A stretch of DNA of 64,000 bases from Gammaproteobacteria bacterium. GTDB taxonomy: Bacteria > Pseudomonadota > Gammaproteobacteria > Pseudomonadales > Azotimanducaceae. The stretch spans positions 14,042 to 78,041 of the forward strand of contig VXNY01000022.1 of NCBI GenBank assembly GCA_009840305.1, given 5' to 3'. The position numbers and the translations under genes were made by a program. The notes beneath the pieces were generated by a model. The model saw nothing but the letters and a program-made list of their open reading frames with translations, made no database searches and was not told where the DNA came from. This document shows, one piece after another, positions 1 through 64,000 of this stretch (position 1 is the first letter of the stretch; each line of letters opens with the position of its first letter).

Positions 1-216
1 TACTTTGTCGATGAGACCCGATTCTGTGTGGTGCTTCACATTCCAATCATCCATCGCGGCTAACGCCTCTTCGGACTGATGAATAACCAGGGAGACTCCT
101 TCGCCTATGAAATTGAGATCGTCGTCGGTGATTACCGCAGCAATTTCCAATATCACATCAGACTGCGGATTCAGCCCAGTCATTTCGAGGTCAATCCAAA
201 TTAGAGGTGATTGCAT
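1..216 (-). CDS. orn: oligoribonuclease, first 72 codons only (gene runs off the left edge of the window)
   Basis: Reverse-strand translation from ATG at 216..214 reads [72 protein letters not shown] and stays open to position 1. WIDLEMTGL (DEDDh exonuclease motif I) and the MDDWN..H segment match Orn. It is absent from the ORF track because there is no stop codon in the window. Confidence 0.85.
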
Positions 217-378
217 AGTATTTCTTGACGAATTGAACAGTGAGGTTGGCCTGGCATTCAATCTTCCTTTTTAATCAATGAGTATTGCACGGCGACCGCT
301 TCGCTAGATTGTAGAAGTTCTGTTAAATTCAACCAATGCTACTTAGGCATTAAGCTGGGTTCGTCGAACTATCACTTC

Positions 379-392
379 AGTGAATATTCACT
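379..392. promoter_or_regulatory. perfect 14-bp palindrome AGTGAATATTCACT, candidate operator upstream of the DUF5131 gene
   Basis: Read directly (cttcAGTGAATATTCACTcagc). It lies in the orn/DUF5131 divergent intergenic region, about 55 bp upstream of the TTG start at 446. No binding factor can be assigned. Confidence 0.3.
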
Positions 393-445
393 CAGCTAGA
401 ATTTTTGAGCGAGAATGGAAGTTGGAATCTTAAAGGAAAACTCTC

Positions 446-1162
446 TTGTCAGCTAGTTCAAAGATTGAATGGACGGATACTACATGGAATCCAGTAACTG
501 GGTGCACGAAAGTCAGTCATGGTTGTAAGAACTGCTACGCGGAGAGAATGTCGGAGCGACTTAAGGCTATGGGAGCCGAAAAGTACTCAAACGGGTTTGA
601 AGTCACCCTGCATGCATCGGTTGTAACAGATCCGTTAAAGTGGAAGCAGCCACGTCGTATCTTCGTAAACTCTATGTCGGATCTGTTTCACGAAGATGTA
701 CCTATTTCTTTTATTCAGTCCATATTTCATACGATGAATCTCGCCGGGCAACACGTCTTTCAAGTTCTTACCAAGCGTCCTGTTCGTGTTGTAGAGTTAA
801 ACGACACTCTCAATTGGACTAAGAACATTTGGCTAGGTACAAGTATCGAATCACGGCGATGGATTGACCGACTTGATCTTTTGAAGAAAACGAGCGCAAA
901 GGTTAAGTTTCTGTCCTTAGAACCTTTGCTCGGTCCGTTACCCTCGCTTCAATTGGATGAGATTGATTGGGTCATCGTTGGTGGAGAATCTGGACCTGGC
1001 GCACGTCCGATGCGAAGCTCTTGGGTGCGAGAAATTCGCGATCAATGTGTTAAGTGTAACGTATCCTTTTTCTTCAAGCAATGGGGTGGTGTATTCAAAA
1101 CGCGACATGGCCGAACCTTAGACGATCGAACTTGGGACGAAATACCAGACATGTCGGCCTAG
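446..1162 (+). CDS. phage Gp37/Gp68-family (DUF5131) protein
   Basis: 238-aa ORF. The N-terminus SKIEWTDTTWNPVTGCTKVSHGCKNCYAE is the characteristic start of the DUF5131 family with a C-x6-C-x2-C cysteine triad. The start codon is TTG. Confidence 0.8.
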   Translation: MSASSKIEWTDTTWNPVTGCTKVSHGCKNCYAERMSERLKAMGAEKYSNGFEVTLHASVVTDPLKWKQPRRIFVNSMSDLFHEDVPISFIQSIFHTMNLAGQHVFQVLTKRPVRVVELNDTLNWTKNIWLGTSIESRRWIDRLDLLKKTSAKVKFLSLEPLLGPLPSLQLDEIDWVIVGGESGPGARPMRSSWVREIRDQCVKCNVSFFFKQWGGVFKTRHGRTLDDRTWDEIPDMSA

Positions 1163-1163
1163 C

Positions 1164-2093
1164 TTAGATTTGACTCTGGGTGAAGGGAAGAACCTGTTGA
1201 ATGTCATTCGCACCTAGGGACAGCGCGACCAGTCGGTCCAAACCGACGGCGACACCGGAGCATCGTGGTAGACCCCATTCCATAGCGGCTAGCAATCTTT
1301 TGTCTCTCTCGATGTGAATTCGTTCTAGCTCTCTTCGCAACCTCTGATCATGCTCCATACGATTTTTAAGTTCAATTGGATCGCGTAGTTCGTTGTAGCC
1401 ATTCGCGATCTCCAAACCTTCAACGATCATTTCAAATCTATCCGCAACTAGATGTCCATCGATCTCTCGCACTTCAGCTAACGCGCATGACTCAGATGGA
1501 AAATCGACAACGAAGTATCTAGACTCTCTTCTGTTTTCGATTGCTGCGGAGTAAAGAAAGTCGAGCACATCCGCGCGCCGAAAATCTGCACTGAAACCGT
1601 TTGCACGAGCAACCTTGTGCAGCTCTTGGTCAGTTTCTTCATAACAATCTACCTGAAATTCATTAAACAGGAAGTCGCGTAAAGAGTATTCACTGACATC
1701 ACTTGGACCCAAAACTAACTCGATCAATTCCTTGACCTCTTGTCGCAATTCTGACGGGCTGAATCCGAGGCGATACCACTCGAGCATCGTGAACTCAGGA
1801 TTGTGCCATCGACCAACTTCGCCTTCGCGAAAAACAGGTCCAAGTTGGTAGCACGAGGGCATTCCAGCAGCTAGCAACCGTTTTAGGAAATACTCCGCGG
1901 AAGTCTGTAAGAAATTGCCGTTCGCTAACCGCACTGACTCAATGTTGATGTCTGTAACGGTGTGCGAACCGACGACTGGAGTTTGTACTTCACAGATTCC
2001 GCGCTGGCGAAAAAACTCTCGGACCTTCCAAAGAATCTCAGAGCGTTGTTGTAGATTCTCGATCGGGGCTGATGGCTGCCACCGAGCCGTCAT
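1164..2093 (-). CDS. epmA: EF-P--(R)-beta-lysine ligase (truncated class II LysRS paralogue)
   Basis: 309 aa. [41 protein letters not shown] parallels the EpmA/GenX N-terminus and the class II aaRS core follows. Its ATG overlaps the efp stop (ATGA at 2090..2093). Confidence 0.9.
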
Positions 2094-2665
2094 GTCTCCT
2101 TACTACGACCCACGTATTGTCCTGTCCGAGTATCGACTTTGAGTACGTCTCCCTCTTCGATAAAGAGCGGTACGCGAACCGTTGCACCAGTAGTCAGTAC
2201 CGCTGGTTTGCTACCACCCTGTGCAGTATCTCCTCGCACGCCAGCGTCGGTTTCTTTGACTGCTAAATTCACAAAATTTGGTGGCGATACCGAAATGGGA
2301 GCATTGTTCCATAAAGTTACATGGCACCGGTCTTGTTCCGTGATCCACTGTTTTGCGTCTCCGACAATTTTTTCATCTGCCGCAAACTGCTCGAAAGACT
2401 CATCTGTGCGCATGAAGTGCCATTGATATCCATCGTTGTAGAGATATTCCATCTCATATTCGGAGACATCCGCGGCTTCCATCGTCTCGCCGCTTCGCAA
2501 CGTGCGTTCCCAAACTCGACCGGTGACTAGATTCTTGAATTTAGCTCGCGTAAACGCTTGTCCTTTCCCAGGTTTTACGAACTCAGCTTCAAGCAATACA
2601 CAAGGTTCTCCCTCCAACAACACCTTCAATCCTGGTCGAAATTCGTTTGTAGAATAGGTTGCCAT
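2090..2665 (-). CDS. efp: translation elongation factor P
   Basis: [50 protein letters not shown]... carries the conserved KPGKGQA loop with the modifiable Lys. The ORF-track start at 2740 is a 25-codon upstream extension. The ATG at 2665..2663 gives the canonical N-terminus. Confidence 0.95.
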
Positions 2666-2695
2666 GACGCTCCTTACGCGACTTCTCGCCAAAGA

Positions 2696-3691
2696 ATGAT
2701 ACACGCACTCAACCCTGAAGCTGATGAAGGGGGTTGGCAAGCAATACTCCGCTCCTCGGTTCGTTCTGTTAAAGAATTACAGCACTTGCTTGAGCTTCAA
2801 GATAATCAAGTTGATTGGGTCGACGATTCTGAATTTCCCTTGCACATTCCGCGAACATTCATCGAACGAATGGAAAAGAGAAATCCGCGTGATCCGTTGT
2901 TGCTTCAAGTCGCGCCTTCTTGTAAAGAATTAAATTTCTCCGAGGGGTACACACCCGATCCATTGAACGAGTACGAATTTACTTTGAATGGAGGAGTGGT
3001 TAAGAAGTACGCCAACCGTGCGCTCGTGATCACTACACAAGCATGTCCGGTGCACTGTCGTTATTGTTTCCGACGGCACTTCGACTACAGTACCAATCAA
3101 CTCACCGATTTACAGAGAACGTTGGAAACACTGAAGAACGATCCCTCTATCGCGGAAGTCATATTGTCGGGAGGCGATCCTCTGACGTTATCGAATACGA
3201 AATTGGATACTTTGATTCAACAACTACAACGTTTAGAACACGTTCAGATCTTGAGAATTCATACACGGTTTCCCATCATGATTCCGCAAAGAATCACCCC
3301 TGCACTGGTAGAGATTCTGTCCAAAACCAGACTCAAGGTGGTGATCGTGGTACACATCAATCACCCAAACGAAATTGACGATTCTGTCCAGCAAGCCATC
3401 GAAAGATTTCGAAATGCGCAAATCGATGTGTTCAATCAGAGTGTCCTACTGAAGGGAGTTAACGACTCGGTTCAGACCCTCTCAAAACTGATGCATCGTG
3501 TTTTTGAGATTGGTGTCGTCCCCTACTATCTGCACCTATTCGATCCCGTTGCCGGTGCACATCATTACGACTTACCTGAGACGACTGCACTAGCTCTGTG
3601 GAAAGAACTCCAACCTGAGCTCCCTGGATATTTGGTTCCTCGTCTAGTTCGCGAGGTACCTCACCAACCTGCAAAAAAGATTCAGATTTAG
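2696..3691 (+). CDS. epmB: EF-P beta-lysylation protein, lysine 2,3-aminomutase family (radical SAM)
   Basis: Radical-SAM [11 protein letters not shown] (CxxxCxxC) and overall YjeK/KamA-like sequence. I chose the ATG at 2696 ([14 protein letters not shown]) because the track start at 2558 would overlap efp by more than 100 nt. Confidence 0.88.
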
Positions 3692-5922
3692 ACCAATCTT
3701 ACCGAGGAAACTTTTGCGTACCCGCGTGGGAGCCGCTTGCCTAAGTTGCCTCGCTTGCCAACGTATTCTTCGATTCGTTTCGATGTTAGAGTCATCGTAC
3801 GTTGTCCGGACGTGAGAGCAACTTTCGCTCTCGGTGCTACGCTCACTGCAAATTCCAATGCGTCATCCTCGCTGAATAAATCCTTGCGTGAGATTCCAAT
3901 TAGTCGAACCCCTTTCCCGCGTTGTCGAACTGGAATTTCATGACTTTCGAGCGCTAGTATTCGACCTCCTTTAGTAATCAGTACCACGACGCTGTCCTCT
4001 TGACTTGGGTTGGCTGCAACCAATTCCCTACTCTCGTCAAGCACGACCATAGCTTTTCCGCCTTTCACTTGAGACAATGCCGCACTAACTGGTAATCGAA
4101 AACCCTCCCCATACGAATTCGCCACAAACACTTCCGAAGTATCACTACTCACAAGACCAACAAAACGGGAACCAGCAGGTGATGAGAAAATACTCGTAAG
4201 AGGTTCTCCTTGGCCTCTGGCTGACGGTAGTGCCGTTATCGCCGAGGAATAAGCGCGTCCTGCGGAATCGAAGAAGACGCACGAGTCGTTCATTCGAGCG
4301 AGACACGAGCTAAGATAATCGTCGCCTTCACGGTAGTTCAAACTGATTGGGTCTACGCTACCGTGCCCGCGGGCAACTCGCACCCACCCTTTTTGCGATA
4401 GCACGACTGTCACGGGTTCGTTTGAAACTAAGTCAGCGTCCGCGTAGGATTCGGCGAGACCCACATCCTCAACGATTGAGGTTCTTCGTGAATCTCCAAA
4501 CTTTTCGGAAATTTCCTGCAACTCTTTACGAATTAGGGTGTTCAGCCGCTGGGTCGAGTTTAAAACAAGCTGATGATTCGCAAGTTCGTCTGACAGTTCT
4601 TGTTTTTCGGCGTTTAGTTTTTCTTCTTCCAATCGACTCAATTGACGAACGCGTAAATCTAGTATCGCGGTTGCCTGTACGTCGGACAAAGAAAAAGTTT
4701 GCATGAGAACCGGTTTGGGGTGGTCTTCTTCCCGTACTATACGAATAATCTCGTCAAGATTCAGATACGCAATAAGTAGCCCGGCAATAATCTCAAGACG
4801 ACGCTGAATCTGTTCAACTCGATGTAAGATTCGCCGCCGCACAGTGATTTTTCTGAAGCGGAGCCAGTCCCGAATCAGTCGATTCATCGGGTAGACCTGC
4901 GGTTTACCGTCGAGTCCAATTACGTTTAGGTTCATGCGAAGGCTGCGTTCTAAATCGGTGGTTGCGAAAAGATGACTCATCAGTCGTTCTACATCTACGC
5001 GATTCGATTTTGGAACTATCACAAGCCGGACCGGATTCTCATGATCCGATTCGTCCCGAAGGTCGACGACCATGGGGAGTCTTTTGGCTTGCATTTGTTG
5101 TGCGATCTGCTCCAAAATACGCGAAGGCGAGCTTTGGTAAGGGACTTCGGTGACAACAATATCCCCGTTTTCCCGTTCATAACGTGCTCGACAACGCAAC
5201 GTACCCTGACCACTTTCATAGACTCTTTGGAGTTCTTCGGGACTGGACGTAATTAGTCCGCCGGATGGAAGATCTGGACCAGGCAACTCTGTCATCAACT
5301 CGTTGACCGGAAGTCTTTCGTTGCGTAGCATTGAAACGCAGGCGTTAACGACTTCGCCAAGGTTATGTGGAAGAACGTCCGTCGCCATTCCGACCGCGAT
5401 TCCGGTACTACCATTTAACAATAAGAAAGGTAATTCGGCGGGTAGACATACAGGTTCTTCGAGGGTGCCGTCAAAATTGGGTACGTATTCGACAGTCCCT
5501 TGATTCAGTTCTTCATAGAGCAAACTAGCTTCTCGTGTAAGGCGGGATTCCGTGTAGCGTTGCGCCGCAAATGACTTAGGTTCGTCAGGCGCACCCCAAT
5601 TTCCCTGTCCGTCGACCAGTGGATATCGAAACGAGAACGGTTGTGCCATCAAGACCATCGATTCATAACATGCGTTTTCTCCATGCGGATGGAATTTACC
5701 GATGACATCACCAACGGTGCGTGCGCTTTTTGAGTACTTTGCTTGATAGGTTAGTCCTAGTTGTCGCATCGCATAGACGATGCGTCGTTGAACTGGCTTC
5801 AATCCGTCGCCCAAGAAAGGTAATGCACGGTCGTTTATCACGTACATCGAATAATCGAGATACGCCTTCGAGGTGTACTCGTGTAAATCGATATCGTCTA
5901 GTTCGTGTTCAAAAATGCTCAA
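3688..5922 (-). CDS. parC: DNA topoisomerase IV subunit A
   Basis: 744 aa. [19 protein letters not shown] and the active-site segment [11 protein letters not shown] are typical of GyrA/ParC. It lies directly downstream of parE in the DUF1249-cpdA-parE-parC arrangement known from enterobacteria. Confidence 0.93.
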
Positions 5923-5946
5923 ATTGGGATCCTGAACTGAGTACTG

Positions 5947-7875
5947 TCACTGAATCGGAACGACCGCAACGTCAGAAATATAGCGTTGGATGTCTGCTTC
6001 ATCGCCGTAAGACTCCAGCCAACTGCGACGGTCTTTTGCACGTTTCTTTGCTAGCATCATGTCCATTACGTCGTGAGTCTTGCCGGGTTCGTTCATCGTC
6101 AAGCGCACCAACTTTCGCGTATCTGGAGCCATGGTGGTTTCCCGTAATTGCAACGCGTTCATTTCACCAAGACCCTTGAATCTTTGTACCACCGGTTGCG
6201 AACGGGATTTTTCAGTCTTAAGGCGGTCCAAGATACCTTGCTTTTCCGACTCGTCGATTGCATAGAAGACTTCTTTCCCAACATCAATCCGATAGAGAGG
6301 TGGCATTGCTATGTAGATATGACCAGCACGCACGAGCTCTGGAAAGTGGCGCAAGAACAGCGCACACAGCAGCGTAGCAATATGAGCACCGTCTGAATCG
6401 GCGTCAGCGAGAATACATACTCGGTGATACCGCAATTTCGATAGATCATTCGAACCTGGTTCGACAGCGAGTGCCTGCGTAATGTCGAGTACCGTCTGTG
6501 ATCCCAGGATCGTCGCAACGTCGACTTCCCAAGTATTCAGAATCTTACCGCGGAGTGGTAGAACTGCTTGAAACTCTCTATCCCTCGCTTGCTTCGCCGA
6601 GCCTCCAGCTGAATCTCCCTCGACGAGAAACAATTCGCTGTGTGGTGCATCCTGCGAGGTACAGTCGGCGAGCTTGCCCGGTAAAGCCGGTCCCGAAGTG
6701 TAAGTCTTGCGTTTGATCTTCTTGGCGGCTTGAATCCTTTTCTGAGCGTTGGTAATACCGAATTCGGCTATTTGCTCTCCTTCGGAGGGGTGTTCGTGCA
6801 ACCACAGGCTAAACGCATCTTTAAGTACACCACCGATGAAGGCGGTAGCCTCTCGAGAGGCAAGTCTTTCCTTCGTCTGCCCGCTGAATTGCGGTTCTTT
6901 GAGCATCGCGGACAACACGTACGAACACTGGCTCATGACATCTTCAGCAGTGAGTTTGATCCCGCGAGGAAGTAAATCCCTAAATCCGCAAAACTCGCGC
7001 ATCGCATCGGTGATGCCGGTGCGTAACGCATTTACATGAGTACCTCCGAGCGGCGTTGGGATTAAGTTCACGTAGCTTTCCGCGAGCTGGTCGCTACGTT
7101 CTTTAGACCATCCCATAGCAACATCAACAGATTCATGCTCGCCAATCGCTTTGTGAGCAAACGGATGTTGGGGTATCAAATTTCCATTTGTATTCTCTTG
7201 GATGTATCCCACTAAACCCTTCTCATAACGCCAAATATCGGTGCACTCTTGATTGCCCTCCCAGCGTTTTAGCGACACCGTAAGACCTTGACACAAGATT
7301 GCTTTCGCGCGGAGTCCGTGGAGCACACGCGGCATTGACAAAGACGCACTATCAAAGTAGCTCGCGTTGGGTTTGAAAGTGACGACCGTACCAGTATCTC
7401 GTTTCGCGACGTTTCCAATCACCGTCAACGGACTCTTTGTTTCCCCGTGTTCAAATCGTTGACGATAGTGCAAGCCATTCTGACGCACCTCCACTTCCAT
7501 CCATTCTGACAAAGCATTGACGACTGAGACCCCCACCCCATGCAGACCTCCTGCAAAGCGATAGGCTTCATTGTCAAACTTCGCTCCAGCGTGTAAGGTT
7601 GTCATGATTAGTTCAACCCCAGACATCTTGTGCACTGGATGTTCGTCAACTGGCATACCCCGACCGTTATCACTGACTTGAATTCTCCCGTCGGGTAATA
7701 GTTCGACCTCAACGCGAGTCGCGAACCCTGCTAGTACTTCGTCTACGCAATTGTCGACCACTTCTTGGAGTAGATGATTCGGGCGGCTGGTGTCGGTATA
7801 CATCGCCGGTCGTCGCCGTACTGGATCCAGTCCTTCAAGAACGGTTATTGACGCGGCGGAGTAGTCCTTTTTCAT
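5947..7875 (-). CDS. parE: DNA topoisomerase IV subunit B
   Basis: GHKL ATPase N-terminus (LEGLDPVRRRPAMYTDT), Toprim EGDSAGGSAKQ and PLRGKILN. The start is taken at ATG 7875 (MKKDYSAASITVLEGL), which abuts the cpdA stop. The track start at 7938 is an extension into cpdA. Confidence 0.93.
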   Translation of the reverse strand: MKKDYSAASITVLEGLDPVRRRPAMYTDTSRPNHLLQEVVDNCVDEVLAGFATRVEVELLPDGRIQVSDNGRGMPVDEHPVHKMSGVELIMTTLHAGAKFDNEAYRFAGGLHGVGVSVVNALSEWMEVEVRQNGLHYRQRFEHGETKSPLTVIGNVAKRDTGTVVTFKPNASYFDSASLSMPRVLHGLRAKAILCQGLTVSLKRWEGNQECTDIWRYEKGLVGYIQENTNGNLIPQHPFAHKAIGEHESVDVAMGWSKERSDQLAESYVNLIPTPLGGTHVNALRTGITDAMREFCGFRDLLPRGIKLTAEDVMSQCSYVLSAMLKEPQFSGQTKERLASREATAFIGGVLKDAFSLWLHEHPSEGEQIAEFGITNAQKRIQAAKKIKRKTYTSGPALPGKLADCTSQDAPHSELFLVEGDSAGGSAKQARDREFQAVLPLRGKILNTWEVDVATILGSQTVLDITQALAVEPGSNDLSKLRYHRVCILADADSDGAHIATLLCALFLRHFPELVRAGHIYIAMPPLYRIDVGKEVFYAIDESEKQGILDRLKTEKSRSQPVVQRFKGLGEMNALQLRETTMAPDTRKLVRLTMNEPGKTHDVMDMMLAKKRAKDRRSWLESYGDEADIQRYISDVAVVPIQ

Positions 7876-7876
7876 G

Positions 7877-8680
7877 TTATGAAATTCCCGCAACTTGACT
7901 CTCTGATAGTCGTTCGACCCGAGTATCGATTGTACCATCCGAATGTAGCTCTAACCACCGCCAACCGGGTGTTAACGGAGAGAGCGCAAACGTGTCGATG
8001 TCGCTAGCAAATTGCCAACACGTGGAAGGTGTCGTCCAAAGCTTGAGCCGACCGTGTTGTTTGAATGACTCGAGATGAACGTGACCGCAAATATATGCTT
8101 GAACGTTTTGATGCATCTGCAGTATTGAGAGGACGTCAGTAGCATTCTCCACTTGATGTGCGTCGAGCCAGGCTACACCAATGTCAACAAGAGGGTGATG
8201 ACCAACGACCATGACGTTTTCGTGAGAGTGTTCTAAGCATTCCTGTAACCACAGAATAGCGTCGTACGAAACCTCTCCCGAGACCCGACTCTCAACATGC
8301 GTGTCGAGAGGAACGATGGTCCAATTACTGAATTCAATGGGTTTTAGCTCAAAGACCGGTTGCATGGAGTCCCAAATGTCGTGATTACCTGGAATGACCA
8401 TAAACGGTCCCTCGTGAAAGGATCGAACCATGTCACAAAACACTCTGTACGTCCCGGGCACTGGATCATGGGCGATGTCACCGGAGGCAACAACAATGTC
8501 AGGTGTTTTTGCGGCACAGGCCGCACTCAGGACTGCACCTAAAGATGCGAACGGATTTACGTCGTTCTTTACGACAGTAGTGTCTTCAAATAAATGACAG
8601 TCCGTGATGTGAAGGACAGTACACTCAGTTTCAATCACGGTTGTAAATACTTCCTTGTTGCTAGTTGGCGTCCCTTCCAA
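7877..8680 (-). CDS. cpdA: 3',5'-cyclic-nucleotide phosphodiesterase (class III metallophosphoesterase)
   Basis: Motif series HITDCH ... SGDIAHD ... GNHD ... GHHP ... GHVH. Synteny with DUF1249 and parE matches the E. coli yqiB-cpdA-(yqiA)-parE cluster. The start codon is TTG. Confidence 0.8.
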   Translation of the reverse strand: MEGTPTSNKEVFTTVIETECTVLHITDCHLFEDTTVVKNDVNPFASLGAVLSAACAAKTPDIVVASGDIAHDPVPGTYRVFCDMVRSFHEGPFMVIPGNHDIWDSMQPVFELKPIEFSNWTIVPLDTHVESRVSGEVSYDAILWLQECLEHSHENVMVVGHHPLVDIGVAWLDAHQVENATDVLSILQMHQNVQAYICGHVHLESFKQHGRLKLWTTPSTCWQFASDIDTFALSPLTPGWRWLELHSDGTIDTRVERLSESQVAGIS

Positions 8681-8689
8681 ATTACCGTG

Positions 8690-9139
8690 TTAGCAGGTTA
8701 GGGTCGAGGATTGCTGCGCAAACTTGCGACCCTTAGAAACACACAGTTTCAATATTTCACCCAAGAATCTAGTGTTTTGGGTTTTCTCATCTGGAGATCG
8801 CATGCGCGTATTCGGGTAAGAGTACCGCGCATCGTATTCGCGCTCACCCTGAAAGCTCATTAGGTCAGTACATTGCAAGTCGTGAAACACGCGAACAGTA
8901 AATTCAAGATCGCCGATGCGGCTTGGCATTTTACGGGTAATCTTGACTGTTGAAGTGTAGCGCGTATCGTCGATTACTTCAAAAGTCGTTTCTTCATTTA
9001 CAGCACCGAGGGACACGACAGTTGACCTAAACGCCGACGTGCCGCGACTAAGTAGCTGAAACAAGTAAACATAGTTCAAGTCACACTGGTTGAGGTATTC
9101 CAGCAAATCAAAACGATATCTTTGACCGAGAGGGCGCAT
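8690..9139 (-). CDS. DUF1249 (YqiB-like) protein
   Basis: MRPLGQRYRFDLLEYLNQCDLNYVYLFQLL... resembles the YqiB family and the gene sits upstream of cpdA. The ORF track extends to 9205, but the internal ATG at 9139 gives the family-typical length. The start is uncertain. Confidence 0.65.
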   Translation of the reverse strand: MRPLGQRYRFDLLEYLNQCDLNYVYLFQLLSRGTSAFRSTVVSLGAVNEETTFEVIDDTRYTSTVKITRKMPSRIGDLEFTVRVFHDLQCTDLMSFQGEREYDARYSYPNTRMRSPDEKTQNTRFLGEILKLCVSKGRKFAQQSSTLTC

Positions 9140-9213
9140 GTCGTAAATGTTACTACATTCTGTATTAAGTGGAAAAATTGCACTGAAATAGAACATCGTC
9201 GTCAACTAACTAT

Positions 9214-9229
9214 TATATACATGTATATA
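9214..9229. promoter_or_regulatory. perfect 16-bp AT-rich palindrome TATATACATGTATATA upstream of the DUF1249-cpdA-parE-parC unit
   Basis: Read directly in the 61-bp gap between the MATE stop (9267) and the longest DUF1249 start (9205). It could be a -10 region, an operator, or both. Confidence 0.25.
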
Positions 9230-9266
9230 GTATTATTATTAGTTCCGAACTATGAGATTACACAAA

Positions 9267-10688
9267 CTACGAAAGGGATTTGACGACTTCTAGAGTACCC
9301 TTTTGAATTCGCGTTGGCGTATCTGGTGGCGCATACTTCGCCGCATTCTTGGTAACCCAACGGAGCCGAACAAACTGCAGAATTGCAGCAACGAATAGAC
9401 CGAACACTAACCCGTACCAAAAGCCAATCGCGCCGATGCCATTTAAGTTTCCGAAGCCAAAAGCTAATACGTAGCCAACGGGCATGCCCAGAGCCCAGTA
9501 AGAAATCGTCGCCAAAATCATGGGGACTGTCGTGTCTTTAAAGCCACGCAATGCCCCAACGGAAACCACTTGACTAGCGTCAAAGACTTGAAAGAGAGCA
9601 CACAAGAGTAATAGTTGCGCTGCTAGCGCGATGACCTCGGCATCCTCGCTGTACAGACTGACGATCTGGTGCCGAAGAGTTAGCAAAATCAGAGCTACCG
9701 CCAATGCGATCCCTAATCCGACCACAGATGCGACGCTGACTGTTCTTCGTACAACATGAAAACGAGCCGCACCCACATTCGTCCCGACCCTGATCGTTGA
9801 TGCCATACCAAGCGCGAGAGGAATCATGAATCCCAGACCTCCAATGCTCATCGCAATCTGGTGTGAGGCAGTCGCTTGCGCGCCTAACTTTCCAATCATG
9901 AGTCCAGCAAACGAAAAGAACGATACTTCAACAAATATCGTCAATCCAATCGGAAAACCTAATTTCGTCAGTTTGCCAATAACGCTAAGTTTTGGAGAGT
10001 CAAAGCGAGTAAATACACCCGAGTGTCTGATGCGTGTAATGAAAACCGCGATGACGATACAAAACAGTTGAAACCACATGATGCAGGCAGTTGCGACACC
10101 ACAACCAACACCTCCAAATCCAGAAAATTCTCCGATACCAAACACCAACGCATAGGTGAGTGGGATTTTTATTGTCAACGCCGAGATCAAAATGACCATG
10201 CTGGGTACAGTCATTCCCATGCCTTCGCAGAGATTTTTTAAAACAAAATAACCTAGTAGTGCAGGTATCCCAAAACTCACCGCGCGAAGGTAGTCGACCG
10301 AGATGGGTATTGCTTGTTCATCAACCCCTATGAATCGGTAGAGTGGTTCCACGTTATGTAGGACTATGATGATCACTATCGCAAGAAACAGCGCGAGCCA
10401 AAGTGCTTGCCGTACCACAAAACCAGTTTCCGCGACTCGGCGCGCCCCGTTTAATTGCGCGACGGTTGGTGTAACTGCCATCAGAGTACCGGTTAATAAC
10501 AACATGATCGGCCAAAACAGACTGGTTGCGAGACCTACGCCTGCTTGATCCACATAGCCATAACGTCCGGTAACCACTACGTCGACCACAGTCATCCCCA
10601 TCTGCGATACTTGGGTCACGATAAGTGGTGCGGTGAGTGTCCCTAGTTGACGAAATTCCCGCATATAGCTGACTGGAACGAAACTCAT
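9267..10688 (-). CDS. MATE-family multidrug/Na+ efflux transporter (NorM-like)
   Basis: 473 aa and hydrophobic throughout, with about 12 helices by eye. The N-terminal TAPLIVTQVSQMGMTVVDVVVTGRYG fits the MATE signature region. Confidence 0.85.
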   Translation of the reverse strand: MSFVPVSYMREFRQLGTLTAPLIVTQVSQMGMTVVDVVVTGRYGYVDQAGVGLATSLFWPIMLLLTGTLMAVTPTVAQLNGARRVAETGFVVRQALWLALFLAIVIIIVLHNVEPLYRFIGVDEQAIPISVDYLRAVSFGIPALLGYFVLKNLCEGMGMTVPSMVILISALTIKIPLTYALVFGIGEFSGFGGVGCGVATACIMWFQLFCIVIAVFITRIRHSGVFTRFDSPKLSVIGKLTKLGFPIGLTIFVEVSFFSFAGLMIGKLGAQATASHQIAMSIGGLGFMIPLALGMASTIRVGTNVGAARFHVVRRTVSVASVVGLGIALAVALILLTLRHQIVSLYSEDAEVIALAAQLLLLCALFQVFDASQVVSVGALRGFKDTTVPMILATISYWALGMPVGYVLAFGFGNLNGIGAIGFWYGLVFGLFVAAILQFVRLRWVTKNAAKYAPPDTPTRIQKGTLEVVKSLS

Positions 10689-11286
10689 GATGTTCTTAAG
10701 TTAATCTCAATCGCAGTGTTTTTTACATTGGATGCTTTCCACAACCGGGAGGCAATGACTCTGAAGTCTGCAACACCAAACTCTCATCTCTGACACGATA
10801 CCACCCCCGACAGCGAATCAACTAGAAAAAAACAATCAGTGACCTTCATAGTACGAGACACGATTCAGAGAACATCGATTGTTTAGCGACAGGCGTACTC
10901 GTTGGTGCAAACAACGAATCACTAGCTGTGGATAGAGCGCGTAGTCTCGAACGAATCAAACACACGTAATCGGATTCGAAATTCGTTCGATTCGACCAGG
11001 GTAAATCACGTCCACATCAAAGACATAGTTTGATGTAGAACCGAATTGTAGATATGAAGATGTTGTTTCCGAGGTTGGTTTGTCCTGAACACTGCTTAAA
11101 AGTTTCTGCAAATCGCTAAAGATCGGCAATTCACTATCGCGACCGAACTGTTACAACAGTGTTAAATAAGAGTCAAAGTGTGCGTTGAGCGTTCGTCGAG
11201 AAATTAAAAATTCTGTGAAGGAATGACACTCTTCTCGACCACACTAAATCAGGTTAAGAGCTACTGAAGGAGTGCTCTTTCCTATC

Positions 11287-11292
11287 TATAAT
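11287..11292 (+). promoter_or_regulatory. consensus -10 hexamer TATAAT upstream of katG
   Basis: ctatcTATAATcttt lies 48 nt upstream of the katG ATG. Only a weak -35 (ctgaag) sits at 17-nt spacing, so the promoter assignment is tentative. Confidence 0.3.
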
Positions 11293-11321
11293 CTTTGCGC
11301 TATTTTTTTATGTTGAAATAA

Positions 11322-13532
<2,211 letters not shown>

Positions 13533-13544
13533 ATAGAAAAATGC

Positions 13545-13579
13545 CAAGGGCGGTCCTAGCTTTCTGTCGAACGCCCTTG
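13545..13579 (+). terminator. hairpin downstream of katG (CAAGGGCG ... CGCCCTTG), possible terminator
   Basis: 8-bp perfect stem with a 19-nt loop, 13 nt after the katG stop. No U-tract follows, so it is weak as an intrinsic terminator. Confidence 0.3.
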
Positions 13580-13769
13580 ATCAGATGAGCCGACTGCGTT
13601 GCACTAGCATTCATTGATGTAGTACACCGACGCTAACGAGAAGTATCACTGGCTGTGAGATTATTTGTGCTACCAAGTATTACGTGTCTTTCATCGGCAC
13701 ACACTCACCTCAGCGGAGTTCTTGTTTCAATTGCGGAAGAATGCACACACTTGCTAGAGTTCGCCAGCC

Positions 13770-14441
13770 GTGTTTGATATCTTGTTCACCGATTCAGAGT
13801 GTCTAGCGATCGATAAACCGAGCGGAATAAGCGTCCTTCGAGATCGAAGCGGTCAAGAGAATCTGTATGCACTGTTGCGAGAACACTATCCCGATGCAAA
13901 GTTAGTACACCGACTTGACAAAGGTACGAGTGGTGTCCTCCTACTGGCAAAAACTGACAACTTTAGGAAGAGCGCTTCTAAACTATTCGAAACTAGACAG
14001 GTCGTCAAGTTCTACGTAGCGGTGGTTAGTGGGAGATTCCCCATAGGAAAGACCTACACGATCAACTTACCATTACGTCGAGGTCGAAAAAGTCGTTTTC
14101 GAGTTGCAGGACTGCGATCCGACATACAAGCATCACCGCACGGATGGACGATAAATTCTCAGGACGGACTAGTAAGCATTACCCAAGTGCGCGCTTTAGA
14201 GCACGGACCGCGACGGAGCTTATTGTTACTCAAACCACAAACAGGTCGTACCCATCAATTACGCGTACATCTTGCTTGGATCGGTCATCCGATTGTCGGC
14301 GACTCGCTCTATGGCTCGCCTAATTCTGCTTCTCAGTCGAACTCTAGATTGATGCTACACAGTCACCGGTTAATCCTGTCTTCAGGATACAACTTTACCA
14401 GCGCAATCCCTCCTAGCTTTACTGAAGTACTGCGAGACTAA
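13770..14441 (+). CDS. RluA-family pseudouridine synthase
   Basis: 223 aa. The catalytic motif HRLDKGTSGVLLLAK and the C-terminal GRTHQLRVH motif are present. GTG start. Confidence 0.8.
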   Translation: MFDILFTDSECLAIDKPSGISVLRDRSGQENLYALLREHYPDAKLVHRLDKGTSGVLLLAKTDNFRKSASKLFETRQVVKFYVAVVSGRFPIGKTYTINLPLRRGRKSRFRVAGLRSDIQASPHGWTINSQDGLVSITQVRALEHGPRRSLLLLKPQTGRTHQLRVHLAWIGHPIVGDSLYGSPNSASQSNSRLMLHSHRLILSSGYNFTSAIPPSFTEVLRD

Positions 14442-14447
14442 ATAGCT

Positions 14448-14885
14448 TCAGGTTGAACTTGCTTTTTGCTTGGTAAATTTGCGCGTGAGTGCGTAACCTG
14501 CACCCGCGAGAGTAATTGACCGGGTGAGCACTAAGGTCGCCACTGCTATCCCACCACTTAAAAATATTGACGAAAGTTGTGGACTACGTTGGCTTCCGTT
14601 CGCGGCGCGCGACACCGTGTGTTCGCAGTTGTTAGTCAGTGGGTTATACCGCCGTCTTGGGTACAACTTCGCGCCCCAGAGTGCTTCTTCACGAGTGAAC
14701 TCGTCACTTGGCTCAGCGTATACGTTGCGGTTCTTGCTGAATGCCGAAAAAGAAGATACATGCTCTCCTCGCCGCGGTGTGTTATGGTAAACAGATCCAT
14801 CATCCAACAATATTCCCTTGTGCATGACGAGACCTTTGCGTCGAGACAGGATATCTCCCGGTTTGAAGTCGGAGTTTTTATCCAT
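14448..14885 (-). CDS. LRAT/PLAAT-like (NlpC/P60 superfamily) protein with C-terminal transmembrane anchor
   Basis: 145 aa. It has PGDIL..., a His in VMHKGILLDDGSVYH, the hallmark NCEH motif (TNNCEHTV), and a hydrophobic tail IFLSGGIAVATLVLTRSITLAGAGYAL. Confidence 0.6.
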   Translation of the reverse strand: MDKNSDFKPGDILSRRKGLVMHKGILLDDGSVYHNTPRRGEHVSSFSAFSKNRNVYAEPSDEFTREEALWGAKLYPRRRYNPLTNNCEHTVSRAANGSQRSPQLSSIFLSGGIAVATLVLTRSITLAGAGYALTRKFTKQKASST

Positions 14886-14964
14886 TATGTGTCTGTGCCT
14901 ATAAATTCAATCCAATATAGATAGGTGTCCTGCTGTTCACAGAATCTATTGTATCATGCAAAAA

Positions 14965-15303
14965 CTATTCCGTTTGCTCTTCCGTTTCCTCTTCCTCTAA
15001 CGCTGCAAGCATGTGATCCACGGCATTTTCTAATTCTTCGTCGGAGCAATTTGTACAACTTCCCATTTTCGGCATTCCAGGCGGCATTCCAGCGCGGACG
15101 TTTTCGATGAGTGCCTCCCTACCTTTTAGCAAACGGTCTTCCCAATCTTTTTTCTTACCGAACACGGGGGAACCGACAAGCCCTCCTTGGTGGCAGTTAG
15201 TGCAGTATTTTTTGTAGATTGCTTCCCCTGAACGAGCTTCATCCACAACGGTGACTCCTTCAGTGGTCGTTGGCGCTCGACCACAAGATGGCAATAGAAG
15301 CAA
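14965..15303 (-). CDS. cytochrome c5-type monohaem c-type cytochrome (true start probably upstream, see findings)
   Basis: Haem motif CTNCHQ, the distal MPPGMPKMG Met region, and the second Cys pair CTNCSDEELENAV typical of cytochrome c5. The frame stays open upstream to a TAG at 15360..15358 and encodes the missing signal peptide. Confidence 0.75.
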   Translation of the reverse strand: MLLLPSCGRAPTTTEGVTVVDEARSGEAIYKKYCTNCHQGGLVGSPVFGKKKDWEDRLLKGREALIENVRAGMPPGMPKMGSCTNCSDEELENAVDHMLAALEEEETEEQTE

Positions 15304-15513
15304 GATTATTACAACTATTAAGAAATTAGTGAAACGAACGCGTATGGTCGTACCTCTCTAGGAATGATGAGTTAGCTATTGAAAGGTCCATATTGTAGAC
15401 CTACAAAATTTCGAGTGTTCCTTAAAATCCGGGAGACTGTTGGAGCTTTAAATTACCCTTCAAAGGTAAGGCTAAGACAACCAGCACAATTCGATTTTTC
15501 CTAAAGGAACAGA

Positions 15514-16875
15514 ATGCACGACTATCGAGTCGCCGACATTTCGTTAGCTGATTTCGGCAACCGCGAGATTGATCTCGCCGAACAGGAAATGCCTGCACTG
15601 CTCGCGTTACGACACAGGTACGCGGATCAGAAACCGCTGAAAGGTGCAAAGATAATCGGCTGCCTCCACATGACCGTACAAACTGCGGTTCTTATCAGGA
15701 CACTACGTGCTCTTGGTGCTGAAGTTCGGTGGTCGTCCTGTAATGTCTTCTCAACTCAAGACCACGCCGCGGCAGCAATGGCGATGGATGGAGTTCCAGT
15801 ATTTGCTTGGAAGGGTGAGACGGAAGCGGAATACGAATGGTGCATAGATCAGACTATCCTAGTTGACGGCAAACCATGGGATGCAAATTTACTCCTTGAT
15901 GATGGTGGCGACTTGACGCAGACCATTCACGCGAAATATCCTGAAGTACTTTCGCATGTTCATGGAGTCAGCGAAGAGACTACTACCGGAATCCGGCGAC
16001 TGTATGAGTTATTGGAGAGGCAGCAACTGCAGATTCCGGCCATCGATGTAAACGCCTCGGTTACGAAAGCAAAGAATGACAATCGCTACGGTTGTCGGCA
16101 CAGTCTAAGTGATGCGATTAAACGCGGCACCGACGTCTTGCTCAGTGGGAAGAAAGCACTTTGTATCGGCTATGGTGATGTCGGAAAGGGTTCCGCAGCT
16201 AGCTTAAGGCAGGAAGGCATGATCGTTCGAGTTGCGGAAATCGACCCGATATGCGGAATGCAAGCTTGTATGGACGGGTACGAAGTGGTTTCACCATATC
16301 TGAACGGCAAGAACACCGGCCAAGTCGAGGATGTCAATGCATCACTTCTGGGCGAAACCGATGTTTTAGTAACCTGCACCGGCAATGTTAGAGTCTGCGA
16401 TCCAGCTATGCTTCAAAGTTTGAAAGCGGGATGCATCGTTTGCAATATCGGACACTTTGACAATGAAATTGACACCGAATTTATGCGCAAGAGTTGGAAT
16501 TGGGTACGCGTAAAAGATCAGGTGCATCAGATATTCCGCAGCGAAGATCGTACGGACTATTTGATCCTTTTGTCAGAAGGAAGATTAGTCAATCTAGGTA
16601 ACGCAATGGGCCATCCTTCACGAGTGATGGACGGATCGTTTGCAAATCAGGTGCTCGCGCAAATGTACTTGTACCAACAATCGTGGGCTACTAAACCCAA
16701 ACGAGAACGAGAACCGGTGAACATCCAGGCTCTGCCCAAGAAACTTGACGAAGAAGTCGCCCGGCTCATGGTGGAAGGTTTTGGTGGTACGATCACTCAA
16801 CTTACTACAGAACAATCTGAGTACATTCAGGTCGCCCAAGAAGGCCCCTTTAAAGATGAACTTTATCGATACTAG
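15514..16875 (+). CDS. ahcY: adenosylhomocysteinase
   Basis: 453 aa. [33 protein letters not shown], the NAD-binding [10 protein letters not shown], and the C-terminal ...[10 protein letters not shown] are characteristic. Confidence 0.95.
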
Positions 16876-16942
16876 TAGATTCAAACGGTAAACTTTGAAC
16901 GTCATCAACATCGTCCCTTCACCATACTGCCAAATCGTCTAA

Positions 16943-18064
<1,122 letters not shown>

Positions 18065-18481
18065 AACAGATGTCGATCCTCATCAGCATACAGCGAATAC
18101 AAGGCGGATAATGTAATCGGTCAATTTCGAATCCTCGGTAGTCGAACCAAGCTGGGCGATATCAAATTGACAAGAATCTTGTAAGTAGTTGTGCGTATTG
18201 AAGCTTGCACTTCACTGGGAAAGTGATATTTGACGTTTGAATCGGTACTCACGCCAAGTAACTAGTTAAAATCGTAGTGTGTTGACCCGAGAAGAACACA
18301 AGCTGAATTTGCACGGCAATGTTGTGCTTAATCTGGTGATTTTTGTGACTTCTTGCTGTCACACAACAAGGGTATTCTGAATAAGTACCGATCTTACGAA
18401 GATAACACGGTTCTTGGATGAGTCCCTGTAGGTGTTGACTGACTGCAGTCAAGAATCTTTAACTGAAGGAGAAGTTTTCAA

Positions 18482-18970
18482 ATGAAGACCCAAAAATCGA
18501 TCATGATCACACTCGTCTCACTACTAACCATCGCGGGAGGAGCGCTAATCGCACAACAAGGAGGTATGCAAATGCCGCAAGGTGGTTTCCAGATGCCCTC
18601 CGAAGAAGAAATGGAAGCAATGATGAGGGAAGGGATGAAGATGATGTTGTCGCAAATTGACGATGACGGCGATGGCAAACTGTCCTTAGAGGAGTTCACA
18701 AAGCTGGCCGAAATGGAGGCTGGAATGGGCGTGGAAGGAGAAGAGGAACAAACTGAGGAAGAAAAAGCAAAGGAAATTAAAGAAGAATTCGAGAAAGCCG
18801 ATGCTGACGATGACGGTTTATTGACAATCGACGAAATCATGGATGCCGCGAAGAAAGCAATGGAAGAAGCCGAGGATGGCGAAGACTCTGAAGACGGCGA
18901 AGAAGAAGATTCTGAAACCGACGAGGAAGCCGACGATGAGGAAGATGAAGACGAAGAGGAGGAAGAGTAA
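18482..18970 (+). CDS. secreted acidic EF-hand calcium-binding protein
   Basis: Signal peptide MKTQKSIMITLVSLLTIAGGALIAQ. Two EF-hand loops are present (DDDGDGKLSLEE, DADDDGLLTIDE). The roughly 40-residue C-terminal tail is almost pure Asp/Glu. SD gaaggag precedes the ATG. Confidence 0.75.
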   Translation: MKTQKSIMITLVSLLTIAGGALIAQQGGMQMPQGGFQMPSEEEMEAMMREGMKMMLSQIDDDGDGKLSLEEFTKLAEMEAGMGVEGEEEQTEEEKAKEIKEEFEKADADDDGLLTIDEIMDAAKKAMEEAEDGEDSEDGEEEDSETDEEADDEEDEDEEEEE

Positions 18971-19096
18971 ACAGTCTTTCGTTTGATCGACGCATGGTCG
19001 CAAATCTATAGCAAACCTTTACTAAAGGATTTTGTCAAGCCCTTCGTAAAATAGTTTGAAAGCAAGTTTTTCAACTAACTTTTTGGGAACAACATT

Positions 19097-19666
19097 ATGA
19101 AGAGCAAACTATTGATTGCCATTTCGGCACTCTCTTTAATCTTTGCACTCCCGTTACTCGCTCAAGGTCAAGGTGGCGGGCAATGGAGAGGCGGCCAAGG
19201 CGGTAACTGGGACATGGAAGCAGCGAAACCACGCATGGTTGATCGCGCTATCGAAACCATGGACGCAGACGACGATGGTGAATTGTCAAAGGAAGAATTT
19301 TTAGAATTTGCCAAGAACGATCGGTACAGTGCTTGGTTTGCTGAAGACGACGCTGAAGACGAAGAAGAATCTGGCGACGAAGACGCAGAGGCTACTGAAG
19401 AAGAAGAAGAGGCTTCGGCAGACGAGGCTGAAGAAGGCGACGAAGAGAGCGAAGAAGACGCGCTCGTTAAATTCTACGATGCTAAGTTTGCAGAAGTCGA
19501 TGCCGACGACGACGGAAGTATCACCGCTGAAGAACTAACGGAAGCCTTTGACGTCGAAGCGTACATGGACCGAATTCAAGAACGAATGCGAGAAGGCGGT
19601 GGCAATTGGCAACGTGGTCAAGGTGGAGGCGGAAATTGGCAGCGACCAGGAGGCGGATCCCCGTAA
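19097..19666 (+). CDS. secreted acidic EF-hand calcium-binding protein with G/Q/W/N-rich termini
   Basis: Signal peptide MKSKLLIAISALSLIFALPLLAQ. EF-hand loops are DADDDGELSKEE and DADDDGSITAEE, with a central poly-acidic block. GGQWRGGQGGNW lies at the mature N-terminus and GGGNWQRGQGGGGNWQRPGGG at the C-terminus. Confidence 0.75.
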   Translation: MKSKLLIAISALSLIFALPLLAQGQGGGQWRGGQGGNWDMEAAKPRMVDRAIETMDADDDGELSKEEFLEFAKNDRYSAWFAEDDAEDEEESGDEDAEATEEEEEASADEAEEGDEESEEDALVKFYDAKFAEVDADDDGSITAEELTEAFDVEAYMDRIQERMREGGGNWQRGQGGGGNWQRPGGGSP

Positions 19667-19741
19667 TTTCTTCCGGCTAGTAAACTTAGTTCAACTAGCC
19701 TTTTTCAATTATCGCTTCGCTGAAGGTGCACCTTCGGCATT

Positions 19742-19774
19742 AAGAGGTGGAGCAAGTGCTTCGCCTCTTTTTTT
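19742..19774 (+). terminator. rho-independent terminator after the two EF-hand genes
   Basis: AAGAGGTGGAGCA-AG-TGCTTCGCCTCTT forms a long GC-containing hairpin with one G-U pair. It is followed directly by TTTTT. Confidence 0.7.
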
Positions 19775-19837
19775 GTTCCAGCGCAATCAAGCTCAATAAG
19801 AGTTCGTCGAACAGTCAGATGCGTGTGAACTAAACAT

Positions 19838-19927
19838 TGGCGGAGAGGGAGGGATTCGAACCCTCGATGGGTTTCTGCCCATACTCCCTTAGCAGGGGAG
19901 CGCCTTCAACCACTCGGCCACCTCTCC
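19838..19927 (-). tRNA. tRNA-Ser (anticodon GCU), type II with long variable arm, CCA encoded
   Basis: The reverse complement GGAGAGGTGGCCGAGTGGTTGAAGGCGCTCCCCTGCTAAGGGAGTATGGGCAGAAACCCATCGAGGGTTCGAATCCCTCCCTCTCCGCCA folds as a cloverleaf. The acceptor is GGAGAGG/CCTCTCC, the anticodon arm is CTCCC-CTGCTAA-GGGAG, and the T-arm is GAGGG-TTCGAAT-CCCTC. Confidence 0.92.
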
Positions 19928-19946
19928 AATGTTGTTGCGACCAATT

Positions 19947-20023
19947 TGGCGCGCCTGACAGGACTCGAACCTGTAGTCGCCAGTTTCGTAGACTGGTGCC
20001 TTATCCAGTTTGGCCACAGGCGC
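19947..20023 (-). tRNA. tRNA-Arg (anticodon ACG), CCA encoded
   Basis: The reverse complement is GCGCCTGTGGCCAAACTGGATAAGGCACCAGTCTACGAAACTGGCGACTACAGGTTCGAGTCCTGTCAGGCGCGCCA. The acceptor is GCGCCTG/CAGGCGC, the anticodon arm is CCAGT-CTACGAA-ACTGG, and the T-arm is ACAGG-TTCGAGT-CCTGT. Confidence 0.92.
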
Positions 20024-20093
20024 ATGGATTACTTGTAAGAGATAAGGCGAGACTAAGCTACCTCACGACAGCATACAAACCAAATACGAAGGA

Positions 20094-20264
20094 TCAGGCT
20101 TTCTGCTTTTGTTTCTTTTCTAAGATTTCTTTTCTGTGGACGATCACGTCACGAGGCGCGGCGATTCCTATTCGTACCTGATTCCCTCGTGTATCTAACA
20201 CCGTTACTTCAATCTTACCGTCGATTACTAATGTCTCATTGATGCGTCGCGTGAGGATAAGCAT
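20094..20264 (-). CDS. csrA: carbon storage regulator / translational repressor CsrA (RsmA)
   Basis: This 56-aa ORF is below the track cutoff: [56 protein letters not shown]. The ATG at 20264 is preceded by GGAGGAGG and the stop is TGA at 20096..20094. The lysC-csrA-tRNA-Ser-tRNA-Arg order is as in Pseudomonas. Confidence 0.92.
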
Positions 20265-20478
20265 CGCAACCTCCTCCGTGAATGGTACTCCGCTTCGTCT
20301 AGTTGCCCTTACCTAACTAGACGCCTCGCGTACATAATTTCCTTTTATCAACATTAAATTTTACTCGGAACGAAAACACCAAATCTCTTTGTTCGTCCAG
20401 CCCGTCAAGAACAGCGATGACAAGCGATTTTCCGCAAAGTAATAGAGTAGTTCCAAAATTCAAGATTTATTTGTTATC

Positions 20479-20494
20479 CTGTTATATTATACAG
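20479..20494. promoter_or_regulatory. perfect LexA (SOS) box CTGT-N8-ACAG between lysC and csrA
   Basis: The plus strand reads CTGTTATATTATACAG. On the minus strand (csrA direction) it reads aCTGTATAATATAACAGg and contains a consensus TATAAT. It lies 12 nt downstream of the lysC stop and about 215 nt upstream of the csrA ATG. Confidence 0.5.
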
Positions 20495-20505
20495 TATCCG
20501 ATAAT

Positions 20506-21750
20506 TTAGTCGGTTCCCAAATCAAATGCAGAGTGGAGCATTCGAACCGCCAATTCGCAAAAATCTTCGTGAATGACGACCGAGATCTTGATCTCCGATG
20601 TCGAGATCATCTGAATATTAATACCGTACTGCGCTAGTGTTTCAAACATTTTTGTAGCAATTCCCGCGTGGGAACGTATGCCTAGACCGACCGCGGTTAC
20701 TTTCGCGATTGCGTCGTCTCCGACTACTTCCATGTCGTATAGAGTAGGATCTTCCGCTTCACTTCGCAAACGAATCACTTGATCTCGCAGAATCTCTAGA
20801 CTCTGTTCAAAATTGCTGCGCGGAACCGTAAATGTCAAGTCCGTTCTTTGGTTTCTACTCACGTTCTGTACGATCATGTCGACCGAGATGTTCGCATCAC
20901 CCACTGGGCCTAATAATTGATACGCGATCCCTGGGATATCTGGAACGTGCGTAATAGTTACCTTGGCTTCGTTCTTGTCAAAAGTTATAGCCGATACTTC
21001 TGGTTGTTCCATTGATTCTCCTTCTTCCACTATTAATGTACCCGGGCCGTCGATAAAGCTTGAAAACACCTTCAACGGAATCGAATACCTACGTGCATAT
21101 TCGACCGACCTTAAGTGAAGCACTTTAGCCCCAAGAGCAGCGAGTTCGAGCATTTCCTCGAATGTCACACTGTCCATGCGCCTCGCTTGTTCGACAATGC
21201 GCGGATCGGCGGTATACACTCCATCGACGTCAGTGTAGATGCGACACTCCGATGCTTCCATGGCGACAGCAATAGCCACTGCGGTAGTATCAGAACCTCC
21301 GCGACCAATCGTAGTAATCTCGCCGGTGGGAGCGATTCCTTGAAATCCGGCAACGACTGGTATTGCGCCCTGCTCTATTGAACGACGAAGTTCTTTGCAA
21401 CCAACTTCAGTAATTCGTGCTCGTTGATGGCATTCGTTGGTATACACAGGCACTTGATTTCCTAAATAGGACATTGCAGGTACTCCAAGATCTTGAATCG
21501 CCATGGCGATAAGCGCGATAGATACTTGTTCGCCCGAGGCAAGCAAAACATCCATCTCGCGCGGATTTGGACGAGTGGAAATCGAATATCCGAGATCTTC
21601 CAGTTTGTCCGTTTCACCTGCCATTGCGGAAACTACCACAATGACTTCGTGCCCTTCGTGGCGGCAATCTACGACTTTTCGTGCAGCAGCTTGAACTCGT
21701 TCAAGATCGCATAACGACGTACCACCAAACTTCGTTACGATCAAACTCAT
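20506..21750 (-). CDS. lysC: aspartate kinase
   Basis: 414 aa. MSLIVTKFGGTSL, GRGGSDTTAVAIA and two C-terminal ACT-like repeats are present. The position between alaS and csrA is as in pseudomonads. Confidence 0.92.
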   Translation of the reverse strand: MSLIVTKFGGTSLCDLERVQAAARKVVDCRHEGHEVIVVVSAMAGETDKLEDLGYSISTRPNPREMDVLLASGEQVSIALIAMAIQDLGVPAMSYLGNQVPVYTNECHQRARITEVGCKELRRSIEQGAIPVVAGFQGIAPTGEITTIGRGGSDTTAVAIAVAMEASECRIYTDVDGVYTADPRIVEQARRMDSVTFEEMLELAALGAKVLHLRSVEYARRYSIPLKVFSSFIDGPGTLIVEEGESMEQPEVSAITFDKNEAKVTITHVPDIPGIAYQLLGPVGDANISVDMIVQNVSRNQRTDLTFTVPRSNFEQSLEILRDQVIRLRSEAEDPTLYDMEVVGDDAIAKVTAVGLGIRSHAGIATKMFETLAQYGINIQMISTSEIKISVVIHEDFCELAVRMLHSAFDLGTD

Positions 21751-21756
21751 TGAGGA

Positions 21757-24375
21757 TTAGTTTGTGCGTTCCTCGACCCAAGTCTCGACTGATCGCAATG
21801 CGTCGGGAAGTGCGGTAGCGTTTGTCCCACCACCTGCACGGGCGAGTTCTGGTGTACCACCCCCTCGGGCACCCACCTGAGCACCGACGAACTGCACTAA
21901 TTCGTCCGCCCGCATCTGCTCTCCTAGATCCTTTGATACACCACACACGAGCTGAACTTTCCCTTCTAACTCGATACTAAGAACTATCACTCTAGAGGAT
22001 AGCCTTGAAGCTAATTCATCGTATATGGACATCATTACTTTCGCGTCCCCAGTTACCTGAGCACTCACTACGGAGACTCCGTTGATCTCGCGAGCTGAAG
22101 CCACTAATTCTCTTCCAAAATCCGCATGACTCCGTTGCGACAATGTTCTAATCTGTTGTTGTAGTTCTGCTTTTTCTTCTAACAAAGATTGGACGCGACC
22201 GGGAAGCTCGCCCATTTGCGTTTGAAAAATTTGGGCAAGTTCTTGCAATGTACGTTCATTTGCACGCGCCCGGGCTTGTGCTTCACGACCTGTAACAGCC
22301 TCAATGCGCCTAGTCCCAGCCGCGATGCTTGTCTCCGCGTAAATCTTGAGCGAGCCAATTTCACCAATAAAGGGCACATGCGTACCACCACAAAGCTCCA
22401 CCGAGAATCCATTTCCCACATTTAGTACGCGAACAAAATCATCGTACTTTTCACCGAACATTGCAACTGCCCCGCTAGCAATTGCTTCGTCATAAGGCAT
22501 TACCTCTGTTTTGACTTCACTGTTCAGTGCAATCTGAGCATTGACCATGTCTTCTAAAGCCTCAATTTCTTCTCGTGTTACCGCTTGATCGTGTGAGAAG
22601 TCAAAGCGAAGTCGATCGGGTGCGACCAACGAACCACGTTGTTGGACGTGAGGTCCCAATACTCTTTTAAGAGCTTCATGTAACAAATGGGTCGCGGTAT
22701 GGTTCCGAGCAATATCCTGTCGTCGAATTTCATCCACTTGAGTAGCAACATGTTCACCTTTAGCTAGTGCTCCACGAGTCACCTCTCCGTAATGCAGAAA
22801 TTGGCGGTCCATGCGCTGGGTGTCGCGGACTTGAAACGTTGCATTTGGTGAAGAAATTTCTCCAGTATCACCAATTTGCCCTCCAGCTTCGCCATAGAAG
22901 CCTGTACGATCAAGCACTAAGATGCCTGTATCACCTTCATTCAAAATATCGACCTGGTCTGGAGTGCCGTCTGAAGTTTTGAATGTATCCGTGATCAACG
23001 AATCTACGCTAAGACTTTCATAACCTTCAAATTCAACCTCCGAATCAAATCGCAGTTTGCTATCCTGCGCAGTTTCAAACCGACTTGCGGCACGAGCTCG
23101 AGTTCGTTGCAGTTCCATAAGTTCGTTAAAGCTGTTACGATCTACGGTCAAGCCTTTTTCGCGTGCGAAATCTTCAGTGAGGTCAAGAGGAAAGCCATAT
23201 GTGTCGTACAGCTTAAACGCAATTTCGCCGTCAATCACCGTACCTGAAAGACGTGCGATTTCTGTTTCCAGAAGCGTCATGCCGTACCGTAGAGTCTTTG
23301 CAAACTTTTCTTCTTCACGCCTCAGAGAGGTGCTTATTCGATCAAGATTGTCGGTAAGTGCACTATAGGTTTCTCCCATACTCTCAGCAAGTGGTCGCAC
23401 GAGAGTATGAAAGAAGGTGTCTTGAATTCCTAGCTTGTATCCGTGTCTAAGAGCTCGGCGTATGATCCGGCGTAAGACATAACCTCGCCCTTCATTCGAT
23501 GGCAGGACTCCGTCCGAAATGAGAAATGCACATGATCTGATGTGGTCTGCTATCACTCGTAAAGACGGTTCTTGTCGAAGTTCGTTTGGATCACGTATGT
23601 TCGCGATTCTGGCCGTAGCTTCGATTAAATGTGAAAACAGGTCCGTCTCGTAATTACTGTTGACTTCTTGCATCAACGCTGCTGTGCGTTCCAAACCCAA
23701 CCCGGTATCAATTCCGGGGGCGGCGAGGGGTACTAATTCCCCATCCGGTTGCCGATCAAACTGTGGGAACACTAAGTTCCAAAACTCCAAAAAACGATCT
23801 CCGTCTTCGTTAGCAGAACCAGGTGGTCCACCTTCGAGATTCGGTCCTTGATCGAGAAAAATTTCGGTATTGGGACCACAGGGACCAGTTTCTCCCATTT
23901 CCCAGAAGTTATCCGCGTGATCGATTACACGTTCAGCTTTAATTCCAATTTTGCGAGTCCAAAGATCTCGAGCGACATCATCCGTTGGATGTACCGAAAT
24001 CCAAATCTGATCGCGATCAAAACCCAATACTTCCATTATGAAGTTCCAAGCCCAGTCGATTGCTTCTTCCTTGAAGTAATCGCCAAAGCTGAAATTTCCC
24101 AACATTTCGAACAGAGTATGATGGCGTGCCGTGTAACCGACATTTTCCAAGTCGTTGTGCTTACCACCCGCACGCAAGCACAGCTGACAGGATGCGGCTC
24201 GCCGTACGGTAGGAGTCTCAGCGCCAATAAGCTGGTCTTTAAACTGCACCATACCTGCTACGGTGAACATAATGGTTGGATCGTTTTGAGGCACTAAAGG
24301 CGCAGAGGGAAAGACTTTGTGGTCTAATTCTCGAAAGTAATCGAGAAATGCTCTTCTAATTTCTTCAGTTCGCAT
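21757..24375 (-). CDS. alaS: alanine--tRNA ligase
   Basis: 872 aa. MRTEEIRRAFLDYF..., HHTLFEMLGNFSFGDYFK, and editing-domain HTATHLLH / CGGTHV motifs are present. Confidence 0.97.
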   Translation of the reverse strand: MRTEEIRRAFLDYFRELDHKVFPSAPLVPQNDPTIMFTVAGMVQFKDQLIGAETPTVRRAASCQLCLRAGGKHNDLENVGYTARHHTLFEMLGNFSFGDYFKEEAIDWAWNFIMEVLGFDRDQIWISVHPTDDVARDLWTRKIGIKAERVIDHADNFWEMGETGPCGPNTEIFLDQGPNLEGGPPGSANEDGDRFLEFWNLVFPQFDRQPDGELVPLAAPGIDTGLGLERTAALMQEVNSNYETDLFSHLIEATARIANIRDPNELRQEPSLRVIADHIRSCAFLISDGVLPSNEGRGYVLRRIIRRALRHGYKLGIQDTFFHTLVRPLAESMGETYSALTDNLDRISTSLRREEEKFAKTLRYGMTLLETEIARLSGTVIDGEIAFKLYDTYGFPLDLTEDFAREKGLTVDRNSFNELMELQRTRARAASRFETAQDSKLRFDSEVEFEGYESLSVDSLITDTFKTSDGTPDQVDILNEGDTGILVLDRTGFYGEAGGQIGDTGEISSPNATFQVRDTQRMDRQFLHYGEVTRGALAKGEHVATQVDEIRRQDIARNHTATHLLHEALKRVLGPHVQQRGSLVAPDRLRFDFSHDQAVTREEIEALEDMVNAQIALNSEVKTEVMPYDEAIASGAVAMFGEKYDDFVRVLNVGNGFSVELCGGTHVPFIGEIGSLKIYAETSIAAGTRRIEAVTGREAQARARANERTLQELAQIFQTQMGELPGRVQSLLEEKAELQQQIRTLSQRSHADFGRELVASAREINGVSVVSAQVTGDAKVMMSIYDELASRLSSRVIVLSIELEGKVQLVCGVSKDLGEQMRADELVQFVGAQVGARGGGTPELARAGGGTNATALPDALRSVETWVEERTN

Positions 24376-24450
24376 TTTGGATGTTCTAAAAATGGATCGT
24401 GTGGTGTTTAAGATAGTGTCGGATGTCCTACAAACAAGCGTACGTCCAAA

Positions 24451-24933
24451 CTAATCGGGCACGGTCTCCAACACCTGTCGAATGATATTCGCGGGATAGC
24501 CTCGACTTTTCAATAATCGGCTTCGAATTGACCACGCTTCGTGCGTCGTAACTTCATGTGCTGAAATGCTGCGTTTCATACAATTCAGTTGATCTAATTT
24601 CAATGCGCGTTCAAGCCAAAATTCTTGATCGCTTGGGAGATAGTGCTTAATTAGCGAATCTATGATACCACGTTGCAACAGATAGGCGCGAATTTTGATT
24701 GGACCATCGTTCGTACGCAAACGCGCGCGTACCGCTAATTCAGTAAATCGGGTGTCTGATAGATATCCCTCAGTATCGAGTTCTTGAAGTGTCGCTGATA
24801 CTTTTTCGAAACTGCCTCCGCGAGCCAGAAGTTTTGCTCGTAGTTCGTAAGTTGAATGTTCACGGCGCGAAAGTAGCCGTAGCGCAATTTCTCTGAGTTG
24901 CGACGCGTCTAGAGTCGGTCTATTTTTGGACAC
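24451..24933 (-). CDS. recX: RecA regulator RecX
   Basis: 160 aa. REIALRLLSRREHSTYELRAKL begins helical repeats typical of RecX. The gene lies immediately downstream of recA. Confidence 0.85.
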   Translation of the reverse strand: MSKNRPTLDASQLREIALRLLSRREHSTYELRAKLLARGGSFEKVSATLQELDTEGYLSDTRFTELAVRARLRTNDGPIKIRAYLLQRGIIDSLIKHYLPSDQEFWLERALKLDQLNCMKRSISAHEVTTHEAWSIRSRLLKSRGYPANIIRQVLETVPD

Positions 24934-24954
24934 AGACTCAGTTTAGCAAGGTCT

Positions 24955-25974
24955 TTAGTTCTCAGCTCCGTCTTCGGTATCCTCTTGCTTAAACACGTTG
25001 GCGCGAATTTTTGCTTCGATTTCGTTGGTTACTTCCGAGTTGTTCTTGAGCCACAACTCAGCGTTTCGTCGTCCTTGTCCAATTCTCTCTTCATTAAAGG
25101 AATACCAAGTACCGGACTTCTCCAGCAAACCTTGATCGACCGCCATATCCAAAATCTCACCGACGTAGTTGATCCCTTCGTTATACAGAATCTGAAACTC
25201 TGCTTGACGGAACGGCGGTGCGACCTTGTTCTTCAGCACTTTCACCCGGGTCTGATTACCCTGCACTTCATCGCCCTCCTTGATCTGTCCAATGCGACGG
25301 ATATCCAAGCGAACGGATGCGTAAAACTTAAGCGCGTTCCCGCCGGTCGTGGTTTCGGGTGAACCGAACATGACGCCGATCTTGCTGCGTATTTGATTAA
25401 TGAAAATTACCAAGGTGTTGGAGTTCTTAATGTTTGCGGTCATTTTCCGCAGTGCTTGACTCATTAGGCGTGCTTGGAGACCGACGTGTGAGTCACCCAT
25501 CTCACCTTCGAGCTCTGCTTTGGGGGTGAGCGCGGCGACCGAATCTATAACAATTACATCAATCGCTCCGGAACGCACCATCATGTCACAGATTTCTAAG
25601 GCTTGTTCGCCGGTATCTGGTTGTGAGACGAATAACTCTTCAGTGTTAACCCCAAGCTTCTTGGCATAAATTGGGTCCATGGCATGCTCTGCGTCAATGA
25701 ACGCACAGGTGCCACCTAGTTTTTGTGCCTCGGCGACTACATGTAAGGTTAGTGTCGTTTTTCCAGAGGACTCGGGACCATAAACTTCGACTACACGACC
25801 GCGAGGTAATCCACCGACACCAAGTGCAATGTCGAGCGCTAAAGAACCGGTGGAAATCACTGGGATTTCCTCTTGCCGTTGCTCGCCTAAGCGCATCATT
25901 GAGCCCTTACCAAACTGTTTCTCTATTTGCGACAGTGCTACTTCAAGAGCTCTATCTTTAGCAGAATTGCTCAT
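24955..25974 (-). CDS. recA: recombinase A
   Basis: 339 aa. [23 protein letters not shown], the Walker [10 protein letters not shown], and the L2 region are unmistakable. Confidence 0.98.
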
Positions 25975-25996
25975 AATATCTCCTTGTTATCGGTTA

Positions 25997-26012
25997 CTGT
26001 ATAGATATTCAG
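25997..26012. promoter_or_regulatory. LexA (SOS) box in the recA promoter
   Basis: In the recA orientation it reads CTGAATATCTATACAG (CTG-N10-CAG core, one mismatch to CTGT-N8-ACAG). It lies 23-38 nt upstream of the recA ATG and overlaps a TTGAAT ... TACAGT promoter-like pair. Confidence 0.6.
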
Positions 26013-26221
26013 TCAAAATTCAAGGGCTTTTTTAAAGTTTTTTCGCAGTTCGGACAAATATAGTCCCAAAACAATCGACTGAAATCCGATACAGAAACTG
26101 GATAGGAATTCTAGAGAAAAAGCACACAAAGATGTATCGAATAAAACTGACTACTGCTCATAATGTATTCGTGTTTAGCTAGCTCATCGATGAACCGTTA
26201 CCGAGTCGCCCAACTACATAC

Positions 26222-28822
26222 ATGAACAAGCCTGTCCATACCGCGATGATGCGACAGTACTTAGAACTGAAATCGCAGCATCCTGACGATCTACTGTTCT
26301 TTCGTATGGGCGACTTCTATGAACTGTTTTATGACGATGCTATAGAGGCTGCGGAATTGTTGGAGATTACTCTCACCGCGCGAGATAAACAGAGCTCCAA
26401 CCCAATACCGATGTGCGGAGTACCGCATCATGCAGTCGAGAGCTATCTGACGAAGTTAGTCGCACGTGGAAAAACTGTCGCTATTTGTGAGCAAATCGGC
26501 GATCCCAGCACGACTAAAGGGCCGGTCGAACGACAGATCGTTCGCGTAATCACGCCGGGCACGATCACAGACGAATCACTTATACAAAGCGATCAAGAGA
26601 GTGTCTTACTGACAATCAACAACACAGGCAAACGTACCAATCAGTATGGTGTCGCGTGGATCAATCTTTCTACGAATTCCTTTAACGTTGCAACCGTTAA
26701 GACTCGAAATGAACTTGATAGTCTGTTGGAGCAAATCAATCCAACAGAGATTGTTGTACCGGAATACGCTAATCTTGAACTAAACGGTCGGAATTTTCGG
26801 GAACTAGACCCACTACGATTTGATGACCAACTAGGTTTAGCTGAGCTCACGCGGCACTTTCAGACCCAAGATTTAACTGGTTTTGGTATTTCGAGCGACT
26901 GTAGCACGATTGGCGCGGCTGCAGCAGCTCTGTCTTACGCACAAGATGCCTACCGACAATCGCTGGATTTCATTCAATCGATCCAGCAATTTCACGACCA
27001 TCAAGTTTTACAAATCGATGCTCAAACGCGTCGAAATTTAGAGATCGATGTAAAGATCGGATCGGAACAACTCGCAGGAACTTTGTATGACACAATAAAC
27101 TTCACTGCCACTCCCATGGGTTCTCGTCTGTTGCGACATTGGTTGCATGAACCCAGCACTGATACGACCGAAGTGATCGAACGTCTTAATGTCGTTGACG
27201 CCGTGATAGAACACCAGTTCCTAGACCTGATCTATCAACAACTAAGACCGATTGGAGATGTTCAACGCACAGTCACGCGGCTTGCGATGAAATCTGCTAC
27301 ACCTAGAGATTTAGTGCGAATTAGCGGAGCGATCTACTGCTTTCAAGAACTTCAACCAACCGTCAAAACACTGAACGTATCATCCGAGTCGAAGAATTTC
27401 GAATCAGTACCCGACCTGACGGAAACTATGCAGCTCATAGACCGAGCGATCGTCGACAACCCGCCTGTCACCGCTCGAGATGGGGGCGTGTTTAAGCGTG
27501 GATTTAACGCCGATCTCGACAAATTGCGCCAAATACGCGACAACGAATCGGAATTTCTGAATGAACTTGAAGACCGCGAAAGAGAACGGACCCAAATCCC
27601 TACCCTACGTGTGGGTTTCAATCGAGTACATGGCTACTACATTGAAATTTCCCGGGCTCAAGCTAGCAAAGTTCCAAGCGAATATGTTCGTCGACAGACA
27701 CTGAAACATAGCGAAAGGTATATCACCCCTGAGCTTCGGGAATTTGAAGAGCGATTTCTCAGCGCAGAATCGGAAGCATTGGCGCTTGAAAAAGAACTGT
27801 ACTCCGAACTTGTTCAGGAACTTTCAAAGGAGTCGCACAAATTGCGCCAACTTGCTGAAATGCTCGCAAGGTTGGATGTACTTAATAGTTTTGCCAGGTC
27901 TAGCCATGAGTACAGCTTCGTACGACCTCAATTTACTACTGATAGCACACTAAAAATTGAAGGTGGCAAACACGCTATTCTGGCTACGAAAGCGGAGCAC
28001 GAATTCGTTCCAAACTCCATAGAACTCGATAGATTTCGTCGCATGCTCATCGTAACCGGTCCCAACATGGGTGGTAAATCCACTTACATGCGACAAACGG
28101 CGCTGATTGTTATTCTTGCATACGTTGGTTGTTTTGTACCTGCAGAAAGTGCACTGATTGGACCTATCGATCGAATATTCACCCGCATTGGCGCGTCCGA
28201 CGATTTGCTCGGAGGACGTTCGACTTTCATGGTCGAAATGACCGAGACAGCGCAAATCTTGCACAACGCTACAGAATCAAGTTTGGTCTTGCTAGACGAA
28301 ATTGGACGTGGTACCAGCACATACGACGGTCTTGCATTAGCACTAGCTATTGCGGCGGCGATGGCCCAGCGCGTCCAAGCCTTCACTCTCTTTTCCACCC
28401 ACTTCTTAGAACTCACAGCCCTAGCCCAAGAATTACCCAGTGTTGAAAATGTCCATCTTGGTGTGCTGGAACATAAACGGAAAGTGGTGTTCCTACACAC
28501 TGTCGAACCCGGCGCTGCTTCGCAAAGCTACGGTATTCAGGTCGCGAAACTCGCTGGGATACCTGGCAAAGTATTGCAGCACGCGCGAAACCATTTGCAC
28601 AAATTAGAACAGGCTGCTAGCCAAGGTCAATCAACGGACTTCACCGACTTATTCACCGAAGATATTCCAGAAGACGAATTTGAACACCCTGCATTAGAAC
28701 AATTAAAGACCCTGAATATTGATGATCTCTCCCCACGAGCTGCTCTAGAAACACTGTATGAACTTAAGATTGCTGTAGAAAAAGAAGACAAACTTGCTCC
28801 TGCGAAAAACACGAAGTCCTGA
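26222..28822 (+). CDS. mutS: DNA mismatch repair protein MutS
   Basis: 866 aa. It has the N-terminal [28 protein letters not shown] (mismatch-binding Phe-x-Glu), the Walker [10 protein letters not shown], and [12 protein letters not shown]. Confidence 0.97.
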
Positions 28823-29079
28823 GGCAATTTACCACTCTCACCAACAGTAGAGCTATAGCCACTCATCCCTTTCCCAACTCAGTCAGAGTTGACACAAGGG
28901 TATTACCGATAATTAAATTTAACGAGAAAAACAATGGTGCTCTTTCAGTTGAGATCGCATACAATTGCTTTGAAGAGTTAGGAAAGCACACTCAAGAGCT
29001 TCATTGGAGAGTTCAACACTGGTGAACACCATTCGGTTTTCTCGATACAGAAGTTTGTAGCAGGTACAATCACCAAAAA

Positions 29080-29796
29080 ATGAAACATACCCGGATTATG
29101 AGAAGTTTCGCTGTCGCAACCTTGGTATTGATAGTTGGTCATTCACTGGCGCAAAAGTCTGAAGAGAACTCTGAGTCCGAGGCATCCCCTTCACCTACGA
29201 TCTTGGTAAATATCGAAGAACTACGCGATAGTTCGCGCAGAATTTTTGAACTTATAGACTCAAACCAAAGCGGTTCAATCTCTTTGGATGAAATTACTCA
29301 TTGGTCGTCCGAAGATGACCAAGAGAGAATGAACGCTGTGGAAAGAGATAAAGCGCTACGACGACAACAAGCAATCTCCAATAAATTTATGCGTAGAGAT
29401 CGAGAAACAGAAGAGTTCGAGATTGTTGATGCAAACAGTAACGGATTTGTCAGTGAGAAAGAATTTGACGGGCGTGAAGACTCCATCCGAAACCATGGTT
29501 TGGAATTGGGCTTCCAGGAGTTAGACATAGATGACAACGGTGGAGTAGAACTTGTTGAGTTTAATGCCTATATCGACGAAATCGAACAAGTTGATAAAGA
29601 TAAAGACGGATCGATATCGACTATCGAGGCTGTGGACCTTGTCTTTATTGAAAACCGAACCGAGTACTCTGAAGATCGAAGCCTGCTGAAAGAAGTTTTC
29701 AGTGTGTACCGTCCCTCTCGGGGGGTGCAGCAATCGCTGCTAGAGGAGTTCAACGGCAGTTTCAAAAAAACTAAGAACGATGCTGAAGACCAATAG
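29080..29796 (+). CDS. secreted four-EF-hand protein, array member 1
   Basis: Signal peptide MKHTRIMRSFAVATLVLIVGHSLAQ. The loops are DSNQSGSISLDE, DANSNGFVSEKE, DIDDNGGVELVE and DKDKDGSISTIE. Confidence 0.75.
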   Translation: MKHTRIMRSFAVATLVLIVGHSLAQKSEENSESEASPSPTILVNIEELRDSSRRIFELIDSNQSGSISLDEITHWSSEDDQERMNAVERDKALRRQQAISNKFMRRDRETEEFEIVDANSNGFVSEKEFDGREDSIRNHGLELGFQELDIDDNGGVELVEFNAYIDEIEQVDKDKDGSISTIEAVDLVFIENRTEYSEDRSLLKEVFSVYRPSRGVQQSLLEEFNGSFKKTKNDAEDQ

Positions 29797-29844
29797 AGGT
29801 CAGCTGAGAAATTGACAACTACTTTCTTGCACGAGAGTAAAGAG

Positions 29845-30531
29845 ATGAACCAAGAAGGATTCTTGAAGATTTGCATGGTAGCAGTCTTGTCGTTAGCGTG
29901 TAGTTTAGTGATTGCACAAGAATTGGATATGTCGGTCGTGTCTGAAGAGTCTTCCTCTCGGGGTGTAGACATTGATGACCTACGCGAAAGTTCGACAGAA
30001 GTGTTTGAGCAATTAGACGAAAATCACAGTGGTTCAATTACTCGGGATGAGATTGATATTTCTTTAACAGATGAAGAGTTAGCCCAAATGGTACCTCAAG
30101 AACTGAGGCAGTGGGACCGAAGACGTATGGAGATATACAAAAAATTTTTTCGAGAGGATATAGAAGTTTCTGAGTTTGAGGTTGCAGACAAGGACAATGA
30201 CGGAGTACTAAATAAAGAAGAGTATGGCGCTCGCGACACGACGATTGAAAACTACAAGGTGGAACTGGGTTGGAAAGAATTGGATACTGACAGTAGTGGT
30301 AGTGTAGAGCTAGTCGAATTCAATGGTTTTTTAGATGACTTTGAACAGTACGACGAAGACAATGACGGCATACTATCGTATGAAGAAGCGAAGAACAGTA
30401 ATGACCAAGAAATTCTTCGTGTAGTTCGGGCGCGTCAAAATTCGTATGTCTACACCTATTTAGATAATTCCGCACAGCGAATCCAAAGAGCTAAAGAGAG
30501 AGTCAAGAAGAACAATGAGGGTAAAAAGTAG
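29845..30531 (+). CDS. secreted four-EF-hand protein, array member 2
   Basis: The ATG at 29845 (MNQEGFLKICMVAVLSLACSLVIAQ) gives a signal peptide. The track start at 29812 is a TTG extension. The loops are DENHSGSITRDE, DKDNDGVLNKEE, DTDSSGSVELVE and DEDNDGILSYEE. Confidence 0.75.
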   Translation: MNQEGFLKICMVAVLSLACSLVIAQELDMSVVSEESSSRGVDIDDLRESSTEVFEQLDENHSGSITRDEIDISLTDEELAQMVPQELRQWDRRRMEIYKKFFREDIEVSEFEVADKDNDGVLNKEEYGARDTTIENYKVELGWKELDTDSSGSVELVEFNGFLDDFEQYDEDNDGILSYEEAKNSNDQEILRVVRARQNSYVYTYLDNSAQRIQRAKERVKKNNEGKK

Positions 30532-30769
30532 TTTCCCACTCGCTGCAACGTGAAAGAACTTTCGATAAATTCACATCATTAGATCGAGTCTAGACTCTCA
30601 CGTCGTTTCTGAGTCTCTCTCTTCGTGCACAAGGACTTGTTGATATACTCTCTACATCAGTTACCCTCGCTGTAGAGTTAAAATTGTAAAAAGTGTGTTC
30701 TGTCCGAGACAGAGTGCATTCAATCTCAAGATTGACCACTGTTTCTTCATTTGATCATGGGAGTGAAAC

Positions 30770-31504
30770 ATGAAATTTTCAAAAAACCTGACTTGTTTAC
30801 TAATCTCATCTTTGGGTTACTTATCCTTTTGTGCCCTTGCTGACGAAGAATATGATGCTAAACAACAATACGTCTATTCCGACTTGAAATGGTTTGGCTC
30901 GGGCGCAACAATTCAAGAATTGCGCGACCGTTCCACCACGACGTTTGAACTTCTAGACCAAGATGGCAGCAGTTCAATAACTTTTGACGAAATCAACCTG
31001 AGTGAGATGGAATCTGAGGTGTCAGACATGAACAACGAGGAACTTAGGGAATATAGTCGACGTGTCAATGCTATTCATAGCAAGTTCATGAATTGGACAA
31101 TTGAATTTGACGAGTTTGAAGTCGTAGACACCAACGGGGATGGCGTATGGAACAAAGATGAATACGAAGTTCGCCACCAAAATCTGCAAAGCCATCGCTT
31201 AGAACTTGGTTTAAATGAATGGGACACCGACGAAAACGGTGCTGTTGAGTTGCACGAATTTAACAGTCACTTGGACGAATTGGAACTTCTTGATGAAAAC
31301 GCTGACGGAACCGTTTCACATCAAGAAGCGTTTAAGAGTAAAAATGACAACGTCATATCCGATGTTCTGAACAAACTGAAACTAGATGAAATGATCTGGG
31401 CGAGCGTTAAAGCGGTAAACGCGGACATCGAGGCCGAAGCCGAAGCTAAAGCGACGCGGTATATGTTCATCAAACAGAAAGAAGCCGATAAGGTCGACAA
31501 ATAG
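30770..31504 (+). CDS. secreted four-EF-hand protein, array member 3
   Basis: SD GGGAG and signal peptide MKFSKNLTCLLISSLGYLSFCALA. The loops are DQDGSSSITFDE, DTNGDGVWNKDE, DTDENGAVELHE and DENADGTVSHQE. Confidence 0.8.
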   Translation: MKFSKNLTCLLISSLGYLSFCALADEEYDAKQQYVYSDLKWFGSGATIQELRDRSTTTFELLDQDGSSSITFDEINLSEMESEVSDMNNEELREYSRRVNAIHSKFMNWTIEFDEFEVVDTNGDGVWNKDEYEVRHQNLQSHRLELGLNEWDTDENGAVELHEFNSHLDELELLDENADGTVSHQEAFKSKNDNVISDVLNKLKLDEMIWASVKAVNADIEAEAEAKATRYMFIKQKEADKVDK

Positions 31505-31648
31505 CTTTCTCGCCTGCAATCTTCCCAAGTGTCGCGAGCCCAATTCTCTGACATTAGAAAAAATCGGAAAGAGGTAACCTTTTTTGTTCAAGGTTCATCT
31601 AACTACCACTATCTACCTTTTCGCAATTTTCACTCACGGGAGAGAAGC

Positions 31649-32389
31649 ATGAAATTTAGTCGAATTCTTACAAGTTTTGCGATCGCTGTTCTTGCAATGG
31701 GCGGTATAGGAGCTGCTGCGGACGATTCCTCTAAAGAAGGTCTTGAATTCCTTGACCAGTTGGGCTGGTTTAAATCAGGCGCGCAGATTCAAGAATTACG
31801 CGATGGCTCAACTGAGGTGTTCGAATTATTGGACGAGAATGACAGTGGGTCTATCACGCTTGATGAAATCGACCTCACTCAATTCGAAACAGATATGGCG
31901 AAGATGAACCCAGCCGAATTACAACAAAATCGTCGGCGCATCAACGCAATTCGGAGCAAATTCATGATTTGGTCCGAAGAGATTGACGAATTTGAGGTTG
32001 TCGATACGAACAGTGACGGCTATTGGAGCGAGGAAGAGTATGAGGCTCGCACCGAAAATCTTAATCTCCACCGCCTAGAACTAGGAATAAAACAATTTGA
32101 TGAGGATGAAAACGGAGCAGTAGAACTGCACGAGTTTAACAAACACTTGGACGAATTGGAAATGCTTGACGAAGATGGAGACGGCACGGTATCAAGAGAA
32201 GAAGCATTCAAGAGTAAAAACAAACATGTTATAACCGACGTGTTGAAGCAACAGTTTCACGGCGACGCTGCAATTATGGTTGGTGGTCCCTCTTTACTGA
32301 AGACTCTCCCCGAAGGTGCGGTAAGCGGTGGGGTACAGATGCAAGTCATCCATAAAAAAGTTGAAGTAGAAGACAGCAAAAAAGAATAA
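31649..32389 (+). CDS. secreted four-EF-hand protein, array member 4
   Basis: The ATG at 31649 follows GGGAGAGA and gives the signal peptide MKFSRILTSFAIAVLAMGGIGAAA. The track start at 31529 is an extension. The loops are DENDSGSITLDE, DTNSDGYWSEEE, DEDENGAVELHE and DEDGDGTVSREE. Confidence 0.8.
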   Translation: MKFSRILTSFAIAVLAMGGIGAAADDSSKEGLEFLDQLGWFKSGAQIQELRDGSTEVFELLDENDSGSITLDEIDLTQFETDMAKMNPAELQQNRRRINAIRSKFMIWSEEIDEFEVVDTNSDGYWSEEEYEARTENLNLHRLELGIKQFDEDENGAVELHEFNKHLDELEMLDEDGDGTVSREEAFKSKNKHVITDVLKQQFHGDAAIMVGGPSLLKTLPEGAVSGGVQMQVIHKKVEVEDSKKE

Positions 32390-32452
32390 CCCACTCAAAC
32401 TCTTTCAAGGTTTTGGAGTTCTACCAAACCCTTTCGATCATACAAACTCTCG

Positions 32453-32488
32453 ACGACGGCACCTGCAAAGGTGCCGTCGTTATTTATT
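32453..32488 (+). terminator. rho-independent terminator after array member 4
   Basis: ACGACGGCACC-TGCAAA-GGTGCCGTCGT forms an 11-bp perfect stem. It is followed by TATTTATT. Confidence 0.75.
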
Positions 32489-43254: not shown

Positions 43255-45249
43255 TCAATCTGCTGGAGCTGGGATCTTAGGTAGATCCTCCTTTAAACTG
43301 TCCAAGTCTACATTTTCCATCATTTCAACCATCTCTTTGTCATCATCCGTAAGAAATTCTTTCAGTTGGCCTCTCTCTTGATCAGATAAGTCGGCTGACA
43401 TAAACGTGCCCGAGAACATCAAAGCCGACCTAGCAGCCTGCGATCGTAAATTTTTATTGGGGAGTTCACGAATCCCAGCTTCCAAGTGACTAAACGGGGA
43501 GCGTTGACCAACACTGAACGCGATAGTCTGCAAGAAATCTTCACGTTCATGTTTTGGCAACTGATTTCCCAATTTAATCGCATCGCCGATTCTGTCTTCT
43601 TCTTCCAACTGCCACGCAACGTGCTTATAAGCTTCTACTTTTGACTCACCTTCGCGAATTCTTGGTAAAAGAGCAATCGCTTTATCTAAATCTCGAAAGG
43701 CAACCCATTCTACAACCGTAACTTCTAACGGGATAGTTCCTTCTTTCAATGGAGTTTGAAGTGCCATTTCAAACGCAATATCTGGATCAGATTTCGCCCA
43801 ACTTTCAAAAACAGAATCGAGATATTGTTGCCTTGTCGCATCGTCCAATAGGGATGAGTCGGAGTTTAGCCAAGCAATAGTAGCAATAGGGTCCGCTACT
43901 GTAGCATCAGAAATAATTTGTGTAATGAAATAATGGTTTAGGGAAGTGCGAACCGAAAACTCGCCTTCGGGTAGTTCATCTGCCGGGGTCTCAGGCCAAA
44001 TACTCATCATCGGTAGCAGTTCGATCGCTTCCAGCGGAGAGTCTCGCGATAGCCGTTGCGCGACCTTCAGATATGCTTGGTCATGAAATTCCGCCGGAAA
44101 GTGATGCAGTGAGACAAGTACCAAGTGTGGATTTGTTGTTGCCCAATGGCCGATGACTTCTTCAGTTATTTCGGCTTGAAAACTCCTAACGTCCTCATGC
44201 TGTAACCTGTGCCACAGTGCGTCTGGATCAGCAGCAAACCACGTTTGGCTGACCCCGGACAGTAAGTTCACGTCGACATCGTCGTCTAAGCGCAATATGA
44301 ACTCGAAAACACCAGCGGGGTCTTCTTTTGATACGTCCGCCACCACGTCTGCTCCCCTACCAGCCATCATGGATCTAAGAATCTCAGGAACGTTGTCAGT
44401 TGGTACTCTGTCGAACAGGTCAAGAACCGTGGGTAAAGAGTCCAAACCCTCCACTAGAACGTAACGTACAGCTTTTCGCTCTAGTTGGATCATTTCGTAG
44501 AAACTACCCGCGTCAGCACTTGCAAATTCAGATTCTAATTCATCCAAGGAGATTGGACTCTGATCTTGTTGCCGTCGATCGATCAAGTTGTTTATATAGT
44601 TTTCTTCGTACCCTAACTCCGTACCGATGTCAAACAAATCCGCTCGAGAAAGAAATTTTCCTCCACTAATTAGTCCCCGAAATCCTAGACTTCGCAACCC
44701 ACTGCCGAGCGTTGTCAAAAACACGATAGCTTCGTCCGTATGCACTGGACTCCACTCACGCATAACACCGTATAAAACCGACTCCTGATCTTGCTCGTCT
44801 ATTTGTTCAATCAGCTTATGTGCTTTGGCTTCGTTCACGCCAATTAATTTTGTCAGTACGATGCACTGTACCCAATACGTCGAGTCAAGTGATCCTAATA
44901 CGTTAGGGACTTCAAGGGTGTCGTGAAATACTTTCAACAACACATCCTCAGTCGCGCCTGCGACGACACGTAGCAACGCACGCTTGGTATCAAATAAGCT
45001 ATTGGACTGTTCCACTATATCGGCAAGAGAGTGAAACGTAGCGATCGAACCGGTCTGAGGTTGGGACATGACAGAGTCTGAGTCTCGAGTATCTGAAGCT
45101 CGATGGTCGTTTTGTTGCGTTTCAGAATCTTGTACGAGTGCTCTCGAATTTTCCCGGTTCAACAAAAACAGTGTCGCCAGAATTCCAACGCAAATTAAGA
45201 AGCAAATTATGAGGGCAACAATATATATGCTTTTTTTGGACTTATTCAT
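43255..45249 (-). CDS. exported alpha-helical repeat protein, family A copy 1 (function unknown)
   Basis: 664 aa. An N-terminal anchor (MNKSKKSIYIVALIICFLICVGILATLFLL) is followed by a polar acidic linker and then recurrent W-x3-DP-x2-A type helical repeats (SQTWFAADPDALW, IGHWATTNPHLVL, FESWAKSDPDIAF, VVEWVAFRDLDKAI). It starts 7 nt after the stop of the upstream gene. Confidence 0.7.
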   Translation of the reverse strand: MNKSKKSIYIVALIICFLICVGILATLFLLNRENSRALVQDSETQQNDHRASDTRDSDSVMSQPQTGSIATFHSLADIVEQSNSLFDTKRALLRVVAGATEDVLLKVFHDTLEVPNVLGSLDSTYWVQCIVLTKLIGVNEAKAHKLIEQIDEQDQESVLYGVMREWSPVHTDEAIVFLTTLGSGLRSLGFRGLISGGKFLSRADLFDIGTELGYEENYINNLIDRRQQDQSPISLDELESEFASADAGSFYEMIQLERKAVRYVLVEGLDSLPTVLDLFDRVPTDNVPEILRSMMAGRGADVVADVSKEDPAGVFEFILRLDDDVDVNLLSGVSQTWFAADPDALWHRLQHEDVRSFQAEITEEVIGHWATTNPHLVLVSLHHFPAEFHDQAYLKVAQRLSRDSPLEAIELLPMMSIWPETPADELPEGEFSVRTSLNHYFITQIISDATVADPIATIAWLNSDSSLLDDATRQQYLDSVFESWAKSDPDIAFEMALQTPLKEGTIPLEVTVVEWVAFRDLDKAIALLPRIREGESKVEAYKHVAWQLEEEDRIGDAIKLGNQLPKHEREDFLQTIAFSVGQRSPFSHLEAGIRELPNKNLRSQAARSALMFSGTFMSADLSDQERGQLKEFLTDDDKEMVEMMENVDLDSLKEDLPKIPAPAD

Positions 45250-45256
45250 GATGGGC

Positions 45257-47089
45257 TCATCGACTCAATAGTAATTTAACGCGTTGCAACTCAGACGGAT
45301 TTACATACTCCATGAGAGTGTCTACATCTTCCGACGATAGAGGCTCCTTGTCTTCTTGAAACGAACTAAATAAGAGTACGTTTTCGGCGATTTCGGATTG
45401 TGCGTTCTTCGCCGGTATGTTGGGGAGTATCTCCAATATCTTTTCAAGTGGTTCTTGAGTAGCTATAGAAAACGTCATGCTGTCGTAGAAACTAGTCTGT
45501 GCTCTTTTAGGAAGAGATTTTCCTAGTTCAATCGCTTCATCCGTCCTTTTTTTAAAAATGAGTCCTCTCGATACGGATTCAAAAGCAGCTAACTGAGTCG
45601 GACCCGTTCGAACTCTGTTTAACAAGCGCATAGCAACGTCAGTGTCTGAGAAGCTGAGCTCGTCAATCACGATGGCTTCTAAGCCAATCTCTTTTGCGCC
45701 CTTGATCGGGCGACTCAATGCTAAATCGATAGCTTTGTCAGCATTTTGATCAGTTAATTTCTCCAAAAAAGACTTGAGGAGACGATCTCGATACCCTTCA
45801 ATTTCTGAATCAGACACGACCCAATGAAACGCTGCATCAGGATCGGAATCGAGCCATGAGTCGACTATGATTAGCGCTGCTTGTTCCTGCTTTGCGGCTT
45901 CTGACATCTCCAGTAAGACGGTAAGTGCATCCTCTATTGACTCGTTTGACAATTGAGCGATGAGGTGCATTCGAGCGGTGTCTCTTAACTCGGAAGGAAC
46001 ACTGTCGACCGAGTTCAAGAACTTTGTCGGATCGAGCTGAACCCAAGATGACACAACAGTTTGTTGCAAACGATCGCGAACTCTAGAAGGTTCAAGTAGG
46101 CTTACTCGAGTTAACGCACTGTCTGGATCGATGCGTGCCCAAGTATTGATTACCGATGTAAGCATCGAACCGAACACATCGTTAGGAGTTGTTAATGCAT
46201 AGTCGAACGCGGATTCTGGTTCGCTGAGTGCGACCTTCGACAAAATGCTCTTTCTCAATTTGAATCTCAGAGTAGGGCTAACGATCGAACTGAGTAAATT
46301 GTCGATCTCTGATACGCCGTACTTATCGATCATGGCCTTCGCTACATGTTTTATTCGGAAAAAGTTCTTTTCGAGATGGCTAGTCGGGTCGTTGATCAAC
46401 TCAGTCCACGCTTCATCTGGGTTGGCTAAATCGACCGCCAGTTGGTGCGCACGGACCGCTCGTTCTACATAGGCTGAATCGCCAAATTCGGTGCCTAAAT
46501 CCATGAGGGTTGCTTCAGGCAAGCTTAGACTTGCGTCGATAATCCCTCTCAGTGCGATCTGATGGATCGACGTATCTTGTTTCCGCGCAAATTCAACGGC
46601 ACCATCAAAATCTTTACTCGCCCACGCATGCGTTATTCCATAGAGCATATATTTGGCTTCTTCTAGTGGTTGCGCGTCATACAGAGAGACTGTTTTCTCG
46701 AGATTTAGAGAGGCTAGCTGAGCACTGATTAACGAGATGAGTTCGAACTTCCACGCGCGATCTTCTTTGGCGTAATTTCTCTCTGTAGCCTGATCAAACA
46801 AGTCTACTAGTTTCGCCTCGTCAGCAGTTCCGATGAGTTCGTAGGCCGCGCTCAAACGACTCAAATCGTCCGAGTAATCTCGAAAGAGATCCTGAATAGA
46901 CCCATCGGTTAGTGTTGATGGATCGAGTGATTTACTATTCGTACCAGTATCGAGTTCAGCGTCGGTTGAGTCTCCAACGACATTGTTTGTAGCTGCGAAC
47001 GCAAGCGAATTTACAAAGCACAAAAACAGTGATACAAGTATTGTTACAAACGCGCTCCGACAACTCCCCTCGCAGCATATGGCTGTCAT
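45257..47089 (-). CDS. exported alpha-helical repeat protein, family B copy 1 (function unknown)
   Basis: 610 aa. It has a signal peptide ending ...SLAFA-ATNN and the repeats ITHAWASKDFDGAVEF, INTWARIDPDSAL, VSSWVQLDPTKFL and VDSWLDSDPDAAFHW. Confidence 0.7.
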   Translation of the reverse strand: MTAICCEGSCRSAFVTILVSLFLCFVNSLAFAATNNVVGDSTDAELDTGTNSKSLDPSTLTDGSIQDLFRDYSDDLSRLSAAYELIGTADEAKLVDLFDQATERNYAKEDRAWKFELISLISAQLASLNLEKTVSLYDAQPLEEAKYMLYGITHAWASKDFDGAVEFARKQDTSIHQIALRGIIDASLSLPEATLMDLGTEFGDSAYVERAVRAHQLAVDLANPDEAWTELINDPTSHLEKNFFRIKHVAKAMIDKYGVSEIDNLLSSIVSPTLRFKLRKSILSKVALSEPESAFDYALTTPNDVFGSMLTSVINTWARIDPDSALTRVSLLEPSRVRDRLQQTVVSSWVQLDPTKFLNSVDSVPSELRDTARMHLIAQLSNESIEDALTVLLEMSEAAKQEQAALIIVDSWLDSDPDAAFHWVVSDSEIEGYRDRLLKSFLEKLTDQNADKAIDLALSRPIKGAKEIGLEAIVIDELSFSDTDVAMRLLNRVRTGPTQLAAFESVSRGLIFKKRTDEAIELGKSLPKRAQTSFYDSMTFSIATQEPLEKILEILPNIPAKNAQSEIAENVLLFSSFQEDKEPLSSEDVDTLMEYVNPSELQRVKLLLSR

Positions 47090-47302
47090 GAGATTTCTCC
47101 TTCAGTTATTGGGCAGAATACATCAATATAAGAACAATCCTACGATTGTATACCACCACTAGGGAATCGGCGCGAAAGTCTTAAATTGATTCGAATTTGG
47201 TGCGATACGCCATTCAAGTGCGCGTTCGCTATAGCTGACGGTCGAACACAAACACTTTCAACTATTAATGTGGCGTCGCTTAGAGTGTATTAGCGATACT
47301 GC

Positions 47303-49288
47303 TTAATCTTCGGACGAGTCCTCGTGAATTCGATCTTTGAACATACGCCTACCCATCTCGAGCAACCTTTTTTCGCGGTCGGTTAAAAACTCTTTGAATT
47401 GATCCAACTGTTTATTGGTCATTTTGGGTGCCATTTCGGGGAGATAGTATGTGAAAGAAAGTCTTGAATAAATAGCTCTAGACTGCAACTCTTGAGATGG
47501 AAGAGCGCGTATCCCTGCAATCAAATGATCAAATGGTTCGCGATATCCGATTTGCCACGCTAGTGAATCGTTATATTCTTCACGTTGGTGTTGGGGTAGG
47601 TCACTGCCCAAATGGAGTGCGTGTGAGATTCTGTCTTGTTCCTCCAATCGCCACATTACTCGTCGATAAGCTCTCATTTTTGTCGTACCTTCGCGGACTC
47701 TTGGTAACAGTTTAATCGCTTCATCGACATCACTTTTCGCCACCCACCCGACGACCGTTGCTTCAAAGCCTGCGGTATCGCCGGCTAACGGAATTTGCTG
47801 AGCCATTTCAAAAGCTGTATGTGGATCAGATCCAGCCCAACTTTGGTAAGCTTTATCCAAAAAATGTTGCTTCATGGAGTCATCGAGGTGAGACACGCTC
47901 GACTCAATCCACTCGATCGCCGCCACCGGATCTGCTTTGGTAGCAGCCGCAATAGTACGGTCGATCGAGAAATAAAACCCCACATTTCTGGCAGTTTCAT
48001 TCTCACTCTGTTCTCGATCACTCATAGTCTGGGACCAGTCGCTGGTCTTCGTCAGAAGTTCGAGTGCTTCGAGAGGAGAGTCTGGTGCTACTTCGAGTGC
48101 GACTTCAGCGTACACGAGGTCGTGATATTCTGTGGGAAATTGATCCAGTGAGACTAGTGCAAAATCAGGCTCTCTCATCGTCCAATGTCTGATAACGTCT
48201 TCAGTCACTTCTTCCTGTATATCTTTAAGATCTTCGCCTTTTAACCGATTCCATAGTGCCTCTGGATCGGTAGCGAACCACACTTCACTAACTGAAGACA
48301 GCATGTCGACATCAAGGGGCTCTCCTAAACTCACTAGGTGCTCAAACACCGGTTCTGGGTCGCTACGTGCAATAGCAGCCACAAGTTTCGATTGAGTACC
48401 ACCGAAGAACATTCGTACAGTCTGGGACATGTTTTCTGCTGAATTTTCTTCGAAAACTTCCAGAACTCGCGCTAACGAATCCAAGCCCTGCTCGTGAACA
48501 AAACTTACAGCCTTTCGTTGTGCTTCGTGAAATCGGTATTTGCCTTTCGAAATAACACTTTCAAGTGCTGTTGCGATGTCATCCAGGGAAATTTGGTCCT
48601 GTTCAAGTTGATGCCGGTCTAGCAAGTAGGTTAAGTAGTCTTCTTGATAGCCCAATTCAGTACCCATTTCTATAAAGCTGGCTCGGCTGAGAGAACTACT
48701 ACCGTCGATAACCCCTTGCAATCCGCGCCTTTGCAATCCGTCGTCGAGCAATGCTAAAAATTTGACCGCTTGGTCCGCATACATCTGGTTCCATTCACGC
48801 ATCACACCGTATACCACGACTTCTGCAGTTTGTTCGTCAAGCTGTTCCATTAATGAATGAACTGTGTCACCGTCAATATCGATCAATTTAGAAAGGACGA
48901 TACCCCTTAGCCATTGAGTCGTTTGAAGGGAATCGAACGCCAATGGGTATTCACGACTTTCGTGAAATATTTCCACAAGTTCGCGCTCGGTCGCGTTATC
49001 AACTAAGCTTAGTAACGATCGTTTTAGATCAAATAAGTTGTCATATTCGGTCAAAGCGTAAAAGAGCGAGTGTTCGTTCAAGTTCGAACCGTTTGGACGT
49101 TGCGAACTACCAGACTTTGAGTCTACAACATCTTGATCGCTGCGATCATCGTCTTGAACGTCAGTGTTTTGTGCGAGCAAGTCAGTATTTACAGGAGGTG
49201 CCACATTAGTCGCTCCAACATTTCCGACACTCAAGATAAATGGTGTCGTTAGAGCTAAAACGCGAAATATTTGCTTATTCTTGTTCAT
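47303..49288 (-). CDS. exported alpha-helical repeat protein, family A copy 2 (function unknown)
   Basis: 661 aa. It is colinear with 43255..45249 along its whole length (e.g. VYGVMREWNQMYADQAV, SEVWFATDPEALWNRL, YQSWAGSDPHTAFEMA, VVGWVAKSDVDEAIKLLPRVREG). It starts 6 nt after the upstream stop. Confidence 0.7.
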   Translation of the reverse strand: MNKNKQIFRVLALTTPFILSVGNVGATNVAPPVNTDLLAQNTDVQDDDRSDQDVVDSKSGSSQRPNGSNLNEHSLFYALTEYDNLFDLKRSLLSLVDNATERELVEIFHESREYPLAFDSLQTTQWLRGIVLSKLIDIDGDTVHSLMEQLDEQTAEVVVYGVMREWNQMYADQAVKFLALLDDGLQRRGLQGVIDGSSSLSRASFIEMGTELGYQEDYLTYLLDRHQLEQDQISLDDIATALESVISKGKYRFHEAQRKAVSFVHEQGLDSLARVLEVFEENSAENMSQTVRMFFGGTQSKLVAAIARSDPEPVFEHLVSLGEPLDVDMLSSVSEVWFATDPEALWNRLKGEDLKDIQEEVTEDVIRHWTMREPDFALVSLDQFPTEYHDLVYAEVALEVAPDSPLEALELLTKTSDWSQTMSDREQSENETARNVGFYFSIDRTIAAATKADPVAAIEWIESSVSHLDDSMKQHFLDKAYQSWAGSDPHTAFEMAQQIPLAGDTAGFEATVVGWVAKSDVDEAIKLLPRVREGTTKMRAYRRVMWRLEEQDRISHALHLGSDLPQHQREEYNDSLAWQIGYREPFDHLIAGIRALPSQELQSRAIYSRLSFTYYLPEMAPKMTNKQLDQFKEFLTDREKRLLEMGRRMFKDRIHEDSSED

Positions 49289-49294
49289 ATTTGT

Positions 49295-51193
49295 TCACCG
49301 TGCCTGAAAACGACGAAAACGTTGTGCGTAATCCGATGTCACGTGCTTCAACAACGTCTTTACTTCATCTTCGGTATATAAATCTTCGTCATCGGAAAAC
49401 CGATGAAACCACAGTGCGTTTTCTGCCATTTTGGCACGAGCTTCCCGCACTGGGAGTGCTGAGACAAGTTTCACGATCCGTTTCGGGGATTCTTGCGTGA
49501 CTATATCAAAGGCTATGCTGTTGTAGAAACGTCGTTGATCGTTTTTGGAAAGTTGTTTCCCTAGTTCTAACGCTTCCTCTGTTCTTAAGTCGTAAATGAG
49601 TCCAGTCGAAACCGATTCAAAAGCCGCAAGTCGAGTATCTCCAGGTCGAACTCTGTTTAATAAGCTAAGGGCGCGTTCGGTCTCCGTGTGTGCGATCGCT
49701 TCAATGACCACAATTTCCAGACCCACACCACGCTCCTCGTTGATTGGTTGACTTAACGCTAAATCAAAGGCTTTATCAGCATTTCTCTCGGACAACTTCG
49801 TCAAAAATGAATTGACTAGTTCATCCCGGTATTGGTCATTTTCTGCATTTGACAACACCCACTCAAAGGCTTCATCGGGATTTGAATCAATCCAAATATC
49901 CACAATCGCGAGCGCTGCTTCTTCCTGAGTACGGACGTCTTGGATATCCAGGAAAACCTCTAGCGCATCATCAATCGAATCCTTAGACAACTGTCCCACA
50001 AGGCTCAAACGCGCCGTGTCGTGCATTTCGACAGGAATACCGTCAAGAGAGTCTGCAAATTTTTTTTGATGTAATTGCACCCAAGACGCAACGACCTTTT
50101 GCTGTAATCGATCGCGCACGATCGAGGGTTCAAGTGTGTTTACTCGTGCTAAAGCACTTTGTGGATCGGTGGTAGCCCAGGTGTCTATCACCGCCGTTAG
50201 CATCGTTCCAAACACATCGTTAGAAGTCTCTAGTGCGAAGTTGAAGGCGGTTTCAGGATCACTGAGCGCGACATTGGACAGAATGCTTTTTCTGAGTGCG
50301 AAATTCAGTGTAGGGCTTGAGATCGAACTGAGTAAATCATCAATTTCTGCAGCTCCATGTTCGCCGATCAACGCGTTCGCTACAAGTTGAACTCGGTAAA
50401 AGTTCTCCTCAAGATTGATCTTTGGATCATTGATCAAATTCGCCCAAGCTTGATCAGGATCCGCTAAATCCGTTTCCAATTGACGAGCAGCGACTACGCG
50501 TTCGACATAAGCTACATCGCCGAGTTCGGCACCTAGTTGCATCAGGACCGATTCTGACACACTTGGACTAGCATCGACAATCCCTCTCAGCGCGACGGAG
50601 TGGATGGATGCGTCTAGCTTACGAGCATATTTAGCGGCAACATCAAAGTCCTTCCCTGCCCACGCGTGCATCAAGCCGTAGAGGATATGCTTGGCGACTT
50701 CAGGAGGTTGCGATTCGAACAAAGAAATCGTCTTATCAAGATTCACAACAGCTAACCGAGAACTAATCAACGAGATTAGCTCGGATTTGCTAGCTTCTTC
50801 TTCCTGTGTGTATTTTCTCTGAGTGACATGATCGAACAAGTCGATCAATTTAGCCTCATCCGCATCCCCAATGAGATCGTAAGCTGCTCTTAAGCGACTG
50901 AGATCGTTTGAGAATTTGCGATAGAGGTCATTGATGGACTCGGCTTCTAGCAGACCGGGTGCGGATTCCCGTTCTGCCAGCCCTGCATCAGATTTAGCAT
51001 CCGACGAGTCGGCATCACTTTCTTGCGATGCGCCAAACATCGAGACACTAGCAATCGTAAAAAACAGCATGAAAAATACAGAAAGAGCTGTACTCCAACT
51101 GTTCTTACTTGAACTTAAACGAGCCAAGAAAATTCTCCTCGAGTTGTTCCCTATTCGATATTTATACCCACGACGAACACTTTTAGTCAACAA
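49295..51193 (-). CDS. exported alpha-helical repeat protein, family B copy 2 (function unknown)
   Basis: 632 aa. It is colinear with 45257..47089 (DLSRLRAAYDLIGDADEAKLIDLFD, LMHAWAGKDFDVAAKYA, IDTWATTDPQSALARV, VDIWIDSNPDEAFEWV). The hydrophobic segment is ALSVFFMLFFTIASVSMF. The TTG start is uncertain. Confidence 0.65.
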   Translation of the reverse strand: MLTKSVRRGYKYRIGNNSRRIFLARLSSSKNSWSTALSVFFMLFFTIASVSMFGASQESDADSSDAKSDAGLAERESAPGLLEAESINDLYRKFSNDLSRLRAAYDLIGDADEAKLIDLFDHVTQRKYTQEEEASKSELISLISSRLAVVNLDKTISLFESQPPEVAKHILYGLMHAWAGKDFDVAAKYARKLDASIHSVALRGIVDASPSVSESVLMQLGAELGDVAYVERVVAARQLETDLADPDQAWANLINDPKINLEENFYRVQLVANALIGEHGAAEIDDLLSSISSPTLNFALRKSILSNVALSDPETAFNFALETSNDVFGTMLTAVIDTWATTDPQSALARVNTLEPSIVRDRLQQKVVASWVQLHQKKFADSLDGIPVEMHDTARLSLVGQLSKDSIDDALEVFLDIQDVRTQEEAALAIVDIWIDSNPDEAFEWVLSNAENDQYRDELVNSFLTKLSERNADKAFDLALSQPINEERGVGLEIVVIEAIAHTETERALSLLNRVRPGDTRLAAFESVSTGLIYDLRTEEALELGKQLSKNDQRRFYNSIAFDIVTQESPKRIVKLVSALPVREARAKMAENALWFHRFSDDEDLYTEDEVKTLLKHVTSDYAQRFRRFQAR

Positions 51194-51468
51194 CGACTAG
51201 TGAAAGTAGTAATTCGTGTGACAGTTCAGTCGACATGGGTCACTGAAGAGTTCCAATATACAACAGAGAACTGAGAAACTTTTGCTGATGAGTTTCCATT
51301 ACCCTGTACCGAATTGTTTCAACTCAGTACCGTTCGTAGTCGTGATTTACCTATTACTTTAGACTCAGTGTCACCGAATATCGTTACGAGTTTTAGTCAC
51401 TGATTGTCCGCCGCGATAATCAACGGAGAGCTTGTCTAAAATCGAATTCTCGCTACTTCACACGATTA

Positions 51469-53112
51469 ATGAGACTTACGACAGTGAACAAGACTCTTCA
51501 ATACTCAATACTACTATGCTTGACCCTGTTGCTCTACTCGTGCGATCAGGGTCAAACCAACGTTTATACCATCACTGGGACAATCGAAACAGTCGATATA
51601 CCCGTTGTTGACGGTAGCGAGGAGGTACCCGACGTCGAAGAGAATGCAGTCGATTGGGGATCTGCAAAAGTAGTAGTAACCCAGGAGACTACCAACTCTA
51701 CTGGGGAAATTGCAACTGTAGAGCTAGCATCGGGAACGTTCGAGGACGGTGGAGTAACCTTGAGAGGTGACATAGAGCAACCAACCGAAGTAAAAATCTC
51801 TGCTGAAATAGACGGAGCGGAAGCACTGGTACTGGACGCGGTTATCGCACCCGAAGCAAATTTAAAGTTCTTGCTCATTGAATATCCCGCATTTAACTCC
51901 GCCAGCATGGATTTTTACGGAGAATCTCGCAAAGTTCTAGACCTCGCAAATCGATTTTCAGTCTTTGGCGACCTCAGTTCAATTGCCGCAGACTTCGAGA
52001 GAGCTACCCTGCGAGTCACAGCTTGGGAATACGATCATCTGGGAGAACAGGTGACTCTGAACTATGGTCGCGTGTTACTGGACGAAGGACAGTTCTTCAT
52101 TGAAGCAGACGTCGACGAACCGAGAGTGGTCAATATTTTGGTGATATTACCCGCTAGCCAAGAGTACACTCAATTTCATGCCATAGTCGAACCAGGAGCT
52201 CAAATCGAAATAGTTCCTCAGAGTTCCTCGTTAAATGACCTCTCTCCCGTATCTGGAACGGGAAAACACGCACAACTCGTCGAAAGCTGGCGGCAGAGTG
52301 AGGAATATCTACAGTTAAAACAAGAGTATCAAATTGCGTATCAAGAGTATCAAGAGAACTCACAAAATGGCGAGGAATCTACCGGTACCGCCGAAGAAGA
52401 AACTCCAAAGTACTTACAACTCAGTAGAAAACTGAGTCGCATACGATACGACTATTTAGAAGATGTAGCGTCAAACACTGAAGACCCTATGGACGCGCTA
52501 CTCGCGCTTGAGTTGAGTGCGTATTGGGGAAAGGAGGAAGCACTACCAATTTACGACCGGCTCACAAATAGTCTTGACAAGGACTTAGTGATGCGGCGCG
52601 TAACTCACGATCGAAATTTTCACGCGCGAAATCTCGCAAGCCGCGGAATTGATCGAAGTCTTGTGGTCGGAAAGAGTGTCCCGGATTTCACACTTCCTAA
52701 CTTGAGCGGAGAAACAATTTCTCTTAGCGATTTGCAGCAGAAAAACGATGTAGTGCTTGTCGAATTTTGGGCGTCATGGTGTGGACCGTGCATCGAGGCC
52801 ATTCCAGCATTGAAGGACTTGTATTCTACCTATCGCAAACACGGATTCGAGATAGTTTCTGTTTCAATAGACGACGAACAAGATTCTTGGATTGAAGCCT
52901 CGGGAAAGTATGAACTGCCTTGGATAAATTTGGGTGAGTTAGCGGGGTGGAACGGGGAAGTCGCCACGTCTTTTGGCGTGACCTTTATTCCCAAGAACTA
53001 CCTAGTAAATACACAAGGAGAAATCGTAGAAAAAGATCTAACGTCAAAAGCACTAGATGAATGGCTAGCAAACAGATTTGAAGAGAAGGCGGAAGAGGAC
53101 GTAGCGAATTGA
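51469..53112 (+). CDS. TlpA/ResA-like thiol:disulfide oxidoreductase lipoprotein with a long N-terminal extension
   Basis: 547 aa. The lipoprotein signal is ...LCLTLLLYSC. The C-terminal thioredoxin fold has FTLPNLSGETISLSDL ... VLVEFWASWCGPC ... FEIVSVSIDD. The N-terminal roughly 400 aa contain two beta-rich segments resembling DUF4369-type modules plus a helical linker. Confidence 0.8.
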   Translation: MRLTTVNKTLQYSILLCLTLLLYSCDQGQTNVYTITGTIETVDIPVVDGSEEVPDVEENAVDWGSAKVVVTQETTNSTGEIATVELASGTFEDGGVTLRGDIEQPTEVKISAEIDGAEALVLDAVIAPEANLKFLLIEYPAFNSASMDFYGESRKVLDLANRFSVFGDLSSIAADFERATLRVTAWEYDHLGEQVTLNYGRVLLDEGQFFIEADVDEPRVVNILVILPASQEYTQFHAIVEPGAQIEIVPQSSSLNDLSPVSGTGKHAQLVESWRQSEEYLQLKQEYQIAYQEYQENSQNGEESTGTAEEETPKYLQLSRKLSRIRYDYLEDVASNTEDPMDALLALELSAYWGKEEALPIYDRLTNSLDKDLVMRRVTHDRNFHARNLASRGIDRSLVVGKSVPDFTLPNLSGETISLSDLQQKNDVVLVEFWASWCGPCIEAIPALKDLYSTYRKHGFEIVSVSIDDEQDSWIEASGKYELPWINLGELAGWNGEVATSFGVTFIPKNYLVNTQGEIVEKDLTSKALDEWLANRFEEKAEEDVAN

Positions 53113-53329
53113 TCGATCTAACAGACGAAAAACTCTTCAAAACGTGGGTTCAAGCGATTTTAACGCTAGCCTAATAACCACACCGTCGAGGCCGTGTATT
53201 GGGTGTGTATGCATGATTCAGATCGGAAACTAGCACCACGAGTGCGTAAACAATGCTACACGCCGTACTAATAGCCTGATTTCGATACTGAGATGCCTTC
53301 ATGAATCAGACACAAAAACTAGCCAGTAT

Positions 53330-54538
53330 CTAGTCAAAAGGATGCCAAATCGGTACGAGTGTTCGTGCCTCTCGTCCGCTTCCCGAAGTTGTGTCCATAG
53401 CAATATCTACTAAACTTACGACAGTTTCTCCTTCGCACAATACCGGCCAGCCGTCTCTAAGCCATGGAGGAATAGACGATTCCTGAAACAGGTTCGCGAG
53501 CTTCTTGTGCATACCTCCACCTGTTATCGACCGTTGATCTTCTTTTAGGTGAAGGCGATTGGTACACAGCAAAGTGCGCCCTTCTTCAAATCCCTGCTTC
53601 GAATTCTTCCAAGTCAAATTTCCGTTGTTTAATTGAATCGGTCTACCAACTTCGATTGTCAGCGGCGTAAACTCTTCGTAAACTTTTACTACATGTAGTC
53701 GTTTCCGATATCTACGGACAAATAAACCATCGGCGACCTTAATTTCGGGATTAGCATCAGCTTTTGCATCGACTTGTAGTTGGATTTCTCTCAATACTGA
53801 AGTCGGCGGGTTCACTTCGAAAGCCAACAACCACGCGCGGATGTCTTCAATGGTGAGTTCTTGATCGGGTAACTCGAGCGGTTCACGTTTGACTAATGGA
53901 AGCGTCGCCTGTTTTAGGTCGAGTATGCGATGCTTCCCCTGCGGAAATCGTTTTTGAAGTTGAGGTACCAATTCATGGCGAATCCAATTTCGATCAAAGC
54001 TCGTGTCCTTGTTACTTTCGTCTTCTATCCACGTTAGTTCATGTTGTTTTGCATATGCTTCTAGCTCCTGTTTTTCCACATGAAGTAACGGACGACACAG
54101 TGTTCCCGAACCTAACGGGCGGGTTTCGGGTATTCCAATCATCGCACGTCCGGTAAAGAATTGCCAGACCAAAGTTTCAATGTCGTCATCTAGCTGGTGT
54201 GCTGTGAACAAGAAATCGTCCGATCCGACACGCTGTCGAAACATTGAATAACGAGACAAGCGGGCTTGATATTCCAGATTTCCCGTCAAGACTTCAACCT
54301 CGTCCACAGTGAGATCAACCTGCCAATGATCAGTAGTCCGCATACAGTGCTCCACCCAGCTGGCAGATATCGAGTTCAATTGATGGTTTATGTGTATTGC
54401 CCGACATCGTGAAGACCCAAATACTTGAATGCTAGCATGCAACAAGACTGTAGAGTCTAACCCGCCGCTATAAGCGATCCAAATCTTCGAGTTTGTCGGA
54501 AGATCAAGCGCGGTCAGTGCTACAAGAACAGGACACAC
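53330..54538 (-). CDS. tilS: tRNA(Ile)-lysidine synthetase
   Basis: 402 aa. The PP-loop IAYSGGLDSTVLLH is present. The position between pyrG-side genes and dnaE is as in pseudomonads. GTG start. Confidence 0.85.
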   Translation of the reverse strand: MCPVLVALTALDLPTNSKIWIAYSGGLDSTVLLHASIQVFGSSRCRAIHINHQLNSISASWVEHCMRTTDHWQVDLTVDEVEVLTGNLEYQARLSRYSMFRQRVGSDDFLFTAHQLDDDIETLVWQFFTGRAMIGIPETRPLGSGTLCRPLLHVEKQELEAYAKQHELTWIEDESNKDTSFDRNWIRHELVPQLQKRFPQGKHRILDLKQATLPLVKREPLELPDQELTIEDIRAWLLAFEVNPPTSVLREIQLQVDAKADANPEIKVADGLFVRRYRKRLHVVKVYEEFTPLTIEVGRPIQLNNGNLTWKNSKQGFEEGRTLLCTNRLHLKEDQRSITGGGMHKKLANLFQESSIPPWLRDGWPVLCEGETVVSLVDIAMDTTSGSGREARTLVPIWHPFD

Positions 54539-54544
54539 CGCGAG

Positions 54545-57500
54545 CTACAAGTCGTGGTAGTACGCGACTCGTACAGAGTCGCTTCCAAATTGATTCTTTA
54601 GTTCGTCCATCAGTTCTGGAGTGGCGCACACGTTCCATTCAGGGCTTAGCTCTAACTGCGTCGACCCACCATCGATAGCACAGTTAACTCGAACCGAACA
54701 CTCATTCGCGCGCCACGCACGTAGCGTATCGAGTAATACGCGCACTAAATCACTCTTTTCATTCTGATCCTGCATATCAATTTCCACTGTCGCGTGGTTT
54801 TCATTCCGAATCTTCGAGATCGTTGCAATCTTGGTAGTCTGTATGCGCTTGTCTTTGGTTTTTCGTTCAACTTTGACCGAAAAGTACGCGACCACAATCT
54901 CACCTGCTTTGGGTAAGTCTCGAGTCATCGCATTTTCAGCAAACAGGGACAGTTCTTTACTACCATGCTCGTCTTCGACTTGAACTCGAGTGACCTTCTT
55001 CCCAGAACGGGTTTCGCTCACTCGCGCGTCTTTAACCATACCCGCGACGGTACGTGTTTGATCGGGAGATACCTTGTCAATAGTCGTTAAATTGTGATGT
55101 GAGCACAGTTTCTGAAGTTCTGGGCGATATTCTTCGATTGGGTGACCGCTGACATAAAAGCCCAGAGTCTTACCTTCATCAAATAGTAGCTTGCGTAGCG
55201 CGATAGGTTCCACATCCGGCACAGGCACATTGTTCCCGCCTTCATCTGAAGCACCGAAGAGATCACCGAGCTTTTGTTTTTCGCGTTCAGCTCGTTGTTC
55301 CACCGCATGCGTCGCCGTATTTACTTGCGCGAGGAATTCGGCGCGTTTAGTGGAAATCGGCTTCTGCTCTTCAATGCAATCTAGAGCCCCTGCATGAATC
55401 AAGCTGACGAGGAGATTCCGGTTGCGCCGGTGAAAGTCTGACCTTTCACACAAGTCAAACAAAGATGTGAAAGCACCCGTGGAGCGGGCATCAACTATGC
55501 GCTGCGCTTCTTCCCGAGCAATACCTCGTACTGCTGCAAAACCCACGGTAATCTTGTCCTTATGTCCAACAAAATTCCACTCGCTCTCATTGACACTTGG
55601 TGGCACAATCTTTACATCTAGACGTTTTGCTTCGTCCATGAACAACTTGATCGTATCTCGTTCACTTTCACAGCTAGCTAAGGCTGCAAGAAACTCTGCT
55701 GGGTAGTAATACTTGAGGTACGCGGTCTGATAAGCGACAATGGCATAACCAACCGTATGAGCGCGATTAAATGCATATCGTGCAAACTTGCGCATGTCTT
55801 CATAAATCTCAAGAGCTACAGACTTTCGTACGTCATTTTGGACACATCCCTCGATGAATTTAGGTTGAAGTTCAAGCATCTCGGCTTCATTTTTCTTGCC
55901 CATTGCAGAGCGTAGCTTATCCGCTTCGCCCATCGAAAAACCTGCAAGTTCCCGTGCAAGATTCATTACATCCTCTTGATACACCATCAGCCCAAATGTT
56001 TTTGACAACACTTTTTCGTGGATCGGATGCAAATATTTGACATCTTCTAACTTGTTTTTGCGACGTATATACCGGTCGGTCACTCCGGTATCTAACGGTC
56101 CTGGACGAAATAGCGCGAGGAGCGCGATGAGATCTTCTAAGTCAGTGGGATTGAGATCTTTGACCTTCTGTCGCATTCCAATGGATTCCAATTGGAAGAT
56201 ACCTGTCGTCTCTCCTTCGTGCAGACTTTCAAACACTTTGGGATCGTCCATCGGTAAAGCCATCGGACTGAGAGGATCTTGCTTCTGGCGTTTGCGCTCG
56301 GAATTAATACTCTCCAATGCCGTGGCGATAACGGTCATGGTCTTGAGACCAAGAAAGTCGAACTTTACTAAACCAAGCTCTTCGACATCTTTTTTATCCA
56401 GTTGAGTAACTGACTCACTCTCCGACGTCTCAGTGTAGATTGGTACATATTGATCCAAGTCATCAGGCGCGATGACCACGCCCCCGGCATGTTTACCGCG
56501 ATTACGGACCAGGCCTTCGACTTCCATCCCCTTGCGTACGATGGTTTCTACGTCGGGATCTGATCGTACCATCGTTCCTAATTCCGACACTTCCGCGATT
56601 GCTTCGGCAATGGGAATCGGTTGAACGCCTCGAATCGGGATAAGTTGAGCGATTTTCTCTGCTAAACCCCTGGGTTTACCTAGCGCGCGAGCTGCGTCTT
56701 TAACTGCGACTTTTGATCCAAAGGTGTTGAAGGAGACAATTTGTGCAACGCTTGCGCGCCCGTACAAATTGGTGACGTATTCAATCACTTCATTCCGACG
56801 ATTCATACAAAAGTCAATGTCAAAATCGGGCAGCGAAACTCGTTCAGGATTAAGTAGTCGTTCAAACATCAATTCGTACTTAATGGGATCAATGTCGACA
56901 ATACCCAGTACATATGCAACCAAAGACGCCGCACCGGATCCCCGGCCTGGTCCAACAGGTATCTTTTGTTGCTTTGCCCACGAAACTATATCGCCTACTA
57001 TTAAAAAATAGCCGGCGAATCCCATCTGTTTAATCACTTCAAGTTCCCTTTGAAGCCGTTTGACATAGACTTCACGGTCAGAAATTTGCTTGGTTACTAC
57101 ATCATCTGTCTCGAATAGAACGTTTAATCGTTCGTGAGCAATTTCGTCGATCAGCTCTTCAGGCGTACCCTTCCGCTCAGTACGAAATTGAGGTAGATAA
57201 CGACCCGAAGGAATTTCTACAGTACATCGCTTAGCGATCTCGTTGGCGTTTTCTAACGCATCTGGTAAATCTTTAAAGAGATCTGACATTTCTTTTAGCG
57301 AACGCAAATATTGTTGTTCACTGCAGTACTTCTCGTGCGTCCCGTTTCCGATTCTCTGCTTATGTGCAACACAATATCGGGTCTCATGTGCGCTGTAATC
57401 TGACTGCTCGACGAATCGAACATCATTGGTAGCCACAAGAGGAATCCGATGTTCTTGAGCAAGGTCTACAGCGTGCGCGATGTATGCTTCCTCTTGATCC

Positions 57501-58006
57501 CAACCAGTTCGACTCAGTTCTAAGTAGAAACGACTCGAAAATATCTGCGATAGCTCAATGGCTGCCTGTGCTGCGCCCTTGATATCCGAATTTGCTACGA
57601 GCCTTCCGACTTTCCCCTGGATGCCGCCGGAGAGCGCAATCAATCCATCAGCGAGCGAAGTCAATTGTTGCATTGTGATACAACCATGAACCTCGTACTT
57701 TGTATACGCGATGGTCATGAGCTTGTAAAGATTTCTCAGACCATCTTGGTCCATAGCAAGTAATAAGAGACGATCTTGGTTTTTTGCGCCGTCCAATACA
57801 CGAACATCGGTACCAAAGATGGGTTTCACACCTTTTGCGCGCAGTTTGTGTTGAAACTGCCAACATGCAAAGAGATTGGTTAAATCAGTTAGTGCGACTG
57901 CAAAAATTTTGCGTGCTTTACATCTTTCGGCGAGTCGGTCTATGCGAACAACACTGTCAATAATTGAGTATTCGGTGTGTAGGGAAAGATGCGCAAACGA
58001 TTTCAT
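54545..58006 (-). CDS. dnaE: DNA polymerase III alpha subunit
   Basis: 1153 aa. It has the PHP domain start MKSFAHLSLHTEYSIIDS, the polymerase core (GPGRGSGAASLVAY, LPDFDIDF), and a C-terminal OB fold region. Confidence 0.97.
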   Translation of the reverse strand: MKSFAHLSLHTEYSIIDSVVRIDRLAERCKARKIFAVALTDLTNLFACWQFQHKLRAKGVKPIFGTDVRVLDGAKNQDRLLLLAMDQDGLRNLYKLMTIAYTKYEVHGCITMQQLTSLADGLIALSGGIQGKVGRLVANSDIKGAAQAAIELSQIFSSRFYLELSRTGWDQEEAYIAHAVDLAQEHRIPLVATNDVRFVEQSDYSAHETRYCVAHKQRIGNGTHEKYCSEQQYLRSLKEMSDLFKDLPDALENANEIAKRCTVEIPSGRYLPQFRTERKGTPEELIDEIAHERLNVLFETDDVVTKQISDREVYVKRLQRELEVIKQMGFAGYFLIVGDIVSWAKQQKIPVGPGRGSGAASLVAYVLGIVDIDPIKYELMFERLLNPERVSLPDFDIDFCMNRRNEVIEYVTNLYGRASVAQIVSFNTFGSKVAVKDAARALGKPRGLAEKIAQLIPIRGVQPIPIAEAIAEVSELGTMVRSDPDVETIVRKGMEVEGLVRNRGKHAGGVVIAPDDLDQYVPIYTETSESESVTQLDKKDVEELGLVKFDFLGLKTMTVIATALESINSERKRQKQDPLSPMALPMDDPKVFESLHEGETTGIFQLESIGMRQKVKDLNPTDLEDLIALLALFRPGPLDTGVTDRYIRRKNKLEDVKYLHPIHEKVLSKTFGLMVYQEDVMNLARELAGFSMGEADKLRSAMGKKNEAEMLELQPKFIEGCVQNDVRKSVALEIYEDMRKFARYAFNRAHTVGYAIVAYQTAYLKYYYPAEFLAALASCESERDTIKLFMDEAKRLDVKIVPPSVNESEWNFVGHKDKITVGFAAVRGIAREEAQRIVDARSTGAFTSLFDLCERSDFHRRNRNLLVSLIHAGALDCIEEQKPISTKRAEFLAQVNTATHAVEQRAEREKQKLGDLFGASDEGGNNVPVPDVEPIALRKLLFDEGKTLGFYVSGHPIEEYRPELQKLCSHHNLTTIDKVSPDQTRTVAGMVKDARVSETRSGKKVTRVQVEDEHGSKELSLFAENAMTRDLPKAGEIVVAYFSVKVERKTKDKRIQTTKIATISKIRNENHATVEIDMQDQNEKSDLVRVLLDTLRAWRANECSVRVNCAIDGGSTQLELSPEWNVCATPELMDELKNQFGSDSVRVAYYHDL

Positions 58007-58635
58007 AGCTGCTCAAACAGATCTCGAGGCTGAGAATTCATTTGCAGCGCGTCGGTCACCGGGCGGAACGATTTTCGATGAATTGGACAAGGGCCGTATG
58101 TTTTAAGCGCGTCAATGTGTTCTGCTGAATAGTAACCGAAATTCACATCAAATCCATATTCTGGATGTTGTTTTGCATATTCCATCATCACGCGGTCGCG
58201 TTCTACTTTAGCTAAGATGCTTGCGGCACCTATAGCTTCCACTTTCGCATCGCCTTTGACAACCGTTTGCGTGGGACAATTAATGCGGGGAGCTTGATTA
58301 CCGTCGATCATTACAAGTTCCAAAGGAACGTGTATCTCATCGAAGGCACGACTCATTGCGAGTAGCGTTGCATGAAGTATGTTCAGAGTGTCTATTTCTA
58401 CGACTTCGGCTCTCCCGATTGCCCAGGCTAACGCACAGTCTCTGATTTCCTGTGCGAGATTGTTACGCGTTGGAGGCGAAAGTTTCTTCGAGTCAGTGAT
58501 TCCGGTGATCTTGTTGTCGGGATCTAGTACAACTGCGGCGGCGATGACCGGACCGGCGAGTGGTCCGCGACCGGCTTCGTCGATTCCACATATACGATGG
58601 GTTGGCGGTAAGAGTGGATCTGGAAACAAACTCAT
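58003..58635 (-). CDS. rnhB: ribonuclease HII
   Basis: 210 aa. GIDEAGRGPLAGPV and DSKKLS motifs are present. The gene has 4-nt overlaps with lpxB and dnaE. Confidence 0.93.
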   Translation of the reverse strand: MSLFPDPLLPPTHRICGIDEAGRGPLAGPVIAAAVVLDPDNKITGITDSKKLSPPTRNNLAQEIRDCALAWAIGRAEVVEIDTLNILHATLLAMSRAFDEIHVPLELVMIDGNQAPRINCPTQTVVKGDAKVEAIGAASILAKVERDRVMMEYAKQHPEYGFDVNFGYYSAEHIDALKTYGPCPIHRKSFRPVTDALQMNSQPRDLFEQL

Positions 58636-59789
58636 GTACTAACAGCATTCTTACCAATCAGCTCTAACACTGCATTTGCTGCTCTTTCCGCGTTGTTTTG
58701 TCGTAGTGTGTGATGTAATCGATCGTATTCTGCGAAAAAGTCTTGCTCAGTTTGCGAACGGTGAAACTCCGTCACTAAATGCGACGCAAGAATCTCTGCT
58801 GTTGCTCGGTGCTGAATGAACTCCGGAACTACCTCTTGGTTAGCTAGGATGTTGGGTAGCGCAACTCGCGGTGTGTGAAGTAATGATCGAACGATCGCAT
58901 AGGTAAGCCAACCGATCCTATAAGTCACTACCATAGGAGTGCGTATCAACATGGCCTCTAAAGTGCTCGTACCCGACTTCACCAATGCCACATCTGCGGC
59001 CGCTAACACCAGTCGAGAGCTCTTCTCGGTAACTTTGAGGTCAACTTCTGGAAAGTGGCTGTGTTCGAGTCGCAGCGTCGCACTGGCGTCGGCTTGTCGA
59101 CTTGGGATAACGAATTGGCACAGTTCGTGAGTGAGTTTCATTCGAAACCGATCACACGTTTCTAGAAAGAGTTCCTTGTGAAAGTTCACTTCTGAGTAAC
59201 GACTTCCTGGCAACAGCGCTACCACGATTGAGCTTGACGACAGACCTAAAGATTGACGCGCGTGCTCTTTCGCAGATTCGCGATCACCGGTTGGATCGAT
59301 CTCGTCAGCCAAGGGATGACCCACAAAGACTGTCCTTATTTGTGCGTCGTCGTAATACTGGGGCTCAAAAGGATATAAGGTCAATAGTAAATCAGCACAT
59401 CTTTCGATCCGATTTGCGCGCCCGCGCCGCCATGCATAGACTGATGGGCTCACATAGTGCACGGTTGGGATTCCGCGAGCTTTAAGTTGTTTCTCAAGCT
59501 TAAGATTGAAAACGTTGAAGTCTACGCCAATCATGACATCCACGTTAGCAAGTCGATCTGCTAAAGAAGTTATGAGATTTAGCAACTCAGGTAACCGCTT
59601 AATCGGTTCTAAGAATCCATTGAACGAAAATCGATCAATAGATTCAAGCGATTTCAAGCCTTCTGACACCATCTGAGCACCGCCAACGCCAAGAAACTCG
59701 ATATCTGAATGTTGCCGGTACAGTGCGTGCATGAGTTGAGCTCCGAGTGCATCCCCGGAGGCTTCACCTGCTACTATGCCGATTTTCAT
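58632..59789 (-). CDS. lpxB: lipid-A-disaccharide synthase
   Basis: 385 aa. MKIGIVAGEASGDALGAQLM and the GT19 family layout are present. Confidence 0.9.
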   Translation of the reverse strand: MKIGIVAGEASGDALGAQLMHALYRQHSDIEFLGVGGAQMVSEGLKSLESIDRFSFNGFLEPIKRLPELLNLITSLADRLANVDVMIGVDFNVFNLKLEKQLKARGIPTVHYVSPSVYAWRRGRANRIERCADLLLTLYPFEPQYYDDAQIRTVFVGHPLADEIDPTGDRESAKEHARQSLGLSSSSIVVALLPGSRYSEVNFHKELFLETCDRFRMKLTHELCQFVIPSRQADASATLRLEHSHFPEVDLKVTEKSSRLVLAAADVALVKSGTSTLEAMLIRTPMVVTYRIGWLTYAIVRSLLHTPRVALPNILANQEVVPEFIQHRATAEILASHLVTEFHRSQTEQDFFAEYDRLHHTLRQNNAERAANAVLELIGKNAVST

Positions 59790-59906
59790 ACGTCAAATCT
59801 TGAGGTATCTGTAGCCCAGAAGATCGCTCACGCAACGGAGCTTGCAATCCAAGCGAGGAGAAGAACGGAATTGCGACGTTCGTCAAACATGAACGTCTTA
59901 TCGTTG

Positions 59907-60347
59907 TTAAATCTTGCGTGCGGCGACGAGCAATTCAGTCGTGCACGCCAATACGTCTCCAACGTAAGCATTACAGAGAAATTTTGACGTATCTCGACGT
60001 GAGTGAGTCACTTCACAAATCAAACGCAACACATCACCAGGTACTACCGGTCGTTTGAATCGAGCCTTATCGATACCGACAAGGTAATAAATATACCCGT
60101 CTTCTACGGGTTTGATTCCCCTGGAAATCGAAGCTAGAATACCTGACAATTGAGCCAATGCTTCGATTATTAGAACCCCTGGCATAATTGGATTACCCGG
60201 GAAGTGACCTTGAAAATGCGGTTCGTTGACTGTGACGTTCTTTACGCCAACTATTTTGTTCCCCGAATCGATTTCTTCTACGCGATCTACTAGAACGAAT
60301 GGATAGCGGTGCGGCAAGTACTCTTGAATCTGAATTGTGTCGAGCAT
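59907..60347 (-). CDS. fabZ: 3-hydroxyacyl-ACP dehydratase
   Basis: 146 aa. LPHRYPFVLVDRV and FQGHFPGNPIMPGVLIIEALAQ are present. Confidence 0.95.
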   Translation of the reverse strand: MLDTIQIQEYLPHRYPFVLVDRVEEIDSGNKIVGVKNVTVNEPHFQGHFPGNPIMPGVLIIEALAQLSGILASISRGIKPVEDGYIYYLVGIDKARFKRPVVPGDVLRLICEVTHSRRDTSKFLCNAYVGDVLACTTELLVAARKI

Positions 60348-60363
60348 GAATTTCTACTAGCAG

Positions 60364-61392
60364 TTATTCTTTTTCTTGAAGCTTCTGTTCCAGTTCCGCA
60401 ACTCTTTGCACTAGTTCTTCCAGCTTGGTCAATCTCAATGCATTTCTGCGCCATGACTCGATAGGAGAGTGTAAAGTCGCTCCTTGATACGTACCTGGTT
60501 TGTCGATCGAACGGCTAACGTAGGTCATTGCACCGATCGTTACCCCACTTGCTATGTTCAGTGGACCAGAACCGGCGATACCGACTCCTCCGGCCAGAAC
60601 ACAATGTGAACCAATCGTCACACTACCTCCTAAACCGGTACAGCCACACAGCATGGAATGTGCTCCTACGACGCAATTGTGCCCGATGTGAACTTGGTCA
60701 TCAAGCTTGACGCCGTCTTCAATGACTGTATTTTCGATCGCACCTCGATCTATTGTACTACTGGCCCCGACAACCACATCATTACCGATTTTAACGCCGC
60801 CGAGTTGCTTGATGTGTTGTAATTTACCATCAGCGTCAGGAATGAACCCAAATCCATCAGCACCAATTACGACGTTTGCTTGGATTGTACACCTTCGACC
60901 AATTTCTACGTTATCGTAAATGCTGACGCCACTGTGTACTTGAGCGTCCTCCCCTAATCTGCTCTCAGCACCGATGGAAGTGTGTGCACCGATCTTTACC
61001 CGATCGCCAAGAACCACATTAGGTCCGATTGACACATAAGGACCGATACCCACATCTGCTCCTATTTGGACGGTGCTATGTATATCAGTTTCAGTACTGA
61101 CCCCGTTTGGAATCGTTTCGTTGCGATGAAACAATTGCGAAGCTTTAGCATACGCAAGTGAAGGATTGTCTACAACCAGCGCATTGACCGGGCATTGATC
61201 AGCATCTCCTGACGCGAGAATCACAGCAGATGCTTGAGTCTCCTGCAGATAACTTCGGTAATATGGATTTGAAAGGTGAGTTAAATCGCCCTCTTGGGCA
61301 CTTAACAGGGTTGCGATATTGTGTATCGGAACTGAAGGACTGCCAATTAGAACCGCATCAATATGTCGTGCGATTTCATCTAGCTTGTACAC
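60364..61392 (-). CDS. lpxD: UDP-3-O-acylglucosamine N-acyltransferase
   Basis: 342 aa. An N-terminal LpxD domain is followed by a long run of hexapeptide (left-handed beta-helix) repeats and a C-terminal helix. Confidence 0.92.
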   Translation of the reverse strand: MYKLDEIARHIDAVLIGSPSVPIHNIATLLSAQEGDLTHLSNPYYRSYLQETQASAVILASGDADQCPVNALVVDNPSLAYAKASQLFHRNETIPNGVSTETDIHSTVQIGADVGIGPYVSIGPNVVLGDRVKIGAHTSIGAESRLGEDAQVHSGVSIYDNVEIGRRCTIQANVVIGADGFGFIPDADGKLQHIKQLGGVKIGNDVVVGASSTIDRGAIENTVIEDGVKLDDQVHIGHNCVVGAHSMLCGCTGLGGSVTIGSHCVLAGGVGIAGSGPLNIASGVTIGAMTYVSRSIDKPGTYQGATLHSPIESWRRNALRLTKLEELVQRVAELEQKLQEKE

Positions 61393-61419
61393 GTAGTGGC
61401 CACTACGTCTGGGCGGTGT

Positions 61420-62025
61420 TTACTCACCTCCCTCAGCAGAATCGTCAGCATCACCCGCTTCTGTATCGTCTTCAGTTTCCGTGAGTTCTTCGGGAAGCCC
61501 TTCTTCCATTCTCTCGTTTAGCTTCTCGATGACTTTCGCAGTAATGTTGTGCTTCGCATTCAAATGTAAGAATATCGGTTCTTGAATGTCAAGACGAAAA
61601 ATCGCATCGTACCCTTCGACGGCAATTAGGTCTGTCATGACTGCTTGAAATAAAGATGCTTGTTCTTGCAAATACAACTGAACCTTGCTGGCTTGATCTG
61701 CATCAAGCTGCTGTTGTCCGTTTTGGAGTCTCGTGGTTTTGCTGTTGATGTCAAGTTCCAATGCAGTTTTTTCGTTGTCCGACATAATGTCGATGTCCGT
61801 TCGGTATCTGTCAGACAATACGTTAATCTCGTCTCGCAAAGCCTTCAATCGATCGAATTCGGGTTTGTACTCTTTTTGCCACTCTTCTTGTTTTGCTTTT
61901 CCGTCTTCGGTTCCAAGAATGGCGGCAGTGGCACTGACCGCAGCGATTTTGAGTTGCGCGAACGCGGAGATACCAAACGTTACCAAAAAACAGACAACGC
62001 TGATACGAAAGATACGAGACATCAT
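61420..62025 (-). CDS. skp: periplasmic chaperone Skp (OmpH) with acidic C-terminal tail
   Basis: 201 aa. The signal peptide MMSRIFRISVVCFLVTFGISAFA is followed by coiled-coil-rich sequence. The gene sits between lpxD and bamA. Confidence 0.8.
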   Translation of the reverse strand: MMSRIFRISVVCFLVTFGISAFAQLKIAAVSATAAILGTEDGKAKQEEWQKEYKPEFDRLKALRDEINVLSDRYRTDIDIMSDNEKTALELDINSKTTRLQNGQQQLDADQASKVQLYLQEQASLFQAVMTDLIAVEGYDAIFRLDIQEPIFLHLNAKHNITAKVIEKLNERMEEGLPEELTETEDDTEAGDADDSAEGGE

Positions 62026-62144
62026 AGGAACTCCCTAATACTTGGAAAACATGGGCTGTGTATTCGCGCGGGAAGACAACAGCGAGAAAATTATAGGCAC
62101 TTTCGACATGATCGGATGATGTCCCATAAATGGTGCCAGGGCTA

Positions 62145-64000
62145 CTAGAACCTCTGACCTACTTCGAATGAAAAAGTTTCCACTTCATCGAAGTCGGCGT
62201 GGTTGAACGGGTGCGCTAATGAAATGGACATTGGTCCCATCTGTGTGAGCCACGAAACACCTATGCCAAATGAGAAGCGCAATTCCTTGAATGTTGGCGC
62301 GAAGCATCCAACTGTGTCTTCATCGCAATCAGTACTAAAGACATTCCCTGCGTCGATAAAAGCGACGGATCGAACTTGCCCGAGATTTTCGAGAAACGGC
62401 AACGGGAAAACGAGCTCGAACGAACCTTCGATTTGAACGTTCCCGCCAAACGGTTGACCTTTTGGATAGTAGCTGAGAACATTGGTGGAAGGACTACTGC
62501 GGGGACCTAGCGTATATCGTTCAAAACCACGTACCGAACCAAAACCGCCACCATAGAAATGTTCGAAAAATGGAAATCTCTCGGTGTCACCGTAAGCCGC
62601 TCCGACACCAATGTTGGTGCGTAAATGCCAAGCCCAATCTACCGACCTATTTCGATACGGAAAGTACCAATCGCCGCGAAACGTCGCGCGCGTAAATTGC
62701 AAATCACTACCCGGTAAAGATAGTTCCAAAGCGACCTCCTGGCGGTGCCCTCGAGTCGCAAACAACGTGTGATTTAAAAGGTTATTCGACCATAGCCCTT
62801 CGACCTTGTAGTTTAGGAACTTCGCCCCGGCTTCATCGACAAAATCCGAAATTTGTAGTGCTTGGTCATACCCTTCGGTGACATCAGTCCACTCACCTCG
62901 TCCAGAAAACTGCAAACGCTTGAAATCTCCAATCGGAAAACCGAAGTTTGCACCTCCGCCGTAAGAACGCGTCGAAAATCTAGTGAAACTTTGAAGCGAA
63001 CTGTAATCGGTGTCATTGAAATAAACTCCGATTCCACGGCTCACTCCGTCGTCCGTGAAATAGGGATTAAGAAAACTGAAGTTCCCGCTCTTGGCGTATT
63101 CACTGTAATTCATCTGAACGCTCAAGCTGTTGCCGCTCCCGCCAATGTTGGACTGTTCGAAGGAACCGCCGAGCAACAAACCACCGTATTTCTGATATCC
63201 AACGGTACCGCCAATGGATCCAGTGGGTTGTTCCTTAACGCTAATATTGATGTCGATTTGATCGTCTACTCCGAGCACTTCGGGCGTCTCTACATTCACG
63301 CTGTCATTTTCAAAATAACCCAATCGCTCCAAGCGGCGCTTCGATCTATCTATTAATACTGTAGACGCTCGAGCACCTTCGAGTTGCCGCATTTCTCGTC
63401 TTAGCACCGCATCCTGAGTCACAACATTTCCAGTGAAATTGATCCTGCGAACGTAAACGCGCTTGCCGGTATTTATGATAAATCTGAGGTCTGCTTTACC
63501 TTCCTCTTCTTGAATCGTAGGAACCCCTGATACGGAGGCAAATGTATAGCCGTTGTTGCTAAGAAAAGTCTTTAAGAACTCCTCAACTCTTTTTATTTTG
63601 GCACCGGAAAACGTCTCTCCCTTTTCAATACGGATTGCGGGATGAGTAGTGATAAACTCCAACAATTGATCCGGCTCAAGGTCCCCGAATTCTCCGAAAA
63701 CGTCGATTTCGCCAACAACAAATTTGTCGCCTTCACTTAAAGCTATAGCCAAGTAAACCTGTTTGCGATCCGGAGTCATGCTAACATCCACGGACAATAA
63801 CTGGAATTGAACGAAACCTCGATCTCGATAGAACGATTGCAATGACTCCAAGTCCCCTTGTAGCTTCTGTCTGGAATATTGATTTTTCCCAGTTATAAAT
63901 CCAAGTAGGGTAGGTTCTTTGAGTTCCATGGCTTCGATTAATGTTGCCTTGCTGTAGGATTTGTTACCGATGAATTCGATTTGTCGAATACTCGACTTCT
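62145..64000 (-). CDS. bamA: outer membrane protein assembly factor BamA, C-terminal about 618 codons (5' end beyond the right edge)
   Basis: The frame is open from 64000 (..IRQIEFIGNKSYSKATLIEAMELKEPTLL, POTRA-type sequence) through the beta-barrel to the C-terminal ...ETFSFEVGQRF with a terminal Phe. The track M at 63929 is internal. Confidence 0.92.
   Translation of the reverse strand, partial: KSSIRQIEFIGNKSYSKATLIEAMELKEPTLLGFITGKNQYSRQKLQGDLESLQSFYRDRGFVQFQLLSVDVSMTPDRKQVYLAIALSEGDKFVVGEIDVFGEFGDLEPDQLLEFITTHPAIRIEKGETFSGAKIKRVEEFLKTFLSNNGYTFASVSGVPTIQEEEGKADLRFIINTGKRVYVRRINFTGNVVTQDAVLRREMRQLEGARASTVLIDRSKRRLERLGYFENDSVNVETPEVLGVDDQIDINISVKEQPTGSIGGTVGYQKYGGLLLGGSFEQSNIGGSGNSLSVQMNYSEYAKSGNFSFLNPYFTDDGVSRGIGVYFNDTDYSSLQSFTRFSTRSYGGGANFGFPIGDFKRLQFSGRGEWTDVTEGYDQALQISDFVDEAGAKFLNYKVEGLWSNNLLNHTLFATRGHRQEVALELSLPGSDLQFTRATFRGDWYFPYRNRSVDWAWHLRTNIGVGAAYGDTERFPFFEHFYGGGFGSVRGFERYTLGPRSSPSTNVLSYYPKGQPFGGNVQIEGSFELVFPLPFLENLGQVRSVAFIDAGNVFSTDCDEDTVGCFAPTFKELRFSFGIGVSWLTQMGPMSISLAHPFNHADFDEVETFSFEVGQRF

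What the first reader, a model, noticed from the sequence alone, without database searches (positions are those of the whole stretch)
18482..19666. Pair of secreted EF-hand proteins with poly-acidic tracts and G/Q/W/N repeats next to a tRNA cluster
Both ORFs have clear signal peptides, two canonical EF-hand loops each, and very long Asp/Glu runs (e.g. ...EEAEDGEDSEDGEEEDSETDEEADDEEDEDEEEEE at the C-terminus of the first). The second is capped at both mature ends by GGQWRGGQGGNW / GGGNWQRGQGGGGNWQRPGGG repeats. The first has QQGGMQMPQGGFQMP. The combination of EF-hands and poly-acidic tracts resembles high-capacity, low-affinity Ca2+ buffers such as calsequestrin, but here it is exported. The pair lies between adhC and tRNA-Ser/tRNA-Arg, a typical insertion hotspot, and ends in a strong terminator. 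With the six-gene array at 29-34.7 kb, this window encodes eight exported EF-hand proteins.
Basis: partly seen in the sequence, partly recalled or inferred. Interest (0 to 1): 0.6.

Follow-up and report, generated by a model that had tools for sequence, protein, structure and literature searches.

The report
Exported acidic EF-hand protein pair
Two neighbouring genes of an uncultured sponge- or coral-associated marine bacterium encode small exported calcium-binding (EF-hand) proteins with conserved, very acidic disordered stretches; they are a lineage-specific duplicated variant of a known kind of protein, and their function is untested.

Summary
ORF1 (18482-18970, 162 aa) and ORF2 (19097-19666, 189 aa) are real genes under purifying selection. 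Each has a Sec-type signal peptide (judged by heuristics; SignalP not run), two canonical EF-hand loops that pass Pfam cut-offs, and long Asp/Glu tracts. ORF2 also has conserved Gly/Gln/Trp caps at both mature ends.

AlphaFold predicts one compact EF-hand pair per protein. The acidic tracts and caps are predicted to be disordered, yet they are as constrained as the EF cores (dN/dS about 0.17-0.18 for ORF2).

The two genes are paralogs from a tandem duplication of a single EF-hand gene. In related species that gene sits between adhC and an amidohydrolase gene and has a Ser/Thr-rich, not acidic, linker. The full-length family occurs in only part of one genus of "OMG group"/Pseudomonadales MAGs from sponges and coral. 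That genus has a patchy expansion of exported EF-hand proteins.

There are no signs of a tRNA-targeted island. The calsequestrin comparison is only a compositional analogy.

My best reading is that these are Ca2+-loaded polyanionic envelope proteins, possibly a heterodimer. Sensor and host-directed roles remain open. This is a new variant of a known kind and of moderate interest. I could not get expression data.

The parts
18435..18452 (+). Palindrome TTGACTGACTGCAGTCAA (7-nt arms) about 30 nt upstream of ORF1. It may be a -35 element, an operator or a leader hairpin.
   Evidence: Read from the sequence. The arms are conserved in the close orthologs L002, L008 and L009, with one arm change in L010; the spacer varies in all four. 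Function not tested.
18465..18474 (+). Shine-Dalgarno region GAAGGAGAAG of ORF1
   Evidence: Conserved as AAGGAGAAG in L002, L008 and L009 (AAGGAAAAG in L010).
18482..18970 (+). ORF1: a 162-aa exported protein with two EF-hands and a poly-acidic C-terminal tail
   Evidence: ORF. Pfam EF-hand_7, _1, _6 and _8 above cut-off. Eleven-member family A2. dN/dS 0.13-0.36 across segments.
18482..18553 (+). ORF1 signal peptide (aa 1-24, predicted cleavage LIA|QQ)
   Evidence: Hydrophobicity and -1 Ala heuristics. A24, Q25, Q26, G27 and G28 are invariant in the family.
18554..18601 (+). ORF1 mature N-terminus, Gln/Gly/Met/Pro-rich (QQGGMQMPQGGFQMPS), predicted to be largely disordered
   Evidence: pLDDT below 50 over aa 18-30 and 32-35; block means 46-53 for aa 21-40. 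QQGGM and MP are invariant. dN/dS 0.13.
18659..18694 (+). ORF1 EF-hand loop 1, DDDGDGKLSLEE
   Evidence: D60, D62, D64 and E71 are invariant.
18800..18835 (+). ORF1 EF-hand loop 2, DADDDGLLTIDE
   Evidence: D107, D109, D110 and E118 are invariant.
18878..18967 (+). ORF1 poly-acidic C-terminal tail (aa 133-162, 24 D/E in 30), predicted to be disordered
   Evidence: pLDDT below 50. dN/dS 0.32.
19042..19096 (+). Conserved intergenic block upstream of ORF2. It contains TAAAAT (19047-19052) and the palindrome TTGAAA-N7-TTTCAA (19056-19074). It may be an internal promoter, an operator or a 5' leader.
   Evidence: Nearly invariant in L002, L008, L009 and L010, and partly so in L001 and L018, although dS in the coding regions is above 1. 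The intergenic distance is a constant 130-135 nt. Function not tested.
19097..19666 (+). ORF2: a 189-aa exported protein with two EF-hands split by a poly-acidic linker, and Gly/Gln/Trp caps at both mature ends
   Evidence: ORF. Pfam EF-hand_5, _7, _1 and _6 above cut-off. Family of 26 proteins, of which 24 plus the window's own make up alignment A1. dN/dS 0.16-0.38.
19097..19162 (+). ORF2 signal peptide (aa 1-22, predicted cleavage LLA|QG)
   Evidence: Heuristics. A22, Q23 and G24 are invariant.
19163..19210 (+). ORF2 N-terminal cap QGQGGGQWRGGQGGNW, predicted to be disordered
   Evidence: pLDDT below 50. Gly and Gln positions invariant or nearly so. dN/dS 0.18.
19262..19297 (+). ORF2 EF-hand loop 1, DADDDGELSKEE
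   Evidence: D56, D58, D59, D60 and S64-F68 are invariant. pLDDT 86-92.
19343..19450 (+). ORF2 poly-acidic linker between the two EF-hands (aa 83-118), looped out and predicted to be disordered
   Evidence: pLDDT 38-53. Length and composition conserved. dN/dS 0.17, the same as the EF cores.
19499..19534 (+). ORF2 EF-hand loop 2, DADDDGSITAEE
   Evidence: D135, A136, D137, D139 and E146 are invariant. A beta-bridge pairs residues 141-143 with 62-64.
19595..19663 (+). ORF2 C-terminal cap GGGNWQRGQGGGGNWQRPGGGSP, predicted to be disordered
   Evidence: pLDDT below 50. The ending NWQRPGGGSP is shared by most homologs. dN/dS 0.18.
19742..19776 (+). Intrinsic terminator (12-bp stem, 6 G-C pairs, T-run) that closes the two-gene unit
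   Evidence: Stem and T-run are conserved in orthologous loci.
19838..20023 (-). tRNA-Ser(gct) and tRNA-Arg(acg). This is the conserved end of the alaS-lysC-csrA-tRNA cluster. It is a neighbour of the pair, not part of it.
   Evidence: The same arrangement occurs in L011-L013.

Best explanation
ORF1 and ORF2 are a conserved pair of paralogous genes that arose by tandem duplication. They are probably co-transcribed. Each encodes a small, cysteine-free protein exported by the Sec pathway.

Each mature protein has one compact EF-hand pair (two canonical Ca2+ sites) set within conserved, intrinsically disordered, low-complexity segments. ORF1 has a Gln/Gly/Met/Pro N-terminus and a poly-Asp/Glu tail. 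ORF2 has a 36-residue poly-Asp/Glu loop inserted between its two EF-hands, and Gly/Gln/Trp(Arg/Asn) caps at both ends.

The pair belongs to a lineage-specific expansion of exported EF-hand proteins in one genus of sponge- and coral-associated marine Pseudomonadales ('OMG group').

The most likely mechanism is inferred, not shown. In the periplasm, or outside the cell if the type II secretion system exports them, the EF lobe is permanently Ca2+-loaded at marine Ca2+ levels and serves as a Ca2+-stabilised fold. The strongly anionic disordered tracts (net charge -40 to -49) hold further Ca2+/Mg2+ weakly. The proteins would then act as Ca2+-charged polyanions, giving local cation exchange or buffering in the envelope. 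They may work as an ORF1-ORF2 heterodimer with four EF-hands.

Shown here: the genes are real and under purifying selection; EF-hand membership; predicted fold and disorder; paralogy; synteny; narrow distribution. Inferred: export, Ca2+ binding, low-affinity binding by the acidic tracts, and heterodimerisation.
For: EF-hand HMMs pass Pfam cut-offs and all four loops are canonical. The liganding positions are invariant across 25 and 11 homologs.

AlphaFold gives one EF-hand lobe per protein (pLDDT 83-92 for ORF2, 74-86 for ORF1) with the inter-loop beta-bridge. The acidic tracts and caps have pLDDT below 50. Foldseek returns only EF-hand lobes.

The disordered segments are as constrained as the cores: dN/dS is 0.17 for the linker and 0.18 for the caps, against 0.16-0.20 for the EF cores.

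Heuristics support a signal peptide, and there is no Cys and no other hydrophobic segment. A GspD secretin scoring above its cut-off lies on the same contig.

ORF1 and ORF2 are homologous from signal peptide to EF2 (hhalign probability 97.7%, E 1.4e-12). They form two well-supported clades, each including its G015 counterpart. They always co-occur about 125 nt apart, with no terminator found between them in this window.

Poly-acidic tracts are rare in this genome (6 of 4463 ORFs) and are combined with EF-hands only here.

Context from the literature: EfhP, a periplasmic protein with two EF-hands, binds Ca2+ with a Kd of 13.7 uM, and periplasmic Ca2+ tracks or exceeds external Ca2+ (PMC9132961). 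From general knowledge, seawater Ca2+ is about 10 mM, so sites of similar affinity would be saturated. That favours a 'loaded polyanion' over a sensor of ambient Ca2+.
Against: A soluble buffer cannot set steady-state free Ca2+ in a compartment that is open to seawater through porins, so the benefit of 'buffering' is unclear.

In the related single-gene form the inter-EF linker is Ser/Thr/Arg-rich. The function shared across the wider family therefore cannot depend on acidity.

ORF1 is Met-rich (13 of 138 mature residues), and ORF2 has an invariant Y77-W80-F81 patch next to EF1. Both features are typical of target-binding sensor lobes rather than buffers.

Several ORF1 homologs lack Gly at loop position 6, which may weaken their sites.

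Heterodimerisation was not modelled.
Confidence: 0.5

Rival explanations
1. They are envelope Ca2+ sensors or adaptors like EfhP or Caulobacter CaBP. Ca2+ binding opens the EF lobe, which then binds a periplasmic or membrane partner and relays a signal. The disordered tracts tune affinity or solubility.
For: The layout matches EfhP: a Sec signal plus two canonical EF-hands in a small mature protein (PMC9132961). It also matches the periplasmic CaBP (PMC13171946). ORF1's EF1 entering helix is Met-rich (EEEMEAMMREGMKMML), as in calmodulin-type target-binding surfaces (the comparison is from general knowledge). ORF2 has the invariant Y77, W80 and F81 next to EF1, which could be a docking or pseudo-target motif. 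Earlier scan notes report small secreted EF-hand proteins wired to sigma factors or two-component systems in other bacteria.
Against: No sensor kinase, sigma or anti-sigma factor, or other regulator lies next to the pair; the neighbours are adhC, tRNAs and csrA. There is no sigma-54 promoter. At marine Ca2+ levels, micromolar sites would be permanently saturated. Strong conservation of roughly 35-residue poly-acidic tracts is not needed for a simple sensor.
Confidence: 0.25
2. They are host-directed secreted factors. After Sec export they leave the cell, through the type II system or in vesicles, and act in the sponge or coral matrix or in a phagosome. They could chelate Ca2+, interfere with host Ca2+-dependent processes, or inhibit Ca-carbonate or Ca-phosphate nucleation on the symbiont surface. 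This would be analogous to rhizobial calsymin or to acidic biomineralisation proteins.
For: The family is restricted to MAGs whose names point to sponges and a coral (SB06xx bins, CO36404bin_7, Plut_88873; PMC7883664 and PMC12203066 for the SB06xx bins). EF-hand gene load is high in some species of the genus (up to 22 hits) and low outside it (0-4). A GspD secretin is present. Calsymin is a secreted EF-hand protein of a symbiont (listed in PMC9132961, Table).
Against: A Sec signal alone delivers a protein only to the periplasm. There is no evidence of secretion, no recognisable host-targeting domain, and no data on host or habitat for most genomes in the genus. The weak XopAW similarity is far below its cut-off (20-23 bits against 120).
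Confidence: 0.15
3. They bind a metal other than Ca2+. One option is lanthanides, as lanmodulin does. Another is Cu(I), through the Met-rich N-terminus of ORF1. A third is Fe3+ or other hard cations, through the acidic tracts.
For: Weak LanM similarity (NF053806, E 1e-3; LanM structures among low-ranked matches). ORF1's mature N-terminus has MxM and MP motifs. Bacterioferritin lies in the same interval in G002 and G004.
Against: LanM scores 19 bits against a cut-off of 135. The loops have Ala or Asp, not Pro, at position 2, and there are only two EF-hands. The loops are textbook Ca2+ loops. There is no His or Cys at all.
Confidence: 0.05
4. They are not real proteins: purine-rich low-complexity DNA that happens to stay open.
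For: GAA/GAC/GAG-rich imperfect repeats and strong GC and AT skew at 18-19 kb.
Against: dN/dS is 0.13-0.38 in every segment while dS is about 1 or more. Frames are intact with conserved lengths in more than 15 loci. The ribosome-binding site, signal peptide and terminator are conserved. EF-hand HMM hits pass their cut-offs.
Confidence: 0.02

Closest known systems
EfhP (PA4107) of Pseudomonas aeruginosa (PMC9132961, PMC4053335, PMC11559002)
   Same: [quoted passage not shown]
   Different: By the paper's description, EfhP is a compact 123-aa mature protein. No poly-acidic tracts, Gly/Gln/Trp caps or paralogous partner gene are mentioned there, and I did not inspect its sequence. The exhaustive profile search found only 4 proteins below E 1e-10, so similarity to other EF-hand proteins is generic. 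Orthology to EfhP was not tested directly.
Caulobacter vibrioides CaBP (PMC13171946)
   Same: An EF-hand protein with a Sec signal, shown by experiment to be periplasmic.
   Different: CaBP has three EF motifs in 133 aa and is wired to the ECF sigma factor SigV. No sigma factor lies next to the pair here, and CaBP is not described as having poly-acidic disordered tracts.
Calsymin (CasA) of Rhizobium etli (as listed in PMC9132961)
   Same: An exported EF-hand protein made by a host-associated symbiont.
   Different: Calsymin is a multi-domain protein with more EF-hands. No sequence comparison was made here, and secretion beyond the periplasm is unproven for ORF1 and ORF2.
Calsequestrin, and the acidic domain of SPARC (high-capacity, low-affinity Ca2+ binders; general knowledge)
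   Same: Very high Asp/Glu content, an acidic tail, and a location outside the cytosol. SPARC also combines an acidic low-affinity segment with an EF-hand pair.
   Different: There is no calsequestrin (thioredoxin-like) domain. SPARC_Ca_bdg scores 13.9 bits against a cut-off of 22. The resemblance is in composition and possibly function, not homology.
The single-gene form in congeners (P0042, P0187, P0190; annotated at best as 'EF-hand domain-containing protein')
   Same: True homologs (hhalign E about 1e-13 to both ORFs). They have the same adhC-proximal position, the same layout of signal peptide, EF, long disordered linker and EF, and a G/Q/R-rich tail (P0048 ends in GNWQRR).
   Different: One gene rather than two. 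The linker is Ser/Thr/Arg-rich rather than poly-acidic.

Membership tests
EF-hand superfamily (paired EF-hand domain, Pfam EF-hand_7/_1/_5/_6) | Score above Pfam's gathering threshold | tested here: met
   ORF1: EF-hand_7 38.3 bits against 30, EF-hand_1 33.2 against 25.4. ORF2: EF-hand_5 35.1 against 25.9, EF-hand_7 34.2 against 30.
EF-hand superfamily (paired EF-hand domain, Pfam EF-hand_7/_1/_5/_6) | Canonical 12-residue loop (D1, D/N/S3, D/N/S5, G6, hydrophobic 8, E/D12) | tested here: met
   All four loops fit the pattern. Liganding positions are invariant in the family alignments. Some ORF1 homologs lack G6.
EF-hand superfamily (paired EF-hand domain, Pfam EF-hand_7/_1/_5/_6) | Two helix-loop-helix units packed as one lobe, with a short beta-bridge between the loops | tested here: met
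   AlphaFold models show this: in ORF2, strands E62-64 and E141-143 pair, with core pLDDT of 83-92. Foldseek hits are all EF-hand lobes. This is a prediction, not a solved structure.
EF-hand superfamily (paired EF-hand domain, Pfam EF-hand_7/_1/_5/_6) | Ca2+ binding | not testable with these tools
   Needs ITC, 45Ca overlay or NMR on purified protein.
EfhP-like periplasmic EF-hand proteins | Cleavable Sec signal peptide and periplasmic location | tested here: inconclusive
   Heuristics fit: n-region Lys, a single N-terminal hydrophobic segment, Ala at -1, no Cys. SignalP and localisation experiments were not available.
EfhP-like periplasmic EF-hand proteins | Sequence orthology to PA4107 | not tested
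The profile search of 1.84 billion representatives gave only 4 hits below 1e-10, so any relationship to other EF-hand proteins is distant.
Calsequestrin | Three thioredoxin-like domains (Pfam Calsequestrin) | tested here: not met
   No such Pfam hit at E up to 1. The predicted fold is a single EF-hand lobe plus disorder.
Calsequestrin | High-capacity, low-affinity Ca2+ binding by acidic surfaces or an acidic tail | not testable with these tools
   The composition fits (32-43% D+E). Binding capacity has not been measured.
Lanmodulin (LanM) | NCBIfam NF053806 above cut-off, four EF-hands, and Pro at loop position 2 | tested here: not met
   19.2 bits against 135. There are two EF-hands, and position 2 is Ala or Asp.
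XopAW type III Ca2+-binding effectors | NCBIfam NF041410 above cut-off | tested here: not met
   20.1 and 23.0 bits against 120.
SPARC extracellular Ca2+-binding domain | Pfam SPARC_Ca_bdg above cut-off | tested here: not met
   13.9 bits against 22, and for ORF2 only.
tRNA-targeted genomic island | An integrase next to the tRNA and a direct repeat of the tRNA 3' end at the far border | tested here: not met
   No integrase-sized ORF lies between adhC and the tRNAs. The tRNA-Ser 3' end occurs only once in the window, even allowing 3 mismatches. No flanking direct repeats.
tRNA-targeted genomic island | Atypical base composition and patchy presence at an otherwise conserved site | tested here: inconclusive
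   GC is 0.45-0.50 against about 0.47 for the window. The interval does vary between congeners, and IS605-type genes flank the pair in L001. However, the EF gene's ancestral position is next to adhC, not next to the tRNA.

The most novel reading that the evidence does not exclude
ORF1 and ORF2 form a Ca2+-loaded heterodimer of two EF-hand lobes. Its conserved poly-acidic loops and Gly/Gln/Trp 'sticker' caps assemble into a cation-bridged polyanionic coat or condensate at the symbiont envelope. This would be a bacterial counterpart of SPARC or of coral acid-rich proteins. It would control Ca-carbonate or Ca-phosphate nucleation, or host Ca2+-dependent recognition, around bacteria living inside calcifying or Ca2+-rich animal tissue. 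The EF-hand expansion of this genus would then be an unrecognised class of symbiosis factors.
Probability: 0.1. Interest if true: 0.7.

Novelty: new variant of a known kind. Interest (0 to 1): 0.38.

Why it matters
Exported bacterial EF-hand proteins are known, but only a handful have been studied (EfhP, CaBP, calsymin).

This pair shows an architecture I did not find described. The EF-hand pair is split by a long disordered poly-acidic loop that is nevertheless under strong selection. Conserved Gly/Gln/Trp segments cap the protein, and it is encoded next to a paralog with an acidic tail.

It belongs to a patchy expansion of exported EF-hand proteins in a sponge- and coral-associated genus: about 14 small genes in a 2.6-Mb genome. 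The sponge-symbiont 'eukaryotic-like protein' papers listed in my searches do not mention EF-hands.

If the proteins act on calcium at the host-symbiont interface, they would add a new class of candidate symbiosis factors. They would also be a tractable model for how conserved disordered polyanions work in the bacterial envelope. If they are simply Ca2+-stabilised periplasmic proteins, the finding is a modest extension of the known family.

Tried and rejected
- Rfam scan of the whole window: only the two tRNAs, and no riboswitch or sRNA near the pair.
- Sigma-54 promoter, prompted by earlier notes on GlrR-driven EF-hand genes: no site with a GG/GC core upstream of either gene.
- Sigma-70 scan: no convincing + strand promoter.
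- tRNA-island hallmarks: absent.
- Calsequestrin, SPARC, LanM and XopAW membership: all below cut-offs.
- Foldseek against the PDB: no hit at E of 0.001 or better. Only generic EF-hand lobes matched, because the disordered insert depresses scores.
- Profile search against PDB sequences: only generic EF-hand proteins such as calcineurin B and calsensin.
- Lookup of P0012: not on record.
- Literature searches for EF-hand proteins in sponge symbionts and for acidic disordered periplasmic EF-hand proteins: nothing directly relevant.
- Look-alike search in earlier scan notes by sequence: none.
- Rooting the ORF1/ORF2/single-gene tree: not possible. The single-gene forms fall on the ORF1 side of an unrooted split with long branches, so I do not claim which paralog is the 'original'.
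Full report
**1. What is there**

The + strand carries two ORFs: ORF1 at 18482-18970 (162 aa) and ORF2 at 19097-19666 (189 aa). They lie between adhC (16958-18064) and two minus-strand tRNA genes, tRNA-Ser(gct) at 19838-19927 and tRNA-Arg(acg) at 19947-20023. These are followed by csrA, lysC and alaS.

Both proteins pass Pfam's gathering scores for several EF-hand models. Each has two textbook 12-residue loops: DDDGDGKLSLEE and DADDDGLLTIDE in ORF1, and DADDDGELSKEE and DADDDGSITAEE in ORF2.

Each protein starts with a Lys-containing n-region and a single hydrophobic stretch, with Ala at -1 (LIA|QQ, LLA|QG). There is no other hydrophobic segment, no Cys and no twin-arginine motif. That fits a Sec/signal-peptidase-I signal. 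SignalP was not available, so export is inferred.

The mature proteins are extremely acidic. ORF1 is 43% D+E with net charge about -49. ORF2 is 32% D+E with net charge about -40. In the whole 2.6-Mb genome only 6 of 4463 ORFs of at least 80 aa have a comparably acidic 25-residue window, and only these two also have EF-hands. ORF2's Gly/Gln/Trp caps are unique in the genome.

A 12-bp-stem terminator with a T-run follows ORF2.

**2. Are they real genes?**

- ORF2 has 26 homologs at 55-90% identity, and ORF1 has 10 at about 43-78%.
- In every locus that has an ORF2 ortholog, an ORF1 ortholog lies about 125 nt upstream.
- Pooled pairwise dN/dS is 0.13-0.38 in all segments, with dS of about 1 or more.
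- The low-complexity parts of ORF2 are as constrained as its EF cores: acidic linker 0.17, Gly-rich caps 0.18, EF cores 0.16-0.20. dS is near saturation, so these ratios are rough, but the direction is clear.
- The ribosome-binding site of ORF1, a block of about 55 nt upstream of ORF2, and the terminator are all conserved.

The reading 'untranslated low-complexity DNA' is effectively excluded.

**3. Anatomy**

AlphaFold, run with the family alignments, predicts one compact EF-hand lobe per protein. In ORF2 the lobe comprises helices 40-55, 65-73, 119-134 and 144-150, with a beta-bridge between residues 62-64 and 141-143 and pLDDT of 83-92. In ORF1 the helices are 41-59, 69-81, 92-106 and 116-132, with pLDDT of 74-86.

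The predicted disordered parts (pLDDT below 50) are the ORF2 acidic linker (85-115), both ORF2 caps, and the ORF1 acidic tail (133-151 and 158-162). Much of the ORF1 N-terminal Q/G/M/P segment also falls below 50.

ORF2 is thus an EF-hand pair whose two halves are separated by a looped-out poly-acidic insert of about 36 residues. Foldseek finds only EF-hand lobes, with weak E-values because of the insert. The PDB profile search likewise finds only generic EF-hand proteins.

Two further features are worth noting. ORF2 has an invariant Y77-W80-F81 patch just after EF1. ORF1 is Met-rich, with 13 Met in 138 mature residues, concentrated in the helix entering EF1.

**4. Origin**

ORF1 and ORF2 are paralogs. 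The profile-profile alignment runs from the signal peptide to EF2 with 97.7% probability and E 1.4e-12. A maximum-likelihood tree gives two strongly supported clades, ORF1 (99/97) and ORF2 (100/100). Each contains its counterpart from the divergent small genome G015, so the duplication predates that split. ORF2 evolves more slowly than ORF1.

Both are homologous to a single-gene form (P0042, G002, G004, G022). That form has the same plan of signal peptide, EF, long disordered linker, EF and a G/Q/R-rich tail, but its linker is Ser/Thr/Arg-rich. One member ends in GNWQRR, which echoes ORF2's cap.

The genomic context across the genus falls into three groups:

| Genomes | Arrangement downstream of adhC |
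|---|---|
| EF-less congeners G008, G009, G019 and sister genus G032 (G025 with one extra ORF in between) | adhC followed directly by an amidohydrolase gene; no tRNA cluster within 8 kb. In sister genus G035 no tRNA cluster lies within 8 kb either, and this amidohydrolase was not seen. |
| G002, G004, G012, G022 | adhC, one EF-hand gene, the amidohydrolase, a small exported protein with an acidic tail, further genes, then tRNA-Ser/Arg |
| The window's subclade (genomes of 2.5-2.8 Mb) and G015 | adhC, EF1, EF2, then the tRNAs |

The most economical history has three steps. First, one EF-hand gene was gained next to adhC. Second, it underwent tandem duplication. Third, the intervening genes were lost in reduced genomes, with the disordered segments turning poly-acidic.

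There is no integrase, no repeat derived from the tRNA, and no compositional anomaly. The 'tRNA hotspot' reading is therefore not supported. The interval is nonetheless plastic, and in one relative IS605-type genes flank the pair.

**5. Distribution and organism**

Full-length ORF2 orthologs (E below 1e-90) occur in 7 of 29 species of the window's genus. Weaker relatives occur in other congeners. Outside the genus, the 32 genomes sampled from the family and order gave only one marginal hit (E 2.8e-4).

A profile search of 1.84 billion representative proteins found one cluster below 1e-30 and only four proteins below 1e-10. The single-gene family is equally narrow, with 9 proteins, named at best 'EF-hand domain-containing protein'.

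Record titles name MAGs of 'OMG group', 'Pseudomonadales' and 'Gammaproteobacteria bacterium' (Plut_88873, SB06xx bins, CO36404bin_7). SB06xx bins appear among sponge-symbiont genomes in PMC7883664 and PMC12203066. That 'Plut' stands for the coral Porites lutea is my recollection, not something tested here.

EF-hand_7 hits per genome range from 0 to 22 within the genus and from 0 to 4 outside it. The window's genome has 19 ORFs with at least two EF loops, about 14 of which are small EF-hand proteins. These include a second array on contig C11. A GspD secretin scoring above its cut-off lies on the same contig.

**6. Mechanism**

Firmly supported: these are exported-type EF-hand proteins whose disordered acidic and Gly-rich parts matter to the organism.

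For function I rank three readings.

(a) Ca2+-loaded polyanion, about 0.5. EfhP, the best-studied comparable protein, has a Kd of 13.7 uM, and periplasmic Ca2+ tracks external Ca2+ (PMC9132961). At marine Ca2+ of about 10 mM (general knowledge), such sites would be saturated. The EF lobe would then act as a Ca2+-stabilised fold, and the selected function would lie in the anionic tracts, for example weak multivalent cation binding or local ion exchange. Two co-conserved, co-located single-lobe paralogs suggest a heterodimer with four EF-hands. The weak point is that a soluble buffer cannot set steady-state Ca2+ in a compartment open to the sea.

(b) Sensor or adaptor, about 0.25. This is favoured by the Met-rich helix and the aromatic patch. 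It is disfavoured by the absence of any adjacent regulator and of a sigma-54 promoter, and by the saturation argument.

(c) Host-directed or surface-active factor, about 0.15. This is favoured by the host-associated, patchy expansion and the presence of a type II secretion system. There is no direct evidence for it.

Binding of another metal (about 0.05) and a non-gene artefact (about 0.02) are minor.

**7. Comparison with known systems**

The pair works most like EfhP or CaBP, which are Sec-exported small EF-hand proteins. By composition it resembles acidic low-affinity Ca2+ binders such as calsequestrin and the acidic domain of SPARC.

It is a member of the EF-hand superfamily, with all testable criteria met. 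It is not a member of the calsequestrin, SPARC, lanmodulin or XopAW families; each was tested and not met. Orthology to EfhP and similarity to calsymin were not tested.

**8. Verdict**

The pair is a new variant of a known kind: a split EF-hand lobe with a conserved poly-acidic insert and Gly/Gln/Trp caps, duplicated in tandem, in a narrow clade of sponge and coral symbionts with an expansion of exported EF-hand proteins. Interest is moderate.

Noticed in passing
L001 3802-4689 (-) and 7014-7436 (+): In one relative with a complete 2.69-Mb contig, IS605-family OrfB/TnpB genes lie on both sides of the EF-hand pair, between adhC and csrA. The interval therefore does attract mobile elements, even though the pair itself is syntenic.
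   Followed up: no
window 18435-18452: The palindrome TTGACTGACTGCAGTCAA lies about 30 nt upstream of ORF1. Its arms are conserved in close orthologs (one arm change in L010) while the spacer varies. It could be a promoter -35 element, an operator or a leader hairpin.
   Followed up: partly
window 19042-19096: A block of about 55 nt before ORF2 is almost invariant across close orthologs, although synonymous sites are saturated. It contains TAAAAT (19047-19052) and TTGAAA-N7-TTTCAA (19056-19074). This suggests an internal promoter or operator, or a structured leader.
   Followed up: partly
L011 9085-9510 and 9660-10133; L013 7370-7810 and 7969-8442: In congeners with the single EF-hand gene, the same interval also holds a small exported protein with a Gly-rich start and a poly-acidic C-terminal tail, and next to it a ferritin-like ORF that I read as bacterioferritin. 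Acidic tails thus recur on exported proteins at this locus.
   Followed up: no
genome contig C24, minus strand, 219-aa ORF (offset 193853): Another exported EF-hand protein, of the four-EF-hand array type, has Trp/Arg-rich ends on its mature form...SRGNWRWQ... at the N-terminus and ...RNWESRRWESRR... near the C-terminus. These recall ORF2's NW(Q/R) caps, so Trp-containing termini may be a shared functional feature of these exported EF-hand proteins.
   Followed up: no
genome contig C11, about 102950-106245 (+): A second tandem array of three exported EF-hand genes (247, 235 and 405 aa, with 4-9 loops each) lies outside the window. It belongs to the same family as the array at 29-34.7 kb.
   Followed up: partly
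window 18554-18658 (ORF1 aa 25-59): Mature ORF1 is 9.4% Met. The invariant motif QQGGM...MP is followed by EEEMEAMMREGMKMML. This is reminiscent of calmodulin's Met-rich target-binding surfaces, or of the Met-rich Cu(I) motifs of periplasmic copper proteins.
   Followed up: no
genome contig C13:88982-90748 (about 11 kb beyond the window's end): A type II secretion secretin, GspD, scores above its NCBIfam cut-off at 406 bits. The organism could therefore move periplasmic proteins across the outer membrane.
   Followed up: no
L020, L021, L024, L025, L027 (adhC loci of EF-less relatives): adhC is followed within 9-30 nt by a conserved 333-aa amidohydrolase-like gene (motif ICDPHHHLWDHP), apart from one extra ORF in L025. 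This is probably an ancestral adhC operon partner, and the window's subclade has lost it from this locus.
   Followed up: partly

Follow-up and report, generated by a model that had tools for sequence, protein, structure and literature searches.

Paired alpha-solenoid genes linked to a TlpA-like thioredoxin lipoprotein gene between pyrG and tilS: a candidate periplasmic scaffold in sponge- and coral-associated Pseudomonadales

CcmI (CycH) is a membrane-anchored periplasmic TPR protein that chaperones apocytochrome c beside the TlpA-type thioredoxin CcmG/CcmH (PMC3884852). In the chaperedoxin CnoX (YbbN), a thioredoxin fold and a helical-repeat holdase share one protein, which shields its clients under oxidative (HOCl) stress (PMC8129009, PMC6282202). 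A block of genes in the 64-kb stretch of gammaproteobacterial DNA analysed here (the window) resembles both systems: as with CcmI and CcmG/CcmH, there is a genetic link between a periplasmic solenoid with a membrane anchor and a TlpA/ResA-like thioredoxin, and, as in CnoX, a thioredoxin fold would be joined with a helical-repeat holdase, here on separate periplasmic proteins. However, the window proteins match neither TPR_CcmH_CycH nor any other TPR model by sequence or profile, have a single transmembrane segment (CcmI has two), carry a solenoid of ~550 residues rather than a few TPRs, lack a ccm context, and are paired and multi-copy. The window thioredoxin differs from CcmG/CcmH in being a lipoprotein of 547 aa and in its large additional N-terminal region. 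CnoX, in turn, is a single cytoplasmic polypeptide without sequence similarity to the window proteins.

The block contains four co-oriented minus-strand genes, transcribed in the order B1-A1-B2-A2, which represent two diverged copies of a B->A cassette (Table 1). This duplication, the distant homology between A and B, and the tight coupling of the genes inside each pair had all been proposed in the original prediction, and each is borne out. All four ORFs lie at the coordinates first given; A1 and A2 are 43% identical over 657 aligned aa (E=0), B1 and B2 are 54% identical over 599 aa (E=0), and A1 aligns colinearly with B2 over 551 aa at 25% identity (E=6e-43), similarities that at the sequence level are far beyond chance. 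The gaps are 6 nt (B1-A1) and 7 nt (B2-A2) within the cassettes and 213 nt between them (A1-B2). No paralogue of the solenoid genes was found elsewhere within the 64-kb window. B2 is 100% identical to NCBI F4X56_02565, and the A1 orthologues in four related loci (L001, L002, L008 and L011) are 67-69% identical to A1.

Table 1. Features of the solenoid block and its boundaries (window coordinates)
Feature	Position	Strand	Description
pyrG	41396..43036	-	Downstream insertion boundary; ORF and synteny
A2	43255..45249	-	664-aa signal-anchored alpha-solenoid protein; begins 7 nt past B2 stop
Recombination tract	43700..46700	.	Most of A2 and C-terminal four-fifths of B2; recent
B2	45257..47089	-	610-aa exported alpha-solenoid protein; canonical A-x-A signal-peptide end (LAFA/AT, slash marking the cleavage point)
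Spacer between cassettes	47090..47302	-	213 bp; promoter-like site 47152..47125; Shine-Dalgarno AAGGAGA ahead of B2; consensus match only
A1	47303..49288	-	661-aa exported alpha-solenoid protein; begins 6 nt past B1 stop
B1	49295..51127	-	610-aa exported acidic alpha-solenoid protein (likely start); mechanical ORF extends to 51193
Divergent control region, B1/thioredoxin lipoprotein gene	51128..51468	.	Conservation and consensus matches only
-10-like TATAAAT	51160-51166	-	In control region; consensus match
-35-like TTGACT	51185-51190	-	In control region; consensus match
TlpA/ResA-like thiol-disulfide oxidoreductase lipoprotein	51469..53112	+	547 aa; C-terminal thioredoxin domain, WCGPC active site
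tilS	53330..54538	-	Upstream insertion boundary, then dnaE; ORF and synteny

The lengths first assigned to the four proteins (632, 661, 610 and 664 aa) hold for A1, B2 and A2 but not for B1, which likely starts at the TTG at 51125-51127 and would then have 610 aa, the same length as B2. The mechanical 632-aa ORF begins inside the -35-like hexamer, and both GAGGAG and TTGACT-18-TATAAA lie upstream of the TTG. Four orthologous loci conserve the -10 box, the Shine-Dalgarno site and the start of B1, and to a lesser degree the -35 box; a GAACT motif ~100 nt upstream of the start is also conserved in orthologous loci. The A genes have no strong Shine-Dalgarno site of their own, which, together with stop-to-start gaps of 6-7 nt, suggests coupled translation of B and A.

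Every one of the four proteins has the anticipated N-terminal export signal or anchor, a hydrophobic segment preceded by about 5-20 residues. All four are acidic, and their shared layout is a signal peptide or signal anchor, a disordered acidic linker of ~35 residues, and an alpha-solenoid of ~15 helix-pair repeats. In the AlphaFold2 model of B2 (pLDDT 86.7), a helix (residues 11-32) and a disordered stretch (33-61) are followed by 15 helix-pair repeats ~32 aa apart; the A2 model (pLDDT 79.8) has a transmembrane helix from residue 3, disorder at 28-69, and then the solenoid. Both models thus display the helical-repeat architecture that had been predicted. The motif said to mark the repeats, W-x3-[DN]P-x2-A-x2-W, fares less well: its strict form occurs only once per protein, and a degenerate form, [WLV]-x3-[DNSE]-[PFIAT]-x2-[AFKI], can be recognised in 9 of B2's ~15 repeats and more weakly in A2. 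The repeat signature is a long helix (17-18 residues) and then a short one (9-10 residues), the latter starting with [DN]P-x2-A, with invariant Trp residues recurring across repeats. Mature B proteins contain no Cys and A proteins contain 0-1. Given this modelled layout, the A/B proteins should be periplasmic, tethered to or close to the inner membrane.

The stacked antiparallel helix pairs, with a period of ~32 residues, are like those of HEAT, ARM, PPR and TPR alpha-solenoids, but no Pfam repeat model matched and the window repeat has its own signature. As expected from the original prediction, Pfam, NCBIfam, PADLOC and PDB sequences returned no match to the A/B proteins; the best Foldseek matches of the predicted structures (designed PPR, SF3B1, karyopherins and the PP2A-A subunit; E only ~1e-3, TM-scores 0.15-0.29) are generic HEAT/PPR solenoids only.

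Known periplasm-spanning proteins consist of an N-terminal anchor, a flexible linker and an elongated domain. The anchor, linker and ~550-residue solenoid of the window proteins match this layout, as would suit an envelope-architecture or ligand-binding protein that crosses the periplasm to a peptidoglycan, polysaccharide or outer-membrane partner and, in the manner of TolA or LpoA, serves as a spacer or scaffold without taking part in redox chemistry. The invariant Trp residues, a glycoside-hydrolase locus that holds relatives fused to an ECF sigma factor, and a homologous ~1160-aa membrane protein recurring beside family arrays would also fit. Such a role nevertheless appears rather unlikely: the conserved Trp may be merely repeat core, the window block holds no cell-wall or polysaccharide genes, and one to three or more diverged, interspecies-exchanged copies are unexpected for an architectural protein.

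The lipoprotein encoded divergently from B1 carries a lipobox, LLLYSC, with Asp at +2. It matches AhpC-TSA (4e-22), Thioredoxin_8 and Redoxin in Pfam and ResA/DsbE/TlpA in NCBIfam; its N-terminal region of ~400 aa gives sub-threshold DUF4369 matches, which recur at the same position in its paralogues. These features, the active site and the best PDB matches (the Bacteroides TlpA-like structures 3fkf and 3fw2) liken it to Bacteroidota-type TlpA-family lipoproteins (DUF4369 + AhpC/TSA), although its N-terminal region is about twice as long and the gene is gammaproteobacterial and linked to solenoid genes. The lipobox and active site are kept in the orthologues, and the Asp at +2 in most. In E. 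coli, Asp at +2 after the lipobox Cys retains a lipoprotein in the inner membrane; by this rule, the thioredoxin lipoprotein would be retained there, on the same membrane face as the solenoid anchors.

Originally named alongside the block, the TlpA-like gene is indeed conserved beside the cassettes, and its status can be refined to that of a linked partner. At the main locus, this gene and the first B gene invariably point away from each other. L015 contributes two cases: a thioredoxin paralogue with 32% identity, transcribed divergently from a B-like gene (24% identity), and an AhpC/TSA redoxin of 218 aa, in the same divergent arrangement with a different solenoid pair. L016 has, after a B-A pair, four ORFs matching the lipoprotein family (two of them probably one split gene), one with a thioredoxin domain. 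Because redoxin paralogues flank solenoid genes at these four independent places, gene linkage identifies the lipoprotein as a member of the solenoid module and not a bystander.

The reading that we favour, at a probability of roughly 35%, is that B and A form a periplasmic scaffold, tethered to the inner membrane, that recruits clients for the TlpA-like reductase. Produced in fixed proportion through coupled translation, the two proteins would jointly act as a binding platform (a holdase or adaptor) that binds envelope proteins in an unfolded or damaged state, or other ligands, and hands them to the inner-membrane-retained reductase, with CcmI beside CcmG/CcmH and CnoX as precedents; client specificities would differ by cassette type (1-3 per locus, more elsewhere in the genome). 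The near-absence of Cys fits an adaptor better than a redox substrate. Several observations count against the scaffold. No DsbD/CcdA gene or client gene lies nearby; the solenoid fold alone is silent on what is bound; the redoxin linkage is not universal, there being no thioredoxin gene within 8-10 kb in family loci L019, L020, L021 and L022; and the ratio of lipoprotein to cassettes is not fixed, with one thioredoxin gene per 1-3 cassettes.

A profile search retrieved 22,169 protein clusters (clusters at 50% identity, E<=1e-3), including colinear ~620-aa proteins in arrays in other genomes, other gammaproteobacterial contigs among them. By sequence, A and B belong to a very large, undescribed bacterial family without a Pfam or NCBIfam model; the block had been called lineage-specific, which is true of the insertion but not of the protein family. 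Arrays at some other loci contain at least five family genes, one member is located among IS elements, and one pair adjoins rpoE-rseA-rseB. Close homologues with an identifiable source all come from sponge or coral MAGs or from metagenome contigs with the same synteny (the SB06xx bin series includes sponge-symbiont Poribacteria MAGs), and distant relatives occur in free-living-type Verrucomicrobia.

Two distant relatives, P0096 and P0216, combine an ECF sigma-70 domain, a transmembrane segment and the A/B repeat domain in a single chain, in the manner of ECF sigma factors with fused transmembrane and extracytoplasmic domains. Along with the pair beside rpoE-rseA-rseB and the GAACT motif upstream of B1, they could point to an extracytoplasmic sensor for transmembrane signalling, an anti-sigma-like input domain of an ECF pathway. 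For the window proteins this is improbable. They have neither a sigma nor a cytoplasmic domain, the stretch ahead of the hydrophobic segment is too short to hold a cytoplasmic domain for sigma binding or signalling, and the block contains no sigma or regulator gene. Moreover, the fusions are rare (one of nine long proteins scanned; one of the 56 hits listed with precomputed Pfam domains) and occur in the distant Verrucomicrobia-type group, where roughly a quarter of the query aligns, at about 20-29% identity.

The synteny pyrG-kdsA-eno-ftsB-truD-pcm is kept across all related loci. As predicted, the block is inserted between pyrG and tilS, and it occupies this site, with full-length orthologues and 1-3 cassettes, in each of the seven MAG contigs of sponge/coral Pseudomonadales that span the site (three further contigs end within the block); the clade concerned belongs to the Pseudomonadales ('OMG group') and is associated with sponges and corals. 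Trees of A and of B agree in broad outline and comprise at least three cassette types, so the cassette pairs largely evolve as units. This agreement and the presence of one, two or three cassettes at the same site in relatives date the duplication, on phylogenetic grounds, as old. A later event is apparent in B2-A2: the tract is 94-99% identical in nucleotides to L008, versus 82-92% for the housekeeping flanks and 60-84% for B1, A1 and the thioredoxin gene, and 94-98% identical to the Porites lutea MAG L012 up to the alignment limit at 45890. Its dS is 0.12-0.17, versus 0.63-1.1 for other genes of the locus. Sequence divergence thus marks this 3-kb tract as recently exchanged between species.

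The solenoid genes are under purifying selection (dN/dS 0.21-0.41, and below 1 in most relatives), with dN/dS 3-10 times that of flanking housekeeping genes. Such raised dN/dS, variable copy number and interspecies cassette recombination weigh against the scaffold, being more typical of genes facing other organisms than of a housekeeping chaperone. They would suit a variable envelope module from biotic conflict or host interaction, whose solenoids bind host-, phage- or competitor-derived molecules in the periplasm as immunity, decoy or symbiosis factors, the arrays being a diversified repertoire and the redoxin a co-selected stress gene. The sponge or coral origin of close homologues and the member among IS elements argue in the same direction, as does the finding that the three genomes sharing the B2-A2 tract have housekeeping genes 10-18% apart. 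Tandem periplasmic helical-repeat (Sel1-like) immunity proteins reportedly counter the Pseudomonas aeruginosa effector PldB, a further point in favour. This explanation is tentative and on balance unlikely, since no toxin, secretion-system or phage genes are adjacent, PADLOC gave no match, dN/dS over whole genes stays far under 1, nothing suggests that these anchored or periplasmic proteins are secreted to a host, distant relatives are found in free-living-type Verrucomicrobia, and the repeated redoxin linkage is left unexplained. Sponge-associated bacteria have expanded families of eukaryotic-like repeat proteins (ankyrin, TPR, LRR). The window proteins resemble these in the source of their close homologues, but match no eukaryote-type repeat family, are not evidently secreted, and have distant relatives in free-living-type lineages.

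That the genes are spurious or decaying functionless ORFs is effectively refuted by the intactness of all four ORFs (610-664 codons) and of the orthologues in 7/7 spanning contigs, dN/dS of 0.2-0.4, confident AF2 folds and thousands of homologues; a check for frame disruption likewise found intact copies in most relatives. The truncated or split copies in L012 (B2) and L016 (B and A), which could favour decay, may reflect assembly errors. Base composition barely differs between the block (GC 0.43-0.48) and its flanks (0.45-0.50).

Two tandem cassettes, each transcribed from B to A, occupy the interval between pyrG and tilS, and the four genes lie on the minus strand at the positions given by the original prediction (see table). 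A1 and A2 are 43% identical over 657 residues and B1 and B2 are 54% identical over 599 residues; A1 can also be aligned colinearly with B2 (25% identity, E=6e-43). B1 and A1 are separated by 6 nt, B2 and A2 by 7 nt and A1 and B2 by 213 nt, and the B and A genes are coupled in expression. No further paralogue occurs elsewhere within the 64-kb window, whose remaining genes are housekeeping genes (parC, parE, katG, ahcY, lysC, alaS, mutS, eno, kdsA, pyrG, tilS and dnaE). The GC content of the block (0.43-0.48) is near the flank values. The proposed succession from one gene to a pair and then to a duplicated pair is right, with the amendment that the duplications predate these species: neighbour-joining trees contain at least three old cassette types. 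Next to the block, tilS and dnaE directly abut with a 6-nt gap (53330-58006), whereas in Pseudomonas aeruginosa accA lies between them; the backbone therefore departs from the Pseudomonas order beyond the insertion.

Coordinates of the solenoid genes, the divergent lipoprotein gene and the exchange tract
Feature	Position (nt)	Strand	Remarks
A2	43255-45249	minus	ORF
B2	45257-47089	minus	ORF
A1	47303-49288	minus	ORF
B1	49295-51193	minus	mechanical ORF, 632 codons; likely true start TTG 51127, giving 610 aa
Thioredoxin lipoprotein	51469-53112	plus	lipobox LLLYSC, Asp at +2
Exchange tract, ~3 kb	~43700-46700		most of A2 and 3' four-fifths of B2; defined by nucleotide identity

The 632 aa initially assigned to B1 had to be revised. 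The first codons of the mechanical ORF fall within a -35-like hexamer, and a promoter-like TTGACT-18-TATAAA and a GAGGAG Shine-Dalgarno sequence stand in register (51128-51193) upstream of the TTG at 51127; the -10 box, the Shine-Dalgarno sequence and the start are conserved across four orthologous loci. The alignment of these elements indicates that translation most likely begins at this TTG and yields a shorter product of 610 aa. Some 100 nt before the B1 start (~51225-51230) there is a GAACT motif. It recurs at -100 in five orthologous spacers (the window and the related loci L002, L008, L013 and L014); two spacers that have diverged further carry it at -71 and -73. The motif looks like an ECF-type -35 element with its AAC and may be a regulatory site. 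A SigmaE-type promoter is at most a lead, as GGAACT at -126 is conserved in neither L002 nor L008 and the -10 that follows GAACT misfits the TCnaA consensus. The block contains no Rfam match to an RNA element, and terminator and promoter scans of it gave counts at or below shuffle expectation.

AlphaFold2 models computed from family alignments are confident for B2 (pLDDT 86.7) and A2 (pLDDT 79.8). Both begin with a hydrophobic helix, continue through a disordered acidic stretch of about 35 residues and end in an uninterrupted all-alpha solenoid of about 15 stacked antiparallel helix pairs. The 15 units of B2 are spaced by ~32 residues, each with a long helix of 17-18 residues and then a short helix of 9-10 residues that usually begins [DN]P-x2-A. 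These models, together with Foldseek matches that are all solenoids, confirm the repeat architecture that had been read from the sequence; the accompanying motif, W-x3-[DN]P-x2-A-x2-W, fits nine B2 units in a degenerate form but occurs in its strict form just once per protein. The proteins are exported and tethered, and each has one N-terminal hydrophobic segment. By inspection, the ~22-residue hydrophobic stretch of the A proteins lacks an A-x-A site and looks like a signal anchor, and the signal of type-2 B proteins ends in FA/AS or FA/AT, a canonical signal-peptidase site. All are acidic (D+E 16-17%), and after the signal the B proteins contain no cysteine and the A proteins 0-1. That such solenoids serve as periplasm-spanning structural proteins or polymer binders is an unlikely alternative to the adaptor function discussed below.

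The fold class is familiar; the family is undescribed. Foldseek searches of the PDB returned generic eukaryotic solenoids only (designed PPR, SF3B1, karyopherins and PP2A-A), with E ~1e-3 and TM-scores of 0.15-0.29. Pfam yielded nothing below E=0.02 for the four window proteins and sub-threshold non-repeat matches only for 10 distant relatives (best E 4e-4), none of them near the gathering score. The solenoid proteins have no match in NCBIfam or PADLOC, and PDB sequences gave nothing significant with either a single protein or a profile. The original prediction, which had recognized no characterized function here, proves essentially correct in its overall description, and the finding is real. 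Literature on sponge TlpA, DUF4369 and Verrucomicrobia ECF C-terminal repeat extensions was found to contain no description of the solenoid family. The window proteins share the alpha-solenoid fold with HEAT, ARM, TPR, PPR and Sel1 proteins but match none of these family HMMs. They differ from CcmI/CycH in having no TPR model match and a single N-terminal hydrophobic segment rather than the two transmembrane helices of CcmI; their genes are flanked by pyrG and tilS without ccm genes, whereas the CcmI type lies in a ccm operon context.

A profile of A, B and their distant matches detects 22,169 clusters (50% identity) at E<=1e-3 and 3,242 at E<=1e-30. The block had been called lineage-specific; its proteins are locally duplicated members of a very large family and not lineage-restricted orphans. 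The top 150 representatives split into two groups, with 63 assigned to Group I. Proteins of Group I are 600-670 aa long and colinear over their full length (single-stretch profile matches). They carry a hydrophobic anchor at the N-terminus, are nearly devoid of Cys and end in a shared C-terminal block with invariant residues (GLEA...LLPxVRxGxT); identity to B is 25-30%, with slightly lower values for A. By these characters the window proteins belong to the group. Group I genes occur as a pair beside rpoE-rseAB (L020), in arrays of five or more (L021, L022) and as a singleton amid IS elements (L019). The pair (L020:7924-13908; 635 and 640 aa, 77-nt gap) directly adjoins the rpoE-rseA-rseB envelope-stress operon, on the opposite strand of a gammaproteobacterial contig. 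The singleton (L019:3267-9713) is on a 2.69-Mb contig and is surrounded by four transposase genes (DDE_Tnp_1 x2, Transposase_mut and DUF772), as would fit a symbiont genome rich in IS elements.

Group II proteins are 700-870 aa long and have sharper WAxxDPxAAxxW repeats; the named members are Verrucomicrobia. In two of them (P0096 and P0216), a single chain joins an ECF sigma-70 domain to a transmembrane segment and a solenoid. For the window proteins, a role as sensor domains is very unlikely because they lack any cytoplasmic part: unlike ECF anti-sigma factors, they have merely ~5-20 residues before the hydrophobic segment and so no cytoplasmic sigma-binding domain, and the block contains no sigma gene. 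The P0216 gene (L017:3542-5998) is located between GH43-, GH95- and GH106-type glycoside hydrolase genes, followed by a gene for a 586-aa protein of unassigned function. No neighbour of the Verrucomicrobia-type relatives recurs across L003, L004, L007 and L018. An additional word-indexed protein search with the profile added almost nothing beyond one ECF fusion, and JGI metagenome scans with a Group I subgroup and with the thioredoxin lipoprotein's N-terminal domain gave no matches.

B2 is 100% identical to the NCBI entry 'MAG: hypothetical protein F4X56_02565 [Gammaproteobacteria bacterium]'. Close homologues are 52-93% identical and all come from MAGs or metagenomes, the species-representative genomes among them being 'Pseudomonadales', 'Gammaproteobacteria' or 'OMG group' MAGs. 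Their sources include the SB06xx bin series, which also holds sponge-symbiont Poribacteria MAGs, and a MAG with the isolate label Plut_88873, which we take to denote Porites lutea. All identifiable sources are sponge or coral MAGs; the protein libraries carry no habitat data. Every related contig spanning the site keeps the order dnaE-tilS, opposite-strand thioredoxin lipoprotein, (B-A)n, pyrG-kdsA-eno, with one cassette in L006 and L010, two in L002 and L008, and three in L001 and L011. The tree of the A proteins broadly agrees with that of the B proteins; thus, the pairs largely evolve as units. The first-pair type of the three-pair arrays is also found at a different locus in MAG SB0661_bin_12 (L015), which indicates that cassettes move between loci. 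This 22-kb locus (VXLL01000029) is a second 'island' with six family members and two redoxins. The fragmented B-A pair of L016 and the L012 B2 gene, truncated to 400 aa, reflect either gene decay or assembly error. The L016 pair is immediately preceded by genes for a DNA methylase and a nuclease of the His-Me/endonuclease VII type (L016:1422-2896, Plut_88873).

Relative to the L008 and L002 orthologues, dN/dS is 0.21-0.41 for the A and B genes, 0.16-0.17 for the thioredoxin lipoprotein gene and 0.02-0.07 for pyrG, eno and kdsA. The solenoid genes are therefore constrained yet fast-evolving; they are maintained, and the chance that they are junk ORFs is negligible. The exchange tract is 94-99% identical in nucleotide sequence to L008, which is from a different species-level MAG, and 94-98% identical to the Porites MAG L012 up to the alignment limit at 45890, against 82-92% for the housekeeping flanks. 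Its dS is 0.12-0.17, versus 0.63-1.1 for other genes. An identity so far above that of the flanks and a dS so far below that of other genes point to recent recombination or transfer of the B2-A2 cassette allele between species. Copy-number variation, arrays, raised dN/dS and exchange between species all favour a conflict or host-interaction repertoire, which we regard as possible. The window proteins differ from the eukaryotic-like repeat proteins of sponge symbionts in matching no ANK, TPR, LRR or WD40-type family in Pfam, and no effector or secretion gene adjoins the block among the window ORFs. Whatever the mechanism, the solenoid family clearly marks genome plasticity in symbionts of sponges and corals. 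The variable number of its cassettes, their movement between loci and their exchange across species make it a tractable candidate for host-adaptation studies.

The gene divergent from B1 is predicted, from its domain, CxxC motif and export/anchor signal, to encode a TlpA/ResA/DsbE-type protein. Pfam matches are to AhpC-TSA (4e-22), Thioredoxin_8 (1.6e-18) and Redoxin (5e-18), and the ResA/DsbE/TlpA models of NCBIfam match under their equivalog cut-offs. There are 179 PDB matches, the TlpA/ResA-like domain being closest to the Bacteroides structures 3fkf and 3fw2. Orthologues and paralogues conserve the WCGPC active site and have a lipobox of the pattern L-x-[SAG]-C with Asp, Asn or Glu at +2. 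The ~400-aa N-terminal region gives recurrent sub-threshold DUF4369 matches; homology of this region to the solenoid repeats, hinted at by 'DPMDALLAL', was ruled out (hhalign probability 0.07%). Among the window ORFs examined, none is recognizable as a DsbD/CcdA gene.

At every orthologous locus the thioredoxin lipoprotein gene and the first B gene are divergently oriented. In the L015 island, a B-like gene (24% identity) is divergent from a thioredoxin paralogue (32% identity), as is another solenoid pair from an AhpC/TSA redoxin of 218 aa. At L016, a B-A pair is followed by four lipoprotein-family ORFs (two of them probably one split gene), one of which has a thioredoxin domain. Four independent solenoid-redoxin juxtapositions thus occur among seven Group I loci, which in our own estimate, rather than by a computed statistic, far exceeds chance adjacency for a class of genes that each genome carries in a handful of copies; no redoxin gene is within reach at the four Group I loci L019-L022. 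The genetic link between solenoids and TlpA-like lipoproteins is reproducible and previously unreported.

Our main reading, tentative at a probability of about 0.35, is that B and A would together constitute a binding platform in the periplasm, located at the inner membrane and cooperating with the TlpA-like reductase. In E. coli, Asp at +2 of a lipoprotein leads to inner-membrane retention; by this rule the reductase is probably kept in the inner membrane. The near absence of cysteine from the solenoids argues for adaptors or holdases rather than redox substrates. The nearest working analogies are the chaperone-thioredoxin pairings of CcmI with CcmG/H (PMC3884852) and of CnoX (PMC8129009). 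The platform and a host-interaction repertoire are not mutually exclusive. A wider and rather doubtful proposal is that of a widespread periplasmic alpha-solenoid superfamily (>22,000 clusters at 50% identity) whose paired or arrayed members act as exchangeable specificity adaptors for TlpA-type reductases and which, in sponge and coral symbionts, forms a recombination-shared, diversifying repertoire for envelope protection or remodelling against stress from the host. If true, the proposal would establish both a novel type of redox-proteostasis module in the periplasm and a symbiosis-associated gene family of a new kind. Should the connection with the TlpA-like reductase prove functional, it would give a role to a very large family without a Pfam or NCBIfam model and to many 'TlpA family' lipoproteins whose clients lack assignment, and would provide a periplasmic counterpart to the pairings of CcmI with CcmG and of CnoX.

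A membrane protein of ~1160 aa is encoded beside solenoid arrays at two unrelated loci (L015:5994-9503, minus strand; L021:3110-6577, plus strand). It has no Pfam or NCBIfam match and is absent from the window; its N-terminus of ~290 aa is multi-transmembrane, and a large part of the protein is extracytoplasmic. Homology between the two copies extends from end to end (19% identity, E=5e-39).
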